Virus record (IMG/VR): IMGVR_UViG_3300042484_001840
Location: 81,043 to 145,042 of that record
Origin: a virus
Length of the DNA: 64,000 bases
Direction: 5' to 3' (one strand)
This document shows positions 1-64,000 of the stretch, piece after piece (the first letter of the stretch is position 1; the number at the start of each line of letters is the position of its first letter). A model generated the notes under the pieces. The model made no database searches, was not told the DNA's origin, and saw only the letters and a list, made by a program, of their open reading frames with translations. The position numbers and the translations under genes were made by a program.

Positions 1-266
1 GACTTGAATTTCTTACCGTCCACTTCAAGTTTGGTAACTTGCTTGAGAACGATAGGCGAGACAAGTTCGGTCAATGCCTTCAGGTTGTACTTGGGTCGCT
101 CACCATTGACGATGAGAACCTTTTGTCCGTCCACGACATTGAAGTTGAGTCCCTTTTCAGCGTAGGCAAGTTTCAAGTCTGCCTCTGCTTGGGCTTTAGC
201 CTTTTCAGCATTTTCCAATGCTTGCTTGGCATTCAAGTAGTTGAGAGTGATTTGTGTGAGATTCAT
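1..266 (-). CDS. hypothetical protein, runs off the left edge (MNLTQITLNYLNAKQALENAEKAK...)
   Basis: Read manually: ATG at 266, AAGGGA RBS, ACTACT leader, promoter TTGCAA(326-321)-17-TATAAT(303-298); frame open to the window edge. Confidence 0.8.
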   Translation of the reverse strand, partial: MNLTQITLNYLNAKQALENAEKAKAQAEADLKLAYAEKGLNFNVVDGQKVLIVNGERPKYNLKALTELVSPIVLKQVTKLEVDGKKFK

Positions 267-345
267 AATTTGTCCCTTTCAGTAGTGGTGTGTATTCATT
301 ATACAGGTTGTGCGTAACAATTGCAACCTTATTTCTAAATTATTT

Positions 346-573
346 TCAGAATTCGTATTCGTCGCCTGTTGATACCCAACAGATTTCGCCATCTTGAAAA
401 CCTTGGCGGTAAAGTTTGCCAAGAACAACAAGTAAGCCGTTAGAGATACTCCCCAACTTGCTTGTGATGTATTCCTCGGCGGTAGCGTCGGTACTAAACA
501 ACTCGTAATTAGTGGCAATGTAATCGCCGTGCATTTCTCCATAAAGAACCGCTTGAAAGAAATTCGTACTCAT
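346..573 (-). CDS. hypothetical early protein (75 aa)
   Basis: ORF with GAAGGG RBS and its own TTGTAA-17-TATACT promoter (638-610). Confidence 0.8.
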   Translation of the reverse strand: MSTNFFQAVLYGEMHGDYIATNYELFSTDATAEEYITSKLGSISNGLLVVLGKLYRQGFQDGEICWVSTGDEYEF

Positions 574-656
574 ATTGTGTCCCTTCGTTAGTAATTGCTT
601 GCGGAAATAAGTATATCAGGTGGGTGTATGAATTACAACATTATTACTTAGATTTA

Positions 657-722
657 TCAGATATTTTTCAGAACCATAGATAATGTTCCGAGTAGGTATA
701 GACCAACGAATAAGAGTCCCAT
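657..722 (-). CDS. 21-aa hydrophobic micropeptide MGLLFVGLYLLGTLSMVLKNI
   Basis: Below ORF-track cutoff; own promoter (780-752), CTACTAC leader and GAAGGA RBS. Confidence 0.6.
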   Translation of the reverse strand: MGLLFVGLYLLGTLSMVLKNI

Positions 723-905
723 AGTAATCCTTCTGTAGTAGGTGAAATATAAGTATACAGGTTGGGTGTAAGAATTACAACCTTATTTATGTTACAGAAT
801 GATTACAATAATTGTAACAGAAATGTTATATTAAAATGTTGTATTTGTTACACAGAAGTGCTATACTTATATTCGTAAGTTACTACTACCGAAAAGGACA
901 AAACT

Positions 906-1103
906 ATGGAAGCGAAATGTTGCGCCGATAAGCCGATGCTAGAAGTTTATGGTTACGAGGGTTGTGCGGATTGTTACGATAAATGGTGCGAGGGCGAACT
1001 TATCGCCTATGAAGATTTACGCCGTGCAGAGTTCGCAAACTCTTGGGTGATTGGTGGCGGTTACGCCTCAGACGCTGATCTCGCTTACGAACAGTTTGCG
1101 TGA
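906..1103 (+). CDS. small Cys-containing acidic protein
   Basis: Promoter TTGTAT(839)-17-TATACT(862), ACTACTAC leader, AAGGA RBS. Confidence 0.8.
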   Translation: MEAKCCADKPMLEVYGYEGCADCYDKWCEGELIAYEDLRRAEFANSWVIGGGYASDADLAYEQFA

Positions 1104-1256
1104 TGGCGAGTCCCACTGCTGAAAGGCGGTGGGACAACCACTTAGTCCCGCTTGGGCAGTCTCATCCGCCACCGTCATTCATTGGGAGCGCGCGTGCGGG
1201 GCTATCTCGGTATACCCCACCCCTAAAGCCCCGTATCCCCCAAAAATTTCTGGGGG

Positions 1257-1288
1257 TTATCCACAGGCTGGGGATAACCTGTGGATAA
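1257..1288. promoter_or_regulatory. DnaA-box cluster A (3 boxes)
   Basis: TTATCCACA 1257, TGGGGATAA 1269, TGTGGATAA 1280. Confidence 0.85.
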
Positions 1289-1298
1289 CTTTGACCCG

Positions 1299-1475
1299 TC
1301 AGCAAGCCCCCTCACAATACTCGCAAGTGGTCTCGTCAACTTCGTGACAGCCATTCCAGCCTTCGTCAACTTTGTTGTTGTCGGCGCAATACTGTATGCG
1401 ACACCAGTCAGAACAGAAAACAATTCTGTCAACGATGTCGCCACTCTTATCTTCAATCAAAAGTAGGTGAGCCAT
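1299..1475 (-). CDS. 58-aa Cys-rich acidic protein (MAHLLLIEDKSGDIVDRIVFCSDWC...CEYCEGAC)
   Basis: Read manually; promoter 1541-1513, ACTACTAC leader, GAAGGG RBS. Confidence 0.75.
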   Translation of the reverse strand: MAHLLLIEDKSGDIVDRIVFCSDWCRIQYCADNNKVDEGWNGCHEVDETTCEYCEGAC

Positions 1476-1605
1476 TATTTTGTCCCTTCGGTAGTAGTGC
1501 CTTACCTTATCTATTATAGCAGGCGGGTGTAGAAATTACAACTCGATTTGTTAAATTTATTTAGAACTTTGGGGGCGGACTTTCGCCCGCCCCCAACGCT
1601 CATGA

Positions 1606-1893
1606 TCAGGCTTCGCACTCGCAGTCGTAGTGGAGTTCTTCGCACCAACCGCAGTGGTCACGATCCCACTCTTCGTCTTCGTCTTCTTCGTCCTGAATGT
1701 CAAAAGACACCCAAGCCATGACGGTACGAAGCAAGTGGTCGTAATCGCCAGCAGTGGCGTTCTGAGTGAACTCAGCGATTACTTCCCGTGATACGCCGTG
1801 ATTACGGAGCGCACCACAAACTCTTGCGATAATGCTGAACGCATTACCGTCCTGCCCGACGAGCAGAACCGAAACTTCAGGATACTTAACCAT
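1606..1893 (-). CDS. conserved small phage protein (GxDGNAF...GDYDHLL motif) with acidic/Cys tail
   Basis: Recognisable phage motif; own promoter and RBS. Confidence 0.8.
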   Translation of the reverse strand: MVKYPEVSVLLVGQDGNAFSIIARVCGALRNHGVSREVIAEFTQNATAGDYDHLLRTVMAWVSFDIQDEEDEDEEWDRDHCGWCEELHYDCECEA

Positions 1894-2066
1894 AATTTGT
1901 CCCTTCGTTAGTAGTTTTTCCTTACCTGATAAGTATAGCAGATAGGTGTAACAACTACACCATTGTAGAGCGTGTCATTTGTCACATAAGATTTATTCGT
2001 AAAAGTGTGTAAATGCTACACCCACCTGCTATAATATATATATCACCTACTACGAAAGGAAAAAAT

Positions 2067-2399
2067 ATGATTTGGAAAGCAAAAGCCTCCGACATTATTG
2101 ACCACCTTGTTTACTCAGGGGCAGACACCTATGAGTGGTATCACGAACTCACCGAAACCAAAGACGGACAAATTGTCTGTACGATGGAAACGGGCGAGTA
2201 CGACGATGAGTCTGAACCGTTGACAGCGAGTGTTGCGTTCTCCCCCACTCACGCCTTGACAGTCGCCAATGCGATTATCAAGGGACAGGGAGCGGGTTGG
2301 CGCACCGTTCAGTCAGCAGTCGCTAATGACGACTTTGACTCCGATGCCGCGGACATCGTTCTCCAGCACATCGTGCTGAGCGACTTGGTGTTCGGCTGA
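2067..2399 (+). CDS. acidic hypothetical protein (MIWKAK...)
   Basis: Start moved to the ATG after GAAAGGA RBS; promoter GTGTAA(2007)-17-TATAAT(2030). Confidence 0.8.
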   Translation: MIWKAKASDIIDHLVYSGADTYEWYHELTETKDGQIVCTMETGEYDDESEPLTASVAFSPTHALTVANAIIKGQGAGWRTVQSAVANDDFDSDAADIVLQHIVLSDLVFG

Positions 2400-2437
2400 G
2401 ACTTCAGGGCGGGGGAGGGAAACCTCCCCCAAGACCC

Positions 2438-2481
2438 TGTGGATAACCTTTTCCACAGCCTGTGGATAACCCTGTGGATAA
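2438..2481. promoter_or_regulatory. DnaA-box cluster B (4 boxes)
   Basis: TGTGGATAA 2438, 2461, 2473; TTTTCCACA 2449. Confidence 0.88.
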
Positions 2482-2596
2482 CTTTCCCGATAGCCCCGTA
2501 TACAAAGTGCGGGTGCGGGACTGTCACGATAAATAGTCGTGGAAATTCTTGAATTGAAAAAACGGGAAGCGGGGCTAACAAACTAAATAGCAGGGG

Positions 2597-2764
2597 TCAA
2601 GCCCCTGCCACACTAGTCACTCGGTCCACGAGAACCCGCAAATCCAACAGAATGTCTGTCATTTTGCCCGCCTCGGCAATACTGACTCCCCGCAAATCAC
2701 GGAGAGTCTCGTCAATGAGGTTATATATTTCCTCGGTTGGCGTGAGTAAATTTAACTGACTCAT
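2597..2764 (-). CDS. 55-aa hypothetical protein (MSQLNLLTPTEE...)
   Basis: Read manually; ATGA overlap with the upstream gene stop. Confidence 0.65.
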   Translation of the reverse strand: MSQLNLLTPTEEIYNLIDETLRDLRGVSIAEAGKMTDILLDLRVLVDRVTSVAGA

Positions 2765-3153
2765 ACTGTCGCCCCTTCCTTGATCTTGGCTAGTTGTTCG
2801 GCACGAATTGCGTTTACTTCCTCGGCTGAGAATACCTTACCGAACACGCTCAACATGGTACGAATGTCGTCGTCCACGCCCGTAGTGTTACCTTCCTCGT
2901 CGTACCCTGCGATAACAGCAGGTCCGACAAGTCGGTAACCTTCGCCAGCCAAAGTAGAAGCGAACTCGTTTAAGGCGAAGTCAGAACGGAATAAACCTTC
3001 CTCGTTCAACCACAAGTCAAGACCGTTCACCAATTGAACGCTCTCAATGAGTCCCTGAACGAGACTCTGGAGAAACTCCAAAGACTTTTGACCTTCGGGC
3101 TTCTGAACAATGTACGGCGAACCGTCTAAATCGTTGATGTAAATGACTTGCAT
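2761..3153 (-). CDS. DUF3846-like protein
   Basis: LQxLVxGxIE...LWLNEEG...LVGPAVI motif. Confidence 0.75.
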   Translation of the reverse strand: MQVIYINDLDGSPYIVQKPEGQKSLEFLQSLVQGLIESVQLVNGLDLWLNEEGLFRSDFALNEFASTLAGEGYRLVGPAVIAGYDEEGNTTGVDDDIRTMLSVFGKVFSAEEVNAIRAEQLAKIKEGATV

Positions 3154-3245
3154 AATTAGTCCCTTTCGTAGTAGTGTTTATATATTATAGCCTTGTGGGG
3201 CAGGAAAGTCAAATCCTGCCCCACAATTATTTCATTTCTTTAGGC

Positions 3246-3434
3246 TCAGACCGTGACCTTGCGTGCCTTGCGTCGCGCGCGGACATTGCGGATCTCTGCG
3301 CGAAGTGATGCGGTGAGTCCAGCCTTGATCCAAATGGCGGTTATCAAAGAAGCGTTGATCATAACCAGCAAGCCTCTGATGACTTCCAAAGTGTAATCCG
3401 AGAGAGTGAAGTTGATAGTGTATTGAGCAATCAT
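3246..3434 (-). CDS. small membrane protein with basic C-terminus
   Basis: One hydrophobic segment; promoter 3492-3464; RBS. Confidence 0.7.
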   Translation of the reverse strand: MIAQYTINFTLSDYTLEVIRGLLVMINASLITAIWIKAGLTASLRAEIRNVRARRKARKVTV

Positions 3435-3588
3435 TTTGTGCCTTTCGTAGTAGGTATGAGATAAGTATAGCGACTTTGTGTAACTTTTACAACCTTCTAG
3501 TAAGTGTCATTTGTCACACTACTCAATGTTGTAATTTCTACACAGACTCGCTATAATATACTTGTACACAACTACTAAAGGAGAAAAT

Positions 3589-3822
3589 ATGCTCAGCACC
3601 AAAATTGGAAATAGTGACTGGTACTTCGTTCTCAACAACGGAGCGACTCGCAAGTTCTCAGTTCAGTTTCTCGGCAGACGACGAGGAGACGACAAGCGAG
3701 ACATCGTGACATTCCGTGAAGGTGCGCCACACTACGAGGCGTACACGACCGAGACGGGCAAAGCAATTCCGAAGTTTGTCGCAAAAGCAATTTGGGAAGC
3801 AATGGAAAAGTCCCCCGCCTGA
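3589..3822 (+). CDS. hypothetical protein (MLSTKIG...)
   Basis: Promoter TTGTAA(3529)-17-TATAAT(3552), AAGGAG RBS. Confidence 0.8.
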   Translation: MLSTKIGNSDWYFVLNNGATRKFSVQFLGRRRGDDKRDIVTFREGAPHYEAYTTETGKAIPKFVAKAIWEAMEKSPA

Positions 3823-4003
3823 CAAGCGGGGGAAACCCTTTAGCCCCGTTGGATATATGCGTGCGTGGAAAGTTTTGACGCTTCTCTTCCGCCACCGTCA
3901 ATAGTAGGGAACACAGGGGCGGGGCTGTCACCCCTAAATAGGGGTGTTCAGGGGGCGTACCTCACGATACGCCCCCTTCGGGTGGCCAAACTCGCCACTC
4001 GCC

Positions 4004-4450
4004 TCACTCCTCGTTGAACAAGTCGTTCAGCATTTGCGTTTCTAAGTTCCGCATACTAGAACTTTCCACGATGTCACTAACCATCTTGCCTAGGTCAAAG
4101 CCCGCTTCTGCGAGTTCTGCTAGAAGTTCCTCAGACGGTTCTTCCTCAACTTCGGCGTAGTGTTGTTGCTTCTCGTCGTCGCTCATCGCTTGGATACTGC
4201 GGTCATAGCCAACCCAATTCCCAATGTTTGAGTACTCGTCTAGTTGCTCGTGAGTAAGATTGAACTCACGCATAACACGCTCGGTCATGACCGATGAAGG
4301 TATGCCTTCACCTAACTCCACGCTTCGCTTAGCGTTCTCTATGAGAAGGCTCGTACGGTAGTTACAAAGCCGTACGAAGTGGTCAGGGTAGTAGAACGAT
4401 ACTCCATTGGGGAATTCGCTATCAGGGAAAAAATCGGACTTGGTAATCAT
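4004..4450 (-). CDS. acidic hypothetical protein
   Basis: ORF; start after GAAAGGA RBS. Confidence 0.75.
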   Translation of the reverse strand: MITKSDFFPDSEFPNGVSFYYPDHFVRLCNYRTSLLIENAKRSVELGEGIPSSVMTERVMREFNLTHEQLDEYSNIGNWVGYDRSIQAMSDDEKQQHYAEVEEEPSEELLAELAEAGFDLGKMVSDIVESSSMRNLETQMLNDLFNEE

Positions 4451-4466
4451 TAGTAATCCTTTCGGG

Positions 4467-4694
4467 TCAGAGGTCTGGTAAGTAATCAAATTCTACGGTT
4501 GTCTCCCAAGAGATATCTTTCATTTCCCAACCGTAGTGGTAGCGAAGGTTCTTGGTTGCCATGTCAATGGCGACTTCTGTTAGTTGGTCATTATCCAAGT
4601 TGGTGAATGACGGCTCCTCTAAATCTATCTCAACAAAGTGAGTCAGAGAAAAGAAATCTCCAACAAAGGTGACATTACAACTTGCGTGCTTCAT
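4467..4694 (-). CDS. hypothetical protein
   Basis: ORF with GAAAGGA RBS and ACTAC leader. Confidence 0.75.
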   Translation of the reverse strand: MKHASCNVTFVGDFFSLTHFVEIDLEEPSFTNLDNDQLTEVAIDMATKNLRYHYGWEMKDISWETTVEFDYLPDL

Positions 4695-4737
4695 AGTAAT
4701 CCTTTCGGTTGTAGTTGGTATGGGGTGAAGTTGGGGG

Positions 4738-5253
4738 TCAGACCCCCAACTCCTCGGCTAGTTGCTTCTGAGTCTTACCTAGGTGCTTCTTAGCGCACAC
4801 AGGGCCGACTCCGACACGATGACCGTAGCCATCCTTGTCGTCTAGTTCGGCACTACAGAACAAACAAACGCCCGTACGCACGCCGTACTCCATAGCGACG
4901 AGTGCGGTGACCTTTTCGGTTGGCGAGAGCAGGGAGATCGCTCCACGCTCGTAAATCCAACCGCTTTCGCCACGACGCATTGCGTAGAGATTGCCACCTT
5001 CGGATTGCTTCACCTTGTAGATCAAGTGACCGACGAGGTAGAAACCGACTTCGGTAACCTTCTCGGCAGGCTTGACTTCCGTAGCAGGCTTAGCCATAAC
5101 CTTGGCGAACATTGAACGGATAGCCTTTTCTTGCGCTTCGCTCAATGCGCCCTTGTTCTCAAAAGTCTTAGCGATTGAGATTGCGAACGCACTCCACTGT
5201 TGGGCTTTCGCCCATTCAATGACGGAAGTAATCGGGGTCAATGTGGTAGTCAT
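4738..5253 (-). CDS. DUF6011-like zinc-ribbon protein
   Basis: C-terminal CxxC...L...GxGPVC motif; promoter 5315-5287. Confidence 0.75.
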   Translation of the reverse strand: MTTTLTPITSVIEWAKAQQWSAFAISIAKTFENKGALSEAQEKAIRSMFAKVMAKPATEVKPAEKVTEVGFYLVGHLIYKVKQSEGGNLYAMRRGESGWIYERGAISLLSPTEKVTALVAMEYGVRTGVCLFCSAELDDKDGYGHRVGVGPVCAKKHLGKTQKQLAEELGV

Positions 5254-5328
5254 AATTTCTCCTTAGTAGTAGTGGTGATAAATACAAGTATACAGCAGGG
5301 GTGTATGAATTACAACCCCTGCCTCGGC

Positions 5329-5451
5329 TCACCAAGTTGGTGGCCGACCGATGAAGTTGCCATCGGAGTCGTAGCAACCATTGTCGGGGTCAAGGTAGCC
5401 CTGAGCGTCGTAGCGGTCAGGATCGTTGTAGTCGTCATGATCGTTATTCAT
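5329..5451 (-). CDS. 40-aa Asp/Tyr-rich peptide (MNNDHDDYNDPDRYDAQG...)
   Basis: Read manually; promoter 5512-5484, ACTACTAC leader, AAGGGG RBS. Confidence 0.7.
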   Translation of the reverse strand: MNNDHDDYNDPDRYDAQGYLDPDNGCYDSDGNFIGRPPTW

Positions 5452-5533
5452 AATTTCCCCTTTGTAGTAGTTGGTATTTAATAAGTATACAGGCTTCGTG
5501 TAAGAATTACAACCTTATTCGCAAGATTATTGG

Positions 5534-5549
5534 TGTGACATTGGTCACA
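5534..5549. promoter_or_regulatory. perfect CRP/GlxR-type site TGTGA-N6-TCACA (related sites at 1972, 3504, 6228, 10419, 11571, 21818)
   Basis: GTG-N8-CAC palindromes just upstream of -35 boxes. Confidence 0.7.
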
Positions 5550-5774
5550 GGCCAGTCGTCTGGGGGCTTGGGGGTCGTCGGCCGGGTTTGGGGAGTTTGG
5601 CCACCCTGCTTCGGAGGCATTTAGTCCCGCTTGGTTATGGCGAGTTTCCCGTGTTTGTCGCAAGCCCCGCAGGTGAAAACGGCAAAGCGGAGATGCGGGG
5701 CTAGTGGTGGTTTTCGGATTAGCAATTATATGTAAGGGGTGGGGCAGGGTTTCCCCCGCCCCACCATGCCCCTG

Positions 5775-6143
5775 TCACCACACAGGAGTAAATCGTCGCT
5801 CGTCGGCGTTGTAAGCGTGTTCGTAGTGAGTGCCTTTATTCTCAAGGTTACGAACTTCAATTTCTTGAACGAGACGCTTGGCAATTGCGCTGAAGTTCAA
5901 GCCATCAGTGCCTGCCACCATTCGCTTGCGTCGGTGGGCGATAACCGAAGCGGTAACCAATTCCGAACGCTTGAGTGCGTTCTCGTCGGCGTACACCTTC
6001 GTTACTGCGTCGGCTACTTGTTGGTAATCCCAACAGGCGTTGTACATTCCGCCGAGCAGTGTAATTAAATCAAATCGTGACGGAAGTGAATAGTAATCGC
6101 CCTGTAATTTGGTGGGCTTATTCTTATGCCATTTGGTAAGCAT
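5775..6143 (-). CDS. hypothetical protein
   Basis: Promoter 6206-6178; GAAAGGA RBS. Confidence 0.8.
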   Translation of the reverse strand: MLTKWHKNKPTKLQGDYYSLPSRFDLITLLGGMYNACWDYQQVADAVTKVYADENALKRSELVTASVIAHRRKRMVAGTDGLNFSAIAKRLVQEIEVRNLENKGTHYEHAYNADERRFTPVW

Positions 6144-6316
6144 ATTTTTTCCTTTCGTAGTAGTGGTTATGAATATAAGTATACACCTTCTGTGTAGGAA
6201 TTACAACTTCTAGCGTCAAATAATTGTGTGACAAATGACACTAGGCAGAACTGTGTAAATGCTACACCCACCTGCTATACTTGTATATGTAAGGAAAACC
6301 TACCGAAAGGAATACT

Positions 6317-6499
6317 ATGAATAACGCAGAATTGTTCGTGTGGAATGAAATTGAAGAGGGCTTCATTCGTGAGTATGGAATTGAAGACGGTATACGAGTG
6401 TGCGATTACGCACAGCGTGTATATTACAGGAGTGGCAAGATGACCCTAGCCGTCAAGGCGGCAACGGAATGGGCTAGCAGAATGAGAATGGGAGTCTGA
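6317..6499 (+). CDS. small helical protein, probable paralogue of 8333-8512 and 11332-11499
   Basis: Shared ExLIRxYG/HG..G.RI pattern; promoter 6253-6281. Confidence 0.75.
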   Translation: MNNAELFVWNEIEEGFIREYGIEDGIRVCDYAQRVYYRSGKMTLAVKAATEWASRMRMGV

Positions 6500-6500
6500 T

Positions 6501-6701
6501 ATGGCAAGTGTTTCAGTAAGCGGTGTCGCCCTACTAGGTAAGACAACGGCAGTAGGTTCTCATATAGATTTACGAGAACGCCTAGCCTACCTAGAGGGCG
6601 TTCTCAGCGGGCTAGAGAACGCTGGAGTAGTTCTGCCTACGGGAGACTACGAGACGCTCTACAGGACGCTCAAAGATACCAAAGAATTTCTTTACGAATA
6701 A
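6501..6701 (+). CDS. hypothetical protein
   Basis: ORF directly coupled to the upstream gene, GGAG RBS. Confidence 0.7.
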   Translation: MASVSVSGVALLGKTTAVGSHIDLRERLAYLEGVLSGLENAGVVLPTGDYETLYRTLKDTKEFLYE

Positions 6702-6766
6702 CTTGACATTCCTACACCTAGGGTGTATAATATACCTATAACGAAAACTAACCGAAAGGACTACTA

Positions 6767-6937
6767 ATGGCTACCGTTCCCAACTACGAAATTGAACGAC
6801 TAAATGAGTTTGTCGCAGAAATTGAAATTGCGATTAAGGAACACGGTTACGCATATGCGTACGGTGCGACAATGTTCAACTTGAAGTCTTTGCTCAACCA
6901 AATTACCCGTGAGCCAGCACCTTGGGAGAACCTATGA
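6767..6937 (+). CDS. 56-aa hypothetical protein (MATVPNYEIERL...)
   Basis: Read manually; perfect TTGACA(6703)-17-TATAAT(6726) promoter; GAAAGGA RBS. Confidence 0.75.
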   Translation: MATVPNYEIERLNEFVAEIEIAIKEHGYAYAYGATMFNLKSLLNQITREPAPWENL

Positions 6938-7056
6938 AATACAAATGGAATGAACTAGAAAAGTTCGCCTTCGCCACGCAGAAGTTGCGGGCGAACCGAA
7001 TTCCTGACAAGAAAAAAGAGTCAAACCGAAAAGCGTGTAGGAAGCGAGACTACTGA
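6934..7056 (+). CDS. 40-aa basic peptide (MKYKWNELEKF...IPDKKKESNRKACRKRDY)
   Basis: Read manually; ATGA overlap, GGAG RBS. Confidence 0.65.
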   Translation: MKYKWNELEKFAFATQKLRANRIPDKKKESNRKACRKRDY

Positions 7057-7322
7057 GTCTCGCCAACTACTCCGCTAGCCCCGCCCTCATCTTGAGCGTG
7101 CGGGGCTTTTGCTTTCCATAAACCAATTGGACATTCTGCATTGGACAGGGTTGTCTTCAATGGCATGAAGCACCCGCAAATTCCGCAAGTGCTTAGACGC
7201 TTACTGAAGTGGTCACAGCCCCGACAGATGTCTAAGCGTTCTTTTCGTTCCAAGCGGGTCAAGCGGGGGATTGACGGGCGTAGTAAATCCGTGAATTGCG
7301 CAGGAGATTGTTCTTCGTTCAT
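7050..7322 (-). CDS. DUF6171-like Cys-rich protein
   Basis: RLxICxxC...CxxCGCFM..K.......CPxGxW; TACAAT 6 nt before ATG (leaderless). Confidence 0.75.
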   Translation of the reverse strand: MNEEQSPAQFTDLLRPSIPRLTRLERKERLDICRGCDHFSKRLSTCGICGCFMPLKTTLSNAECPIGLWKAKAPHAQDEGGASGVVGETQ

Positions 7323-7392
7323 ACGCTAATTGTATCCACGGAAGTATACCTAAGGGGTATGACATAGTTGCCCATGCCATACCCCTTGATTA

Positions 7393-7746
7393 TCACAATT
7401 GGATAAACCTACCCAATTTGAATATCTGCTGGATAAGTGCGCCCCATGAGCAGTAGTAGTGCATGACTACCAATTTCTTGCTCGCTGGGTAATACTTGCC
7501 CGTACCCCAAGTATCTGTCTTAGTGGGGTTCTCGCCTTGATTAACAGCATACGGTTGATTGAGTGCCACTCCGCAACAGGAACAGGGTAGTGAACCAAAT
7601 TCGCCATCAAGGGCTAAGTGGATCATCTGCATGTTGCGCTTACGCTTCATGCCTTGGCGGAGTGCTTCAAGCGTGTCTGCTTCGGCGTATGCCTTAGCAC
7701 CGTGTTCCCACGGTTTACGGTAAGCGGGTTTAGTAATGGTAGTCAT
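7393..7746 (-). CDS. hypothetical protein (MTTITKPAYRK...)
   Basis: GAGG RBS; promoter 7804-7776. Confidence 0.75.
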   Translation of the reverse strand: MTTITKPAYRKPWEHGAKAYAEADTLEALRQGMKRKRNMQMIHLALDGEFGSLPCSCCGVALNQPYAVNQGENPTKTDTWGTGKYYPASKKLVVMHYYCSWGALIQQIFKLGRFIQL

Positions 7747-8145
7747 TAGTAGTCCTCTCAGTAGTTGTAAATATAAGTATACAGGAGAAGTGTAACAATT
7801 ACAACATTGCATAGTATGACAATTGTCACTATCGGTATTGCGCCTAATTACTTATGAGTATATTATACACGATAGGTGAATGAATGTCAAGTATTTACAC
7901 AAAATAATTTATTATATTTAGTTTTATAAATAATATCTATAATATATAAATGTCTTCCGCCACCGTCAATAGTAGAAGCGCTTAGCCCCGTTCATTTTTT
8001 GGCAAATTTATATCATTTCTACCAATTTCATATCAGTTCGGGTGCGGGGCTGTCAGCCTTCTGAAATACTTTGTAATACAAGGTGATACAGGGAATTACT
8101 GCGTGCGGGGCTAATAGTTTTCTTTCCCGCCAATCAAGTCGCCCC

Positions 8146-8250
8146 TCATTCCATCAAATCTTTAAAATCATCCCAAAACAGAGCGACAATAATTCCCGCA
8201 ACCATTCCAAGCGCCCCAAGTCCAATCAAAAAGTCGTTTAGCAATTCCAT
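8146..8250 (-). CDS. 34-aa single-pass membrane peptide (MELLNDFLIGLGALG...)
   Basis: AAGGAG RBS, ACTACTAC leader, TATAAT at 8290-8285. Confidence 0.7.
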   Translation of the reverse strand: MELLNDFLIGLGALGMVAGIIVALFWDDFKDLME

Positions 8251-8295
8251 AATTTCTCCTTTGTAGTAGTTGGTTACATAGACAATTATACAGGA

Positions 8296-8326
8296 GGGGT
8301 GTGGCAGAGTTTCCCCTGCCACCCCC
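8296..8326 (-). terminator. GC hairpin fused to the downstream -10 (repeat family also at about 8563-8595, 9013-9044, 11293-11322)
   Basis: GGGGTGTGGCAGAG..CTGCCACCCC inverted repeat just after the upstream stop codon. Confidence 0.65.
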
Positions 8327-8332
8327 AAGCGA

Positions 8333-8512
8333 TCAGTAGACCGCTCGCTCTCGGCGTTCCCACTCAATCGCATTGGCGACTGCCTTGGCAATCCCCTTGG
8401 CGGTTTGGCTATGAGTACGACTGGCTCGTTCACCAATTCGCAACCCTCGCTCTAACCCGTACTGGCGGATTAGGTTTTCGTGGATCTCATCCCATAAGAA
8501 TTTGGTATTCAT
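8333..8512 (-). CDS. small helical protein (MNTKFLWDEIHENLIRQYG...)
   Basis: GGGAG RBS; -10 at 8557-8552; paralogue of 6317-6499. Confidence 0.75.
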   Translation of the reverse strand: MNTKFLWDEIHENLIRQYGLERGLRIGERASRTHSQTAKGIAKAVANAIEWERRERAVY

Positions 8513-8600
8513 ATTTTCTCCCTTAGTAGTGGTGACTTCCTTACATATATAAGTATACACAAGGGGTGTGGCAGAGTTCCCTCCGCCACGCCCCCAGCGA

Positions 8601-8966
8601 TCAGTAATCCTCATCCTCATCGTCCTCGTCCTCTTGGCTGAGAAACTCCTCATCGTCCATCCATTCGCCCTGCCCGATGAGACTCACGAAACCTGCGTTG
8701 GGGTTCTCGTGGTTGGTTGTGACTGCGTTGATGAACTTCAGACCACACGACTCGTCCCACCAAACTTTGAGCGTGGTGAGCATTTCCTCAGAAGTGCCCT
8801 CAAAAGTGCGGTCATCGCAGTGAACGCCGTTATAGTTCTCACGGAACCAGCCCGCCTGCTCCTCGTCCATTGCGAGGTAGATTTTGTGGCAACCGTCCCA
8901 AGCGATAAGGAGAGCGCCCTCAAGAGCGTCCTCAACTGGGTCAAATAAATTGTCTAAGGTTTTCAT
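8601..8966 (-). CDS. acidic hypothetical protein (WDGCHKIY motif)
   Basis: ORF, RBS, -10 at 9008-9003. Confidence 0.8.
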   Translation of the reverse strand: MKTLDNLFDPVEDALEGALLIAWDGCHKIYLAMDEEQAGWFRENYNGVHCDDRTFEGTSEEMLTTLKVWWDESCGLKFINAVTTNHENPNAGFVSLIGQGEWMDDEEFLSQEDEDDEDEDY

Positions 8967-9056
8967 AGTTTGTCCCTTTCAGTAGTTGTTGCTTACTTAG
9001 TAATTATACACAAGGGGTGTGGCAGAGTTTCCTCCGCCACCCCCTGACGCTTGAGA

Positions 9057-9272
9057 TCAGATCTCAGCCTCCCACATACGGCAGATCTCCTTGGTGATAT
9101 GGAGACCCTGAACAAGTGCCAAGCCAATGGCTCGCTTTAGTTCGTTGGGCGTTGCCAAGGGGAGGTAGTTGTCAATGTCCTCCCAAGCCTTGAGACCAGC
9201 AAGGATTTCCTCGTAGGTCTTGCTGGCATAAGCCTTGTCATTACTAGTTGGGAACTTGGTTTCGGTAGTCAT
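9057..9272 (-). CDS. hypothetical protein
   Basis: GAGG RBS; promoter 9338-9310. Confidence 0.75.
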   Translation of the reverse strand: MTTETKFPTSNDKAYASKTYEEILAGLKAWEDIDNYLPLATPNELKRAIGLALVQGLHITKEICRMWEAEI

Positions 9273-9612
9273 AATTTGTCCTCTCGGTAGTGGTTTTCCT
9301 TACCTAGTAAGTATACACCTTGGGTGTAGCACTTACACCATTATTCGTGTTACAGAATGGTTACAGATTTATGACGGAAATGTAATGGAGAGCCAAAATG
9401 CCGATATGGGCAATGTGTCACCATTACACGCTAGAACGCCCCCTAAGCGCCTGACCCCCCTCTCCGCCCCTAGCACCCAATCCTGAGCCTGAAACGGCTG
9501 AGAGACGATTTCCACAGATTTATACACAGCCTCTGAGCAGGGGAAATGTGGCAAAACCCCAGCGTGAGGGCACTTTTTGCATAACCCCTGCTAGTGGGCT
9601 TACACACGGTGG

Positions 9613-9908
9613 TTATCCACAGAAGTGACCACTTACCACCAGATTTCACCAGTAGTTATCCACAGGGGTGTGTATAAAGTTGGGGATAAGGTTATCCACA
9701 GGATATCCACAGGGTGTGGATAAAGTAGTTGTACTGTGCAAGTAAGTTATCCACAGGGGGTGTGGATAAAGGTGTGGATAAAGTTTTCCACAGGGTGTGG
9801 ATAAACCTGTGGAAAAGATAGTTGTAGTCTACAAGTAAGTTTTCCACAGGATGGGGATAAAGTTGTGGATAAAGTTATCAACAGGGCTGTGGATAAAGTT
9901 GTGGATAA
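9613..9908. repeat. large DnaA-box array C (about 19 boxes, 11 perfect)
   Basis: Perfect TTATCCACA/TGTGGATAA at 9613, 9656, 9692, 9715, 9747, 9761, 9773, 9796, 9864, 9888, 9900 plus one-mismatch copies. Confidence 0.95.
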
Positions 9909-10072
9909 CTTTTTGCTCTGTAAAAAATTCTCTTCCGCCACCGTCAAAGTTTTAGAAACGAGGGGGCGGGGCTAGTCCCCTACTAACAAGAATTGAAAAA
10001 TCTGAACTTATAAAAAAAAGCATTAGCCCCGTTTGTTTTTTCAAGAAGCATTAGCCCCGTTTGTTTTTTGAG

Positions 10073-10105
10073 TTTTCCACAGGTTTTTCCACAGGCTGTG
10101 GATAA
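10073..10105. promoter_or_regulatory. DnaA-box cluster D (3 boxes)
   Basis: TTTTCCACA 10073, 10085; TGTGGATAA 10097. Confidence 0.8.
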
Positions 10106-10137
10106 GGGGGTAGGGTTTGACCCCCACCCCCACTCAA

Positions 10138-10335
10138 TCACCAAGGGCACTCGTTGTGTCCTTTTCTCATTATCCATCGCGATTTCATTTCGCTGACGAA
10201 TCGGTAGGCAACTTTGTGCGGACTCCATAAGTAAGCGAGTCGCCTGATGCCTGTCATGTCCTCAGCCTCGTCCAATTCGCAATTGGCGGGCATGTAAAGC
10301 GAACCGCTCCACTCTAGTCCTTTGAGCCATTTCAT
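10138..10335 (-). CDS. hypothetical protein (MKWLKGLEW...)
   Basis: AAGGAG RBS; promoter 10397-10369. Confidence 0.75.
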   Translation of the reverse strand: MKWLKGLEWSGSLYMPANCELDEAEDMTGIRRLAYLWSPHKVAYRFVSEMKSRWIMRKGHNECPW

Positions 10336-10513
10336 ATTTTCTCCTTCTAGTAGTTCCTTACATATACAAGTATAGCAGACTTGTGTAACCATTACAACAT
10401 TTATCAACAAATATCTTTGTGACAAAAGACACGCCGTACAATGGTGTAAACTCTACACCCTCATGCTATACTTATGGAGTACGGAAAACCTACTACTAAA
10501 CAAGGGAGACAGT

Positions 10514-10792
10514 ATGAAGTTCATGACCGAAACGCTAGTGACAGACACGCTCTGCTACGAAGTAATTGCCGAGACAGCCAAGACGCTGACAATCAGGTCA
10601 ATGGCACGAGGCGAGCAGGTGTACACCGATGGCGCACCATTGCCAGTAATCGGACTCCGAGCGATTTCTGATCCGAACGGAGACACCAAAGTGGTGAGAC
10701 TCCGTAAAGACGGAACTTACCGCAAGGCTCAGGGATACAACCCCCTGCGGTTCACCGAGACTCCGATCTTCTACACGGACTACAAGTACTGA
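10514..10792 (+). CDS. hypothetical protein (MKFMTET...)
   Basis: GGGAG RBS; promoter GTGTAA(10444)-17-TATACT(10467). Confidence 0.8.
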   Translation: MKFMTETLVTDTLCYEVIAETAKTLTIRSMARGEQVYTDGAPLPVIGLRAISDPNGDTKVVRLRKDGTYRKAQGYNPLRFTETPIFYTDYKY

Positions 10793-10828
10793 GAGATGGG
10801 CGGGGGGCGAAAGCCCCCCCCCCCCCAG

Positions 10829-10850
10829 TTATCCACAGGGCTGTGGACAA
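10829..10850. promoter_or_regulatory. DnaA-box pair E
   Basis: TTATCCACA 10829; TGTGGACAA 10842. Confidence 0.75.
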
Positions 10851-10966
10851 CTTTGCGCGGAAAATCCGTGCGGGGCTATGGGCTTCCCGACGCGCCCGCT
10901 AGCCCCGTTGCTTCAAAATCTGGAGACTCACGGTATGGGCAGAACCCCGCAGGGCTTAGCGCCCCC

Positions 10967-11254
10967 TCAATCGGGGACGCTTGCCCATGCTTCGGCTTCG
11001 GTACTGAACTCGCCAAACTCGGAGACGGTACGAACTTCGGTCAGGCTTACGGCTTGACGGACAGTAAAGCGACGCTCGCCGTCCCAAGCGAAGCCGTTAG
11101 GGTCTTGCTCAGAAGTGACAAAGTAGCCATCGCCGTAGATATCTCCGTGAACCCTTGACGCAAACCAGCGCATAGTGCTATCGGAGAAAAAGTGGTAGCC
11201 AGCGTCTTTACTAGCCTCCACGAACTCACTTAGTGTCATGGTTGAAATACTCAT
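10967..11254 (-). CDS. conserved phage protein (GxHFFSxxTMRWFxSR...FVTSE motif)
   Basis: Recognisable phage motif; AAGGAG RBS. Confidence 0.8.
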   Translation of the reverse strand: MSISTMTLSEFVEASKDAGYHFFSDSTMRWFASRVHGDIYGDGYFVTSEQDPNGFAWDGERRFTVRQAVSLTEVRTVSEFGEFSTEAEAWASVPD

Positions 11255-11331
11255 AGTTATCTCCTTAGTAGTTGATGGATAAATTATACCGAGGGGGTGT
11301 GGCTCAGTTCCCCAAGCCACACCGAAGCCCC

Positions 11332-11499
11332 TCAGAACCGAGGTAGTTGGCTTAGGACATAATCCTCGGCACGGGTGATGTACTTAGCCGTAACAGCGCC
11401 TCGTGCTTTTCTATAAGCGAGGTCATAGATACGGTCAGCAACTTCAAAGCCATGCTTACGGATAAGAGCCTCGTAAAGTTCATTTTCTGAGAATGTCAT
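11332..11499 (-). CDS. small helical protein (MTFSENELYEALIRKHG...)
   Basis: AAGGAG RBS; -10 at 11536-11531. Confidence 0.75.
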   Translation of the reverse strand: MTFSENELYEALIRKHGFEVADRIYDLAYRKARGAVTAKYITRAEDYVLSQLPRF

Positions 11500-11595
11500 T
11501 ATTTTCTCCTTAGTAGTGGTGACAGATATAAGTATACACCCGCCGAGTGTAGAAACTACAACCATACGGTGTGTCTCTTGTCACACTACCTAACC

Positions 11596-11730
11596 GAACA
11601 GGTGTTCGCACGGAGACACCGAACAAGTGTTCCCCGAACGGGTGTTCGTACCGAACAAGTGTTCGCTTGATAAAAATACGCACCGACGCATAAAAATACA
11701 CCGAACAGGTGTTCTACGAACAGGTGTTCG
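11596..11730. promoter_or_regulatory. tandem array of six LexA/SOS boxes (CGAAC-N4-GTTC(G))
   Basis: CGAACaggtGTTCG 11596, CGAACaagtGTTCc 11620, CGAACgggtGTTCG 11635, CGAACaagtGTTCG 11652, CGAACaggtGTTCt 11702, CGAACaggtGTTCG 11717. Confidence 0.85.
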
Positions 11731-11816
11731 CTTGACAAATGTAGCCACATTACGGAGGGAATGTGGACACAATAAAAGCACAGAACTAGAACCGATAGCC
11801 CCGCTAGACTAAAGAT

Positions 11817-13724
11817 ATGAATGGGCAACTAATACTAGGAACGGACACGCTTGTTGCCGTGTTCCCGTACGATAAGGCGCAAGTTGCGCGGATCAGAACC
11901 ATACGCGGGGCTGTATGGGACAACGCATCTAAAACATGGCGGATACCCCTTACTCAATTCTCCAAGGCAACAGAATTGGCGTTGGAACTCGGCTGGTGGA
12001 TTAGCCCCGAAGTAGCAATGCTGAACATACCCAGTGAACCCGTGGACATGATGACGGTGAACAGCAAAACCGTGAGGCTTTCGTTCTCGTTTGACCCAGT
12101 AAAAGTGCGTGCGGTTAAGCGGATACCAGGCATAACTTGGGACAAAAAGACGGCATCGTGGGAAGCCCCGCTCTCGTCACTATCGGAATGTGCTGACTGG
12201 GCGAAGCAGTTTGACATGGAAGTAAGCGAAGATACGCAGACGCAAATATCAGAAATAACCGAAACCAGGTCAAAACTGATTGAGCAGTCAAGGCAAACCG
12301 ATGCTGACCTTGAAGTGGCGGGACTACCACTGCTTCCGTACCAAAGAGCGGGCGTGAAGTACGCTGCTGAGGCACGCAGATGCTTCATTGCTGACGACAT
12401 GGGACTTGGTAAAACACTCCAAGCAATCGCAACTCTTGAGTATGTTATGGATAGTTACCCCGCAGTTGTTGTCTGCCCACCCACGCTGGTACTGAACTGG
12501 AAGAACGAGTACAACAAGTGGCTACCAGGTAGAAATGTTGTCACGGTGAAGAACCGAAGCGAATTCCCAGACGGGGCTTATGATGTTGTCGTTGTTGGTT
12601 ACTCAAACATCAACGCATGGGCGAACAAACTCCAAAAGCACCGAAGTTATGTGTTTGACGAGTCGCATTACTGCAAAAGTGCTGATGCGCAGCGCACGAA
12701 GGCTGCCATCAAGATGGCGAAGTCGGCACCGAAAGAAGGAATTGTTCTTTGTTTGACTGGTACGCCCGTAACCAACCGCCCCGCTGAATACGCCCCGCAG
12801 TTGGACATGCTTGGAAAACTTTCTGATTTTGGTGGCAAATGGGGCTTTTACCGACGATATTGCGCGGCTTTCCGAGACAGATTTGGGCAATGGAACATCT
12901 CAGGCAACTCCAACTTGGAAGAACTCAACGACAGACTCCGAGGAAACTGTTATATCCGAAGAACTAAGGACCAGGTACTGGAAGAACTCCCACCCGTGCG
13001 TCACAACACGATCCTGATTGAAGGAACTGATGCGGGGCTGAAGGAGTATCGCAAGGCGGAAAACGACATCGTAAAATATCTAATGGAGCGTGCACGGCAA
13101 ATCGCTGAAGAACTTGGTGAATCACCGAACTCCGCTGCTGTGCGAGCAAAAATGAGGGCAGAACGGAACGAACATTTGATTCGCATCGGCGTTCTTCGGA
13201 AGTTAGCCGCTAAAGCGAAGATGCCCGCTGTTATTGAATGGGTTGATGGGCGCATTGAAGCGGGGCAAAAGGTGGTTATCGCCGCTCACCACCGTGAAAT
13301 CGTTGATGAACTTGCTCAGAAGTATGGGAACATAAAGATTCAGGGAGGCATGGATGTCAATGATGTGGAAGCAAACAAGAAGATGTTTCAAGAGAAAAGT
13401 GTCACAGAAAGCCCCGTTATCGTTCTTTCCATCCAAGCAGCGAAAACAGGTCACACGCTGACCGCTTCTCAAGATGTTCTCTTCGTGGAACTTCCATGGA
13501 CACCGAGCGATGTGGATCAAACTTACTCAAGATGCCACCGACTGGGACAAAAGGGCAGTGTAACAGCAACTTATCTGCTTTGTCAAGGAACTGTTGATGA
13601 AAAAATCTACGATGTCATTGAGCAGAAGCGTGGAGTTGTGAACGCTGCGACTGAAGGAACCGAAGTGAGCGGGGCTGGTGGAGAATTGTTTGACCATTAC
13701 CTCCAACTGTCAATGAAATACTGA
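11817..13724 (+). CDS. SNF2-family (SMARCAL1/HARP-like) helicase
   Basis: ADDMGLGKT, DESH, LTGTP, QTYSRCHRLGQ motifs; two N-terminal HARP-like repeats (IxGxxWDxxxxxW). Confidence 0.92.
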   Translation: MNGQLILGTDTLVAVFPYDKAQVARIRTIRGAVWDNASKTWRIPLTQFSKATELALELGWWISPEVAMLNIPSEPVDMMTVNSKTVRLSFSFDPVKVRAVKRIPGITWDKKTASWEAPLSSLSECADWAKQFDMEVSEDTQTQISEITETRSKLIEQSRQTDADLEVAGLPLLPYQRAGVKYAAEARRCFIADDMGLGKTLQAIATLEYVMDSYPAVVVCPPTLVLNWKNEYNKWLPGRNVVTVKNRSEFPDGAYDVVVVGYSNINAWANKLQKHRSYVFDESHYCKSADAQRTKAAIKMAKSAPKEGIVLCLTGTPVTNRPAEYAPQLDMLGKLSDFGGKWGFYRRYCAAFRDRFGQWNISGNSNLEELNDRLRGNCYIRRTKDQVLEELPPVRHNTILIEGTDAGLKEYRKAENDIVKYLMERARQIAEELGESPNSAAVRAKMRAERNEHLIRIGVLRKLAAKAKMPAVIEWVDGRIEAGQKVVIAAHHREIVDELAQKYGNIKIQGGMDVNDVEANKKMFQEKSVTESPVIVLSIQAAKTGHTLTASQDVLFVELPWTPSDVDQTYSRCHRLGQKGSVTATYLLCQGTVDEKIYDVIEQKRGVVNAATEGTEVSGAGGELFDHYLQLSMKY

Positions 13725-13832
13725 AATCACCCCACCCGTAGTATTCATTTGATAAACTATAGGGGCACAGAAAAACTACTACTTGCTATCGGCGTATGCG
13801 CCTGACCTTATCCACCGAACAACGGAGCAAAA

Positions 13833-14384
13833 TTGAAACCATCAACTGTAGCGAAGCATTATCTAATACCAATTTCTATCATCGCAAGTGCCATCATATT
13901 CATCTCAAGTACATTTGGAAGTAATCCAAGTAATCAAACATCGGTCTCTATAACCCCAACAGAAACACCAACAACTACTAGCGTTTTGACAACCGAAGCC
14001 CCGTCAACTACTACGACAACGCTTCTTCCCCCGAACTGGACTCCACCGACATTGCCGTCTGATGTTCCATGTCAAGAGTGGACTCAAACAGCACTTGATG
14101 CTGGCTGGCATTGGGCGCTCCTACCCGACCTGCTCCGTATTGTATGGCGTGAATCTCGCTGTCAGAATGTGATTGAAGGTCACCCTCAATGGAATGGACA
14201 TGACCGAGGACCGCTTCAGATCAATCAGGTGTGGCTTGACGAGATTGAGGCGAAGTATGGCACTTGGGAAGTGGTTGACGATCCCCACTACAACTTTGCT
14301 TGGGCGTGGGAAATGTACATCTGGTTTGAGGCTAATCGTGGGTGTGGATTTGACCCGTGGTACAAAACACATTCGTGTAAGTGA
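13833..14384 (+). CDS. membrane-anchored lytic transglycosylase-like protein
   Basis: N-terminal TM, Thr/Pro linker, RESRC and GPLQIN lysozyme-like motifs. Confidence 0.8.
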   Translation: MKPSTVAKHYLIPISIIASAIIFISSTFGSNPSNQTSVSITPTETPTTTSVLTTEAPSTTTTTLLPPNWTPPTLPSDVPCQEWTQTALDAGWHWALLPDLLRIVWRESRCQNVIEGHPQWNGHDRGPLQINQVWLDEIEAKYGTWEVVDDPHYNFAWAWEMYIWFEANRGCGFDPWYKTHSCK

Positions 14385-14393
14385 GGAGCAAAA

Positions 14394-14906
14394 ATGAACA
14401 TATTCAACAAATGGATCATCGGAGTCACCCTCTCCTTCGCAGTCATCGGCGTTTCCTTATGCGGGACTGCGGACAACAAGGCAAATGCTGAAAAAATAGT
14501 TCCAGCAACAGCACCGATTGACCTTTCGGGAGTGAATTGGACTGAACTCGCTCGTTTTATGTATGGAAGATGCGGGGAATACCATGACCTCGCCATCGCA
14601 GTCGGCTGGACTGAAGCGCATTGGAAGAAGTTGAGTTTCGTCATGTACCGCGAGTCCCGCTGTAACACGATGTCGTTCAACAAGAAGGACCCAAACGGTG
14701 GAAGTCGTGGACTTATCCAGATCAACGGTTTCTGGTGTAAACCAAGCAAGTACAACAAATCTGGCTGGTTACAGGCGCAAGGAATACTTAACACTTGCGA
14801 GGATCTGTTCATTCCCGAAGTAAACCTCCGTGCGGGGCTAGCGATGTGGAACTACAGCCAACAGCGCAACAAGTGCGGCTGGCAGCCATGGGCAACACGG
14901 TGCTGA
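14394..14906 (+). CDS. secreted lytic transglycosylase-like protein (paralogue of upstream gene)
   Basis: Signal peptide, RESRC, GLIQIN, GWQPW. Confidence 0.82.
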   Translation: MNIFNKWIIGVTLSFAVIGVSLCGTADNKANAEKIVPATAPIDLSGVNWTELARFMYGRCGEYHDLAIAVGWTEAHWKKLSFVMYRESRCNTMSFNKKDPNGGSRGLIQINGFWCKPSKYNKSGWLQAQGILNTCEDLFIPEVNLRAGLAMWNYSQQRNKCGWQPWATRC

Positions 14907-15036
14907 CCCCATTGTTCTGATAAATCTAACGGAACACAAAAGTGCTGGTCAGAGGCTTTTTTGTCGTATGACTTGCTTTAGATAAATCCATACGCTAGTA
15001 TTTCATATAAATCCAAACAGATACTAAGGAGAAATA

Positions 15037-16065
15037 ATGGCACATGAACTAGAAATGAAGGCAGACGGAACAGCGAAGTTCGCTTATTCGCTCAAGGGCG
15101 GTATCCCGTGGCATCGCCTCGGAGTCCCGCTTGAAGGTTTACAGACAGTAGACGCAATGCTCAAAGCATCGGAAGCCGACTACGAAGTAAAACTCACCAA
15201 AGTGGCGGCAGTTGATGATGATGGCAACTTCATTCTTGATGGCAATGGAAAGCCGATCATTATTGAAGATACCCGTGCCACTATCCGAGACAACGGAGAT
15301 GGAACGCTTGACGCACTTTCTTCAGTTGGAACTCGCTATGTGGTCAAACAGAACAGGGAAGTAGCAGAACGCGCGCTCGCAGTAGTCGGGGCTTCTGAGG
15401 GAGAGGCAGTTGTTGACACCGCTGGCGTTCTTCAGAACGGAAAGCGTTTCTTCATGACGCTTGACTTAGGATCACTCATCATTGATCCGATGGGTGTGAA
15501 TGACAAGATCGCTCGCTATCTCGTTGTATCCACGGGACATGACGGAGTGTGGCCAGTTCGCTACGCAAATACCGACATTCGTGCTGTTTGTAACAATACT
15601 GTTCGCCTTGGAATCAAGGAAGCAGAACGAGTGTTCGTGGCACGACATACAAAGAACATGGACTCAGCGTTTGACGATGCGAAGGAAGTCTTGCGCATCA
15701 GCGTTGACTGGGCGAAGAACTTCAAGGTCATGGCAGAAGAGATGCTGTCTATCGCAGTCCCGAAAGATTCAGGCAAGGTGGACAAGGTTCTCAACCGAGT
15801 CTTCCCCATCAAGAAAGATGAGACGGATCGCCAACGAACGAATCGTGAACGCACCAACATGATTATCCGTTCACTCTACGAATCGGACAAGAACGCTGGT
15901 GGTTTCGGACATAACGGCTGGAGTATGTACAACGCCATTGGCGAATACCTTGACCATCACCGAGACGCAGAGTTAGATGAGCGAGCATTTGCTTCACTTG
16001 ACGACAACTCATGGGTGACACGCATCAAGTTGGAAACCCAGCAGGCTGTTCTTTCACTAGTCTGA
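15037..16065 (+). CDS. DUF932 / TIGR03299-like phage-plasmid protein
   Basis: MAHEL..., PWHRLG, HDG...RxVCxNT, HT, W..YNA..EY.DH. Confidence 0.88.
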   Translation: MAHELEMKADGTAKFAYSLKGGIPWHRLGVPLEGLQTVDAMLKASEADYEVKLTKVAAVDDDGNFILDGNGKPIIIEDTRATIRDNGDGTLDALSSVGTRYVVKQNREVAERALAVVGASEGEAVVDTAGVLQNGKRFFMTLDLGSLIIDPMGVNDKIARYLVVSTGHDGVWPVRYANTDIRAVCNNTVRLGIKEAERVFVARHTKNMDSAFDDAKEVLRISVDWAKNFKVMAEEMLSIAVPKDSGKVDKVLNRVFPIKKDETDRQRTNRERTNMIIRSLYESDKNAGGFGHNGWSMYNAIGEYLDHHRDAELDERAFASLDDNSWVTRIKLETQQAVLSLV

Positions 16066-16087
16066 CAAACATCAAAAATAGAGTCAT

Positions 16088-16119
16088 AATGGGGTGGGAC
16101 AAAATAGTCCCGCCCCATT
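16088..16119 (+). terminator. stem-loop after the DUF932 gene
   Basis: AATGGGGTGGGAC...GTCCCGCCCCATT. Confidence 0.6.
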
Positions 16120-16134
16120 CTATTTGGAGAAAAA

Positions 16135-16500
16135 ATGAACTACGAAGGTATGGACCCTGACAAACTTCATAAAATAGTTCAATCCGCAATCAACCCGCTT
16201 GAGGTTTTTCGGAGGGCTTTCTGCCAACGAGTAGTTGAATCGGTGAACAGCCAATTCGGTGACGAAGGTTTGTACGACTTACTTCTTGGAATAGATGCAG
16301 TGGGCAACTTTGGTTCAGTAGTTGTTATCAACCGAGATGAAATAGATAACTATATGTTTTCAACATTCGGGACTTTTGACGAGTACATGTACGACAAAAT
16401 CGTCATGTCAGAAGAATGGGCGGACTTCTTGGGTCATGTTATGGCGGAAGCGGGCGCAACCTTAGGTAAAATCATTGACGACGCAATGGATAACGACTAA
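16135..16500 (+). CDS. acidic hypothetical protein
   Basis: ORF with GGAG RBS. Confidence 0.7.
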   Translation: MNYEGMDPDKLHKIVQSAINPLEVFRRAFCQRVVESVNSQFGDEGLYDLLLGIDAVGNFGSVVVINRDEIDNYMFSTFGTFDEYMYDKIVMSEEWADFLGHVMAEAGATLGKIIDDAMDND

Positions 16501-16730
16501 CTCCAGCCGTTGATGGGGTGGAACTCAGCGTAAGCAGTGTTATCTGAGAACGCAGTAACTACTAATCCAAGTTCCGTAACGAGAAGGTCTGCGACTTGAC
16601 CGAAATGGTCCCGCATCACTTCTAAGTCAACATCTTCTCCGCCGTCATTCGCCAAATCAACGAGCAAATCACGAATGTAGTTTGTGATGAAAAGTTGAGC
16701 AGTATGAGTTTCTGAAATTTCTGAATTCAT
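16497..16730 (-). CDS. hypothetical protein
   Basis: ORF filling the gap, convergent with the upstream gene. Confidence 0.6.
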   Translation of the reverse strand: MNSEISETHTAQLFITNYIRDLLVDLANDGGEDVDLEVMRDHFGQVADLLVTELGLVVTAFSDNTAYAEFHPINGWS

Positions 16731-16801
16731 GTTGACAATCTAGCATGATGCTGGTAACCTTGTCGGTAACAACCCCACAGGGGAACACGAGGAGAATACG
16801 A

Positions 16802-17263
16802 ATGTCAGCATCACCGACAACACTTACAGGAAACCTTGTTTCAGATCCCGAACTCAAGTTCTTGGATAATGGAACAGCGAAACTATCAGGCTCAATTGCC
16901 GTTGGTCACTATTGGACTGACGCATCGGGCGAAAAGCAAGAAAAGACTTCATTCATTGACTTCGTTGCTTGGCGTTACCTTGCCGACGACGCAGCACGAG
17001 TGTTGGAAAAGGGCGTTCGTATCATTGTTACGGGTCGCCTTGAACAGCGTTCGTGGGAACAAGACGGGGCTAAGCGAAGCAAGGTTGAACTTATCGCTGA
17101 CGACATCGCAGTCGCAGTGAAGTCAATTGAGTCGTTTGACCGTCGCCGTGCTGGTGAAAAGGGTGCTGTTGCGCCGAAGCCAGCCGCTGCTAGGCAGGCA
17201 CAACGCCCTGTACTTAAGGCGACACCAACGCAATCCGTAATGGAAGATGCCGAGCCATTCTGA
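16802..17263 (+). CDS. ssb: single-stranded DNA-binding protein
   Basis: GNLVSDPEL, VxGRLEQRSW, acidic EPF tail; TTGACA(16732)-17-TAACCT promoter. Confidence 0.93.
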   Translation: MSASPTTLTGNLVSDPELKFLDNGTAKLSGSIAVGHYWTDASGEKQEKTSFIDFVAWRYLADDAARVLEKGVRIIVTGRLEQRSWEQDGAKRSKVELIADDIAVAVKSIESFDRRRAGEKGAVAPKPAAARQAQRPVLKATPTQSVMEDAEPF

Positions 17264-17352
17264 GCGAATTCTCGTTCTTCATAGTGTGTCTACTAGGGAC
17301 ATACGCAGTAGTGAAATTGGTTGATGGTCGGGGCAAGAAATAGCCCCGACCA

Positions 17353-17556
17353 TTACCATTTCTGATGTATGAATTCCCACACTTCAACTGGCACAGAGTC
17401 CTCGTAGTACGGATCAAGGATTGTACCGATGAGTTCCGAAGCAATGTCGGGTCTGACCATCGCAAGGAAGTTTGATATCGCCTGCCCTAGTCGTTGACTC
17501 TCCCTATTGCGTTCAAAGTAATCGGTTGAGTTACTAAGGAACTCTATGTAGTTCAC
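17353..17556 (-). CDS. small phage protein (RxGQ...DPYY motif)
   Basis: GTGA overlap with the upstream stop. Confidence 0.7.
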   Translation of the reverse strand: MNYIEFLSNSTDYFERNRESQRLGQAISNFLAMVRPDIASELIGTILDPYYEDSVPVEVWEFIHQKW

Positions 17557-17816
17557 TCTGTCCACTCCCAAGTTCCGTTTTGGTGAAGCGTAGCATTTGA
17601 CGGAGCGTCACAGTTCTTGATGTCCACGAACATTTGCCCGTCGTTCTCCCAAGTAAAGTTAGCGTTGAGCACTACTGGGCAGGGATTGTCATTATCGGGG
17701 TCTACGATGTCTGCTAGGCGTGTTATACCAAGCATAGAGAATATTCCTAGTCCACCCCAAAAAGTGAAGCGGACTGCTGTGCGGATAGAGTAGTAGAGTG
17801 ATGTTTTAGTAGTCAT
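17553..17816 (-). CDS. membrane protein, probably leaderless
   Basis: TTGACA(17851-46)-17-TATAAT(17828-23), 6 nt before ATG. Confidence 0.7.
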   Translation of the reverse strand: MTTKTSLYYSIRTAVRFTFWGGLGIFSMLGITRLADIVDPDNDNPCPVVLNANFTWENDGQMFVDIKNCDAPSNATLHQNGTWEWTE

Positions 17817-17844
17817 AGTTACATTATACAAAACCTATCCATGA

Positions 17845-18312
17845 ATGTCAAGGATTGTTATGGCAGATAAGATAAACAAAAAATCAGCACCAAGACAGAA
17901 AATCTTAGGGATAGAACGGGAAGGCGCATGGGGAAGGGTTGAGTATCTCCATCGGTTGGCGTGCGGGCATACCGAGCGACGGAAGCGACCAGCGAAAACT
18001 GAGATTATCTCTTGTTCGTGGTGCGTGGTTGCGGAAGAGCAAACGGAAGTTCTACAGAGTTTCGCCACGAAGAGACCACAAAGCCCCGCTGAAGATGATG
18101 TTTTTGACAGAATGGGATCGCTGATTGCTGTTTCGGAAAGAGAAGTTTCCAAACTGAAGGCAGAAATTGCGTCTAAGTTTGATGTTCCTGTGGACTATGT
18201 TGATGTTGTCGTGGAAGACGATGACGGGACTCTTTCGGTTTCGTACGCAATTATCTTCTTGTCAGCGCAAGACATCAAGAACATTCTCGTGGACTCTAAA
18301 GAAAATACTTGA
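17845..18312 (+). CDS. hypothetical protein with CGH...CxxC zinc motif
   Basis: ORF track; Cys/His motif. Confidence 0.75.
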   Translation: MSRIVMADKINKKSAPRQKILGIEREGAWGRVEYLHRLACGHTERRKRPAKTEIISCSWCVVAEEQTEVLQSFATKRPQSPAEDDVFDRMGSLIAVSEREVSKLKAEIASKFDVPVDYVDVVVEDDDGTLSVSYAIIFLSAQDIKNILVDSKENT

Positions 18313-18378
18313 CATTCACCCACTCACTCAGTAGACTATGGCTAAAGTTACTACTAACAACAACAGAAAGATACAATC

Positions 18379-18795
18379 ATGAAGCGACTTATCCCAATTA
18401 TCATCGCCACCCTCGCACTTACTGCGTGTGGAACTAAAACCGTGTATGTCACCAGCACCGAAGCACCCGACACAACTGTAGAAGTTACCGAGACGACTGA
18501 TGCGCCAATTGCGACTCCTGCGCCTACAGTCCCGTCTTACACTTCAGAAGATGAATTCATCGCAGACATCTACAACGAAAACACTGGTCCCATCTACCTT
18601 GAAGACCAAGACCTGATTGACACAGGATATGCGGTTTGTGATGGTTTGCGTAGTGGTATGACTGGCTACGATGCACTTGATGCAATTGTCTCATCATCTG
18701 AAGGTGATACCGCTGTAGAGGAACTGCTTATCAATGTTACAGCATCGGCGGTTGTGAACTTCTGCCCTGAGCAGGCATACAAGTTCGGAGAATGA
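18379..18795 (+). CDS. DUF732-like lipoprotein
   Basis: Lipobox LTAC; GxxVC...FCP motif; TTGACA-17-TAGACT promoter (18309-18337). Confidence 0.8.
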   Translation: MKRLIPIIIATLALTACGTKTVYVTSTEAPDTTVEVTETTDAPIATPAPTVPSYTSEDEFIADIYNENTGPIYLEDQDLIDTGYAVCDGLRSGMTGYDALDAIVSSSEGDTAVEELLINVTASAVVNFCPEQAYKFGE

Positions 18796-18796
18796 T

Positions 18797-18982
18797 ATGA
18801 CCAATAGAGACACTTACGACATTTTGTCATACGAAGAAGAACAGAAGCAATCAAAAAGCGGGACTAACATTCAGATCAACACCCTGATTGACGCAATGAT
18901 TGATGCGGAGAAGTGTTTATTCCGTAACAAAGACGAAAACCTAATGCCTGTCAGTGAACAAGAATACAAATTAGGAGAATGA
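18797..18982 (+). CDS. hypothetical protein
   Basis: Operonic, GGAG RBS. Confidence 0.6.
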   Translation: MTNRDTYDILSYEEEQKQSKSGTNIQINTLIDAMIDAEKCLFRNKDENLMPVSEQEYKLGE

Positions 18983-18983
18983 A

Positions 18984-19415
18984 ATGAAGCGACTCGCCTT
19001 AATCGCACTACTAGTCCCGTTACTCGTTTCATGTAGCGCAGCCATGAGCAACGAGACAACAACTCTTCAGCCGCTACCAACAACGATCAACATTCCCGTT
19101 TTTGACACAATTCCCGCACTAGATGGCAAGCCATACACCGACGAAGAGTTCGCGTTTTTTGATGATGTAACTTTCTTCTACGGGGCTAGTACCGACTTGA
19201 GCGATGAGAAACTTCTTGAGTTGGGAGTTACATGGTGTCAGTTAATGATCGGAGGCATGAGTGCCGAAGATGTTATCGGGCGGATCAACGAAGGATCAAG
19301 CGATAACGCCGATGCTCTTCTTCACTTCTCTGTTGTAAATGCAGGGATTGAGAACTTATGCCCCTCGCAGTGGGATAAAGCGGAGTATATTGCTCTCAAT
19401 TCGTTCTTGCCGTGA
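18984..19415 (+). CDS. DUF732-like lipoprotein
   Basis: Lipobox LVSC; GxxWC...LCP motif. Confidence 0.75.
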   Translation: MKRLALIALLVPLLVSCSAAMSNETTTLQPLPTTINIPVFDTIPALDGKPYTDEEFAFFDDVTFFYGASTDLSDEKLLELGVTWCQLMIGGMSAEDVIGRINEGSSDNADALLHFSVVNAGIENLCPSQWDKAEYIALNSFLP

Positions 19416-19417
19416 TG

Positions 19418-19636
19418 TCATACGGGACTATCTGAAAGTGTGAGAAACTTTGTGATGGGGAAAAAAATGAAATTAGCCTCAGTTGGCATCGCCACAATTA
19501 CTGTTTCGTATGTTTTTTCAGCACTTCTGTTCATGCTTATTGCCATGACTCTCATGAACCCTACGCCTCGTGTTCGGGAGATATTCCTACAGCCCCGCAC
19601 TACGGGTCGTCGGCGTGGTTCGTTGTCTGACTTCAC
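19418..19636 (-). CDS. basic hypothetical protein
   Basis: GTGA overlap with the upstream gene. Confidence 0.5.
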   Translation of the reverse strand: MKSDNEPRRRPVVRGCRNISRTRGVGFMRVMAISMNRSAEKTYETVIVAMPTEANFIFFPITKFLTLSDSPV

Positions 19637-19803
19637 TTCATAGGTTTTTCGGTGAGTCTGATGTACGGACTTGCCATCGCCTTCGCATAGGCGCGCGAGT
19701 GGCTTAGTCCTTCTTGGTGGCGCTGTAGGACATACTCCATAGAGAACGCCCTACTCCACCTATTCGCCTTCATCGTTCTGAGTGTTAGTAGTTGGTAGTT
19801 CAT
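19633..19803 (-). CDS. 56-aa hypothetical protein (MNYQLLTLRTMK...)
   Basis: Read manually; GGAGG RBS. Confidence 0.6.
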   Translation of the reverse strand: MNYQLLTLRTMKANRWSRAFSMEYVLQRHQEGLSHSRAYAKAMASPYIRLTEKPMK

Positions 19804-19837
19804 TGTTGCCCTCCGTTCTAGGGGAACAGTACAGCGG

Positions 19838-20101
19838 TCACCACCCGCTGTACTGTTCGTATTCTTCCCGTGTTGGTACTTCGTTCAGCATACGCTGGTA
19901 GGACTCAACGCAACTCTCAAAGTCGCTGGTCTCGTGCCAATCTTCTTCGGACTTGCCTTCGTTGGTCTCTAGCCAAAAGCCGTATGACTCGTGGTAGGAG
20001 TCGGTTCCGATGAAACTCTCTGATGCCTCATCGTAAGCGTCTTGCGCTTCGTGCCTGTCTTGGTATGGCTGTTGTAGCCAAGTGTCGTAGTCAACGCCCA
20101 T
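19838..20101 (-). CDS. acidic hypothetical protein (MGVDYDTWL...)
   Basis: TTGACA-17-TATACT promoter (20170-20142); ACTACTAC leader; AAGGAG RBS. Confidence 0.8.
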   Translation of the reverse strand: MGVDYDTWLQQPYQDRHEAQDAYDEASESFIGTDSYHESYGFWLETNEGKSEEDWHETSDFESCVESYQRMLNEVPTREEYEQYSGW

Positions 20102-20275
20102 TGTCTTGCTCCTTTGTAGTAGTTGCTTCCTTATGAATACAAGTATAGCGAGAATGTGTAAGGTTGTCAACCTTTTGTTGGAAAATATTTAGAAATATAT
20201 TTTTGGGAAATAGTTGACATTCTCTCACTTATCCCGTATAATGTATCTATACACAAATCTACTAAAAGGAAAAAT

Positions 20276-20464
20276 ATGAAAATCTTAGAAATCCCCGAAA
20301 ACGAAACTATTGAAATCATCTCGGCTAATGTCATAGAGTTTTGGCGAGACGGGCAACTGATGGGCGATACCCACAAGGGTCTAGCCGATACCATTCGCCT
20401 GACGGGTATCAAGGGGCTGACAGTAGTCCTGACCGACAGACTCCCCAACGAGAGCGAGCGGTGA
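20276..20464 (+). CDS. hypothetical protein
   Basis: Perfect TTGACA(20214)-17-TATAAT(20237); AAGGA RBS. Confidence 0.75.
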   Translation: MKILEIPENETIEIISANVIEFWRDGQLMGDTHKGLADTIRLTGIKGLTVVLTDRLPNESER

Positions 20465-20512
20465 CAGCCGCTCGGCAAGCGGGGCTAGTTGAGATACTGG
20501 GGTAAAACCCGA

Positions 20513-20540
20513 ACGACCTGAGTATGTCGTAAAACTACTC
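20513..20540 (+). ncRNA. putative H-type pseudoknot RNA element
   Basis: ACGAC/GTCGT stem; loop GAGTA pairs with downstream TACTC. Confidence 0.4.
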
Positions 20541-20580
20541 TTCTTTGCTATCTCCCGATAGCCCCGTACTCGCCACGAAC

Positions 20581-20677
20581 TCGGATTTTTTTGTGACGGA
20601 CTTTTTGCTACTGCCGTTTTTTCATTTCGTGCTTCGGATTTTTTTGTGAAAACTTTTCGCTACTGCTATTTTTTCAG
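20581..20677. repeat. imperfect 44-bp direct repeat (53-bp period)
   Basis: TCGGATTTTTTTGTGA...ACTTTT.GCTACTGC..TTTTTCA at 20581 and 20634. Confidence 0.8.
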
Positions 20678-20703
20678 TACGGGCTTTTATGCAAAAAAAA
20701 AAG

Positions 20704-20736
20704 TTATCCACAGGCTGTTGATAAACCTGTGGATAA
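20704..20736. promoter_or_regulatory. DnaA-box cluster F (3 boxes)
   Basis: TTATCCACA 20704, TGTTGATAA 20716, TGTGGATAA 20728. Confidence 0.85.
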
Positions 20737-20739
20737 CTC

Positions 20740-21048
20740 TCATTGCTGACTCGTGGAAACTTTTGTTCTGTTCCGTAACCCAATCATTGCGGACAAATAA
20801 AATCCTGCCGCGTGACGCTCCATCTCTGTTTCTCCGCCCCACACGCCGTACTCGTGGTTTTTCCTGCCGTACTCTCGGCACTCTGCGGATACAGGGCATT
20901 GCCGACATATAGCGACCGCTTGTGCTTCACGCTTTACCCGTCTCTCAGGTCGCTCGGCAACCTTAGGGAAGAATAGGTCTAACTTGCCACTACAAATTCC
21001 CAACTTCTGCCATTCGGTATCTAGAGTTTGAGTGTCGTTGTCGGTCAT
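20740..21048 (-). CDS. whiB: WhiB-family Fe-S transcription factor
   Basis: C...LFF...CxxCPV...C, GVWGG.TE.ER. Confidence 0.92.
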   Translation of the reverse strand: MTDNDTQTLDTEWQKLGICSGKLDLFFPKVAERPERRVKREAQAVAICRQCPVSAECREYGRKNHEYGVWGGETEMERHAAGFYLSAMIGLRNRTKVSTSQQ

Positions 21049-21749
21049 ACAAACTCCATAATCAGAACTGAGTCGTCTTCCATTGTGTCTCTGCCAAGCA
21101 CATGAACTTCCGTGCCTTCGCTATTCCATATTGCTCGCACATGATGATGACCGCAAATGTGAAAGCGAGGCTTCACCTTCTGCTGGATCTCAAGTACTAA
21201 CTCTCGCTGGTACACAGATACGGGAATGTCGTCCTTGTATGTGAGTTCAACTCCGTAGGGTGCGTCATGAGTAATGAGCACATCTACTTCCTCGTCGCTG
21301 AGTGTGTCAATATGGTAGGGGCTGATGAGTTCTTGCTTCCACCAAGTACGACCTAGTTCCCTATCTTTCCAATCCACGCTATACGCTCCGCCATACCCCA
21401 TAAAGGTATAGCCGTTCATATCAAAGCGACAGCCACGAGGTATCCACTTCACCCATTCGTTGGGCGTAGGGATAGGTCTAGTGTCTCCGTGCTGAGTGCG
21501 TAGGTCGTCTAGTAGGTCGTGGTTCTCGTGGTTGCCATCTATCCACATGAGTGGAATATTGTTGGCTTCTGCGAGTGCCACACAGCGTGCTAGGAACTTC
21601 TTACCAAAGGGCAAATGTACCCAGTAGCCAAAGTCACCGCAAGCGATAATCGTATTCACTTCGTTCTTGTGTGCGTGGGCGTATAGCCATTCAAGGTGCT
21701 GAATGTTTCCGTGAATGTCGCCTGCGAATAGTACTTTCATTATGTTCAC
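21045..21749 (-). CDS. calcineurin-like metallophosphoesterase
   Basis: GDIHG, GDFG, GNHE, THD, GHHH motifs. Confidence 0.9.
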   Translation of the reverse strand: MNIMKVLFAGDIHGNIQHLEWLYAHAHKNEVNTIIACGDFGYWVHLPFGKKFLARCVALAEANNIPLMWIDGNHENHDLLDDLRTQHGDTRPIPTPNEWVKWIPRGCRFDMNGYTFMGYGGAYSVDWKDRELGRTWWKQELISPYHIDTLSDEEVDVLITHDAPYGVELTYKDDIPVSVYQRELVLEIQQKVKPRFHICGHHHVRAIWNSEGTEVHVLGRDTMEDDSVLIMEFV

Positions 21750-21835
21750 CTCCAGGGTGATTAGTAGTTATGTGTATAGTATATCAGAATTGTATATAGA
21801 TTACAACCCCGATGAGCGTGTGATTAGTCACACGA

Positions 21836-22105
21836 TTACTTGACATCTCCCCAACCTCGCCAAGCCTTACCCCAACGAGGCGAGGTAGTGCGTAGGTAGC
21901 ACGCCCACAAGGGGTGGCGCTCTACGACCATCTCGGGCAAGATGACATGAACGAATAGGTCTAGTCGCCGTATGAACCTACAAGGCGAACCTAACCTATA
22001 GCGAGACACAGGGGCGCTCTCATGAGCCTCCACGAACGCTCTAAGGCTCGTAGGGTCTATATCCCAAGGGTCAAGCCCTACTCTGTCTGCGAGTGTGCGT
22101 ATCAA
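21836..22105 (-). CDS. hypothetical protein
   Basis: ORF overlapping the upstream stop; start uncertain. Confidence 0.5.
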   Translation of the reverse strand: MIRTLADRVGLDPWDIDPTSLRAFVEAHESAPVSRYRLGSPCRFIRRLDLFVHVILPEMVVERHPLWACYLRTTSPRWGKAWRGWGDVK

Positions 22106-22368
22106 ACTAGTTCGTACCACTTCATGATATGCGGACCACAACCCCCATAGTGGATAGCCATGATCTCGGCAAGCACTAACTCAAACTCTTTGCCTTGTGA
22201 GTAGGTCAAGGTAGGGTCGTTGCCTAGCACTTGCTTGACTCCCTTGTATGTGTCTGCGATGAGTTGAGCCTGCCTAAGTGACTCAAGGCGAGGCGTTGTA
22301 TTCTTTGATACTGCCTTGCTTCTGACGATCTCTCGTACTTGCTCTATGTTGCTGAGTAGGTCGTTCAT
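22102..22368 (-). CDS. hypothetical protein
   Basis: Operonic ORF. Confidence 0.65.
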   Translation of the reverse strand: MNDLLSNIEQVREIVRSKAVSKNTTPRLESLRQAQLIADTYKGVKQVLGNDPTLTYSQGKEFELVLAEIMAIHYGGCGPHIMKWYELV

Positions 22369-22369
22369 C

Positions 22370-22600
22370 TCATTTCCCCTTCGTTGTTTGTAGTCGTACT
22401 CGTGTGCTCGTGACTTTCTTTTGCTCTGTTGCCTTGCGTGTCAAGCGACCCCAACCCCAACTAGTAGGTGACTTCACTTCGCTTTGCTTTGCCTTGCGTG
22501 TCAAGTAAAAGTGTGCGACAAGTGTGTCATTGGGATTGAACTCTGACAGTTCATCTATGAGCATTTGTACTGTCATTTTTGATAATGTATTGCGTGTCAT
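22370..22600 (-). CDS. basic hypothetical protein (LTRKA twice)
   Basis: ACTACTAC leader, AAGGA RBS, TTGCTT-17-TATGAT promoter. Confidence 0.7.
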   Translation of the reverse strand: MTRNTLSKMTVQMLIDELSEFNPNDTLVAHFYLTRKAKQSEVKSPTSWGWGRLTRKATEQKKVTSTRVRLQTTKGK

Positions 22601-22751
22601 GCTTTGTCCTTTAGTAGTAGTGACAAGGTAATCATACACAACTATCAAACAAAAAGCAACCTTTATCAAAAGAAATATTTATTATAGTTATGTGACATAA
22701 TCAACAACTATCATAACAATAATGATTACATATATAGCAATTACATATCAG

Positions 22752-22926
22752 TTATACACAACCTGTGGATAAGGTGTGGATAACTTTGTACACAGGCTGT
22801 GGGTAACGCTGTGGATAACGATGAGTGCTGTGGATAATGCTGTGTATAACCTGTGTATAACCTGTGGATAAAGCGAGGCATCAACTGTGGATAACTAGCA
22901 CCATCTGTGGACAAAGATGTGGATAA
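22752..22926. repeat. large DnaA-box array G (about 13 boxes, mostly co-oriented) next to an AT-rich tract
   Basis: TGTGGATAA 22764, 22775, 22810, 22829, 22863, 22886, 22918; TGTGTATAA 22841, 22852; TTATACACA 22752. Confidence 0.93.
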
Positions 22927-23037
22927 CTGTTGCGAAAATGAGGATGCGGGGCTATTTTTCAGACGACCTCAGAACAGGGGGGTAGAGACACACACACCAT
23001 ATTGCATTGTTTCCATATAGATTTATCCAAAGTCGTC

Positions 23038-23075
23038 GTAGTGCACTACCCTTTAATCTCGGTGTAGTGCACTAC
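23038..23075. repeat. two perfect 12-bp palindromes GTAGTGCACTAC
   Basis: 23038-23049 and 23064-23075. Confidence 0.85.
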
Positions 23076-23090
23076 TTCAACTTTTCGTGA

Positions 23091-23318
23091 TTACAGCGAC
23101 GCGATGAATTCGCGTGATGCGCTGTCGTACGCTACGAGTGACAAGCCTGCATAACCCAGTGCGTCCAGTAGGAGGCTAGGTGTGAGTTCGCCACCGTCAT
23201 CTTCATACGGCATGAATTGCGCGAGTTCTTTGAGGAGGGCTTCTGCATAAGCAGTTTGCTTACCATCCGCAAGTTTTTGTAGTGTTTTTTCTTCTGTTGA
23301 GTTAAGTATGATTTCCAT
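23091..23318 (-). CDS. hypothetical protein (MEIILN...)
   Basis: ORF; start after GAAGG. Confidence 0.65.
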   Translation of the reverse strand: MEIILNSTEEKTLQKLADGKQTAYAEALLKELAQFMPYEDDGGELTPSLLLDALGYAGLSLVAYDSASREFIASL

Positions 23319-23328
23319 AGTTGATATT

Positions 23329-23535
23329 CTACCTTCCAGTTTCAGTATTGTCAAGTGTTTGTTTGATTTGTTTTCTTTTACCATTTTTGCTCGTGGATAG
23401 TCCGTTGATGCACTTGTGGTTTTTATGCCAGTCTTCAACATGTTTCCATTCGCCCCATCTGAATGATTTTCTATTACAGAGGGTGCATTGACCCCTGTGA
23501 TTTTTACCAGTTGTTATGTTCTTTAGGGTCAACAT
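23329..23535 (-). CDS. small zinc-binding hypothetical protein (CxxC...HxxxHxC)
   Basis: ORF track. Confidence 0.5.
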   Translation of the reverse strand: MLTLKNITTGKNHRGQCTLCNRKSFRWGEWKHVEDWHKNHKCINGLSTSKNGKRKQIKQTLDNTETGR

Positions 23536-23740
23536 TTTTATTTACTCTGCGTTGTTTCTGTTTAGATTTATCTAACTTTTTCTCATACTCGCGCCGATCT
23601 TGCTCGTAATATTTTTGCATCTCTTCTTCGTAATATTTTTGCAATTTACGATGAGCGAGTTGCGTTTTGATGGCATCTCTCGCGTAGTCAAAAAACATAA
23701 GTGCGTGTACTGTCAGACTGATTGTCAAGATTGTTTTCAC
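23504..23740 (-). CDS. small membrane-anchored protein
   Basis: N-terminal hydrophobic stretch; overlap with upstream stop. Confidence 0.55.
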   Translation of the reverse strand: MKTILTISLTVHALMFFDYARDAIKTQLAHRKLQKYYEEEMQKYYEQDRREYEKKLDKSKQKQRRVNKNVDPKEHNNW

Positions 23741-24090
23741 TTGAATATCTCCTCTAATTTTTGCATGATGTCTTCAGGTAAGTTTTTTTGCGTTGTGTAA
23801 ATTTGCTTCAGCACTTCGTAGTAATACTCTCGTTCTTCTACTTCACAATGATGACAACCTTTTACAGAGCATCGTACAAGTGCAAGATTTTTTACTATCG
23901 GTTCTTTGTCTGTTTTTTGGTAATAGTTCATGGGGTGCCTCTCAAAAAAAAAATCGGTTTTGTTCTGTGCGTTTAGATTTATCTGATATTGCATGTGGGC
24001 TGTTTCTAAATACGAGGGGGTTTTGTTTCTAAACACGAGGGTAAAAAAGTTATACCCTCTACCATCATTTTCAGATCGCAGAGGGTACAA
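23737..24090 (-). CDS. hypothetical protein (true start probably internal)
   Basis: ORF track; CxxxxC motif. Confidence 0.45.
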   Translation of the reverse strand: MYPLRSENDGRGYNFFTLVFRNKTPSYLETAHMQYQINLNAQNKTDFFFERHPMNYYQKTDKEPIVKNLALVRCSVKGCHHCEVEEREYYYEVLKQIYTTQKNLPEDIMQKLEEIFK

Positions 24091-24199
24091 CCCCGTAGTT
24101 GGTTTAAGTTGTCAATGGCAATTTTTGCCACCGTCAGATTTCTCTGCACCAACATATTATCTGCGCCCGCTATTTTTGTCAACCTAAGCAACAAAATTT

Positions 24200-24496
24200 T
24201 CAGTCCATTAAGGATTCAAATTCTTCATAAATCTTGCCTGTGATATCTGCGATCTGATTGTTCCACCAGTGTTCGGGTGGGCAGGTTGGCGAGATGAGAA
24301 CTTCAATTGACTTGGAAACTTTTTTTGCTTCGGGATGGCTCTTGAAGAACTTGTCAACTTCTGTCATGTTCTTGAATGGACCGAAGAACACTCGGTCAGT
24401 TGCTCGGACATGATGAAGGATGAGTGAATAGTTGGGCGTTTCGGGCTTCTCGGGTTCGTTATTCTCCACGAAAAGCATTTCTCCTCGGTAAATCAT
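24200..24496 (-). CDS. hypothetical protein
   Basis: Operonic ORF. Confidence 0.7.
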   Translation of the reverse strand: MIYRGEMLFVENNEPEKPETPNYSLILHHVRATDRVFFGPFKNMTEVDKFFKSHPEAKKVSKSIEVLISPTCPPEHWWNNQIADITGKIYEEFESLMD

Positions 24497-25096
24497 TTAT
24501 GCGCTCCTTATAGCAGTTTTGATGTATGTGATTGCTTTGCCAATGTCTCGGGCGTAGTTGAATATCCAGTCATTGGCATTCTTGTATGAATTGTCTTTGA
24601 TTGGGTGCCAAAAGAAATGACCCTCATCTATGGGTGTGTGTAAAAAATCTTTGAGTTCAGAGACAGCCAAAAAGTTCTTATTGAAGTCAGTCAATTTTCT
24701 AACGATTGACTTGCCTGTATCTATATTGTATGCGTGTCGGTCAAATTGACTTGAAGATAAATCAACAAAATGAGTTCGTGTTACCGTCACTAGATGGGCA
24801 TTGAAATCGCCTGTAGTGCTTTTGATTTCTCCGACCCAGTTCGGTCCAACACCAACACTCCAAGCAGTCTTAGACCATTTATCCCGTGGTACAGAGGTGC
24901 TGATGCTCTCTACCATCTCCTCATTGCAAACAAACGCAGACACAGGTATCACTTTGTTCTGAATATTGAAGTAGTTGAATACTTCTGATGTGATCCGTGC
25001 TGAAAGTATGCAACAATTCTTTTTGACATTTGGGGCTACTTCTGCTTGCCAAAATTCGTTGAGTTTCTCGGTTACAAATGCTTGTTTAGTAGTCAT
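24497..25096 (-). CDS. hypothetical protein with C...H...D motif (transglutaminase-like triad possible)
   Basis: NCCIL...NAHLV...FVDL; ATGA overlap. Confidence 0.65.
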   Translation of the reverse strand: MTTKQAFVTEKLNEFWQAEVAPNVKKNCCILSARITSEVFNYFNIQNKVIPVSAFVCNEEMVESISTSVPRDKWSKTAWSVGVGPNWVGEIKSTTGDFNAHLVTVTRTHFVDLSSSQFDRHAYNIDTGKSIVRKLTDFNKNFLAVSELKDFLHTPIDEGHFFWHPIKDNSYKNANDWIFNYARDIGKAITYIKTAIRSA

Positions 25097-25317
25097 GAAA
25101 TTTTGATTTTCTTGATTTTGATTTCGTCTAGCGGAAGCCAACCGAACCATTTGTTATTGATGCTTTTCAATAGAACCTGATTGACTCTATTTGGATTGGG
25201 CATCATAAAGAATTCAGGTCCGTGTTCTTTGACTCGGTTGCGTGTTCTCTTTGATGCAGTTTGACCGTTGATTGTAATAAATACTTCTTCGGTAATTTGA
25301 GGGTCAGGCGCTGTCAC
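25093..25317 (-). CDS. small phage protein (RTRNRVKEHG...WFGWLP)
   Basis: Operonic overlap. Confidence 0.7.
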   Translation of the reverse strand: MTAPDPQITEEVFITINGQTASKRTRNRVKEHGPEFFMMPNPNRVNQVLLKSINNKWFGWLPLDEIKIKKIKIS

Positions 25318-25769
25318 TTCTCTGCCTTTCTCTCTTCTTTCGGATTACGAACTTGGTAAAGACCTTTTTTGATCTTTCTAAAGTACTGAGGGTTTGATTC
25401 AATAAACTTAAGAATTGTCGGATATGACATTTCGGATAAGTCTGTCAAAAATTGAGTAGTGACGGTTGCTTCAGCGTTGTCATCTAGCCACTTGTAGATT
25501 TCGTCATACTTGTCAACACGCTTAACTTTTGGTTCTAGACCATCAAACTCGGGATTGACCTTGGCAATAATGCTCGGTGGGAACATATATTTACTGAGTG
25601 TTTCAGCGGTGACTTTGCCTTCGTATTTTTGCATGGTGTAGCGAAGGCGAATAATCTCTGACGGCTCCCGCATTTCTTCGGGTGGAACGCTTGTGGCATT
25701 ACCATACTTAGCAATGAGATTTTGAATTGCGATGCGGTATTCGTTTTCGGCGGTTTCAATAGTTGTCAT
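25314..25769 (-). CDS. hypothetical protein with C-terminal winged-helix-like region
   Basis: AAGGA RBS; ...SYPTILKF...FRKIKKGLY. Confidence 0.7.
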   Translation of the reverse strand: MTTIETAENEYRIAIQNLIAKYGNATSVPPEEMREPSEIIRLRYTMQKYEGKVTAETLSKYMFPPSIIAKVNPEFDGLEPKVKRVDKYDEIYKWLDDNAEATVTTQFLTDLSEMSYPTILKFIESNPQYFRKIKKGLYQVRNPKEERKAEK

Positions 25770-25862
25770 AATTGTCCTTTGCTAGTAATCGGTTATGTAT
25801 ATTATGGCATGTCTAAAAGCAAAAAGCAAATAATTATTAAAAATAGCCTCTGACCAGCGGTT

Positions 25863-26195
25863 TTAGTCAACTATGTTTTTGGTGAATTTGCTTTCTTTTA
25901 CCTTTTTGACAATTCTTGAGATGTCATCTTCCGAAGCATCGTCAACAATGAAGAGTTCTGCCGTGGATGTTGACCCAAGGTTCATCTTGTAACAATCCTT
26001 GATAAATTCATATGAATCACTAGCCATACTTTGTTCGCCATTTTTTGTGTAGCGAACAGCAGTTTTCTTATCTTCTAGGAGAACGGCGAACGGAATGTTC
26101 CCATTTTTGTTTTCATAGTAGAAAATTGCTGGATATGTGAATTTTTCTTTCAGATTCTTCTTTGCTCGCTCTGTTACATCAATATCTTGCTTCAT
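25863..26195 (-). CDS. hypothetical protein
   Basis: TGATG overlap with the kinase gene. Confidence 0.7.
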   Translation of the reverse strand: MKQDIDVTERAKKNLKEKFTYPAIFYYENKNGNIPFAVLLEDKKTAVRYTKNGEQSMASDSYEFIKDCYKMNLGSTSTAELFIVDDASEDDISRIVKKVKESKFTKNIVD

Positions 26196-28234
26196 CAGAG
26201 TCCGCCAGTGGAATTGCTTGCGCCGAAGCCCAAGTCACTAAATGTCTCCGTAAGAGCGCCGGGGTTGTCTTCTAGATATTTAAGTCGTGTCATAGCAAGT
26301 GTCCTCATCGCATTCATATGCGCTTTCTCAGTAGGTGTCAATTCTATACCACGACCACTAAGCCTGTCAAGTGAAAAAATCTGGTCAAGTTGGGCACGAA
26401 TTCTTTCTACGGCAATTTTTTGCCCATTATTAAATCGTTCCATTGCTTCATCATCACTAAAAACCCTAGTTCCAAAATCGCCCAAATAATTAAAAAATAT
26501 GTTTCCCCCACTACTTGAATAGTTTGTCGGAGTCATATCTTTGCGATATAGGGCATGTTCGTCAAATTCGGTGCCTAAGACTTCTACATCGTAACCTATT
26601 GACATAAGTTCTGACGCTCGCCCTCCGAACATTAAACCATTGTCAATCACGCCGAGTCGCTGGTCGCCCTTTTCGTCATATGCAACTTTTACATTAAACT
26701 CATGGCGGTCAAGATTGTCAAAAATATAATCAAGCGCAAGAATTTGGGCAACATCTTCAGGACTTACATTGTCTGCGTCAATTCCACCAGCATCGCCAGA
26801 GTCACGCCAAAGTACAGTCTCACCCTCATCGTCCATTTGAGTTTTTAGGGGCACTGTCGTTTCCCATGACTCAATACTCCTCATTGCTGTCCAGCGAACA
26901 CTTCTTCCCTGTGTGTTATTCCAGTCTGGTGATTGAGGGTTAACAACTGGAACCCTTGTCCCTGTACGAATTTCCTTGGAATCATTCCTAGCAGCGAGGT
27001 CAAGAACGGCGGATGCTTCCATCCCGATATTTTCAAGAAGTCCATCGTTAGCGCCAAATGTTGAAGCCTTCATGTACCAGACTTCGCCAGTTTCTTTATC
27101 TTCTACCTTAAATACAGTCCAGAGTCCGCCATACTCATGACCACCATTTGACTCTTTACCTTGATTACCCTTGAGCGCCTTGAATTTAAAACGCTTATTT
27201 TCAAATGTTGTGTCCTTGTCTATCGTGTCTGGTTCAAAGTTCCCAGTCATGATGTCCTCAAATGTGATGTCAACACCCTGAGGATTTAGTAGACCTAGCC
27301 CACTATTTTCATCAATAATAATATTTTCGTCAAAGACTGCGGCTGCAAAAATATCATCATCAAGGTCAGCGACATCGCCACCTCCATAGTGAATATCGGC
27401 TACAGCATTGCGATACTTCTCGTCATCAATTGTACTAATGCGGGTTGGACCAATAAGTTCAGCCTTTGCTTCTTCTGCTCCAGCAAATTGGACCTTGGGC
27501 TTTCCGTATCGCATGACTTCTACGCCATCGGGTACATTTCCAGATCCGCCAATTCTGTTAATAAAATCGTCGTAGTCTCGCTTTGAAAGAACTAATATTT
27601 CCTTATCCGTCTCAACAACATAATGGTCGCCCGAAGTAAATGCGAGTTCTTGTGCTTTTTCGTCAGCACGCTTAAATGCGCGATTTCTATTGATACGAAT
27701 AGGGACACGCTGGTCCTGAGGTAGACCTCGCGCGAGGGCACTAAATGCATCTTCAAAATCTTCTGCTGGCTCTTCTGGAGCACTGGTATCTGCAATGCTC
27801 GCATCAAAACCAAGACGATCTTGTGAAATTTCACTAGATGGCTGTGGAGGGTCAAGAATGTTCTCAACCGATGGAACCCGAGTTTCAAGACCGGGGTATC
27901 CAATTTCCTCAAGCGATGAAGATCCCAGCGATAGCCCACGCTCTGAAAGTGATGGGTATCCAAGTTTTCCTAATTGAGAAGGTTTCCCGCGCTTTTTTGC
28001 AGACGCAGCCGACCCATAGGAAGGCTTGTAGGAAATATCCGCACCGTCAGAACCGACCACCCTCATTGAGGGACGGTTCATTGAGGTTAATCCCCGCTGA
28101 ACCTCATTGCCAATTTCGTCAAGTAAGCGACTCCCAGCAGGGCGTTCCCATGCTGTACCTTCTTGGACAATGCCGTCATTGTCAGCATCTATGGCATCTG
28201 GGTCATAGGGTTCTACGCGGAGTTTTAGTGCCAT
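26195..28234 (-). CDS. 679-aa protein with C-terminal HipA/PI3-PI4-kinase-like domain
   Basis: WYMK, DYIFDNLDRHEFN, VIDNG catalytic motifs; N-terminal DADNDGIVQEG motif. Confidence 0.75.
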   Translation of the reverse strand: MALKLRVEPYDPDAIDADNDGIVQEGTAWERPAGSRLLDEIGNEVQRGLTSMNRPSMRVVGSDGADISYKPSYGSAASAKKRGKPSQLGKLGYPSLSERGLSLGSSSLEEIGYPGLETRVPSVENILDPPQPSSEISQDRLGFDASIADTSAPEEPAEDFEDAFSALARGLPQDQRVPIRINRNRAFKRADEKAQELAFTSGDHYVVETDKEILVLSKRDYDDFINRIGGSGNVPDGVEVMRYGKPKVQFAGAEEAKAELIGPTRISTIDDEKYRNAVADIHYGGGDVADLDDDIFAAAVFDENIIIDENSGLGLLNPQGVDITFEDIMTGNFEPDTIDKDTTFENKRFKFKALKGNQGKESNGGHEYGGLWTVFKVEDKETGEVWYMKASTFGANDGLLENIGMEASAVLDLAARNDSKEIRTGTRVPVVNPQSPDWNNTQGRSVRWTAMRSIESWETTVPLKTQMDDEGETVLWRDSGDAGGIDADNVSPEDVAQILALDYIFDNLDRHEFNVKVAYDEKGDQRLGVIDNGLMFGGRASELMSIGYDVEVLGTEFDEHALYRKDMTPTNYSSSGGNIFFNYLGDFGTRVFSDDEAMERFNNGQKIAVERIRAQLDQIFSLDRLSGRGIELTPTEKAHMNAMRTLAMTRLKYLEDNPGALTETFSDLGFGASNSTGGL

Positions 28235-28246
28235 AGGTTAACTATT

Positions 28247-28612
28247 TTACTCTTTTTTCTGTTGACTGACAGGTTCCCAACCTTGTTCACAAAAAGAATG
28301 ATGAAGCGTTTTGAAATGACCGTGTTTACCCTTGCGCATAAGTTCGCCAGGTTTCCCTGTTACTTCACAAGTTAAAAGGGAGATCCGTTCTGCATTTCGT
28401 ATTAAGCCATCAATTCGTTCGCTGAATTCAGGATTTGAAGGTGCGTAGTAAAATCGTAAACCACCAAATTTTTCTTTAATTTGGTAGATCTTATAATCTG
28501 GGTCTATTTTGAGAATATCATTATGTAGTCGCTCAATCAGCGGGAACCAACCCTCATCACAACTAACTGTTGCGGGAAATGTTGGGTGGAATCTTAGTAA
28601 AATATCTTCCAT
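28247..28612 (-). CDS. conserved phage protein (QxKEKFGGLRFY family)
   Basis: GW...QIKEKFGGLRFY...CEVTGKPG. Confidence 0.8.
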   Translation of the reverse strand: MEDILLRFHPTFPATVSCDEGWFPLIERLHNDILKIDPDYKIYQIKEKFGGLRFYYAPSNPEFSERIDGLIRNAERISLLTCEVTGKPGELMRKGKHGHFKTLHHSFCEQGWEPVSQQKKE

Positions 28613-28635
28613 AAAATCCTTATCGTTTATTTTGC

Positions 28636-29256
28636 TTAAAAATCATATTGCAAAAAATACCCTGCTGTCTCGTGTAAGCCAACAGAAATTGCTAGATGAA
28701 ATGTATCTATGTCTTCTGGAATTATACCAGTTTCCATATTTAAAATTTCTTGCGCTTCGCTAATATATTCATTATTTCTAAGTACAGTAGGGTCTTCCGA
28801 ATGGACCAAAGCGCCCCATGTAACCTTTTTACCTAATTTTATCTTAAATGGTATAGCGCATAAATCTATAGTGTCTACATCAACATAATTTATTGTTAAG
28901 CATTCATTAACTCCGCTTTTTGGATCAAGAAATGCCTCTACTAGGTTTTTGTCGCGGGTTAGTTCGGGGTTTTTAGACATATACCCCTCTGCTAGGACGG
29001 TGAATGAATCACAATGCCACCCTCGCCTGAGTGCATTATATGCATCGTGCGTGCGCTCAATCTTTTCATCGTCATCGCTCATAAAAGATGTGTCCATTTG
29101 CGCCACGCAAACAAGTTCATCATCGCGCCATCCAAAAATATTCATGGCTAGTTCTTCACCGATACCGTGGTCTTTGACAACTTGCGTTTTAGCAGCCTGA
29201 CCAACAGCGAGTGTCAAACTAATCTTTGAAATAGAATCTGGATATTTTCCCTGCAT
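28636..29256 (-). CDS. hypothetical protein
   Basis: 206-aa ORF. Confidence 0.75.
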   Translation of the reverse strand: MQGKYPDSISKISLTLAVGQAAKTQVVKDHGIGEELAMNIFGWRDDELVCVAQMDTSFMSDDDEKIERTHDAYNALRRGWHCDSFTVLAEGYMSKNPELTRDKNLVEAFLDPKSGVNECLTINYVDVDTIDLCAIPFKIKLGKKVTWGALVHSEDPTVLRNNEYISEAQEILNMETGIIPEDIDTFHLAISVGLHETAGYFLQYDF

Positions 29257-29336
29257 ATAGACAACTTAGTAGGAAAATAGTATGGGTGGGGGGAACCTTC
29301 CACTAGCGGTCAAAGTAATCCACTAATGTTTCGTTT

Positions 29337-29660
29337 ATGACACAGAGCAATAATCCCAAAAAGAAGGCAGTAGCCAAAAAAACTACTGTCCCCAAAAAAG
29401 CAACAGCAAAGAAAACCAGTCCTTCACTAGCCCCAGCAAAGCGTGGTCGCCCACCGAAGAAGAAGGCAGAAGAAGTTGTTGAGGAAATCAACAATGCAGT
29501 AGATTCAGCACAAGATACTGTTACTGAAATTGTTGAAGAAAAAATTGATCAGGCTTTTGCCTTGATTGATGATTTGGTTGAATATGTTGTTACACCAGAA
29601 AACATCAAAAAGGCAAATCGGGTACAACGATTTTTCCGTTCACTTTTTAAGCGTAAGTAA
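29337..29660 (+). CDS. Lys-rich, AT-hook-containing nucleoid-like protein
   Basis: KKAVAKK/KKATAKK repeats and KRGRPPKK. Confidence 0.7.
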   Translation: MTQSNNPKKKAVAKKTTVPKKATAKKTSPSLAPAKRGRPPKKKAEEVVEEINNAVDSAQDTVTEIVEEKIDQAFALIDDLVEYVVTPENIKKANRVQRFFRSLFKRK

Positions 29661-29662
29661 AA

Positions 29663-29980
29663 CTATTTAATATTTTTCCCGCACTTCATACAGCGCGTTC
29701 CCCACGGAAACCATTTTAGTGTTTCCGCTGGGTGACCACACTCAAGGATGCCTATTGCCATCTTGTTTGCTGCGTTGCGTAAAAATTCACTGAGAGTAAT
29801 GTTTTCTTTGTCTGCAGCGCGCTTCCAGTAAGCGTGATCTTCGTCTGTTGTCCTAATTAAAACTTGTTTTGTAGCAGTAGAACCATCTTCTGCTCCAGTA
29901 TTAGGCTTGCGAGTGGGCGTAATTGTTTCAGCAACTTTAGCCATGGCTGCTTCTACATTGTCAATATTTTCGTCATTCAT
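29663..29980 (-). CDS. ribbon-helix-helix-like DNA-binding protein with C-terminal Zn motif
   Basis: QVLIR...WKRAA...LSEFLR; CxH...CxxC. Confidence 0.7.
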   Translation of the reverse strand: MNDENIDNVEAAMAKVAETITPTRKPNTGAEDGSTATKQVLIRTTDEDHAYWKRAADKENITLSEFLRNAANKMAIGILECGHPAETLKWFPWGTRCMKCGKNIK

Positions 29981-30611
29981 AAACTGTTTCCTCATCGTCG
30001 TCTATATCTGCTGTCTGCGCTTCAATTTCCGCAAGGGAAGGCAAAGCCCTAACATTTTCTCCTAGAATTTGCTTAACCGTATCAGATGGAAGTACTCCAG
30101 ATAATCCCATAAGTTCAAGAAGTGCTCGCGCCTCTGTCTCGGGGTTAAATTTATTGATTTCTGCTGGTCCAGCATTGGAAGTACCAGCAAGAATAGCCCG
30201 TGGCAAACTATCTATTGTCTCCACTGTCAGGTTGACGGTCTGTTGCTCCATGCCTAGTAGTTTTGCTCGCCTGTCCATAATTCCAAGTACCTGTTGTATT
30301 GCCTTCAAATCTGGCTCTACGGTAATTTCAGTACCATCATCTAGCGTGGTTTTACGGTGCTGGGTTAGCGGCCAGATTGCTTGTTGCAATGCGTCTAGTC
30401 GCTCTAATTCCATGCGAAGCACTTCGGGATATGCCATTAGTGCTTCTTTATTCATTTTTTCCAGTTGACGCTTAATAGCAGCATTAACTGATTGGGTCGT
30501 AATATTGAAACGCCGACCAATTTCCTGCGGAGAAACACCTGCTTGACGCATCTTGAAAATACGCAAATCGCGTTCAGCCAAAAATTCTTTTGTCAAGCCT
30601 TTGCTACTCAT
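29973..30611 (-). CDS. HTH protein, terminase small subunit-like
   Basis: N-terminal HTH; LERLDAL...W...AIxxVLxIMDRRAKLLG. Confidence 0.65.
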   Translation of the reverse strand: MSSKGLTKEFLAERDLRIFKMRQAGVSPQEIGRRFNITTQSVNAAIKRQLEKMNKEALMAYPEVLRMELERLDALQQAIWPLTQHRKTTLDDGTEITVEPDLKAIQQVLGIMDRRAKLLGMEQQTVNLTVETIDSLPRAILAGTSNAGPAEINKFNPETEARALLELMGLSGVLPSDTVKQILGENVRALPSLAEIEAQTADIDDDEETVYE

Positions 30612-32323
30612 CAGTCACCTTCTAGGAATTCTAGCACTTCAAACGGAAATACCTTCCCACGCTTCATTTTAGTCGGCCATCTACGCTGGTCACGGGCACC
30701 TCGGAAGTGTCTGACCTCGTAAACATAGCCATCAACTGATGTTGGATCTGGCTGTAAGGACAAGCCAAATTCAGGCCAGCGTGACCATACGGCGGAACCA
30801 AATGGTCGTAGATCTCTTGATGCCATGGCGCTACCAAGCGGAGCATGATGCTCAAACCAAAAGGCGCACTTAAAATACTCACGAAGAGTGTCAAAGTATT
30901 TAGCAATCTCAATTGCTACCGATTCGCTTGTTCTTCCGCCTGGGTCAATAAATGACTTATAAATAGGACCAAGGAATACAATGTCAGGCTTAACTATTTC
31001 AAGTTTTTCCTCAATCATCATCCTGTCCTGCATTCTCATCAAGTCAATACCGTCAGGCTTGATAAGTAGATGGGCATCAGGAACATGCTTATTGCCGTAA
31101 TGCAATGTCGCATTATAGATATTTCGCGATGTTCGCCTAATGATTCTTTCTGGGTTTTCCAAGTCAATCATGAGAGTACGCATAGGTGGAATTGCCTCAA
31201 AGGTAAAAGGATGCAGACCAGAGGAAACGCAAAGTGCCACCTGTCGTGCAAGCATTGTTTTTCCAACACCCTCGGCAGCAACAACCATAACTCGCTCGCC
31301 ACGCTCTAGGAGACCAGGTATAACCCAATCGTATGTATCCGTCTCTGACTCATTAACGAATTCTCCCCACTCAACTAATCGTCCCTCGTTCTTTACTGCC
31401 ACCACCTGAGGGTCTAATTCAAGAAGAATTCTTTCAGCACGCTGGATTTTTGCTTGATGGGATAAATTATCTTTCTCAAATAATTTGTGAAGTTTGTCTA
31501 AGACTGGCGCATATGGATCGTGAGCCTCAGGCTCATCTACCATTTGATCAAAATCACGCAAGTCCTCAAGTTTCCCGCCACCCTTAAGAAGATCAGTTAC
31601 ATCTTTTACCTTGTCGGCAATTTTAACTGAGACTTGACACTCTGCTTGGATTAATCTATTTGAAACATCAATAGCGTGCTTTTTACCAACTTCATCGTTG
31701 TCAGCAACTATGACGATCTTTGCACCAGCAAGTGTCTCGGTGTGAATGTCTAGCCATTTACCAGCACCGCCCGGCATTGTTGTTGCAGGTATTCCCATTT
31801 TAATAAGGGTATTTGAGTCCTTTTCACCCTCAACTACCCAAATTGTTTCGTCTGCATCACGAGCAGCACAAATCATTGGCAAGTTATATAGGACTTTTTC
31901 AATCCCATCAAGATTCATTACCCATTCGCCACTTACTGGGTCTACACGGCGTTGACGGAATGTTTTTTTACCATCCTCATCAACAAATCTTTGTTTTTGA
32001 AATAGTAATTCACCCAAAGCATCACGATAATCGTAAGTTTCTACGAGGGTTAATCTTTGTTTCTTTTTTGGAATATCTTTCGGTGGCATTAGATCAGAAA
32101 CTGTCATTCCAACCGACCCACAAATAGTTTCCACATCACACGGAATTCCGCGGTGACATGTAACTAGGACGCGACCATCAGTACCTTGACCAATTGAAAG
32201 GGATGGGTTTTTATCATCATTTCTACACGGGCATTGTGCTGACCAATTTTGACCGTTTTGTTTTACGCCATTAAGTTTTGATAGAAATTTCTCTACCTCT
32301 GATGAAGTATTTTCCCTTGCCAT
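30611..32323 (-). CDS. DNA primase-helicase (Zn finger + TOPRIM + AAA_25/RepA-like)
   Basis: CPC..D..PSLS, VEGEKD, DNDxxG, AEGVGKT Walker A. Confidence 0.9.
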   Translation of the reverse strand: MARENTSSEVEKFLSKLNGVKQNGQNWSAQCPCRNDDKNPSLSIGQGTDGRVLVTCHRGIPCDVETICGSVGMTVSDLMPPKDIPKKKQRLTLVETYDYRDALGELLFQKQRFVDEDGKKTFRQRRVDPVSGEWVMNLDGIEKVLYNLPMICAARDADETIWVVEGEKDSNTLIKMGIPATTMPGGAGKWLDIHTETLAGAKIVIVADNDEVGKKHAIDVSNRLIQAECQVSVKIADKVKDVTDLLKGGGKLEDLRDFDQMVDEPEAHDPYAPVLDKLHKLFEKDNLSHQAKIQRAERILLELDPQVVAVKNEGRLVEWGEFVNESETDTYDWVIPGLLERGERVMVVAAEGVGKTMLARQVALCVSSGLHPFTFEAIPPMRTLMIDLENPERIIRRTSRNIYNATLHYGNKHVPDAHLLIKPDGIDLMRMQDRMMIEEKLEIVKPDIVFLGPIYKSFIDPGGRTSESVAIEIAKYFDTLREYFKCAFWFEHHAPLGSAMASRDLRPFGSAVWSRWPEFGLSLQPDPTSVDGYVYEVRHFRGARDQRRWPTKMKRGKVFPFEVLEFLEGD

Positions 32324-32365
32324 AATGTCCTCTTGTTTAGCATAGAACTACTAGAAGGACGCAGA

Positions 32366-33043
32366 TTACGGCGCTTTTCTTCCATTAGCAATAAATGAAT
32401 TATATGTCGCTGGCATTTGTTCGGCAAGGATTTGCTCTAATGCATTGGCATAGTCACGAATTTCTTTTTGTGCATGCGAGTCTGCCCTTAGTTCAATGAA
32501 GTTCATCAAAGAACGAGCATTACATGTTGCGTAGAACTGAGTAAATGTCCCTACAGGAAGAACAACACGAGCAAGTTCCTTAGCAACACCAAGTTCTAAA
32601 AGTAAACGATACGAATCATAAGCATGAAGCATGAGTCCGTTCATTATCTCTGACGCATCAACCGCAATATCCTCATTTAGTGGTTCAAAAGAGTAGCGAC
32701 CAGGTACGCCAACTTGCGTACGAAAATCTTCAATTTCTGGGATAAAAAACTCATCGGTCATTTCTGCATACCGCGCTGAAAATTCGTTATACGACCAGCC
32801 GATTCTGTGACGGAACCATTCTCTTGTTACAAAAATAGGTGCCTTGATATGAAGTCTAAAAAAGTTATGTTCAAATGGCGTGCCGTGCTGATTTTTTAAA
32901 AGATAGTTAATGAGTCCAATGTCTCCATCGGAAATTTCCTCTACGCGCTTTCCAAAAGACACTCGCGCACTATTCACAACACTTCTGTCATCAGCCATTA
33001 CTGCGTCTAGGCGTACAAAACCGCCACCTGCTATTTCAATCAT
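32366..33043 (-). CDS. thyX: flavin-dependent thymidylate synthase
   Basis: HGTPFEH, RHR...SARY, ELARxVLP, NARSLMNF, AQKEIR. Confidence 0.95.
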   Translation of the reverse strand: MIEIAGGGFVRLDAVMADDRSVVNSARVSFGKRVEEISDGDIGLINYLLKNQHGTPFEHNFFRLHIKAPIFVTREWFRHRIGWSYNEFSARYAEMTDEFFIPEIEDFRTQVGVPGRYSFEPLNEDIAVDASEIMNGLMLHAYDSYRLLLELGVAKELARVVLPVGTFTQFYATCNARSLMNFIELRADSHAQKEIRDYANALEQILAEQMPATYNSFIANGRKAP

Positions 33044-33297
33044 TTTGATATTGCACTCACTCTCCGTGAAACACCTCGTTCTATCGGTGTTTTTCCTCCC
33101 CAAATACCAAAAATTTCTTTATTCTCTAAAGCGGACAACAAGCATTGTTCCCTGACTTTACATATACCGCAAAGTGTTTTTGCCTGAACCATCAACTTAC
33201 GACTTTCGCGACTGTTCATTTCTTTTGGGTACCACCATTCTTGTGGTTGCCCCTTGCACATGGCATCTTTAGCCCAATCGTTATTTTTGAATTCCAT
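33040..33297 (-). CDS. whiB: WhiB-family Fe-S transcription factor (second copy)
   Basis: WxxxAxC...CxxCxV..C...GIWGGKTPxER; GGAGG RBS. Confidence 0.9.
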   Translation of the reverse strand: MEFKNNDWAKDAMCKGQPQEWWYPKEMNSRESRKLMVQAKTLCGICKVREQCLLSALENKEIFGIWGGKTPIERGVSRRVSAISK

Positions 33298-33463
33298 TTT
33301 GCCTCCTTGGAAATGAAGAATTGATCTTACGCACAATGTTTTTCAATGTCAAGTATTTGCGATTTAAATATTTACTTTTACTCCGAGAAGGCGCAATCCA
33401 ATTTTTGTATTCAGGATTATTCGTAAAATCTTTGTACCTGAAATACTGATTGCTATCGTTCAC
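33281..33463 (-). CDS. small basic hypothetical protein
   Basis: Operonic overlaps on both sides. Confidence 0.45.
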   Translation of the reverse strand: MNDSNQYFRYKDFTNNPEYKNWIAPSRSKSKYLNRKYLTLKNIVRKINSSFPRRQNGIQK

Positions 33464-34584
33464 AGTTCCCCAAATAAAGATAACTGTTCTTGCTTTTCGG
33501 AATGAGCCTTTACTGCTTCGTTGACTCGCTTATCAATAAGCGTTAAGTATTCAGGGTTTAACTCTATGGCAACGCCTTTTCTGTCATTCAAAATTGCAAC
33601 AGCAACAGTTGTTCCAGATCCACCAAAAGGATCAATTACAGTTCCGTCTGGCGGACAACCAGCAAGAATGCAAGGTTCAATAAGGTCTGGTGGGAAAGCG
33701 GCAAAGTGTGCGCCCTTGTATGGTCGCGTTGCTACTGTCCACACTGATCTTTTATTCTTGAATTCTCCCGTAGCGCCTGACATGTTATTCATTGCTGTAC
33801 CACGGCGTGAGTCTTTTCGTGCACCCCTATTATCGCCTGCATAAACTGCTGGCTCTTTGATTGCGTCAGCATCAAAGTAGTAGTGAGGATTCTTGGATAG
33901 TAAGAAAATATACTCGTGCGCTTTTGTGCACCTATCTTTTACAGACTCAGGCATTGGGTTCGGCTTGTGCCAAATAATGTCTTGGCGTAAATACCAACCA
34001 TCAGCCTGCAATGCAAGTGCTACTCGCCAAGGAATTCCTACAAGGTCTTTTGGCTTTAGACCATCGGAAATTCTGTTAGTTATCGTTTCTCGTGGATTGC
34101 CAAATCCAGCCCTGCCTCCATTGCTGGCGCGCGAATTATTCCCTGCGTATGAATCACCAAGATTCAACCAAAGCGTTCCATCATCTTTAAGCACTCGTCG
34201 TAGTTCTCTAAATACCAAGACCATTTGCTCAACGAATTCATCGGGGGATTGCTCTAAGCCAATTTGTTGATCAATTCTAGTTGCTCCGCACAAATGGCAG
34301 TTGTCTGATGCTCCGCCCCTATTCGCCACCTCTGGTCGTAGTACTTGAGTCCCACGCTTTGGGTCGTTCCATTTGGTTGGCATGGAAATTGTATGTTCAC
34401 AGTCGGGTTCGCCACCTTCCCACTCTGCTGTGCCATAGTCGCGAAGCCCCCAATAGGGTGGAGAAGTTACACAGCAATTAATGCTTTTTTCTGGCAACAG
34501 CGACAATACTTCTCGGCAGTCGCCATTATAAATGCGATATTTCTCGCCCTCTAATGCGGGTAAAATGTCCAATTTGGTCTCCAA
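33460..34584 (-). CDS. DNA amino-methyltransferase (N6/N4 beta class, probably m4C)
   Basis: TSPPY motif IV; DPFGGSGT motif I. Confidence 0.92.
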   Translation of the reverse strand: METKLDILPALEGEKYRIYNGDCREVLSLLPEKSINCCVTSPPYWGLRDYGTAEWEGGEPDCEHTISMPTKWNDPKRGTQVLRPEVANRGGASDNCHLCGATRIDQQIGLEQSPDEFVEQMVLVFRELRRVLKDDGTLWLNLGDSYAGNNSRASNGGRAGFGNPRETITNRISDGLKPKDLVGIPWRVALALQADGWYLRQDIIWHKPNPMPESVKDRCTKAHEYIFLLSKNPHYYFDADAIKEPAVYAGDNRGARKDSRRGTAMNNMSGATGEFKNKRSVWTVATRPYKGAHFAAFPPDLIEPCILAGCPPDGTVIDPFGGSGTTVAVAILNDRKGVAIELNPEYLTLIDKRVNEAVKAHSEKQEQLSLFGEL

Positions 34585-34666
34585 TAGTTAAGATAAATGT
34601 GAAAATACATACAAAAGCAAATATGCTGACGCTACCAAGGCAGTAATTTCTTGCCAGTCTCGCATT

Positions 34667-35044
34667 TTAGAATCCTTGTGATTTTGCTTCATCAGTTAAC
34701 GCCTTCCTATAGTCCTGCCACTCTGTAATTGGCGAGATATCAATTTCTGACATCAGACTAGGGTCAGTGAATACTAGGCGGTCATAGAGCGCCTGAGATA
34801 GGTCTGCAAGCGATTGCGCATGGTCTGTCTCTGTTGAGTACAAAGAAAATCCACTCACCGCCATTGCCATCAATACCAAGAGTGAACGGGATGCCGTAGA
34901 AATGACCTGAGCGTCTTCTTCAGACATGTTTTCATACTTGCCAATTTTGCCCAGTAGTGTAGATGTTGCTAGAATATAGTCAACCATGTCTTCATCTGGC
35001 GGACGGAATTCAGTATTAAATAAATTCTCTGGAGTATCAGGCAT
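34667..35044 (-). CDS. hypothetical protein
   Basis: ORF, GGAG RBS. Confidence 0.65.
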   Translation of the reverse strand: MPDTPENLFNTEFRPPDEDMVDYILATSTLLGKIGKYENMSEEDAQVISTASRSLLVLMAMAVSGFSLYSTETDHAQSLADLSQALYDRLVFTDPSLMSEIDISPITEWQDYRKALTDEAKSQGF

Positions 35045-35262
35045 TACTTGCTCCTCGTTTGTAGGGTTGAATCTCTAAATGAACCTATTGCCCTCTGAAC
35101 TAACGAATTAGAAGCCAAGTCTGGGTATATTTTTACACAATTAAAGAGTGCATCAACTAGTTCTTTATTAATACTAGCAAGATGATCTTGTTCGGTTAGT
35201 TTTTTTCTTTTTGCGTAAAACATTCGGCAACAGTAATCAGGGAAGATGCGCTTGTCAAGCAT
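35044..35262 (-). CDS. hypothetical protein
   Basis: TAATG overlap; start uncertain. Confidence 0.5.
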   Translation of the reverse strand: MLDKRIFPDYCCRMFYAKRKKLTEQDHLASINKELVDALFNCVKIYPDLASNSLVQRAIGSFRDSTLQTRSK

Positions 35263-35385
35263 TTGAATGACTGTAAAAATAAAATTGAAAAATATTCTTA
35301 CAGAAGTTGCATAATTATTTGACTGTAGGTACTATGTACTCGTGGTTAGAACCACAACAACTACAAACATTTAGGAGAAACTATT

Positions 35386-35637
35386 ATGGCAACAGAGTTT
35401 GAAAAACTTGCGAGCAGTCCAACTGGGATGCGCCGTGGACGCATTAGTCGTCTTACGGCGGAACAGAAGGCTGAAAAACTTGTTGAGACAAAGGCAAAGA
35501 ATCGTCTTCGCAACGAAGCGCGTCGCCGTGCTCACATCGTCTTACAGTATCGCTACCAGAGCGAATTTGAACAATTGATTGAATCAGAAATGAAGAATTT
35601 GATTGCTAACGATCCTCGTTACGCAACAATTTCCTGA
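35386..35637 (+). CDS. small basic helical protein, possible DNA binder
   Basis: AGGAG RBS; ARRRA...EFEQLI; followed by a terminator. Confidence 0.75.
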   Translation: MATEFEKLASSPTGMRRGRISRLTAEQKAEKLVETKAKNRLRNEARRRAHIVLQYRYQSEFEQLIESEMKNLIANDPRYATIS

Positions 35638-35657
35638 AAATAAAAAATATGTGGCGG

Positions 35658-35684
35658 GAGGCACCCTTCGGGGTGTCTTTTTGC
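35658..35684 (+). terminator. rho-independent terminator
   Basis: GGCACCC-TTCG-GGGTGTC followed by a T-run. Confidence 0.8.
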
Positions 35685-35731
35685 TTTATAAGGTCTAACG
35701 GCAAAACCCCGTTGTGATGTACCATCTTTAG

Positions 35732-36037
35732 ATGAGTTATGAAGCCGACAAAAACACAGAATATGTTCTCGGCAACATAAAAGTCCTCAGGCAAAGTCAT
35801 GAACCGTGCATTGTTTGTGGACACCCAACAGGAGACTGCTCAACTAGCACATCTCAGCCTCATCATATTTGGGGGATGACGGAAGTGCCGTCGCTACAAG
35901 ATACAAACATGATGCTTGTAGAGCATGATGTTATTGAATGGAGACAAATAACGCCATTCACAAAAGCGAAAGTGATTATTGTTCGTGCTGGACAACAGAT
36001 ACCAGTCTCACGAGCAATAGAACTCGGAATCATCTAG
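35732..36037 (+). CDS. hypothetical protein (CxxCGHPTGDC)
   Basis: ORF, probably leaderless. Confidence 0.7.
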   Translation: MSYEADKNTEYVLGNIKVLRQSHEPCIVCGHPTGDCSTSTSQPHHIWGMTEVPSLQDTNMMLVEHDVIEWRQITPFTKAKVIIVRAGQQIPVSRAIELGII

Positions 36038-36120
36038 TCTGTCCGTTAAACCAACGAGCAGACGAAAGATTTTTTGACTCTGCTTTATAACATCAACCAA
36101 AAACATAGAAAGAAAAAAAA

Positions 36121-38049
36121 GTGGCTCACATTAGCGACCAATTTGTATCAAAGTACGCAGCACAGCAAGCACCTTGGGGATTCGGTGGACTTGGAGAAAT
36201 TGTTTATCTCCGAACCTACAGTCGTCGTATTGAAGAAATTGATCGTAATGAAATGTGGCATGAAACAATTCAGCGCGTCATCAATGGTGCCATTGAAATT
36301 GGAGTTCCATATACGCAAGAAGAAGCAGAAGTTTTATTTGACCACATGTTCAATCTTCGTTGCTCATTTTCTGGTCGCGCATTGTGGCAACTAGGAACGC
36401 CATTAGTCAAGCAATTCAACGCCGCTTCGCTTAACAATTGTTACTTTGTAAACATTGAATCTGTTAACGATTTTGAATTTCTTTTTGATCACTTGATGCT
36501 TGGCGGTGGAGTTGGTTTCTCTGTTGAACGAGCAAAAATTCACGAATTGCCAAAAGTTAAAAGCAATGTGAAGATTTCGCATGAGCGAACAAACGATGCC
36601 GACATCATTGTTCCAGACTCGCGTCAAGGATGGAGCAGACTTCTTCATTCCGTATTGAAGTCATACTTTGAAACAGGAAAATCTTTTACTTATTCAACAA
36701 TTCTTGTTCGTGAATTTGGCGCTCCACTAAAGAAGTTTGGTGGCACAGCATCAGGACCGGGCGCTCTTATTGATGGCGTTACCGACATCTGTAAGGTCAT
36801 GGAAAATCGCGCTGGCAAGAAGTTGCGTTCAGTTGATGTGTTGGATATTTGTAACATCATTGGTCGTATTGTTGTTTCAGGTTCATCGCGCCGTTCAGCG
36901 CAAATTGCAATCGGAGACCCCGACGATGTTTTGTTCCTTCGTGCAAAGAACTGGTCATCAGGAACTGTTCCAGCATGGCGAGCAAATAGCAACAACAGTA
37001 TTTATGCCGATGCGTGGGACGAAATTCTTCCCGAAGTATGGAAAGGCTATGACGGTTCTGGTGAGCCGTATGGTCTCGTAAATCGCAAGTTGGCTCGTAC
37101 CGTTGGTCGTTTGGGCGAGAAGCACGCAGACCCATCAATTGAGGGATACAACCCTTGTGCAGAAATCGCACTTGGCGATGGTGAGTCGTGCAACCTTGCA
37201 ACACTTTTCTTGCCCAATGTTGAATCACTTGAGCAGATGAAAGAAATCTCTCGCTTGCTTTACATGTGCCAAAAGCAAATTACTCGTCTTGAGTACCCAT
37301 ACGAAAAGACCAATAAGATTGTTGCAAAGAATGCTCGCCTAGGTCAGTCAATCACTGGAATTCTTCAGTGTGATGAAGAGCACCTTTCATGGTTGTCGCC
37401 AACATACGACTATCTGCGTTCAGTAGATAAAGAGTACTCAAAAGAGCACGGCTTCCCCGAGAGTATTCGCTTAACGACTGTTCAGCCATCAGGAACATTG
37501 GCACTCTTGCCTGGTAATACGCCTGGTATTCACCCCGCTTATGCCCGTTACTACATTCGCCGTGTTCGTTTCGGTGCATCAGATCCACTAGTTGATGCCT
37601 GTCGTCGCCGTGGATATGCCGTGAAGTGGGATGTCGGTCTTGATGGACGCGAAGACCACACTCGTTATGTGGTTGAGTTCCCAGCAGAGTCGCCAGAGAA
37701 CGCTGTCCTCGCTAAGGACATGACTGCCGTTGAGCAGTTGGAATGGGTAAAGAAGATGCAGACCGAATGGGCGGACAACGCCGTATCAGTAACGGTCTAT
37801 TACCGCAAGGAAGAACTTCCGTCCATTAAAGAATGGCTTGCATCTAACTACACGAATTCAGTGAAGTCAGTTTCATTCCTTCTCCACAGTGACCACAACT
37901 TCCCACTTCCCCCTTATGAGGAAATCACCAAGGATGTTTACGACAAGATGCTTTCAAAGGTTGATTATTCATTACCCTTGGTTTTGATCGCTTCGGGAAC
38001 CGAGTTGGACGATACTGACTGCGCTACTGGCGCTTGTCCAATCCGCTGA
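36121..38049 (+). CDS. nrdJ: class II adenosylcobalamin-dependent ribonucleotide reductase
   Basis: NNC, GGGVG, RRSAQ, NPCAE, TVQPSGT, C-terminal CATGACP. Confidence 0.93.
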   Translation: MAHISDQFVSKYAAQQAPWGFGGLGEIVYLRTYSRRIEEIDRNEMWHETIQRVINGAIEIGVPYTQEEAEVLFDHMFNLRCSFSGRALWQLGTPLVKQFNAASLNNCYFVNIESVNDFEFLFDHLMLGGGVGFSVERAKIHELPKVKSNVKISHERTNDADIIVPDSRQGWSRLLHSVLKSYFETGKSFTYSTILVREFGAPLKKFGGTASGPGALIDGVTDICKVMENRAGKKLRSVDVLDICNIIGRIVVSGSSRRSAQIAIGDPDDVLFLRAKNWSSGTVPAWRANSNNSIYADAWDEILPEVWKGYDGSGEPYGLVNRKLARTVGRLGEKHADPSIEGYNPCAEIALGDGESCNLATLFLPNVESLEQMKEISRLLYMCQKQITRLEYPYEKTNKIVAKNARLGQSITGILQCDEEHLSWLSPTYDYLRSVDKEYSKEHGFPESIRLTTVQPSGTLALLPGNTPGIHPAYARYYIRRVRFGASDPLVDACRRRGYAVKWDVGLDGREDHTRYVVEFPAESPENAVLAKDMTAVEQLEWVKKMQTEWADNAVSVTVYYRKEELPSIKEWLASNYTNSVKSVSFLLHSDHNFPLPPYEEITKDVYDKMLSKVDYSLPLVLIASGTELDDTDCATGACPIR

Positions 38050-38758
38050 TAACAGTTTCAATAAATGTGTTGACCACTTGCTCAATTGCTTGTTCTAGCG
38101 GTTGAAGCAAGTGGGATACACCTTTTATTTGCGTAACTGGCTTTCCCCAGACATGATTGTCTGCCGTAATAAGAGAAACTTCTAGTTCTTTGGGGAATTC
38201 TTCGGTATCTAAAACAAATGCCGTTGAGTTTGAGTAGCAGATACCAAAAAGGACAGTTCTTTGCGACATTAGTTTCTTAAATTTGTCATCTCTAATATCG
38301 CATTTGTTGTGCGTTTTCCAGTGCGTTTTCAGATCAGTAACTAATTCAAGATTTCTTATAAATTTATTAAATCCAAATGTAAAGTCTGCACTTGAACTAA
38401 CACTTGCACCTTTTAGAAAAACACGATTTTTATCTGCTCCATGCGTTCTTAGTGGAAGCCCTGCGTCCTTGAATTGTATGGCTATTGCATCCTCGCAGAG
38501 CCAACCAAGAGCAATGTCCGTTGCGTACTCCACTGGCGTACGAGTATCCCTATTATGAGAAAGACTTTGCGATCCAAGTATTGAATCTATATAAGCCTGT
38601 GTTTTTTCGCTAACTTGGCTATTGACAAGTTCATAAAATACTTCAGACTTGATAATGTCGCTATTTGGAAATGTTTCATTTTCGTATTCAGATAATAATG
38701 AAGACATATCTATTTGAGAACGCTCAAGAAATTGTGTAAAAATTTTAGTACTGTTCAT
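38024..38758 (-). CDS. possible PD-(D/E)xK endonuclease-like protein
   Basis: ED...ADF...LELV pattern; AT-rich; overlaps the nrdJ 3' end. Confidence 0.45.
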   Translation of the reverse strand: MNSTKIFTQFLERSQIDMSSLLSEYENETFPNSDIIKSEVFYELVNSQVSEKTQAYIDSILGSQSLSHNRDTRTPVEYATDIALGWLCEDAIAIQFKDAGLPLRTHGADKNRVFLKGASVSSSADFTFGFNKFIRNLELVTDLKTHWKTHNKCDIRDDKFKKLMSQRTVLFGICYSNSTAFVLDTEEFPKELEVSLITADNHVWGKPVTQIKGVSHLLQPLEQAIEQVVNTFIETVISGLDKRQ

Positions 38759-38777
38759 TTTCTACTCTCGTTCGCCC

Positions 38778-39434
38778 TTAAATCCAGTCATCCTTAAGAT
38801 ACCCAATAGCAATAGGAGTATCCTCGGTCATATCAAGGATTGTTCGCCCAACGGTCAAGGTTAGCACATGTCTTAGTTGCCCAATCCAGTGTTCGGCAAA
38901 ATATCTATTTATATATCCAAGTGGAGAGTTTAGTCGGACCGCATCACATCGTGCCCACCAATATGTTCCACCATAAAACATATTTTCATCTGGCGTTCCT
39001 CTGGCTACCTCTAGCCAATGACATCCTGCAAGGTACATACCATTAACTAGTGCCTGCCTCGGTATTTCCCAATTTACAAAGTTGTGGTATTCCATACTTC
39101 GTCGCCACGATGTATTAATTTCTGACGGATGAGCGGAACCTTTTGAATGGGAGTAAATTACTATCCCATCGTTTTCTTTACTAAATTTATGTAAATGCTC
39201 TAGCGTCACTTGTTCCCAGCCAGATTCTTGCTCCGCTATGACGGTATAGGTTAAATTTTGGTCATTTAAAAATTGTTTTACTGCTTGAGTATTTTCTACT
39301 GAACCAACAAGCCCAATATTTATTGATGACAATTGTTGGTCAAATGAATTCCTTCTTAGTGCTGTGATATGCTCGGATACAGGTTCATGCCAACTCCCAT
39401 CGGCATAAATATGGTAAAAATGATGTAACTCCAA
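38778..39434 (-). CDS. glycosyltransferase-like protein (YxHxKG / GxYWWA family)
   Basis: HSKG, WRRSM, GTYWWAR, AEHWIG; start uncertain. Confidence 0.65.
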   Translation of the reverse strand: MELHHFYHIYADGSWHEPVSEHITALRRNSFDQQLSSINIGLVGSVENTQAVKQFLNDQNLTYTVIAEQESGWEQVTLEHLHKFSKENDGIVIYSHSKGSAHPSEINTSWRRSMEYHNFVNWEIPRQALVNGMYLAGCHWLEVARGTPDENMFYGGTYWWARCDAVRLNSPLGYINRYFAEHWIGQLRHVLTLTVGRTILDMTEDTPIAIGYLKDDWI

Positions 39435-39448
39435 CTTGTGAGGTCCTT

Positions 39449-40183
39449 TTGTCAATTGAAACATACATAACAGTTCACGATTCAACAATAGTTGCTGAAT
39501 GCGAGAATTCGGGGAGGTTCAATTCGGTTAGCCATACATATTTATTTGTTGGACCGAGGACTGTTGATGTTGCGGATGATATTAAAATAATTGTTTGTAA
39601 AGACATACAGCCAAACTATGAACACCTACCGCATTTTTATGATTTCACTGGATGGTTTGTCCTTGGAAAATACGAATTATTTTCAACAGACAACGCCATA
39701 TTTTTACAGTATGACCACCTCATTAACTCCGAAAACTTAGAGTCTCAGACTGAATCAGCATTGGCTGATAATCACATGATTGGGTATGCGCCAGCAGGAC
39801 CAGAGTTATGGACATTGCAATTGCCAAACTTCTACGAACGACAATTAGATGGCATTAGGGCGTGTGGCAACGACTGGGAAAAACTGCTGACTGAAGTTCC
39901 CTTTACAATTTGGCCAACGACTCAAGGTACGGCTTGGCGAACAAATGAATTTTGCCAGTTTATGAAGTGGTTTGAACCAGCCTTTGAATCCTTTAAAGAC
40001 CACACATTTGCTGGACATCTTGCTGAACGAATGATTCAGCCATTTTTGATGGCAAACGGCATGACTGCTGGTTATTTACCAGGCTTAATTTCTCATGAAT
40101 CACTTGACTGCCATGGAACTAAGGATTTAATTTTGGGGAATATTGATTCCTACAATAAAAAAACATCAACCTTCGGATTATAG
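39449..40183 (+). CDS. glycosyltransferase-like (GT-A/DUF4422-like) protein
   Basis: QYD motif, GHLAER motif. Confidence 0.55.
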   Translation: MSIETYITVHDSTIVAECENSGRFNSVSHTYLFVGPRTVDVADDIKIIVCKDIQPNYEHLPHFYDFTGWFVLGKYELFSTDNAIFLQYDHLINSENLESQTESALADNHMIGYAPAGPELWTLQLPNFYERQLDGIRACGNDWEKLLTEVPFTIWPTTQGTAWRTNEFCQFMKWFEPAFESFKDHTFAGHLAERMIQPFLMANGMTAGYLPGLISHESLDCHGTKDLILGNIDSYNKKTSTFGL

Positions 40184-40789
40184 AATTTTTTTATTGACAT
40201 ACCAGTCTTCGTAGGGCTTCATGTAATACAGGGGATTCGTGTCAAGACATGGCGCATCTTCAACAACTCGCTCAAATCCATTATTTGACATAATTTGGAA
40301 TATTAAGTTTTTATTTACTGGACCATCCATGTATAGATTATGCTCAATTGTTGCTGAGTTAATTTGATATTTAGAAAAATCAAAAGACAGCAATACATCT
40401 GGTTCCATGCCCTCAATGTCCATTGACATGTAATCAATCTCATATGGGGCGTTTGCCAACTCAAGAATTGTCTCAAGTTTTGAACAAGGAACTAATGGGG
40501 CATTTTTATCTGATGTTGATGAAAATCCAGAAAAGTTTATTTCTCCTTCAAATGAAGCAGCGGCTACATTTAAATTTTTACAGTTAGGGCGATTAACAAT
40601 AAGCGACTGAAATACCTCTGGGCTTGCTTCAACGCATACCCCAGTCCATCCTTGTTCTTCCAATGCCCATGTATTGCTCGTATTGATGCCATCGTATGCG
40701 CCAATATCCACAAAAAATTTAGGAGATTGCTTGTACTGCATTATTTCTAAAACCCACTTATCCTGACCTGCTTGGGAATAGAAGTTCAT
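40178..40789 (-). CDS. FkbM-family methyltransferase
   Basis: SQAGQD, DIGAYDG..SNT, DIEG. Confidence 0.9.
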   Translation of the reverse strand: MNFYSQAGQDKWVLEIMQYKQSPKFFVDIGAYDGINTSNTWALEEQGWTGVCVEASPEVFQSLIVNRPNCKNLNVAAASFEGEINFSGFSSTSDKNAPLVPCSKLETILELANAPYEIDYMSMDIEGMEPDVLLSFDFSKYQINSATIEHNLYMDGPVNKNLIFQIMSNNGFERVVEDAPCLDTNPLYYMKPYEDWYVNKKIL

Positions 40790-41736
40790 AAAATCTCCTT
40801 AATCATTTTTTCAATATCATTAATAAATAAGTTTGCATATTTATTCTTCAAGTCAATAGCATTATTGCTAAATGTATCGTAACTATTAACAATATCTGCA
40901 AAGTTTACATTTGGATATCTTGGGACACTTTCATCAATGTGCCTAAAAAGTGCACAGTCGCTCAATAACATTGGTTTTCCAGATGCAATCAAATAGTCAG
41001 CAGAAGAAGATATCCCAGCATTGCTTGGTGGGAGTTCATAAAATAGTGCATTGATATCATTTGAGGCAAGCATTTCAACAATTTCTTCTTCACTTACATA
41101 ATCACTAGTGTGGTTAAAGCGAATATTGGGTTTTGTAATTTCCCTAAGGATTGATTGAATAATCTCATCTGTATAATCCCCAGTAAAAGTACCAACTGTC
41201 ATGTGTAGGTTAAAAACGGCATTATCAAAATGTTTGTTTATTTCTCGCATAATGATATGAAAATTCTTATGGGGTAAACCAAAGCCAAAACTGCCTATTC
41301 GTATTTCGCCATCACTTAGTTGGGTGTCTACGCTTTTACCCGCGTGAATTGTTCTACCAACTGGGAATATACGATTATCCGATGTTTTTAGTGTTGGATC
41401 ATTGCATATCATGTAGTCAAACAAGCCAGAATAACCATTCATTATTGCGGTGATGCTTGTTGGATCAAATAGGTGCTGTACTACGACTCTCTTGGCGGGG
41501 AAACCAGATATTGAGTCTTTTGATACCCATGGCATAACAAGTTGCATATAATTAAAGAAAACAATAGACGGCTGATGTATTGCGTAGATAGAGGCGTACT
41601 CGTCTGCTGAATTACACTCAGCGTAAACAGCATCCAAGAGTGAACTCTTCGCTAACTGATTAAACTGCCGTTTTCCAAAGTCATAAACACCACAGCGAGA
41701 ACCGAGACCGTGGTTTATATAAAGGACTTTTATCAT
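40786..41736 (-). CDS. GT-B (GT4-like) glycosyltransferase
   Basis: CGVYD, FGFGLPHKN, SS...ASGKP..SD. Confidence 0.75.
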   Translation of the reverse strand: MIKVLYINHGLGSRCGVYDFGKRQFNQLAKSSLLDAVYAECNSADEYASIYAIHQPSIVFFNYMQLVMPWVSKDSISGFPAKRVVVQHLFDPTSITAIMNGYSGLFDYMICNDPTLKTSDNRIFPVGRTIHAGKSVDTQLSDGEIRIGSFGFGLPHKNFHIIMREINKHFDNAVFNLHMTVGTFTGDYTDEIIQSILREITKPNIRFNHTSDYVSEEEIVEMLASNDINALFYELPPSNAGISSSADYLIASGKPMLLSDCALFRHIDESVPRYPNVNFADIVNSYDTFSNNAIDLKNKYANLFINDIEKMIKEIL

Positions 41737-42959
41737 GAACCAACTATATCAAACACTGGACAAGGGAAAACAAACTTTCCGCCACCATCAAGGTATGACT
41801 TTTCGCGGGTAATGAATTCAGCGCGGAAGTGCCAAGGGAGTACAAGGAGATAGTCTGGTTTTGCTTCTCGCATTTCATCTTCTGATTTGATCGGGATATT
41901 TGTGCCGATAGTGCGGAGACCAAACTTATACGGAGAGCGTTCTGCAATTGCGTCTACCATTGTTTCGTCAATGCCAAAGTATTGCAACAATGTATTGCCC
42001 TTAGTTGAGGCACCGTAACCCCAAACAGTCTTACCTTCTTCTTTTGCCTTCTTAAGAAAAGCCAAAGTTTGCGCTTTAAGGTTTTCAATCTTTACAAAGA
42101 AATCATTCCATACTTCTGGAGTATTAACTTTTGTTTCGCGCTCATGAGCAAGAATAGAATCAACTCTAAATTTACATACATCACGATGAGGCTGTGTGCC
42201 AAATTTTGTCTTATCAGCAACATCTTTCATCGCGTAAATTCGGAAACTTCCGCCGTTTACATCATTGAGTTGACAGTCCATAATTTTAAAACCGCATGAT
42301 TCAAATAGTGTTTTGATTGATTCAAGGCTGTAATAATAAACATGTTCGTGGCAAATATTATCAAATGCGACTTGAGCCAACATTAATGGCGTATAACTCA
42401 TCTGAAGAATAAAAATTCCATCATCGTCCAAGACTGAATATGCATCATTCAAGAATGGACGCGGATTGTCTAAATCATAGAACATAGCAATACATGTAAT
42501 AATGTCCGCTTTTGGAGCATTTGAAGGGTATGACTTGGCAGAAAAATAATCACGGATAACTACATCGCCGTGCTTTTTTGCTTCTTCCGTAAAAGACTCA
42601 TCAGCAGGGTCAATGCCGATTTTGTAGATATTCTGTGGGATTTTTTCAAGAAGTGTTCCGTCATTACAGGCAATATCAAGCCATGTTGAAATATTCTTTT
42701 GCCCCTTAACTTGAAGTGCAGAAGCAACAATTCCAGCAAGTTCATCTTTCATAGTTTGGTTAGTGCCAGACCGATACCAATAACGACCATACATAAATGA
42801 AGGATCAGCAGTTTGCTTAAGGCGGGCACAGTTGAGTTCTGAGTCCCACTCCAACTGAAGATCAACTGGCTCGCATCGCGGTTCTTCACCATTGGCAAGA
42901 AAGTCAGACAGAAATAGATTTCCAAGATTGAACAAATCCACAATAAACTCCAAAGTCAA
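41733..42959 (-). CDS. NDP-hexose C-methyltransferase-like protein
   Basis: DIACNDGTLL, FDNICHEH, YGASTKGNTLL, LPWHF. Confidence 0.88.
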   Translation of the reverse strand: MTLEFIVDLFNLGNLFLSDFLANGEEPRCEPVDLQLEWDSELNCARLKQTADPSFMYGRYWYRSGTNQTMKDELAGIVASALQVKGQKNISTWLDIACNDGTLLEKIPQNIYKIGIDPADESFTEEAKKHGDVVIRDYFSAKSYPSNAPKADIITCIAMFYDLDNPRPFLNDAYSVLDDDGIFILQMSYTPLMLAQVAFDNICHEHVYYYSLESIKTLFESCGFKIMDCQLNDVNGGSFRIYAMKDVADKTKFGTQPHRDVCKFRVDSILAHERETKVNTPEVWNDFFVKIENLKAQTLAFLKKAKEEGKTVWGYGASTKGNTLLQYFGIDETMVDAIAERSPYKFGLRTIGTNIPIKSEDEMREAKPDYLLVLPWHFRAEFITREKSYLDGGGKFVFPCPVFDIVGS

Positions 42960-43012
42960 AACATTGTTTATTTTTGTTTATTATAGATCAATATTTTTTT
43001 ACAAGGTATAAG

Positions 43013-43798
43013 TCAATTTATTGTCTTTAATTCTTTGAACCTAGCCGTCATATCATCGCGATATAAATTTGCAATATCAGCAACTAATGTTTGAATTTGT
43101 TCGTTGCGTACTCGTTGTGCAGTAGATGGTCCAATATGTTGTTTATATAATAACTTACCAATATGAAACATCTTAGTTATAAGAAAAGTTCTAACAATTA
43201 ATTCATAGTCATCAGCAACAGGATATTTGGGATCGTGACCATTTAGTGCTCTATAAACATCAGCGCGCCAAGCACGAACATGATTAGGTGCAGAAACGAT
43301 ATGACGGATAGTTGCATCATTAATTTCAGGTGCGCTCATTACACTCACACCATACTCCTCGGACCAATACTCTGAACCAAAACCAAAAGCCCAACCCATA
43401 GGGTAAACGCCTGATTGACCGTTTGGTAACAGTTCACACCAGTCCGAGTAAACAAATCCAACTTCGGGGTCTTGAAAGGCGTTATGGATTTCCTGCAAAC
43501 AGTCAGGGGTTAACTCATCATCGTGGTCTAACTCAACAAGAATGTCGCCCTCAGCAACCATAAAGCCTTGACGCTTTAGACGACCAATGTTGCCTGAGTG
43601 AACATGTGAACGATGCATGGAAATCTTGTAGCGTTCATCAGAACAGAATCCGTATAGTTGACTCCAAGTTTCAGTATTAGTAGAGTCATCCCAAATAACC
43701 CATTCCCAGTCTGTGAAAGTTTGTGCTTTTAGCGATGCCCAAGTGCGAGCAAGAATGTCTGGGTCTGTGTTATAGGTTGGCGTAATAACTGAGATCAT
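43013..43798 (-). CDS. GT2 glycosyltransferase
   Basis: SVITPTYN, WDD, LDHDD, DDYEL. Confidence 0.9.
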   Translation of the reverse strand: MISVITPTYNTDPDILARTWASLKAQTFTDWEWVIWDDSTNTETWSQLYGFCSDERYKISMHRSHVHSGNIGRLKRQGFMVAEGDILVELDHDDELTPDCLQEIHNAFQDPEVGFVYSDWCELLPNGQSGVYPMGWAFGFGSEYWSEEYGVSVMSAPEINDATIRHIVSAPNHVRAWRADVYRALNGHDPKYPVADDYELIVRTFLITKMFHIGKLLYKQHIGPSTAQRVRNEQIQTLVADIANLYRDDMTARFKELKTIN

Positions 43799-43867
43799 TG
43801 AAAAACATTAACACGCATCAACATCTAGTTGTACATTGGACATTGGTTATTTTCCTATGGCGTTTTA

Positions 43868-44128
43868 TTAAATGACAGAATTATTATATGATGGAACTAC
43901 AAAAGTATCTGTTTCGGGATCGTATGTGTAACCAATTCCTGGATAACATCCACGGAAGTTAGCATTATATGATGCCTGAATCCATGTCCCTCCCCCGAAG
44001 AGGTTAGTGCAGAAAGCAATACCAATCTCTTCTGATTCATTACCATCTTCATCAAAAATATCAAAGTTGTTAACAACAATAATCTGTACTACCTGGTTAA
44101 GTTCGTCTAACTGAGCAAAATGTGCCAT
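43868..44128 (-). CDS. tail-fibre-associated protein (MAHFA...WxQTSYN-type family)
   Basis: MAHFAQLD...WIQASYN..FR..YPGIGYTYD; follows a Gly-rich gene. Confidence 0.8.
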   Translation of the reverse strand: MAHFAQLDELNQVVQIIVVNNFDIFDEDGNESEEIGIAFCTNLFGGGTWIQASYNANFRGCYPGIGYTYDPETDTFVVPSYNNSVI

Positions 44129-45126
44129 TATGCCTCCCATCCGATAAACACTACGCCACTTCCGCCTGAGCCACCAGACCCCGAGTTACCAGCACCGCCT
44201 CCGCCACCACCATGATTTGCTAATCCAGCACTTGCAGCAAATACACTTCCATAAGTTCCACCACTACCACCATTACCACCACTACCTGTTGCAAGTCCTC
44301 TACCATAAGTTAAACCATTGTTTGCTTCATCTTGTGCGCCGCCGCCACCACCCGAACTACATGCGGTACTTGTTACAAATCCTGCAAAACCAGGACTTAT
44401 TCCAATACCACCGTTACCACCAGTTCCTGTTCCAGTTGATACTGTGGCGTTTGAACCAGCGGTTAGGGCACCACCTCCACCACCACCACCAAAAGTACCT
44501 GTACCAGAACCACTGTTGTATCCTGTTCCTCCACCGTATCCTTGAGAACCTATCCAAGTAATTGCTGGGGCTGGTGGAAATGCGTGACTACCGCCACCAC
44601 CGCAACCACCCGCTGCACCAGAAGTGCTTGGATGCCAACCTTGACCACCACCACCACCAATAGCAACCGTTAAAGGATCAAGAAGGCTGTTACAAATAGA
44701 AGTAGTAATTCCCATGCTTCCACCTGTACTTGAACCAGATGAACCACCAGCACCCCCCGCACCAACAACAATAGTGTAAGTTCCGACGGGTACATTTGTT
44801 ATATATTGTTGAAGATATCCGCCACCGCCACCGCCACCACCTGCTCTTAGTACACCAGAATCAGCACCTGCGCCACCTCCACCACCACCACACGCAAACA
44901 CTCTCAATACACCACCACCATTAACTACAGTAAAAGTACCTGAACCATTCCATTTTGCAATGTTGTAGTTAACACCAGATACAGCGACAGTAGTTACTGA
45001 TGCTGCACCAGTAGTGGTAATTGTATAGTTTGCCTGCTTTGATGGGACAGAAATAGTTCCATTGTTTTGACCAAACCATGTAGACACCTGACTAGACGCT
45101 AAAGATTTATTAACTCTGAAAGTCAT
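44128..45126 (-). CDS. glycine-rich virion/fibre protein
   Basis: Poly-Gly tracts; GGSGVV C-terminus. Confidence 0.8.
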   Translation of the reverse strand: MTFRVNKSLASSQVSTWFGQNNGTISVPSKQANYTITTTGAASVTTVAVSGVNYNIAKWNGSGTFTVVNGGGVLRVFACGGGGGGAGADSGVLRAGGGGGGGGYLQQYITNVPVGTYTIVVGAGGAGGSSGSSTGGSMGITTSICNSLLDPLTVAIGGGGGQGWHPSTSGAAGGCGGGGSHAFPPAPAITWIGSQGYGGGTGYNSGSGTGTFGGGGGGGALTAGSNATVSTGTGTGGNGGIGISPGFAGFVTSTACSSGGGGGAQDEANNGLTYGRGLATGSGGNGGSGGTYGSVFAASAGLANHGGGGGGAGNSGSGGSGGSGVVFIGWEA

Positions 45127-45488
45127 GGAGTAATCCTATTCACATATCCAGAGATAGTAATAACATTGGCAGTTCCCGCAAAAGCGGTAATTGTTGATGC
45201 CGCCGACCCAGTACCAGTAAGAATTAGCCCGGGAGTAATTAATGTTAGCCCTGATGTTGCTGGAATAGATAGTTTGATTTGGTTATCTGGTGCGGTAACG
45301 CCACCATATTCAATGGTCAAGACAACGGCACTGCCGCTTGAGTTATACGCGTACAGCCATGCTTCGTCAATTGTTGTTGCTGATGTGCCTGTACTATGTA
45401 TGGTTGTTCCAAGGGTTGCTGTTGCAACAACTTTAATTGCTTTACCTTGAGATGATGCTGATAAGAGTGTTTTTGCGAATATAGTCAT
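45123..45488 (-). CDS. virion structural protein
   Basis: Ser/Thr/Ala-rich; GGAGG RBS. Confidence 0.7.
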   Translation of the reverse strand: MTIFAKTLLSASSQGKAIKVVATATLGTTIHSTGTSATTIDEAWLYAYNSSGSAVVLTIEYGGVTAPDNQIKLSIPATSGLTLITPGLILTGTGSAASTITAFAGTANVITISGYVNRITP

Positions 45489-45498
45489 TATCTACCTC

Positions 45499-45708
45499 CT
45501 AAGAAAAAACTTGCATTGCAAGTATAATTTGGTCGTCAACAACTGTTGTAAAGTACTCAAGAACAGACCATGCTGTGGAGCCATTACCAATCTTTAACTT
45601 GCCTGTATCTGTTTCAAAGCCCATTTCACCTGAGGCAAGAGTTGGGTTTTTGTCAGTCCATTCAGCGGCGGTATCACGCCGTACTTGGATTAGGTCGTTA
45701 CGAGGCAT
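45499..45708 (-). CDS. Mtd_N/hyaluronidase-N-like tail adaptor domain protein
   Basis: IQVRRDTAAEW...NP.LA.GE.GFETDTGK.KIG.G. Confidence 0.8.
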   Translation of the reverse strand: MPRNDLIQVRRDTAAEWTDKNPTLASGEMGFETDTGKLKIGNGSTAWSVLEYFTTVVDDQIILAMQVFS

Positions 45709-45716
45709 TGGTACTC

Positions 45717-46016
45717 CTAAATAAAGTGTTTAATAATTGAGGCACTAGCCAGGATAGTCCATAGAACATTAAATAAAATGATGGTCGGCAGGGTTTTCTT
45801 AGTAGATGACCAAATCAGGGAAACGCTTGAGATAATGGCAAAAATGTACAGCCACCACCATTGTTTCCCTAAGAGCAGACCAGGGAAGATAATTGCGATT
45901 TTTGTTGCAAATCCCCATGCCTCAACAGTATTAGGACGATCCCAGTACTGCTTTTTGGACATCGTTTTAACGGCATGAACTATCTTTTGAGTAAAATCCA
46001 CTAAGTGACTAATCAT
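45717..46016 (-). CDS. small multi-pass membrane protein
   Basis: Three hydrophobic segments. Confidence 0.7.
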   Translation of the reverse strand: MISHLVDFTQKIVHAVKTMSKKQYWDRPNTVEAWGFATKIAIIFPGLLLGKQWWWLYIFAIISSVSLIWSSTKKTLPTIILFNVLWTILASASIIKHFI

Positions 46017-46246
46017 TCTGACGAGCCTAGAAGTTCAGAAAATGATAGGAGACTAGTTAAATCAAAAACTGCTTGAGATACTTCCTCGGGGGGTAGTGAA
46101 TAATGAAGGCGACCTCTAACTTCAAGGTAATTCTCATTAGTAACGACCTGAGGCTCCATGCCCGCACGAATGGTGAGTTTATGTGATTCTTTTGTGCAGT
46201 AATCTCTCAAAACTTGATGCAGTTCTTTATGCGTTACTTCAGTCAT
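46013..46246 (-). CDS. hypothetical protein
   Basis: Operonic; GGAAGG RBS. Confidence 0.55.
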   Translation of the reverse strand: MTEVTHKELHQVLRDYCTKESHKLTIRAGMEPQVVTNENYLEVRGRLHYSLPPEEVSQAVFDLTSLLSFSELLGSSE

Positions 46247-46979
46247 TTGCTTTTCCTTCCAATACTGTCTCTGGCGGGGGAGGGCATGTGCATGGGGCGT
46301 TTGGGGGAATGCATCTAATGAAAGATGAAACAATCCACTTATCTGAAGAAAGTGGCATCAAGCCTTCATGAGGGTGAGTCCAATATGAAGGGAATAGTGC
46401 AACTCGCCCAGCAACAGCATCTACCGTTGTTTGGTGGAATGGGAAATTCGTCCCCCCACCTTCGCTTACGGTGTTGAGATAAAGAATCAGACCCAAAGTC
46501 CTCGTCTCAGAACCACCGAGCCAAGGCGCTCCATCAATATGCTCATTATAGAAACCGCTATTTTGTTTATATTTCTGAACTTGATAACCAGTATCTGAAA
46601 CCATGCAATAATCAAAACTATCAGCATGGCGCAATGTTGGAAAAGTTTCTTTATATAAATTAACTACTTTCCATATTTGTTCAAAAATTCTTTTGTCAAA
46701 TTCTAATTCTTTTTCTGAAGGAGAATTCGCTTCAACATTTAAGTTCCAGTCAGTAGAAACTTTTACGCGGAAATCCGTACCACCCATAGTTCTACCAATT
46801 TTGGAATAATGCGAATTTTCTTCACAGTGTTTAATTAAATTTGTACAAAAACCTTCGTCAAATACGCCATCAACATAAGCAATGGCAGATTGCCTTCCAA
46901 CTGGAAAGGTGAGAGGTGAGTTAAAGAACTTTTCTGCGCTTCCAGCAAAGTTAATCACTTCCTGAATATTGTCAGTCAT
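46239..46979 (-). CDS. 2OG-Fe(II) oxygenase (prolyl-4-hydroxylase-like)
   Basis: HID...LYLN..EGGxT.F...FP..WTHPH...K. Confidence 0.88.
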   Translation of the reverse strand: MTDNIQEVINFAGSAEKFFNSPLTFPVGRQSAIAYVDGVFDEGFCTNLIKHCEENSHYSKIGRTMGGTDFRVKVSTDWNLNVEANSPSEKELEFDKRIFEQIWKVVNLYKETFPTLRHADSFDYCMVSDTGYQVQKYKQNSGFYNEHIDGAPWLGGSETRTLGLILYLNTVSEGGGTNFPFHQTTVDAVAGRVALFPSYWTHPHEGLMPLSSDKWIVSSFIRCIPPNAPCTCPPPPETVLEGKAND

Positions 46980-47730
46980 CGGAGTTTTTTCTATTTTTGC
47001 GATAACGCTGTCCAACGGAACCATCTAATGAAATGGTTGGTCCATCCGACATTCCGCGGGCGTAAACATATTTGTAGTTTTCCTCGTCAGCAAATTTAAT
47101 TTCTTGAATATCACCAGAGCGTTTGAAAGGAATGACATGAGCAAGAGGTGTTCCGTAGCGAATAACAAAAGGCTCATCACCCTTTAAGTTCAAAACAACA
47201 TTCATGTGGTGGTAATAATCCGTATGAACAATCGCTGGGACTACATCGTAATTATTGTTTGGTTCGTAGGGAATCCCACTAATAATTGATGACCAACCCT
47301 TGGCGGTAATGAATGAATAAGGATTCACCAATTTTGGATACGGTGACTCTTCCTGCTTCCTATTACGAGTCATTGGACATTCGCCAGTTGTTGACATTGG
47401 GAATGGTTGACTTTCAAAAGGGACTAAAGAAAAAGGCATTTGCCCAATCTCTACTTCCCAACCACCAAGGTCAGGTCGTGGGTTGAAGGAAAAGTCTGAC
47501 CACGCAGGGATAATATATCCAAGATTTAAATAGTCTTGAACCCCAGCGCACTTGCGAATTCCATCTTTTGGAGAAATCTTGAACCATGTAGGTAGCGTTT
47601 TGGCGCTAGTGGCATATGGCTTTGCGTCCTCAAGCAGACGATTATCCATTGGGATAATTAGAGTCTGTCCTTCTTTTACGCTTTTGCGCATAGATGAATA
47701 AACATTTCGTGGCTTAGTTGTAAATTTCAT
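46972..47730 (-). CDS. DUF6065-like beta-clip protein
   Basis: IRKC...GYIIP.W.D, NP...T.KGWS, GTPLAHVIPFKR. Confidence 0.7.
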   Translation of the reverse strand: MKFTTKPRNVYSSMRKSVKEGQTLIIPMDNRLLEDAKPYATSAKTLPTWFKISPKDGIRKCAGVQDYLNLGYIIPAWSDFSFNPRPDLGGWEVEIGQMPFSLVPFESQPFPMSTTGECPMTRNRKQEESPYPKLVNPYSFITAKGWSSIISGIPYEPNNNYDVVPAIVHTDYYHHMNVVLNLKGDEPFVIRYGTPLAHVIPFKRSGDIQEIKFADEENYKYVYARGMSDGPTISLDGSVGQRYRKNRKNSDD

Positions 47731-49189
47731 TGAGTGCCTCCGCGTGGTCTACTAGTTCTTCTGTGAGTCTAGTATTTCTTACATTAGAAATTTCTTTAAG
47801 CGCCGAGTCAATTTTGTCAAAGTTCTGCATCATTCTACCAATAGGCTCGGTACTAATAACATTTTGTCCTTGTGCAACATGAAGTAAATGCGCTATTTGG
47901 AACATTTCACCGTGATTATTTGATATATGGTCACGAGGTAGTGTCGTTTCTTGCCATAAATCTAAAAGTTCTTGAAGTGAGTCGTTGACTGGCATTTCTG
48001 CTGTGGCGCGCCAGAATTCTGTATCTCGCCTGTCTGACATATAGTGAAGCCTAATCATAATAAGGATGTTGTCCATCATTATATTGAAATTCTTGTTTAC
48101 TGTTTTTTGGGATGCCCAATGACCATGTTTATATGAACCTAAAAATGGCATTATTTGGTCCATCTGTTGAATTGTTGAGCCGATTGATGTTGCTTCCAGT
48201 GGTTCAACAAATGAACTTGCCAGACCGACCGTAAGGCAGTTCTTGACCCATGGTGTTTTAAGATGACCAGGGTCAAACTTGAATGTTCGTGCAGGACTAA
48301 TATTTATCCCTAATGTTTCCGAGGCTTCTTTGATGGCATCTTCTTCGCTAAGGAAGGCGGATGAATACACATAGCCATTTCCCCGTCGTTCCTGTGTAGG
48401 AATTTCCCACATCCAGCCTGACGAAAGTGCACGCGCCCGTGTGTATGCTCTAATTTTGCCATTTTCATCTTTTTCTGTTGGAAAAGCAAAAGCAGAATCT
48501 GCTAACAAATACTTACTAAATGATTCCCATTCCGTATTCCCTAATGCTTTGCTGAGAATTCTTTGAAATCCAGTAGCATCTATCCAAAAATTAGCAATTA
48601 CTTTTTTCCCTGACTTTAGGTCAACTGATTCAATATGACCCTGTTCGGGGTTTAGGTTTACTTTTTCAATAAAACCCTCAATGAAACCAATATGCCTGCG
48701 ACCAGCAACATTTCTGAAATACTCGTTTAATTTAAATGTATCAAAGTGATATTGGTTAGTTGCATTATGCATATGCTTTTTACTAATTTTATCTGTAAAT
48801 AAACCAACACTTCCAGTATTATTTGTTAACAATTTACCGTCAGCAATAAGTTTGCTATACACGGCATAAAGTCTCCACATAAAAATTTCTTCATCACCAG
48901 AAACGCTATGAATATAATCAGGGAATACCGTTGACCAATTCTCAAACCTGATTCCGTATTTGTGAGTTGCTTTTGTTTCTGCCATCATCTCAAGAAGCGG
49001 AATATCACATCGGCTCATCATTGTTCGCCAATGCTCAGTACTGCCTTCTCCAACGCCTACAATGCCCACTTCGCTTGAGGAAATAATAGTTATTTTTGCT
49101 TGCGGGAAAGCAGAGCGCAACATTATTGAAGATATTAGACCTGCTGTACCAGAACCACAAATACCAAATGACAAAGGTGTTTCATTCAT
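47714..49189 (-). CDS. tryptophan-halogenase-like flavin-dependent enzyme
   Basis: GSGTAG, GVGEGS, catalytic Lys in ATHKYGI, WMWEIP, FVEPLEATSI. Confidence 0.9.
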   Translation of the reverse strand: MNETPLSFGICGSGTAGLISSIMLRSAFPQAKITIISSSEVGIVGVGEGSTEHWRTMMSRCDIPLLEMMAETKATHKYGIRFENWSTVFPDYIHSVSGDEEIFMWRLYAVYSKLIADGKLLTNNTGSVGLFTDKISKKHMHNATNQYHFDTFKLNEYFRNVAGRRHIGFIEGFIEKVNLNPEQGHIESVDLKSGKKVIANFWIDATGFQRILSKALGNTEWESFSKYLLADSAFAFPTEKDENGKIRAYTRARALSSGWMWEIPTQERRGNGYVYSSAFLSEEDAIKEASETLGINISPARTFKFDPGHLKTPWVKNCLTVGLASSFVEPLEATSIGSTIQQMDQIMPFLGSYKHGHWASQKTVNKNFNIMMDNILIMIRLHYMSDRRDTEFWRATAEMPVNDSLQELLDLWQETTLPRDHISNNHGEMFQIAHLLHVAQGQNVISTEPIGRMMQNFDKIDSALKEISNVRNTRLTEELVDHAEALNEIYN

Positions 49190-49203
49190 AACTAGATACT
49201 ACA

Positions 49204-49908
49204 TCAATCAACCTTACGGACGCAAAGGGTGTAGGAAATATATCCTTGCATGTGCATTATGTCAAATTTTTGTGTGTCTTTTAATCTTGCGTGCACTTGA
49301 TGAGCAAAACCTGTTTCACCAGACTCTTGGTAAAGTTCACCACCATTTGAAGAGTTTGACACTATGAGTAATCCACCAGGCTTGATGGCATTGACTACGG
49401 CATCAAAAATATCATTGTCAGCAAAGTAATTAACTACAACTTGAGCAAAATCAATTTGAGGCATGGAAGTTTTTATAGTTTCCCAAGGCAGTGTTGTCAC
49501 ATTATTGATGGATGTCGTATCCATCGCTTCATTGAGCAAGAACAAAGAACTGTGGTTTGCTGTATAAACTGTTTCTAGAACATCGGATGCCAATAATAAT
49601 TCCGTTGCTGAACCAATAACTAATCCTGTTGAGGCTTTTATTGCTGTAGCAAAGAACTTTGGGAAGTGACTAATAGACCAAAGCATAGGAGCAAGAATCT
49701 CACCGTTGGGTGCCCCAGTTACTCCGAAGTAGTGGAACTCCGTTGATTTTGATGCCAAGTCAACACTGCCACCACCACTTGTTTTGACATTTTCATAAAT
49801 AAGTTTACAAAAATTAATATAATCATCAATTGATGTTAATTTACTATTTTGTGATGATGATAAAGCAAAAAATGTCTCTTCGCCCATTTTGATAAATTGG
49901 CTAGGCAT
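49204..49908 (-). CDS. degenerate class I SAM-methyltransferase-like protein
   Basis: LVIGSA..., IKPGGLLIV. Confidence 0.5.
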   Translation of the reverse strand: MPSQFIKMGEETFFALSSSQNSKLTSIDDYINFCKLIYENVKTSGGGSVDLASKSTEFHYFGVTGAPNGEILAPMLWSISHFPKFFATAIKASTGLVIGSATELLLASDVLETVYTANHSSLFLLNEAMDTTSINNVTTLPWETIKTSMPQIDFAQVVVNYFADNDIFDAVVNAIKPGGLLIVSNSSNGGELYQESGETGFAHQVHARLKDTQKFDIMHMQGYISYTLCVRKVD

Positions 49909-49909
49909 A

Positions 49910-50146
49910 TCAGAAGGTCTCTTCTTTAGTTACTACAGAAAAAAACAAAATACTTCTCAATTCATTTAACACTTTGATGTTGTCTCCGCCAGATAAAGAA
50001 ATTACAAGTGCTTGCCTAATCATTTCATAGTTTGATTCGTCTACAAAACATGGTTCAATACCTATCAAAGAACAAATATAAAAAGACCTCTCAGCAAGGT
50101 AACTATAATGGTCATTTTTATCGTAATTAATCATTAGTGGAGCCAT
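49910..50146 (-). CDS. hypothetical protein
   Basis: Operonic ORF. Confidence 0.6.
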   Translation of the reverse strand: MAPLMINYDKNDHYSYLAERSFYICSLIGIEPCFVDESNYEMIRQALVISLSGGDNIKVLNELRSILFFSVVTKEETF

Positions 50147-50306
50147 CTATAAAAAAAGGGGTATCCAATAAGGGGCACCCGGTATTCGTTGTTTCTTGGT
50201 TAATCATCCAATTTTGCAAATGAAGACCTTCTTCAATCGGAATACAATACTTATCTTTTAACTTTTGTTTTTCTATCCGTTGAATAAGTTCTTCTGGTGT
50301 TGCCAT
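50127..50306 (-). CDS. 59-aa hypothetical protein (MATPEELIQRIEKQK...)
   Basis: Read manually; fills the operon gap. Confidence 0.55.
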   Translation of the reverse strand: MATPEELIQRIEKQKLKDKYCIPIEEGLHLQNWMINQETTNTGCPLLDTPFFIDGSTND

Positions 50307-50309
50307 GAG

Positions 50310-50552
50310 TTAAACCCCAAGGGCAACCAATTTTGTTGCAATAATTTTCAAACCGTCACAAACTTGCTCAACGCGATAAACATCACCATCAAAGGCGTAA
50401 TTTTCCATCGCTACTTCGTCTTCAATATCAAATAACGAAGGGTCAATTGCATGACGAAGCAGGATGCTCGTCAATTCTGTTGAGAGTTGTATGCGCGCTT
50501 GTTCAAGAAGGTTAACTTTTGTAGAAAGTGGCATATCATCAAAAAAAGACAT
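50310..50552 (-). CDS. hypothetical protein
   Basis: AGGAG RBS. Confidence 0.7.
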   Translation of the reverse strand: MSFFDDMPLSTKVNLLEQARIQLSTELTSILLRHAIDPSLFDIEDEVAMENYAFDGDVYRVEQVCDGLKIIATKLVALGV

Positions 50553-50573
50553 TATTTCTCCTATTTTTTAACT

Positions 50574-52436
50574 TTATTTATTGAGTATAACATAGACATT
50601 TCCAGCACCACCAGTTCCAGTGCCACCAGTTCCTGCGCCAACAGAGGTGGTAATTTGAGAAAGTGTGGATGTTGATGGTGTAATGAATATTTTACCACCA
50701 GCGGGACCAGTATCTCCAATAGCGTATGTCGCCGTACTTGAAAAGGAACGCACGGGACGCACATAGTACGCGGTGGACTTGGCAAAGTCAAAAGTAAGGC
50801 TGCCGTCAAAATTCCAAAACGCCGCTTGGCTGGCGGAAAGTTCAGAAGAACTCCAATAGGGGCCAGACGAAAAACTTGTGTTTAAAGCAACTCTGTTGAT
50901 ATGCATCTGTTCTAGTTCATTATAGGACGGCAAAAACCAGTCCGATTGTCCGCCAGAAACTAATTCGCTACAATAAACAGCAGCCGATGATGATGCCAGA
51001 TTTCCTGACTGGGCAACAATATCTGCGGTGTTCTGTTCGCCTGTACCAATTGCTGTACCGTCAGCGCCACTAACTGACGCAATCTGGTTGCCTCCAGTAG
51101 CCCAAGTTCTACCAACTTGAACGCTAACAGGGGCAACCTCAAAATATTTAAATGGCTCTGTGACGACAATAATGGCACCGCCACCGCCATTATATCCAGC
51201 CTGACCAGTGCCCCCAGTTACCGCTGGGGCAGCCGCTCCACCCGCTCCGCCTGCTCCGCCTGCATATGAGGAATTTGTGTTGCAGATATGATTGGCGTGA
51301 GTGCTGTTGTGGGCGTTGCAGACACTATGGTGGGCATGATTTTGTTGGTGGAAGTGATGGTTGCTTTGTTGGTGGAAGTGATGGTTGCTTCGTTGGTGGA
51401 AGTGATGGTTGCTTTGTTGGTGAGCATGATTGACGCAGTGACTAGCATGTCCATGCTGGGTACAGTAAGAGTGATGGTGCCCGTCTCTTACATTCTCGTG
51501 GGCGTTGGTCCGAACCTCCTCGTGGGCGTTGGTCCGAACATTCTCGTGGGAGTTGGTCCGAACATGACCGTGAGTAACGCAGTTGGCAGTATTGGCAGGG
51601 GATGTGTGGTTATTGCACCCAGCAATAGTGCTAGTGCTGTTTGTTCCAGCATTGACAGTTAGGGTTGGGGCTGTTGCTCCCGTATTTCCAGCAGTACCAG
51701 GACTTCCCGTACTTCCCGCACTTCCAGAAGAGCCACTAAATCCAACTGCCGAAATCGTTCCAGTACCTGTGATGGTTTTAGCAATAATAACCGCTAATGC
51801 GCCACCATTACCACCTGTTCCGCCAGCCCCTCCAACTCCTGCTGTTGCGCCCGTTGCCGTACCAGAGTTGCCTGTATAGCCTTTTCCACCAGAAGCGCCC
51901 TCGGTATTGGCGTTGGGTGAGTATGCGCCTGCGCTTCCTGCTGTGCCTGCCTTGCCAGACCAAGTGTCAGCGTTGGTTAATGCCGCTGTTGTATTTCCAG
52001 TGCTTCCTGCTATACCAGCAGAGCCTCCACGAACCGACGCTAGTCCACCCACCTGAACAGGAGACGAATCTAAAACCAATCCATAGATATTTTCTGTGAC
52101 CCACGATGGGGCGGAGTTTGCTGATGACCCCGCGCCAATGCCACCTAAAACATTAGAAACATTTGACGATGTTGTTACCGCAAATATTGTTCCCGTGGTC
52201 GTCCCCGTATTTACGGAAATAGTCCCATTTAGGGTGAGGGTATTTTTGACAAATATTTTATATCCACTACAAGTTAATGTTACCCCGACATTAACTGTCA
52301 GGTTATTGTAATACTTATCCGATGTCAGGGTTGTATTTCCAGTAATAGTTACATCACCATCAGTGCCCTGACCATAAATAGCGTCATTGCCTGTTCGTTG
52401 AGTTGTTGATGAGCCGTAACTAAATAATCCACTCAT
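50574..52436 (-). CDS. Gly-rich virion protein with His/Cys hairpin and DUF1566/C-type-lectin-like module
   Basis: Gly-rich arms, 8-aa His repeats, DWFLPS..EL...YWSSSE...VRPVRSF. Confidence 0.82.
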   Translation of the reverse strand: MSGLFSYGSSTTQRTGNDAIYGQGTDGDVTITGNTTLTSDKYYNNLTVNVGVTLTCSGYKIFVKNTLTLNGTISVNTGTTTGTIFAVTTSSNVSNVLGGIGAGSSANSAPSWVTENIYGLVLDSSPVQVGGLASVRGGSAGIAGSTGNTTAALTNADTWSGKAGTAGSAGAYSPNANTEGASGGKGYTGNSGTATGATAGVGGAGGTGGNGGALAVIIAKTITGTGTISAVGFSGSSGSAGSTGSPGTAGNTGATAPTLTVNAGTNSTSTIAGCNNHTSPANTANCVTHGHVRTNSHENVRTNAHEEVRTNAHENVRDGHHHSYCTQHGHASHCVNHAHQQSNHHFHQRSNHHFHQQSNHHFHQQNHAHHSVCNAHNSTHANHICNTNSSYAGGAGGAGGAAAPAVTGGTGQAGYNGGGGAIIVVTEPFKYFEVAPVSVQVGRTWATGGNQIASVSGADGTAIGTGEQNTADIVAQSGNLASSSAAVYCSELVSGGQSDWFLPSYNELEQMHINRVALNTSFSSGPYWSSSELSASQAAFWNFDGSLTFDFAKSTAYYVRPVRSFSSTATYAIGDTGPAGGKIFITPSTSTLSQITTSVGAGTGGTGTGGAGNVYVILNK

Positions 52437-52438
52437 GG

Positions 52439-53155
52439 TTATACCAACTGAATATAGTTATATGTGCCAGGGTAAGCGCCATTAACGGAAGTGTAGACAT
52501 TTGCTGGCAAGGATGCTCCAGAGGAAATGACGATAATAACGCCTCCGCCACCCCCCCCTCCGCCTTCCGCAATAAAATTTGCTTTAGTTAAAGTATCAGC
52601 AGTACAGGCAATGTAACGAGCAGCACAAATAATCACTCCACCACCAAGTCCACCAGTTCCTCCAGCGCCACCTCGTAAATATGTGGGTCCACCACTGGCA
52701 GTTATTGAAAAACCACGAACAGCCTGATGAGGTTGTTTATAGTAATTAGCGCCACCTAGAGCACTTGTTGGTGCGGTTGCTGTTGCCGTGGAGCCGTTTC
52801 CACCAAGACTATGCGTAACAGAAACTGTCGCCGTGCCACCCTGTTGGATTGTTCCTGCCGTAGACCACCCCGTGCCATCAGCCCATCCAATACGCGATGC
52901 ATTACCAAGGGTTAATAGGTTTTGAACAAATATACGATAACCGTTAGGTTGGATTCTTACACTGTCACTAACAGACATGTTGTAACAATAAATGTCTCTA
53001 GTCAATGAGTACACACTAGAAGAAGGTGCCATACTTAAAATCGTCGTAGTGCCGTCAAAAACAACAGAACCATCGTCGCCAGTTCCATAAACAACATCTG
53101 GCGCGTCAAGGAATTGCGCCAATCCGTTTGAACCATATTTGACTACAGCAGGCAT
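52439..53155 (-). CDS. Gly-rich virion protein, paralogue of the N-terminus of 50574-52436
   Basis: Shared YGxGxDG..., GYxIFVxNxLTL. Confidence 0.78.
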   Translation of the reverse strand: MPAVVKYGSNGLAQFLDAPDVVYGTGDDGSVVFDGTTTILSMAPSSSVYSLTRDIYCYNMSVSDSVRIQPNGYRIFVQNLLTLGNASRIGWADGTGWSTAGTIQQGGTATVSVTHSLGGNGSTATATAPTSALGGANYYKQPHQAVRGFSITASGGPTYLRGGAGGTGGLGGGVIICAARYIACTADTLTKANFIAEGGGGGGGGVIIVISSGASLPANVYTSVNGAYPGTYNYIQLV

Positions 53156-53514
53156 CAGGTCTCCTCAATACCGACCACTGTCATATTAACAGATGTTGCA
53201 GAAGAACATAATGCCGTCAATTGGTCACTGTTTGTAGCGTTTGCTGTAGAGCCGTTGTTTGTCATAACCAAGGAACAGTTAAAGGAAATTGTCTCATTAG
53301 CCGCAATTGTCATTGCACTTAAAATATCGTGCGTAGCGGCTTCCGTGACATTTAATGGCTTGAGGCGAACTGTCACCGTCTTTGCTGCTGCCGTGGTATT
53401 TGTCAAAATAATTTGCTTGACGACTGTCGTTGTACTGATGGGGACAGTGTAGTACACGGCAGTTGAAGCCGTAAGTTGCGATGGTCCGACAAGTCTTTTC
53501 TGTGTTAAGGGCAT
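53155..53514 (-). CDS. virion structural protein
   Basis: YTVP..TTTVVKQI..N pattern. Confidence 0.75.
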   Translation of the reverse strand: MPLTQKRLVGPSQLTASTAVYYTVPISTTTVVKQIILTNTTAAAKTVTVRLKPLNVTEAATHDILSAMTIAANETISFNCSLVMTNNGSTANATNSDQLTALCSSATSVNMTVVGIEET

Positions 53515-56500
53515 TACATAACCTCCATTATAAATCTCATTTCAGCATCACGCACATTCGTTGTCAAAGCAACAGTACCAGTAGCATTGGGTAAAGTAAT
53601 TGTTCTATCGGCAGTTGGGTCAGTAACGCTTAGGGTTGTTTCGTAAGTATTCGCAGTTGCGCCTTCAAAAATAACTGAACCTGTTAAGGCAATATTGCCG
53701 TCAACATCTAGTTTTTCAGCAGGGTCGTATTTGCCAATACCCACACGATGGTTAGTAGCATCAACTTTTAATGTTGTGGAACTTATCCCAGCCCCATCAA
53801 CTCTTAGGTCTCCTTCTAATACAAGACCAGTTGAGGTGTCATATAAAAGGTTTGCACTGCCTGCGGGATTGTTTGAACTATCTTTGTAAACGACCTGATA
53901 CGCATCACCAGCAACAGGACCTGTTGCACCTGAGGGTCCCTGCGCTCCAATTGCTCCCTGCGGACCCGTATCACCTTGAGGTCCAGTATTACCATTTGTG
54001 CCATTCATGCCAGGATAGCCCTCTGGACCTTGTGGTCCAGTTGCACCCGTTGGTCCTGCTGGGCCTTGCGCTCCCGTTGCTCCCTGAGGTCCAGTATCTC
54101 CCGTTGGACCAGCATCCCCCGTGGCACCTGTTGGTCCTACTGGACCCTGCGCTCCCGTTGCTCCCTGAGGTCCAGTATCTCCCGTAGCACCCGTAGGACC
54201 CGAAGGACCCTGCGCTCCCGTTGCCCCCTGAGGACCTTGCGCTCCAACATCGCCAGTACGAGCAAAAGTAATAATGATGCTCTCACTATTACTAAACGCC
54301 GTAGCAGAACCTGAAACATACGAACAGTCAACATCAAAGAAGCCTGTTTCTTCCGTGACAGCAGAAATGGTAAACAAAGCAAAATCTGATGAATCAGCCT
54401 TATTAGAAATACGGAAGTGACCCTTTATCGTACTTGTTGAGTCGTCAATAGTTCTTAGATATGACTGAATGTCAGTTGCGTTGACATCAACATCGTCAAT
54501 TTTTAGTTCTGAAGCAAGACTGATGTTTGCGTTGCTGAATTTAAGTTTTCCTGTACCAGGATCGGTATGTGCTGTATCGGTATCAAATACATATTCAAAT
54601 GTGATTCCGCCAAAGTTGCCTTGGGCACCTTGTGGTCCTGTTGCGCCTTGGCTTCCTGTCGCGCCTTGAGCGCCCACATCACCTTGCGGACCCTGAGGAC
54701 CCGTAGAACCTTGTGCGCCAGTGGCTCCTTGCGAGCCAGTTGCACCTTGGCTTCCAGTTGCGCCTTGCGGTCCGACATCACCTTGTGGACCAGTCGCGCC
54801 CTGAGCGCCTGTAGCACCTTGTGGTCCAGTCGCCCCCTGTGCGCCTTGAGGTCCAGCATCACCTTGCGGTCCTGTCGCTCCCTGACTTCCAGTAGCACCC
54901 TGCGCTCCCGTAGCGCCCTGTGGACCTTGCACGCCCTGTGGACCCGTCGCCCCCTGAGCACCAGTGGCTCCTTGCGAACCAGTCGCACCCTGAGGACCAG
55001 ACTCCCCCTGAGGTCCTTGTGAGCCAGTTGCGCCCTGAGGTCCAGTTGAACCTTGCGCACCTGTAGCCCCCTGAGCGCCAGTTGCACCCTGAGGTCCTTC
55101 AGGTCCCTGACTGCCAGTAGCGCCCTGTGCTCCAGTACTACCCTGAGGTCCTGTCGCTCCTTGGGCACCCTGACTACCCGTTGAACCCTGTGGTCCAGTA
55201 CTGCCTTGCGGACCTTGGGCACCCTGTGCGCCCATTTCTGCAATAAGAGTCCAGAATGTTCCTTCTACGGGCGTATCGCCAGTGTTGCCCCCATTTGCAT
55301 TAATGCGGTACCAAGTCTCGCCGTTATATGTGGCAACATCACCAATCGCATAAGAAGATCCAATATTGTACGCACCAGTAAAATTCCATAAGGCGTTAGC
55401 CCCCTGTGGTCCCTGAGCGCCCTGCGGACCAGTACTGCCCTGTGGACCCGTACTTCCTTGAGGACCCTGCGAACCCGTAGCACCCTGACTACCAGTTACT
55501 CCTTGAGCGCCCGTACTACCCTGCGGACCAACATCACCTTGAGGACCAGTCGCACCCTGACTACCCGTCGCACCTTGCGCTCCAGTTGCTCCCTGAGGAC
55601 CTTGCGCTCCTTGAGCGCCTTGAGGACCGACAGCAGTGGTAGGAACAAACTTGGTGCCATTAAAAACTAGGGCTTGAGCACTTGTTGCGCCAGTCGGGTC
55701 AATCTCAATACTGTCAACGGTCAAGGTACTTGAAGACAATGCTCCAGTAACTGTAAGTGATGTTGCATTTCGTGAGCCGTCTGCAAGAAGGTACTGAGTA
55801 TGGTCGTCGTCGCTAAGACCAGTGAGAGAACCGTGGTCAGATACTGGCTCTGTTGGTACGCCACCACCAGAAACAATAGAGCGCACATCCGTTACAGCAA
55901 CAAACGCTGCACTTGGCGTATTTTCAAATGAATTTTTACACTCATAAATAATTTTATAAAGAGGTCTAAATTCAACAATAGGGAACCCAGCCAAGTCTAG
56001 GTCACTATAAATAGCCGCTTCAGCAGCGCTCTTTTGACCATAACTATTTTGACCAAGAATTGAAATTACTGGATAGTTAAGATTGTTAGTAGCAATGATG
56101 AATGACACACCAAAATAGTTGTTTTGAACATCAACGGTAGACCATGTACCAGCAGTATTTAAGTTATACCGAGGGCGAGATGTACCCTGCTTTAACGGGA
56201 ATTGTGTTGGCGCATCATGTTTCCAATGCGCATTAGTGCGATAAAAAACAGGGATTTCAGCAATACCTTGAAGAACTTGTTCCCAAGTATTTGCTGTAGG
56301 TGTATTTGAATGTGTGATGTCAACTTGTAAATCTTCATCAAAGAAAGTTCCGTCAGCGATATCTAGTTGAGCGTGAGAATCTAGCGAACCATTACCATCA
56401 AGAATATAGTTGTTCGCGCCAAATCCGTTGGCGATAGCCGCGCCACGAGTTCTGTGAAGATACTCGTGTGTTTGCCAGTCAAGAACAATGCCGTGGCGTT

Positions 56501-57131
56501 CATCAGCAAAGAAGTATGCTTTGTTGTCTACTTCATTCCAGTAAATATATGCGGTAGGGGTGTCGTTTTCCCAATCAAAATATGATGTGCGATACGAAAG
56601 AACACCAGTATTGCTGTAATAAATATAGTAAAGACCACTCGTGTCAGGAATGTCAACAGTTTCCGTAGTTGTTTTCGTATATTTGACACCCTTGCACCAG
56701 ACTTCAAATGATGCTGAAACTGGGGAGATTGAGAATCGTCGGTTGCCTTCATCAAAAGCAATAGTGCTTTGCGACTTATCAGTATGACCAATTGGTTCTC
56801 CACCAGGAAGATTGACTGGGGCAGTACCTGGAGCGAACTTAGTACCGTTATAAACAAGCGTGTTGCCTGTAGCCGCACCAGTTGTATCTACTTCAATACT
56901 GTCAACATAAAGCGTAGGAACTTTAAGGGTGTCGTCAGTCTTTAAAACATTGGCAGAGTCACGATAAATGTTGGTATCAACAGCATCAGTTCCATTACCC
57001 CACGAAATTTTTCCGCCAGCATCAATACTGAGGCGAGGATTAGCATCACCATTAACGCCAACATCTATGGCGGTGTCTGCTGCTGTACTAAAAAATCGTG
57101 CGCGGATAGCCGCGAAAAACTTGTTTGCCAT
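53514..57131 (-). CDS. collagen-like tail fibre protein (1205 aa)
   Basis: Long ([12 protein letters not shown])n blocks; [14 protein letters not shown] fibre motif. Confidence 0.9.
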
Positions 57132-57174
57132 TGAGCCTCAACTCAAAATAGGTGACCCCGCAAGGTCTATAATT

Positions 57175-58512
57175 TTAGCCTGTTACTACTACTCGGTAAG
57201 AAGAAGCACCAGGCGCGACACTGAAAGTAACTTGAACTCTGTTGACCGAGGACCGAACAACATCTGTAAAAACAGTGTCGTACGAGGCTGAGTCAAAAAC
57301 TTGAACTGTGACATCGCGCGTATTGAAGTTGTGGTCAATATCAAATGTTGTCGCAACGCCAGTTACTGTTTGCGAAGCAACACGAGCCAATGCTGGGGTG
57401 TTGGTTGTGCCTCCAGTGATGTCGCCAGCAAGGTTAGTTCGTGCGCCACCAGCAGTACCTGAGCCAGTACCACCATCTGCGACAGCAATATCAGTGCCGT
57501 TCCATGTACCAGTTGTGATGGTTCCAAGGGTTGTAATTGTTGCTTGACCAACATAGTTAGTTGAAATGTCAATTGCGTCAGACGAAACAGAAATACGGTT
57601 TTCTGTTCCGACGGCATCAATTTTGTTACCGTCTTTAGTTAAACCGTTTCCAGCAATACTTTGACCAGCAGATGAGAACTGAACGAAAGTGAGGTTGGTC
57701 GTATTGAGGGTGATAGTGCCGTCTGTTGTAAGAACCCAACCCGAGTCAGACCATGCTGTTCCTTGCTCAATAAAAACAAACAAGCCCGGCGTAACTTCAG
57801 ATGATGCGTTAGCGTCTGATGCTCGTGTTAAGACCCAAGGGTTTGAACCGTCACCAGCGTCAGTGACAGTGTAAATACCGTTATAGGGGGCATTGCTGGA
57901 AGTCTCATTTTTGACAAGGATACGAACACCCTCATCAACACCACGAGTCAATGTCGTTCCGTCAACAACTAGAGCGGCGTTTGCCGATGCTGTCAAAACA
58001 TTAGATAAGAATGTGTATCCAGACAAAACAGCGTTAGTTGCCAATTTTGCTGATTGCTTGACATCTAGACCCGAGCGAGCAGCATCAACATATGCTTTGT
58101 TGGCTGCGTCAAGATCATTTTCTGGTGCCGTTACCTGTAGGCGACCATTAGCATCTCGCACTGCCAAGGTTCCGTTTGTATTGGATGCTGTGGCATTATT
58201 TAATAGGGTGTAAAAAGCACTCGTTAAAAGACCAGCGTTGCTTCCGTCAGCAAGGTTGAGAGTGAGGGTGATTTCCCCCGCGTTGCTTTCGCCAACCGTC
58301 AGGGCGCTAGCGTAAGTTCCAGCGGATGTAACGCCATTGATAAGCGTTTCCCAAGCCGCACCTGTGTAGTATTTTACAGCATCGTCGCCCGTATGGTAAA
58401 ACATACGACCTTCAAATAGGTTGCTATCAGGATTAGCGCCAAGTTTTTCAAATGTACCATTTAGAATCTGATTGCTATTCAGATCTAAATTTGTAAGAAA
58501 TTTTGTTGCCAT
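57175..58512 (-). CDS. tail fibre/virion protein
   Basis: DAANKAYVD, RILVKNE...NGIY...LTRASD, AVADGGTG. Confidence 0.82.
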   Translation of the reverse strand: MATKFLTNLDLNSNQILNGTFEKLGANPDSNLFEGRMFYHTGDDAVKYYTGAAWETLINGVTSAGTYASALTVGESNAGEITLTLNLADGSNAGLLTSAFYTLLNNATASNTNGTLAVRDANGRLQVTAPENDLDAANKAYVDAARSGLDVKQSAKLATNAVLSGYTFLSNVLTASANAALVVDGTTLTRGVDEGVRILVKNETSSNAPYNGIYTVTDAGDGSNPWVLTRASDANASSEVTPGLFVFIEQGTAWSDSGWVLTTDGTITLNTTNLTFVQFSSAGQSIAGNGLTKDGNKIDAVGTENRISVSSDAIDISTNYVGQATITTLGTITTGTWNGTDIAVADGGTGSGTAGGARTNLAGDITGGTTNTPALARVASQTVTGVATTFDIDHNFNTRDVTVQVFDSASYDTVFTDVVRSSVNRVQVTFSVAPGASSYRVVVTG

Positions 58513-58524
58513 TGAATTTATCCT

Positions 58525-59010
58525 TTAGGTCAAATACGCATAGCCCGAAAAAGGCGCAGTAAAAGATACACGCACCTGAGATGTACTTATATATGATACT
58601 TCCCCAATAACCGTTGTAGATGCAGTATCAACCACAGTTACGCTTGGATACCCACCTAGGGTGTGATTAATGGTCCATGTGGAAGATGCTGATGCCTGAG
58701 TATGAACATGACGAGTTGTTGCACCGGGGATAAAAAATGGAGATGCAGGCCATCCTGACGATGTTTTTGGTCCCCATAATGAACTATTTGTAGTATTTAC
58801 ATATATTTCACCAACTCTGCCAATGTTGGAGGTCGGGTTTGTGGTTCCAGTGACAATTCCAAGACCCTTTGACCCCGAAATGCCAACTAACGAAACAAGG
58901 ACATTAGTAGTTTCCTCATTTACGGAAACAAGGTTGCGTAACTGGTCGGGGGCATTCTCAATATTTAGTTTTGTTACTTCTTGGACTACCGAGACATTGA
59001 CATCGGTCAT
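58525..59010 (-). CDS. virion structural protein
   Basis: WGPK..GW; WTINHxLGxYPSVTVVD. Confidence 0.78.
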   Translation of the reverse strand: MTDVNVSVVQEVTKLNIENAPDQLRNLVSVNEETTNVLVSLVGISGSKGLGIVTGTTNPTSNIGRVGEIYVNTTNSSLWGPKTSSGWPASPFFIPGATTRHVHTQASASSTWTINHTLGGYPSVTVVDTASTTVIGEVSYISTSQVRVSFTAPFSGYAYLT

Positions 59011-59354
59011 CTAGTGACCTCTAATTCAAGTTTTATTTTACCTTTTAAGATGCGAAACACTCTACTTTGTGCGTCAACGATCTCAATGTCGTACACGCCA
59101 TCCGAAGTCATCAGGGCAGTATCCGCGGCAAGGATAACTAAAGTAACTGTACCTTCATCGCCACCGAGTGTAATTCCACCATTTGCGGTGGTTAGTGATT
59201 TGACGATAGTAGAAGAGTCAATTTCTGTTCTAATTTGCATACGAGCGGTAAAGCCCGTCAAATCATATATTGAATCATCGGAATTAGTTATAGTTACAAC
59301 ACGCTCAAAATGAGCGCCCTGGTCAATTGTAAAGTTATAATTGCCAGCAAGCAC
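59007..59354 (-). CDS. baseplate-upper/adaptor-like structural protein
   Basis: IDQGA...DLTG.TARMQIR...VYDIEI; GTG start after GGAGG. Confidence 0.75.
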   Translation of the reverse strand: MLAGNYNFTIDQGAHFERVVTITNSDDSIYDLTGFTARMQIRTEIDSSTIVKSLTTANGGITLGGDEGTVTLVILAADTALMTSDGVYDIEIVDAQSRVFRILKGKIKLELEVTR

Positions 59355-59476
59355 ACTAAACCTCCAAAACAATGGCTACAACTAATTCTAGCCCTAAATG
59401 TGACAGTTTTACAGCATATAAGCAAACGGAGCGGTCAGGAGGGTACCGCTCCGTTGCTCTCCTTGTCGGGAGGACC

Positions 59477-59743
59477 TTATTCTTCGTCGGTATCTTCGTC
59501 TAGGTCATCATTATCGCTATAAAAGAATGATGCATCTAATTCTCTAGTCATCATAATTTCTCTGGCACAATCAAGCATTCCCGTACCAAGCCAAGTAGTC
59601 ATCCCATCGGATGTCCCAAGGTGAAGGTCGCGAGAATCATTATCAAGTACTTCGGCAATAATGATCCAGTTTGTGATCATTTGCTCTGGGAACGCCTCGG
59701 ATATTAGACCCTGTAGATCTTTATCATCGTAAGGATTTCCCAT
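59477..59743 (-). CDS. acidic hypothetical protein (W...GML motif)
   Basis: ORF, probably leaderless (TAAAAT 6 nt upstream). Confidence 0.7.
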   Translation of the reverse strand: MGNPYDDKDLQGLISEAFPEQMITNWIIIAEVLDNDSRDLHLGTSDGMTTWLGTGMLDCAREIMMTRELDASFFYSDNDDLDEDTDEE

Positions 59744-59788
59744 TTATATATTTTAGCAGTCAAATGAGACTAAAGAATTAAACTAAAA

Positions 59789-62596
59789 TCATGCCTGTAC
59801 AATGAAAATCTTTCCACCACTAGGTCCAGTATCCCCAACGGTGTATGACCGATAAGCCAAAAATGAGCGTACAGGGCGTACAAAAGCATTTGTTGTTTTT
59901 GTTTGACCATTTAGACTACCAGTATCTATTCTTTGCGTCCATGCCAAGGATGAACTGTTGAGGTACTCAGTTGAAGTCCAGTATGCGCCAGTCTGAAGGT
60001 CACCAATAGCCTCCCTCTGAATACGCAATTGAGCAAATTCATCCTTTGATGGCAAAAACCAGTCAGAATAACCGCCATAAACTAAATCTGCACAATACGC
60101 AGAGGCGTTAGTTGACGCAACACCACCAGTATCAGCAATGATATCTATTGTATTTTGCGCTCCAGTACCAATAGCAACGCCATCAGCGGCAGTCAGTCCC
60201 CCAGTATTCGCAACAATAAATGCCTCATCTAATGAGCCATCACTATTTAGGCGAGCAATAAAGTCAGTTATGGTAGTGCCAATTGTTACAAAAGTACCAC
60301 CAATAATAATTTTTCCACTAGACTGAATTTCCACACCTTGGACACCCGCACTAGGAGTGCCATTGCCAATGAATGATGTGTCCAATGAGCCATTGCTATT
60401 CAGACGAACAAGATTGTTTGCTGTCGTGTCATTGAATGCAGTAAAATTTCCACCTACAACTATTTTACCGTCAGACTGAATTCCCATATCATAAACACCA
60501 AGAGTTGCAGTAAATCCAGTACCAGCATTTGTAGTAAATGCGGTATCTAATGAGCCATCGCTATTCAGTCTTGCAATTCTATTTACGGTAGTCCCATTGA
60601 ATGAAGTTATACCGCCACCTACTAATATTTTACCATCAGACTGAATTTGTATTACAAAAACAGTGTTAATAAATCCAGTACCAGCAGCGGCAACGAAATC
60701 GGTGTCTAATGAACCACCACTATTTAGACGAGTTAAATACCTTGTAGTAGTTCCATCAAATGTAGTAAAATATCCACCTACAACTATTTTACCGTCAGAC
60801 TGAATTTTAATTGCTGAAACAATGTAATTAAATCCAGCACCAGTAGCAGTATCAAAATCAGTATCTAATGAACCATTACTATTTAGGCGAGTTAAATAAT
60901 TTACGGTAGTTCCGTTGAATGTAGTAAATTGACCACCTACAACTATTTTGCCGTCAGACTGAATTTCAATTGCTTCAACAACGCCATTAAATCCAGTACC
61001 AGTGTTAGTTGTAAAAGTTGTATCTAAAGTGCCATCAGAATTTAAGCGAACAATACGACCTACGGTAGTTCCATTGAATGTCGTGAAAGAACCACCTACA
61101 AGTATTTTTCCGTCAGACTGAATTGCTATATAACTAACGGAGTGACTAAATCCAGTACCAGTAGTAAACGAGTTATCTAATGAGCCATCGCTATTCAGGC
61201 GAATTAAACAATTTACAATTATATTATTGAATGAAGTAAAACCACCACCAACAAGTATTCTTCCGTCAGACTGCGTTTTAGTTATATAAACGACCAGATT
61301 GGCACCCGCCTCAACCACACCAGAAGATGGTGCCCAAAGTCTAGTTACTTCTTGAGAGGCTGGCGCAACTTCAAAACATGTTATTGGAGTAAAAAATTCC
61401 TTACAGATGTGTTGAATCGTAAAACCCATTGGGCGTGATTTTTCTACAGCATTAATCACTGTCTCGGAGTCTTCTAAGACAACCCCACCTGGAGTTTCCG
61501 ATGTATATGTTTCAAGGGTAATAGTCCACGGGTTGACAATTGGATCTACTATATAATTTACGGTTTTCGTGCCAGTAAGAACAGTTTGAGCAGATTCAAT
61601 GATTGCAGTCTTTGTTCCAGCGTTGTGACCTATTCTTGCTGTCGTAATCTGATCTCGTCGCCCTTGGACAAAGTTGTTGTCAGAAGTATCGTATGACTCA
61701 ATTTCATCCCAATCCGCCGTAGCGTTACCGTCAGCAGGATCGTCTATTAATGATACAAAAGAAGCCCATGTAGTTGGCAAGTTACCCCACGGAGTAGAGC
61801 CACCAGCAGATTGACTGAGTTTTGTGCCAACAATCTGGGCAAGCCAAGGAAGGAATTCCTTGTTCGCTACTTGTGGTTCAACTAAAGAACTTTTTGTTGA
61901 GTTGTCCGTTGCGTCATATCCGCCATCAATATCCAAATAGGGGAATGAGTCAAGTTCGTCAACTGCCTTACCTGCATAAGCCAAACCAACATCCATGAGC
62001 CTTAGCATGGGGAAATTGGGCGCTGTTTGCTCCGAGTCTTTTTCTATAAAAAATACTGGCATCCGTTCCATGCACATACGCAAAAAGAGGTTATTTCTAA
62101 TTGCATAGGTGTTAGTCAAAACTGGGTGGGCTAAATAAATTGCTGAGTTATTGTGATTTACAATTTGGATTGTTGTGGTGAAACCAGTATTTCCCTCAGT
62201 TGGGGGGACTACGATCTCTGGTCCACGAACAATTCCCCATGTGAGGGCGTTTAATACTGTTGTGACTGAACTGCTATCGCCATACGAAGAAGTGACAGTT
62301 ACGGTTGCGGTTACTTTAGACTCACAATAGATGCGACCATAAAATGTAATGAAGTCATTCTTGTACGAAGATGGTAATTGAATCTGTTCGTGTTGTAATG
62401 TTACTTGACTAGAGGACGATGGGGTCACCTTTAGCGTATGGTATTGATTTTTAAATCTAAATGAAAAATCAACACTTGATGTTCCATTTGTGGTTTGCCA
62501 AGTTCCAGTAGATGTATTGAAATAAAAATCTTCTGGATCAAGTAAATTTCTACAACTACCACTTAGGCTTTCCGCAGCATCAGAACTAGTAGCCAT
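59789..62596 (-). CDS. baseplate wedge/tail protein fused to delta-60 beta-propeller repeats and DUF1566-like module
   Basis: FLPWLAQIVG (gpI-like); about 7 QSDGKIxVGGxF...RLNSDGSLD repeats; DWFLPSKDE...VRPVRSF. Confidence 0.82.
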   Translation of the reverse strand: MATSSDAAESLSGSCRNLLDPEDFYFNTSTGTWQTTNGTSSVDFSFRFKNQYHTLKVTPSSSSQVTLQHEQIQLPSSYKNDFITFYGRIYCESKVTATVTVTSSYGDSSSVTTVLNALTWGIVRGPEIVVPPTEGNTGFTTTIQIVNHNNSAIYLAHPVLTNTYAIRNNLFLRMCMERMPVFFIEKDSEQTAPNFPMLRLMDVGLAYAGKAVDELDSFPYLDIDGGYDATDNSTKSSLVEPQVANKEFLPWLAQIVGTKLSQSAGGSTPWGNLPTTWASFVSLIDDPADGNATADWDEIESYDTSDNNFVQGRRDQITTARIGHNAGTKTAIIESAQTVLTGTKTVNYIVDPIVNPWTITLETYTSETPGGVVLEDSETVINAVEKSRPMGFTIQHICKEFFTPITCFEVAPASQEVTRLWAPSSGVVEAGANLVVYITKTQSDGRILVGGGFTSFNNIIVNCLIRLNSDGSLDNSFTTGTGFSHSVSYIAIQSDGKILVGGSFTTFNGTTVGRIVRLNSDGTLDTTFTTNTGTGFNGVVEAIEIQSDGKIVVGGQFTTFNGTTVNYLTRLNSNGSLDTDFDTATGAGFNYIVSAIKIQSDGKIVVGGYFTTFDGTTTRYLTRLNSGGSLDTDFVAAAGTGFINTVFVIQIQSDGKILVGGGITSFNGTTVNRIARLNSDGSLDTAFTTNAGTGFTATLGVYDMGIQSDGKIVVGGNFTAFNDTTANNLVRLNSNGSLDTSFIGNGTPSAGVQGVEIQSSGKIIIGGTFVTIGTTITDFIARLNSDGSLDEAFIVANTGGLTAADGVAIGTGAQNTIDIIADTGGVASTNASAYCADLVYGGYSDWFLPSKDEFAQLRIQREAIGDLQTGAYWTSTEYLNSSSLAWTQRIDTGSLNGQTKTTNAFVRPVRSFLAYRSYTVGDTGPSGGKIFIVQA

Positions 62597-62597
62597 A

Positions 62598-64000
62598 TTA
62601 AATGCTTTCTGTGGTTACGGAAGAGACGGGGAGCGTGCCTTTGAAGTTGAAAACAACATTGCCAGAAACATCTACTGATGCAAGTTCACTACTATTTGCA
62701 TTGACACTCATTGTGAATGAGTCAACATAGTCAACGCCAGAAATTTGAGAAACATCGGCAATCATCTGATTTTTACGAATTTGTGTTGTAAAAGGATATT
62801 CAGATGGAGATAAATAATTAGTTAAATATGAATCTATTTCTGTTCTAACATCAAGTGATGAATAGCCTTCAATGACGGCAACTGAAACCGTAACTGAAAT
62901 GTAAGCAAGAATAACATCGGTAATAGACACATCAAGACCACCAATGCATCTTGAAGCGATATCGTCAGCAATTACGCCCTTTTGTTCTGCCGTTAGACTA
63001 GCGCCAGTTGAATCTGATAAGAAAATTGTAATAGCGCCAGTCTGTTCAGCAGCATCAAATCGTACTGTGTCCAAGATCTCCACCTGAGGTGACTGCCCAC
63101 CTACGGTGGTTAGAACGGTAGTTGCCGCTCCAGTATAAGAATATTCAGCAACTACGCTTCCACTAGCAACTACACTTGCATTAGTGCCTGAGATGCCCCA
63201 AATGGTTTCATAATCATTAATCCCAGTATTTGTAACTCGGACCGTTGAGGCTGCGCTCATAATGGGAAATGAGGCTGTTGGTAAGGTATAAAAACTTTCG
63301 CCAGTTGAAGTATATTTAATGGCATCATAGCCAGTTCCAGTATTGGCGAAGACTGCCCGTACTACGCCTGCCGAGTACCTACCAAGTGAATCTGCCTCTA
63401 ATTTAACCAAACGAGTCAAGTCATATGTTTCTACACGGTAGGTGTCAGAGTAATTCGTCAAAATATAGTCTGTTGTCTGCGATGCCGTAGCCAATGAACG
63501 ACTAAGACTTCCGAGGTATGTCCGTGTACGGCTAAAGAATTCAGCGTCTGTTTCCGTTGCCTCACCTTGAACTAAGGTTCCATCAAATTGTGCGTCAATT
63601 AATTTGACAATTGGACTCAAAATTGTCAAAACTGTTCCATCAGCAATAACTGGTTTTGCGCCAGAAGTAATTGCCTTTACCTGCGTTGAAGCCGACTCCG
63701 TATCCCCGCTGGCAATAGTTACTGATGCCGTGGTCTCAAAGATATGAAGGACCACTTGGTCGTCAGTAGTCTCGTAGTATCCAACTTGAGTTCCAGCAGG
63801 AATCGTCAAGCCAGAATCATCAATTGCCGAAAAGATAACAGCACCAGAAGCAAATGTTGACTCAAGGCGATACATGCCCATGACGCGGAGCATTCCCTCA
63901 ATGAGGCTATTTGGAAGCCTATTGATCGCCCCTGTGACGAGACCTGAGACATACGCCATTGCCTGAAGCATGGCATCTTCCACGGTTCCTGTTCGTGGGT
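62598..64000 (-). CDS. baseplate J-like protein (5' end outside window)
   Basis: TIPAGT, G...ETDAEF..R, I.GVDYV motifs. Confidence 0.82.
   Translation of the reverse strand, partial: PRTGTVEDAMLQAMAYVSGLVTGAINRLPNSLIEGMLRVMGMYRLESTFASGAVIFSAIDDSGLTIPAGTQVGYYETTDDQVVLHIFETTASVTIASGDTESASTQVKAITSGAKPVIADGTVLTILSPIVKLIDAQFDGTLVQGEATETDAEFFSRTRTYLGSLSRSLATASQTTDYILTNYSDTYRVETYDLTRLVKLEADSLGRYSAGVVRAVFANTGTGYDAIKYTSTGESFYTLPTASFPIMSAASTVRVTNTGINDYETIWGISGTNASVVASGSVVAEYSYTGAATTVLTTVGGQSPQVEILDTVRFDAAEQTGAITIFLSDSTGASLTAEQKGVIADDIASRCIGGLDVSITDVILAYISVTVSVAVIEGYSSLDVRTEIDSYLTNYLSPSEYPFTTQIRKNQMIADVSQISGVDYVDSFTMSVNANSSELASVDVSGNVVFNFKGTLPVSSVTTESI

Follow-up and report, generated by a model that had tools for sequence, protein, structure and literature searches.

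A variable histidine-rich insert, possibly a polar surface loop pinned by metal, in a family of phage fibre-region proteins

The segment between Cys274 and Cys385 of the phage protein P0001 is best explained as the variable insert of an adhesin-like virion protein, forming an out-and-back polar loop that is stapled by metal bound to His and Cys and/or by disulfides, a reading that has about an even chance of being correct. Such a segment is probably a surface loop pinned by metal, rather than a disulfide-laddered iron needle. Phage fibre tips set host range, and the variable element of the P0001 family is an extreme His-rich loop. If this loop binds metal, tens of metal-binding His per protein copy would be carried on particles that infect apparent actinobacteria, and the idea of 'phages as metal ligands' would reach beyond Gram-negative hosts.

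The gene lies in a window of 64,000 nucleotides (positions 81,043 to 145,042 of IMG/VR record IMGVR_UViG_3300042484_001840), whose relevant features are collected in Table 1. P0001 is a real gene because it has 236 homologues at E <= 1e-3, and a wider search at E <= 1e-10 retrieved 3,040 cluster representatives, a good number of them aligning to its lectin-like part only. These phage fibre-region proteins, Gly-rich and solenoid-like, come from aquatic metagenomes and make up a large, undescribed family. It was not found described in literature searches for His-rich phage fibre proteins, and neither megablast nor tblastn matched the gene to any of 50,697 phage records; the sole match of the N-domain alone was a 'putative adhesin' of a Halorubrum virus. 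The gene sits within a baseplate/fibre block (a phrog baseplate gene and a collagen-like fibre of 1205 aa), and in one relative the gene just before it carries T4 gp10 and tail-collar domains. This observed neighbourhood supports the initial annotation of P0001 as a virion protein, and judged by synteny alone it would be exposed on the particle. The phage is large and uncultured, and its host is probably an actinobacterium, for which the three WhiB genes in the genome are a clue.

Table 1. Positions of P0001, the parts of its Cys/His module and neighbouring genes in the window
Feature	Position	Strand	Basis or content
2OG-Fe(II) oxygenase, prolyl-hydroxylase-type Pfam family	46239..47024	(-)	PF13640, E 1.3e-9
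252-aa partner, dUTPase-like fold (predicted), Cys 61 + 118	46972..47730	(-)	AlphaFold2 + alignment
Flavin-dependent halogenase homologue, 491 aa	47714..49189	(-)	Pfam PF04820, E 4e-99
P0001, 620-aa His-rich fibre-region protein	50574..52436	(-)	ORF + translation
Lcl_C (DUF1566) lectin-like domain, residues 477-563	50748..51008	(-)	Pfam PF07603
Cys274-Cys385 module	51282..51617	(-)	six Cys spaced 11-38-8-38-11, 29 His, 17 Asn
Clasp 2, Cys373-x11-Cys385 (CNAHNSTHANHIC)	51282..51320	(-)	84-100% identity in P0002-P0006 (the five closest relatives)
Arm 2, residues 335-372	51321..51434	(-)	VNHAH, three QxSNHHFH, QQNHAHHSV
Central turn, Cys325-x8-Cys334 (CTQHGHASHC)	51435..51464	(-)	C-x8-C in 9/9 Cys-clade members
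Arm 1, residues 287-324	51465..51578	(-)	VTHGH, three VRTNxHEx, VRDGHHHSY
Clasp 1, Cys274-x11-Cys286 (CNNHTSPANTANC)	51579..51617	(-)	92-100% identity in P0002-P0006
238-aa Gly-rich paralogue of P0001	52439..53155	(-)	N-terminal 83 residues shared, 36% identity
119-aa conserved partner	53155..53514	(-)	phrog_20100

P0001 consists of an N-domain (residues 1-135), a Gly-rich core (136-273), the Cys/His insert (274-385), a Gly-rich flank (386-430), a lectin-like insert (431-594) and a C-terminal strand with the end YVILNK. Most of the anatomy that had been read from the letters is borne out. The six Cys have the spacing first noted, positions 51282-51617 being exactly the codons from Cys274 to Cys385; the estimate of about 30 His in 112 residues compares with 29 counted; Gly-rich stretches lie on both sides of the module; and Tandem Repeats Finder recovers two 24-bp tandem arrays that give each arm three 8-residue repeats. 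The arm 1 array (51490-51565, 3.2 copies, 90% matches) encodes VRTNxHEx three times, and the arm 2 array (51341-51422, 3.4 copies, 96% matches) encodes HQxSNHHF three times. His makes up 26% of the module versus 1.5% across the genome's ORFs of at least 150 aa, and no other ORF of the 145-kb genome is truly His-rich. The mean hydropathy of the module is -1.46 with only 16% order-promoting residues, and over 85 family inserts the make-up is 20% H, 14% G and 8% V+I+L+M. The insert is too polar for a hydrophobic core, and any fixed shape must therefore come from cross-links. Metal binding by the roughly 29 His is chemically plausible on the basis of composition. The Nereis jaw protein Nvjp-1, which according to PMC9465683 is intrinsically disordered and hardens the jaw by binding zinc, shares the His- and Gly-rich composition; it has no homology to P0001 and belongs to an extracellular animal material, and the likeness would be an analogy of chemistry only.

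In an AlphaFold2 model of the P0001 monomer, run with 69 relatives, the core is predicted with pLDDT of about 85-98 at approximately residues 20-270, 385-430 and 595-620, apart from local drops around 80-90 and 115-135. Confidence is 94-98 flanking the insert on both sides and falls below 50 at residues 276-382; a disordered region would look equally so. The chain would exit the Gly-rich, solenoid-like scaffold after residue 273 and return at about residue 386, and thus the insert probably runs out and back, the confidence values suggesting that its two flanks lie close together. Of the antiparallel hairpin initially proposed for this segment, the out-and-back course gains some support: the confidently predicted Gly-rich flanks fit such a path, but the monomer model gives no confident fold to the insert itself. 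Foldseek found no match for the model in the PDB at E <= 0.001, a wide structural search returned generic beta-solenoid and adhesin matches only (Z <= 7.1), and an ESM Atlas feature search with residues 268-392 gave no usable match. Within the preferred explanation, the Cys clasps (C-x11-C at the ends, C-x8-C in the middle) and the adjoining His clusters would most likely bind metal ions, for example Zn, Fe, Ni or Cu. Upon release of the virion into oxic water the Cys may also, or instead, form disulfides. The spacing fits three putative Cys topologies, namely nested pairs (1-6, 2-5, 3-4), local knuckles (1-2, 3-4, 5-6) and per-arm loops (2-3, 4-5).

The two arms had been described as mirror images, which does not hold at the sequence level, where they are direct repeats in register. 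A direct, gapless alignment of arm 1 with arm 2 gives 13/38 identities (shuffle mean 4.3, sd 1.7), versus only 4 when the arms are aligned as mirror images, so that mirror similarity is absent. None of 20,000 shuffles reaches 13, a P value that is inflated because both arms carry period-8 repeats. A 19-nt direct DNA repeat with a spacing of 144 spans the starts of both arms, and no inverted DNA symmetry was found between the two 24-bp arrays. Because the arms are direct repeats in register, the equality of 38 and 38 can stem from a duplicated C-x38-C unit, and the chance of about 2.6e-4 for the palindromic placing of the four inner Cys, calculated under random placement, overstates the surprise. 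The two arms may thus have been born by duplication of a C-x38-C unit.

The variability observed across the family is concentrated in the arms. P0001 and P0002 share 99% identity in the N-domain, 100% in the clasps and 50% in the arms, and in P0002-P0004 and P0006 the Gly-rich flanks are 93-95% identical and the arms 29-56%. Identity of arm 1 is 22-50% in 7 of the 8 relatives compared, and 92% in P0005. The dS between P0001 and P0002 is 0.075 in the N-domain and saturated in the arms, and that of arm 1 is also saturated against P0004; the comparison with P0005 reverses the pattern, with 0.61 in the N-domain and 0.17 in arm 1. Misalignment of the repeats may account for part of the high arm dS. 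These sequence comparisons indicate a mosaic history in which the arms are exchanged by recombination between phage lineages and the Cys clasps are fixed. The arms would now change through turnover of the 24-bp repeats together with this recombination, as expected of an exposed surface that faces the host or the environment.

On a wider scale, a His-rich insert is present in 88 of the 120 best matches of P0001, and 51 of these 88 relatives have no Cys in the His-rich part. Therefore, the Cys ladder is a feature of one subclade, and Cys cross-links are not needed for the function of the family; the exact ladder, as a subclade trait, is of lesser importance. A word search with P0001 residues 262-425 found only 7 other proteins. 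Other subclades carry CC-x7/8-CC knuckles among the His, the inserts range from 46 to 283 aa and from 9 to 67 His, and in some members the same site is filled by His-free, low-complexity inserts rich in Tyr, Asn and Thr.

This arrangement resembles the gp38-type adhesin of phages S16 and T2 (PDB 6f45), which likewise has a Gly-rich framework and a conserved scaffold with variable, recombining segments, in its case at the tip of the fibre. Gly-rich motifs frame hypervariable segments in P0001 as well, and its predicted core has, as in gp38, few regular strands or helices. In the fold comparison 6f45_D was a weak match at Z 5.2 (rmsd 7.0) and 9v85_C scored Z 4.5, values that many beta-solenoid entries also reached approximately. 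The variable segments of gp38 are short loops and not known to be His-rich, whereas variation in the P0001 family falls in a single long insert.

The same family-wide variation also suits a rather unlikely alternative, according to which the insert has no fixed fold and is an intrinsically disordered, His-rich stretch of low complexity. It would serve as a spacer or as a sticky tether that switches with pH or charge and holds on to anionic cell-wall polymers, and the Cys, added in one lineage, would matter little. The low pLDDT of the insert, its disorder-like composition, the wide range of length and His number, the frequent lack of Cys, the quick turnover of the arms and the His-free inserts at the same site are all in line with such a region. 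However, the clasps and the C-x8-C turn are 84-100% identical in relatives whose arms retain 29-56% (P0002-P0004 and P0006), which argues for constraint on those positions, and the repeat phase is exactly kept between the arms.

A further and likewise rather unlikely possibility, which is compatible with a cross-linked loop, is that the enzymes encoded downstream have the insert as their protein substrate: the halogenase would act on its His (or Tyr/Phe) and the oxygenase would hydroxylate it, tuning metal binding or cross-linking. When aligned to 6y1w and 6frl, the halogenase retains GSGTAG, the Lys in ATHKYG, GWMWEIP and EPLEATS, and its catalytic motifs are thus intact. It occurs as a single copy, so the only His-rich ORF of the genome accompanies its only halogenase. 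The start of the 252-aa partner overlaps the end of the halogenase gene. Its AlphaFold2 model has a mean pLDDT of 61 with beta-barrel blocks mostly at 71-84, it aligns with 14 dUTPase-type entries over 96-119 residues (Z 8.3-11.1, rmsd about 2.1-3.3), and all 9 sequences compared keep its Cys61 and Cys118. Halogenated histidine is natural, 5-bromohistidine being found in sponge skeletons (PMC8659048).

Among distinct family genes with at least 3 kb of flank, a halogenase gene lies 0.3-2.5 kb downstream in 58 of 59 His-rich cases versus 1 of 20 His-poor ones, and the other 19 His-poor loci have no halogenase anywhere in flanks of up to 10 kb. The pairing endures across proteins that are only 33-45% identical. 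On the scaffold tree, however, halogenase presence switches once, and the His-rich and halogenase-bearing set forms one clade (SH-aLRT 94), so that 58/59 versus 1/20 amounts to one event and not many. For this reason co-evolution, as drawn from these counts, was dropped. The initial suggestion that the segment is modified by the adjacent enzymes accordingly keeps its synteny, with the halogenase, the oxygenase and the 252-aa partner following the gene in the His-rich relatives that are long enough, and loses its apparent statistical weight.

Several other observations also weaken a role of the insert as enzyme substrate. The oxygenase and the dUTPase-fold partner are also found with His-poor members. 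Halogenase-oxygenase pairs occur in cyanophage P-SSM2 and pelagiphage HTVC008M, yet the halogenase of P-SSM2 has three His-poor ORFs upstream of it and, at the level of annotation, no fibre-like gene stands beside that of HTVC008M. No flavin halogenase is known to act on protein-bound His. The conserved Trp of a D-x-W-x-GK motif was considered as another halogenase target and rejected, being present in only 21 of 58 halogenase-bearing members. The Syn9/Syn10-type dioxygenase-halogenase cluster of cyanophages, whose halogenases include VirX1 (PDB 6qgm), has been taken as serving secondary-metabolite synthesis rather than the modification of virions and includes a dUTPase-fold protein with a conserved cysteine (Iyer et al. 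2010, PMC2938197). The set shared here comprises a flavin halogenase (catalytic Lys, WxWxIP), a classical 2OG-Fe(II) dioxygenase and a dUTPase-fold protein with a conserved Cys; it differs in being minimal, with one gene each, and in standing directly behind the His-rich fibre-region gene of His-rich relatives.

The more far-reaching form of this proposal, that the insert is a natural substrate of viral flavin-dependent halogenases and that the phage halogenates, and perhaps hydroxylates, the His or aromatic residues of its own fibre-tip loop, giving a metal-cross-linked, halogenated surface, is unlikely and somewhat less probable than the substrate role as such. If true, it would bring to a virus a protein chemistry otherwise known from the jaws of animals and the skeletons of sponges; halogenated residues also occur in Nereis jaws. 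The literature searched yielded no paper that names a natural substrate of viral halogenases, and the His-rich form together with its constant pairing to a catalytically intact halogenase provides a concrete protein candidate.

Less likely still is a needle like the gp37 tip, in which a rigid antiparallel hairpin with its arms in register would carry metal and be closed by nested disulfides, three in number (C1-C6, C2-C5, C3-C4). The gaps of 11-38-8-38-11 would let all three Cys pairs face one another simultaneously in an antiparallel ladder, and P0005 keeps exactly this spacing despite different arm-2 repeats. Arm lengths go together in P0004, P0007 and P0008, with an r of about 0.67 that, calculated by hand over 6 distinct values, is not significant. 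Nevertheless, the equal arms on which the initial annotation had staked its hairpin are not general, relatives having arms of 36/38, 27/23, 26/23, 46/56 and 20/40, and where they are equal direct duplication can account for it. Most of the family lacks Cys in the His-rich part, and AlphaFold2 shows no hairpin. Furthermore, virion assembly takes place in the reducing cytoplasm, and therefore disulfides could form only after release.

The parallel with the needle of the T4 long-tail-fibre tip protein gp37, and with the 'Ferrojan Horse' idea that phage fibres bear iron, lies in a phage fibre protein, an out-and-back chain and His as proposed metal ligands. In the account of Bartual et al. 2010 given in PMC11705849, HxH pairs of three intertwined chains hold seven Fe at the gp37 tip, with no part played by Cys. 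The P0001 segment differs in being a variable low-complexity insert with six Cys and no sequence match to gp37, in a phage whose host is probably Gram-positive. The proposed His-iron likeness is weakened by the motif itself, since HxH occurs 613 times in 85 inserts against a shuffle mean of 613 (z = 0), and 8 times in the P0001 insert against 7.2. A phmmer search of P0001 against all PDB chains (E <= 1) returned nothing of gp37 type, its matches being one in the lectin-like part and two that are due to chance. Finally, the suggestion that the segment mimics a metal cargo for host uptake does not, in its outer-membrane form, fit the probable host, because such hosts are not known to have an outer membrane or TonB-dependent receptors.

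Outside the Cys/His segment, the Lcl_C domain is an optional second insert of P0001, which scores 35.1 bits against a cut-off of 34.9, a narrow margin, and is missing from P0005-P0009 in the alignment. A diversity-generating retroelement (DGR) was rejected as the origin of variation in the lectin-like part, no reverse transcriptase (PF00078) having been found in the genome, which is estimated to be 98% complete. The 238-aa paralogue has no His-rich stretch, its detectable similarity to P0001 is confined to the shared N-terminal residues, and it lies directly upstream of the P0001 homologue in most relatives.

The six cysteines (C1 to C6) of the 620-aa fibre-region protein P0001 lie 11, 38, 8, 38 and 11 residues apart, in an insert of 112 residues with 29 His and 17 Asn. 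His makes up 26% of this insert versus 1.5% genome-wide, and no second genuine His-rich ORF was found in the 145-kb genome. The spacing, the His richness and the 24-bp repeats described in the initial annotation were all seen in the ORF translation and repeat analysis; the Cys/His feature is genuine and its composition unusual. A 114-aa antisense ORF with 21% His is most likely a spurious frame. Since the insert has a mean hydropathy of -1.46 and only 16% order-promoting residues, a fold with a hydrophobic core is not possible for it.

Positions of the features discussed (window coordinates unless a record is named)
Feature	Position	Strand	Description
P0001 gene	50574-52436	minus	ORF, 620 aa
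Cys/His insert	51282-51617		exactly codons Cys274 to Cys385 of P0001
24-bp tandem array	51490-51565		3.2 copies, 90%; three 8-residue repeats, one arm
24-bp tandem array	51341-51422		3.4 copies, 96%; three 8-residue repeats, other arm
N-terminal Y-G-x-G-x-D-G region	52290-52436	minus	P0001 residues 1-49
Lectin-like Lcl_C part	50655-51146	minus	P0001 residues 431-594
252-aa protein	46972-47730	minus	translationally coupled to halogenase
114-aa ORF	44217-44561	plus	antisense within 332-aa gene
332-aa gene	44128-45126		
WhiB-family gene	33076-33276		G000:C1:114118-114318 in phage genome
WhiB-family gene	20809-21012		G000:C1:101851-102054 in phage genome
WhiB-family gene	G000:C1:69597-69782		
Prohead protease/scaffold gene	L010:1497-3560		related phage contig, 687 aa

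The insert was originally read as a mirror-symmetric antiparallel hairpin, which unequal arms in homologues were meant to refute. Among the closest Cys-bearing relatives, arm 1 (C2-C3) and arm 2 (C4-C5) measure 38/38 residues in P0005, as in P0001, and are unequal in P0002, P0003 and P0006 (36/38), P0004 (27/23), P0007 (26/23), P0008 (46/56) and P0009 (20/40), so that the lengths tend to rise or fall together without staying equal. Mirror symmetry fared no better: a gap-free alignment of the P0001 arms as direct repeats gives 13 identities in 38 residues, where shuffled sequences average 4.3 (sd 1.7), and a mirror alignment gives only 4; the period-8 repeats inflate the shuffle P. Both arms start with C-V-x-H-x-H and end with H-H-S-x-C, and a 19-nt direct DNA repeat lies at both arm starts. 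As the arms are direct repeats in register, their equality can stem from a duplicated C-x38-C unit, and it gives no evidence for in-register pairing. Nested pairs, three local knuckles and a closed loop in each arm would all fit the Cys spacing equally well. AlphaFold2, run with 69 relatives, gave a pLDDT of roughly 85-98 for the P0001 core (about residues 20-270, 385-430 and 595-620, interrupted by some blocks of lower confidence) and below 50 for the lectin-like insert and for residues 276-382. As a general rule a strict mirror-ladder needle is unlikely, and for P0001 it is unproven.

Searches of 5.8 billion proteins returned 236 relatives, and no paper describing the family was found in the literature. 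His-rich stretches of 46-283 residues with 9-67 His occur at the same part of the chain in 88 of the best 120, just ahead of the Gly-rich C-terminal flank in the members inspected, and a conserved Y-V-I-L-N-type strand closes the chain in most of these sequences. In some members the insert at this site is free of His and instead has much Tyr, Asn, Thr and Pro. The variable insert is therefore the family hallmark and the His-rich form its common version, which lacks Cys in 51 of the 88; the six-Cys ladder is confined to a small subclade, P0001-P0009. In other subclades (P0032, P0024, P0020 and P0036), the His-rich inserts contain CC-x7/8-CC motifs whose Cys pairs have His between them; these motifs lie off the insert centre, at most three in tandem, and could be small knuckles, of the metal or the disulfide kind, with a relation to the C-x8-C turn of P0001.

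P0001 and P0002 are 99% identical in the N-domain, 100% in both clasps (Cys274-x11-Cys286 and Cys373-x11-Cys385), 93% in the Gly-rich flank and 50% in the arms, where dS is saturated (N-domain 0.075). Towards P0005, dS is 0.61 in the N-domain and only 0.17 in arm 1. These contrasts indicate that the arms have a history different from that of the scaffold; they are exchanged among lineages and renewed through repeat slippage, whereas the Cys clasps do not change, a pattern in keeping with a specificity surface that is exposed on a conserved frame. The comparison also shows constraint on the clasps and so speaks against a linker with no features at all.

The most likely reading, to which we give an even chance, is that the polar insert runs out and back as a loop. 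Metal-His/Cys sites at its clasps and turn would hold this loop together, possibly joined by disulfides after virion release, and the variable arms would be exposed; that the insert binds metal, that it is exposed on the virion and how its Cys pair are all inferred here. Metal sites like those of T4 gp37, whose iron-binding unit is HxH, were not borne out: HxH occurs 613 times in the family inserts versus 613 expected from composition (z = 0), the one notable signal is a periodicity of 6-8 residues, and no gp37-type match was found when all PDB chains were searched by sequence. The gp37 iron needle is similar in working at most and is no family match, and animal His/Gly-rich metal-hardened proteins offer a chemical analogy only. 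The logic of a frame plus variable segment is common to gp38-type Gly-rich adhesins and the P0001 family; structure searches with the P0001 model gave only weak beta-solenoid and adhesin matches (top Z 7.1; S16 gp38 adhesin, Z 5.2).

Downstream of the P0001 gene lie three small ORFs, a 234-aa protein, a flavin halogenase with intact motifs in alignment, the 252-aa protein and a 2OG-Fe(II) oxygenase. The 252-aa protein, with invariant Cys61 and Cys118, is predicted to fold like a dUTPase: 14 dUTPase-type entries match it at Z of at least 8, the best with Z 11.1 and an rmsd of 2.5 over 113 residues. Iyer et al. 2010 (PMC2938197) described such a protein, with a dUTPase fold and a conserved cysteine, in the halogenase/dioxygenase cluster of cyanophage Syn9, and the neighbourhood counts as a member of that cluster type. 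The same gene order was found in all eight metagenomic contigs examined around His-rich relatives, and seven of the eight differ clearly from this phage. In a count over 79 distinct family genes that are followed by 3 kb or more of sequence, the halogenase follows 58 of 59 His-rich and 1 of 20 His-poor members, the dUTPase-fold partner all 59 and all 20, and the oxygenase 54 and all 20, respectively. His-poor, Tyr/Asn-rich members at the IMG/VR loci L097-L124 keep the dUTPase-fold and oxygenase genes, and the halogenase is absent throughout their flanks (up to 10 kb). On a tree of the N-domain and Gly core, insert excluded, the His-rich members with halogenase form one clade (SH-aLRT 94) and a single change explains halogenase presence; the counts therefore reflect long co-retention after one event rather than repeated co-evolution, and the independent pairs are too few for any association test. 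Halogenase-oxygenase pairs also occur in cyanophage P-SSM2, where the three ORFs upstream of the halogenase are all His-poor, and in pelagiphage HTVC008M, where the neighbours are annotated as head, neck and tail genes. That the insert is the halogenase substrate is doubtful. Of broader interest are the variable, His-rich insert of this family and the association with a viral halogenase.

The gene block is on the minus strand, and ahead of P0001 lie a baseplate-type gene, a 935-aa protein, a 445-aa fibre-like protein, a 1205-aa collagen-like fibre, a 119-aa protein and a 238-aa Gly-rich paralogue sharing the N-terminal 83 residues of P0001. The N-terminal Y-G-x-G-x-D-G region, also present in the paralogue, is similar (54% over 49 residues) to a "putative adhesin" from the archaeal Halorubrum virus HRTV-15 and may be a common attachment module. 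The sole Pfam match of P0001 is to lectin-like Lcl_C (residues 477-563, barely above cut-off); this optional part is missing from P0005-P0009 and differs among close relatives near the C-terminal end. The phage genome lacks a reverse transcriptase, so this variation does not come from a DGR here.

The genome (145,042 bp in IMG/VR, estimated 98% complete) carries three WhiB-family genes, from which an actinobacterial host is probable. Actinobacteria have no outer membrane, so the proposal that the insert mimics a metal cargo does not apply in its TonB-receptor form. A related phage, which also has a His-rich fibre gene, encodes a head protein combining Ferritin (PF00210), Peptidase_S78 and DUF6321 domains, and iron storage is a possible role for its Ferritin domain.
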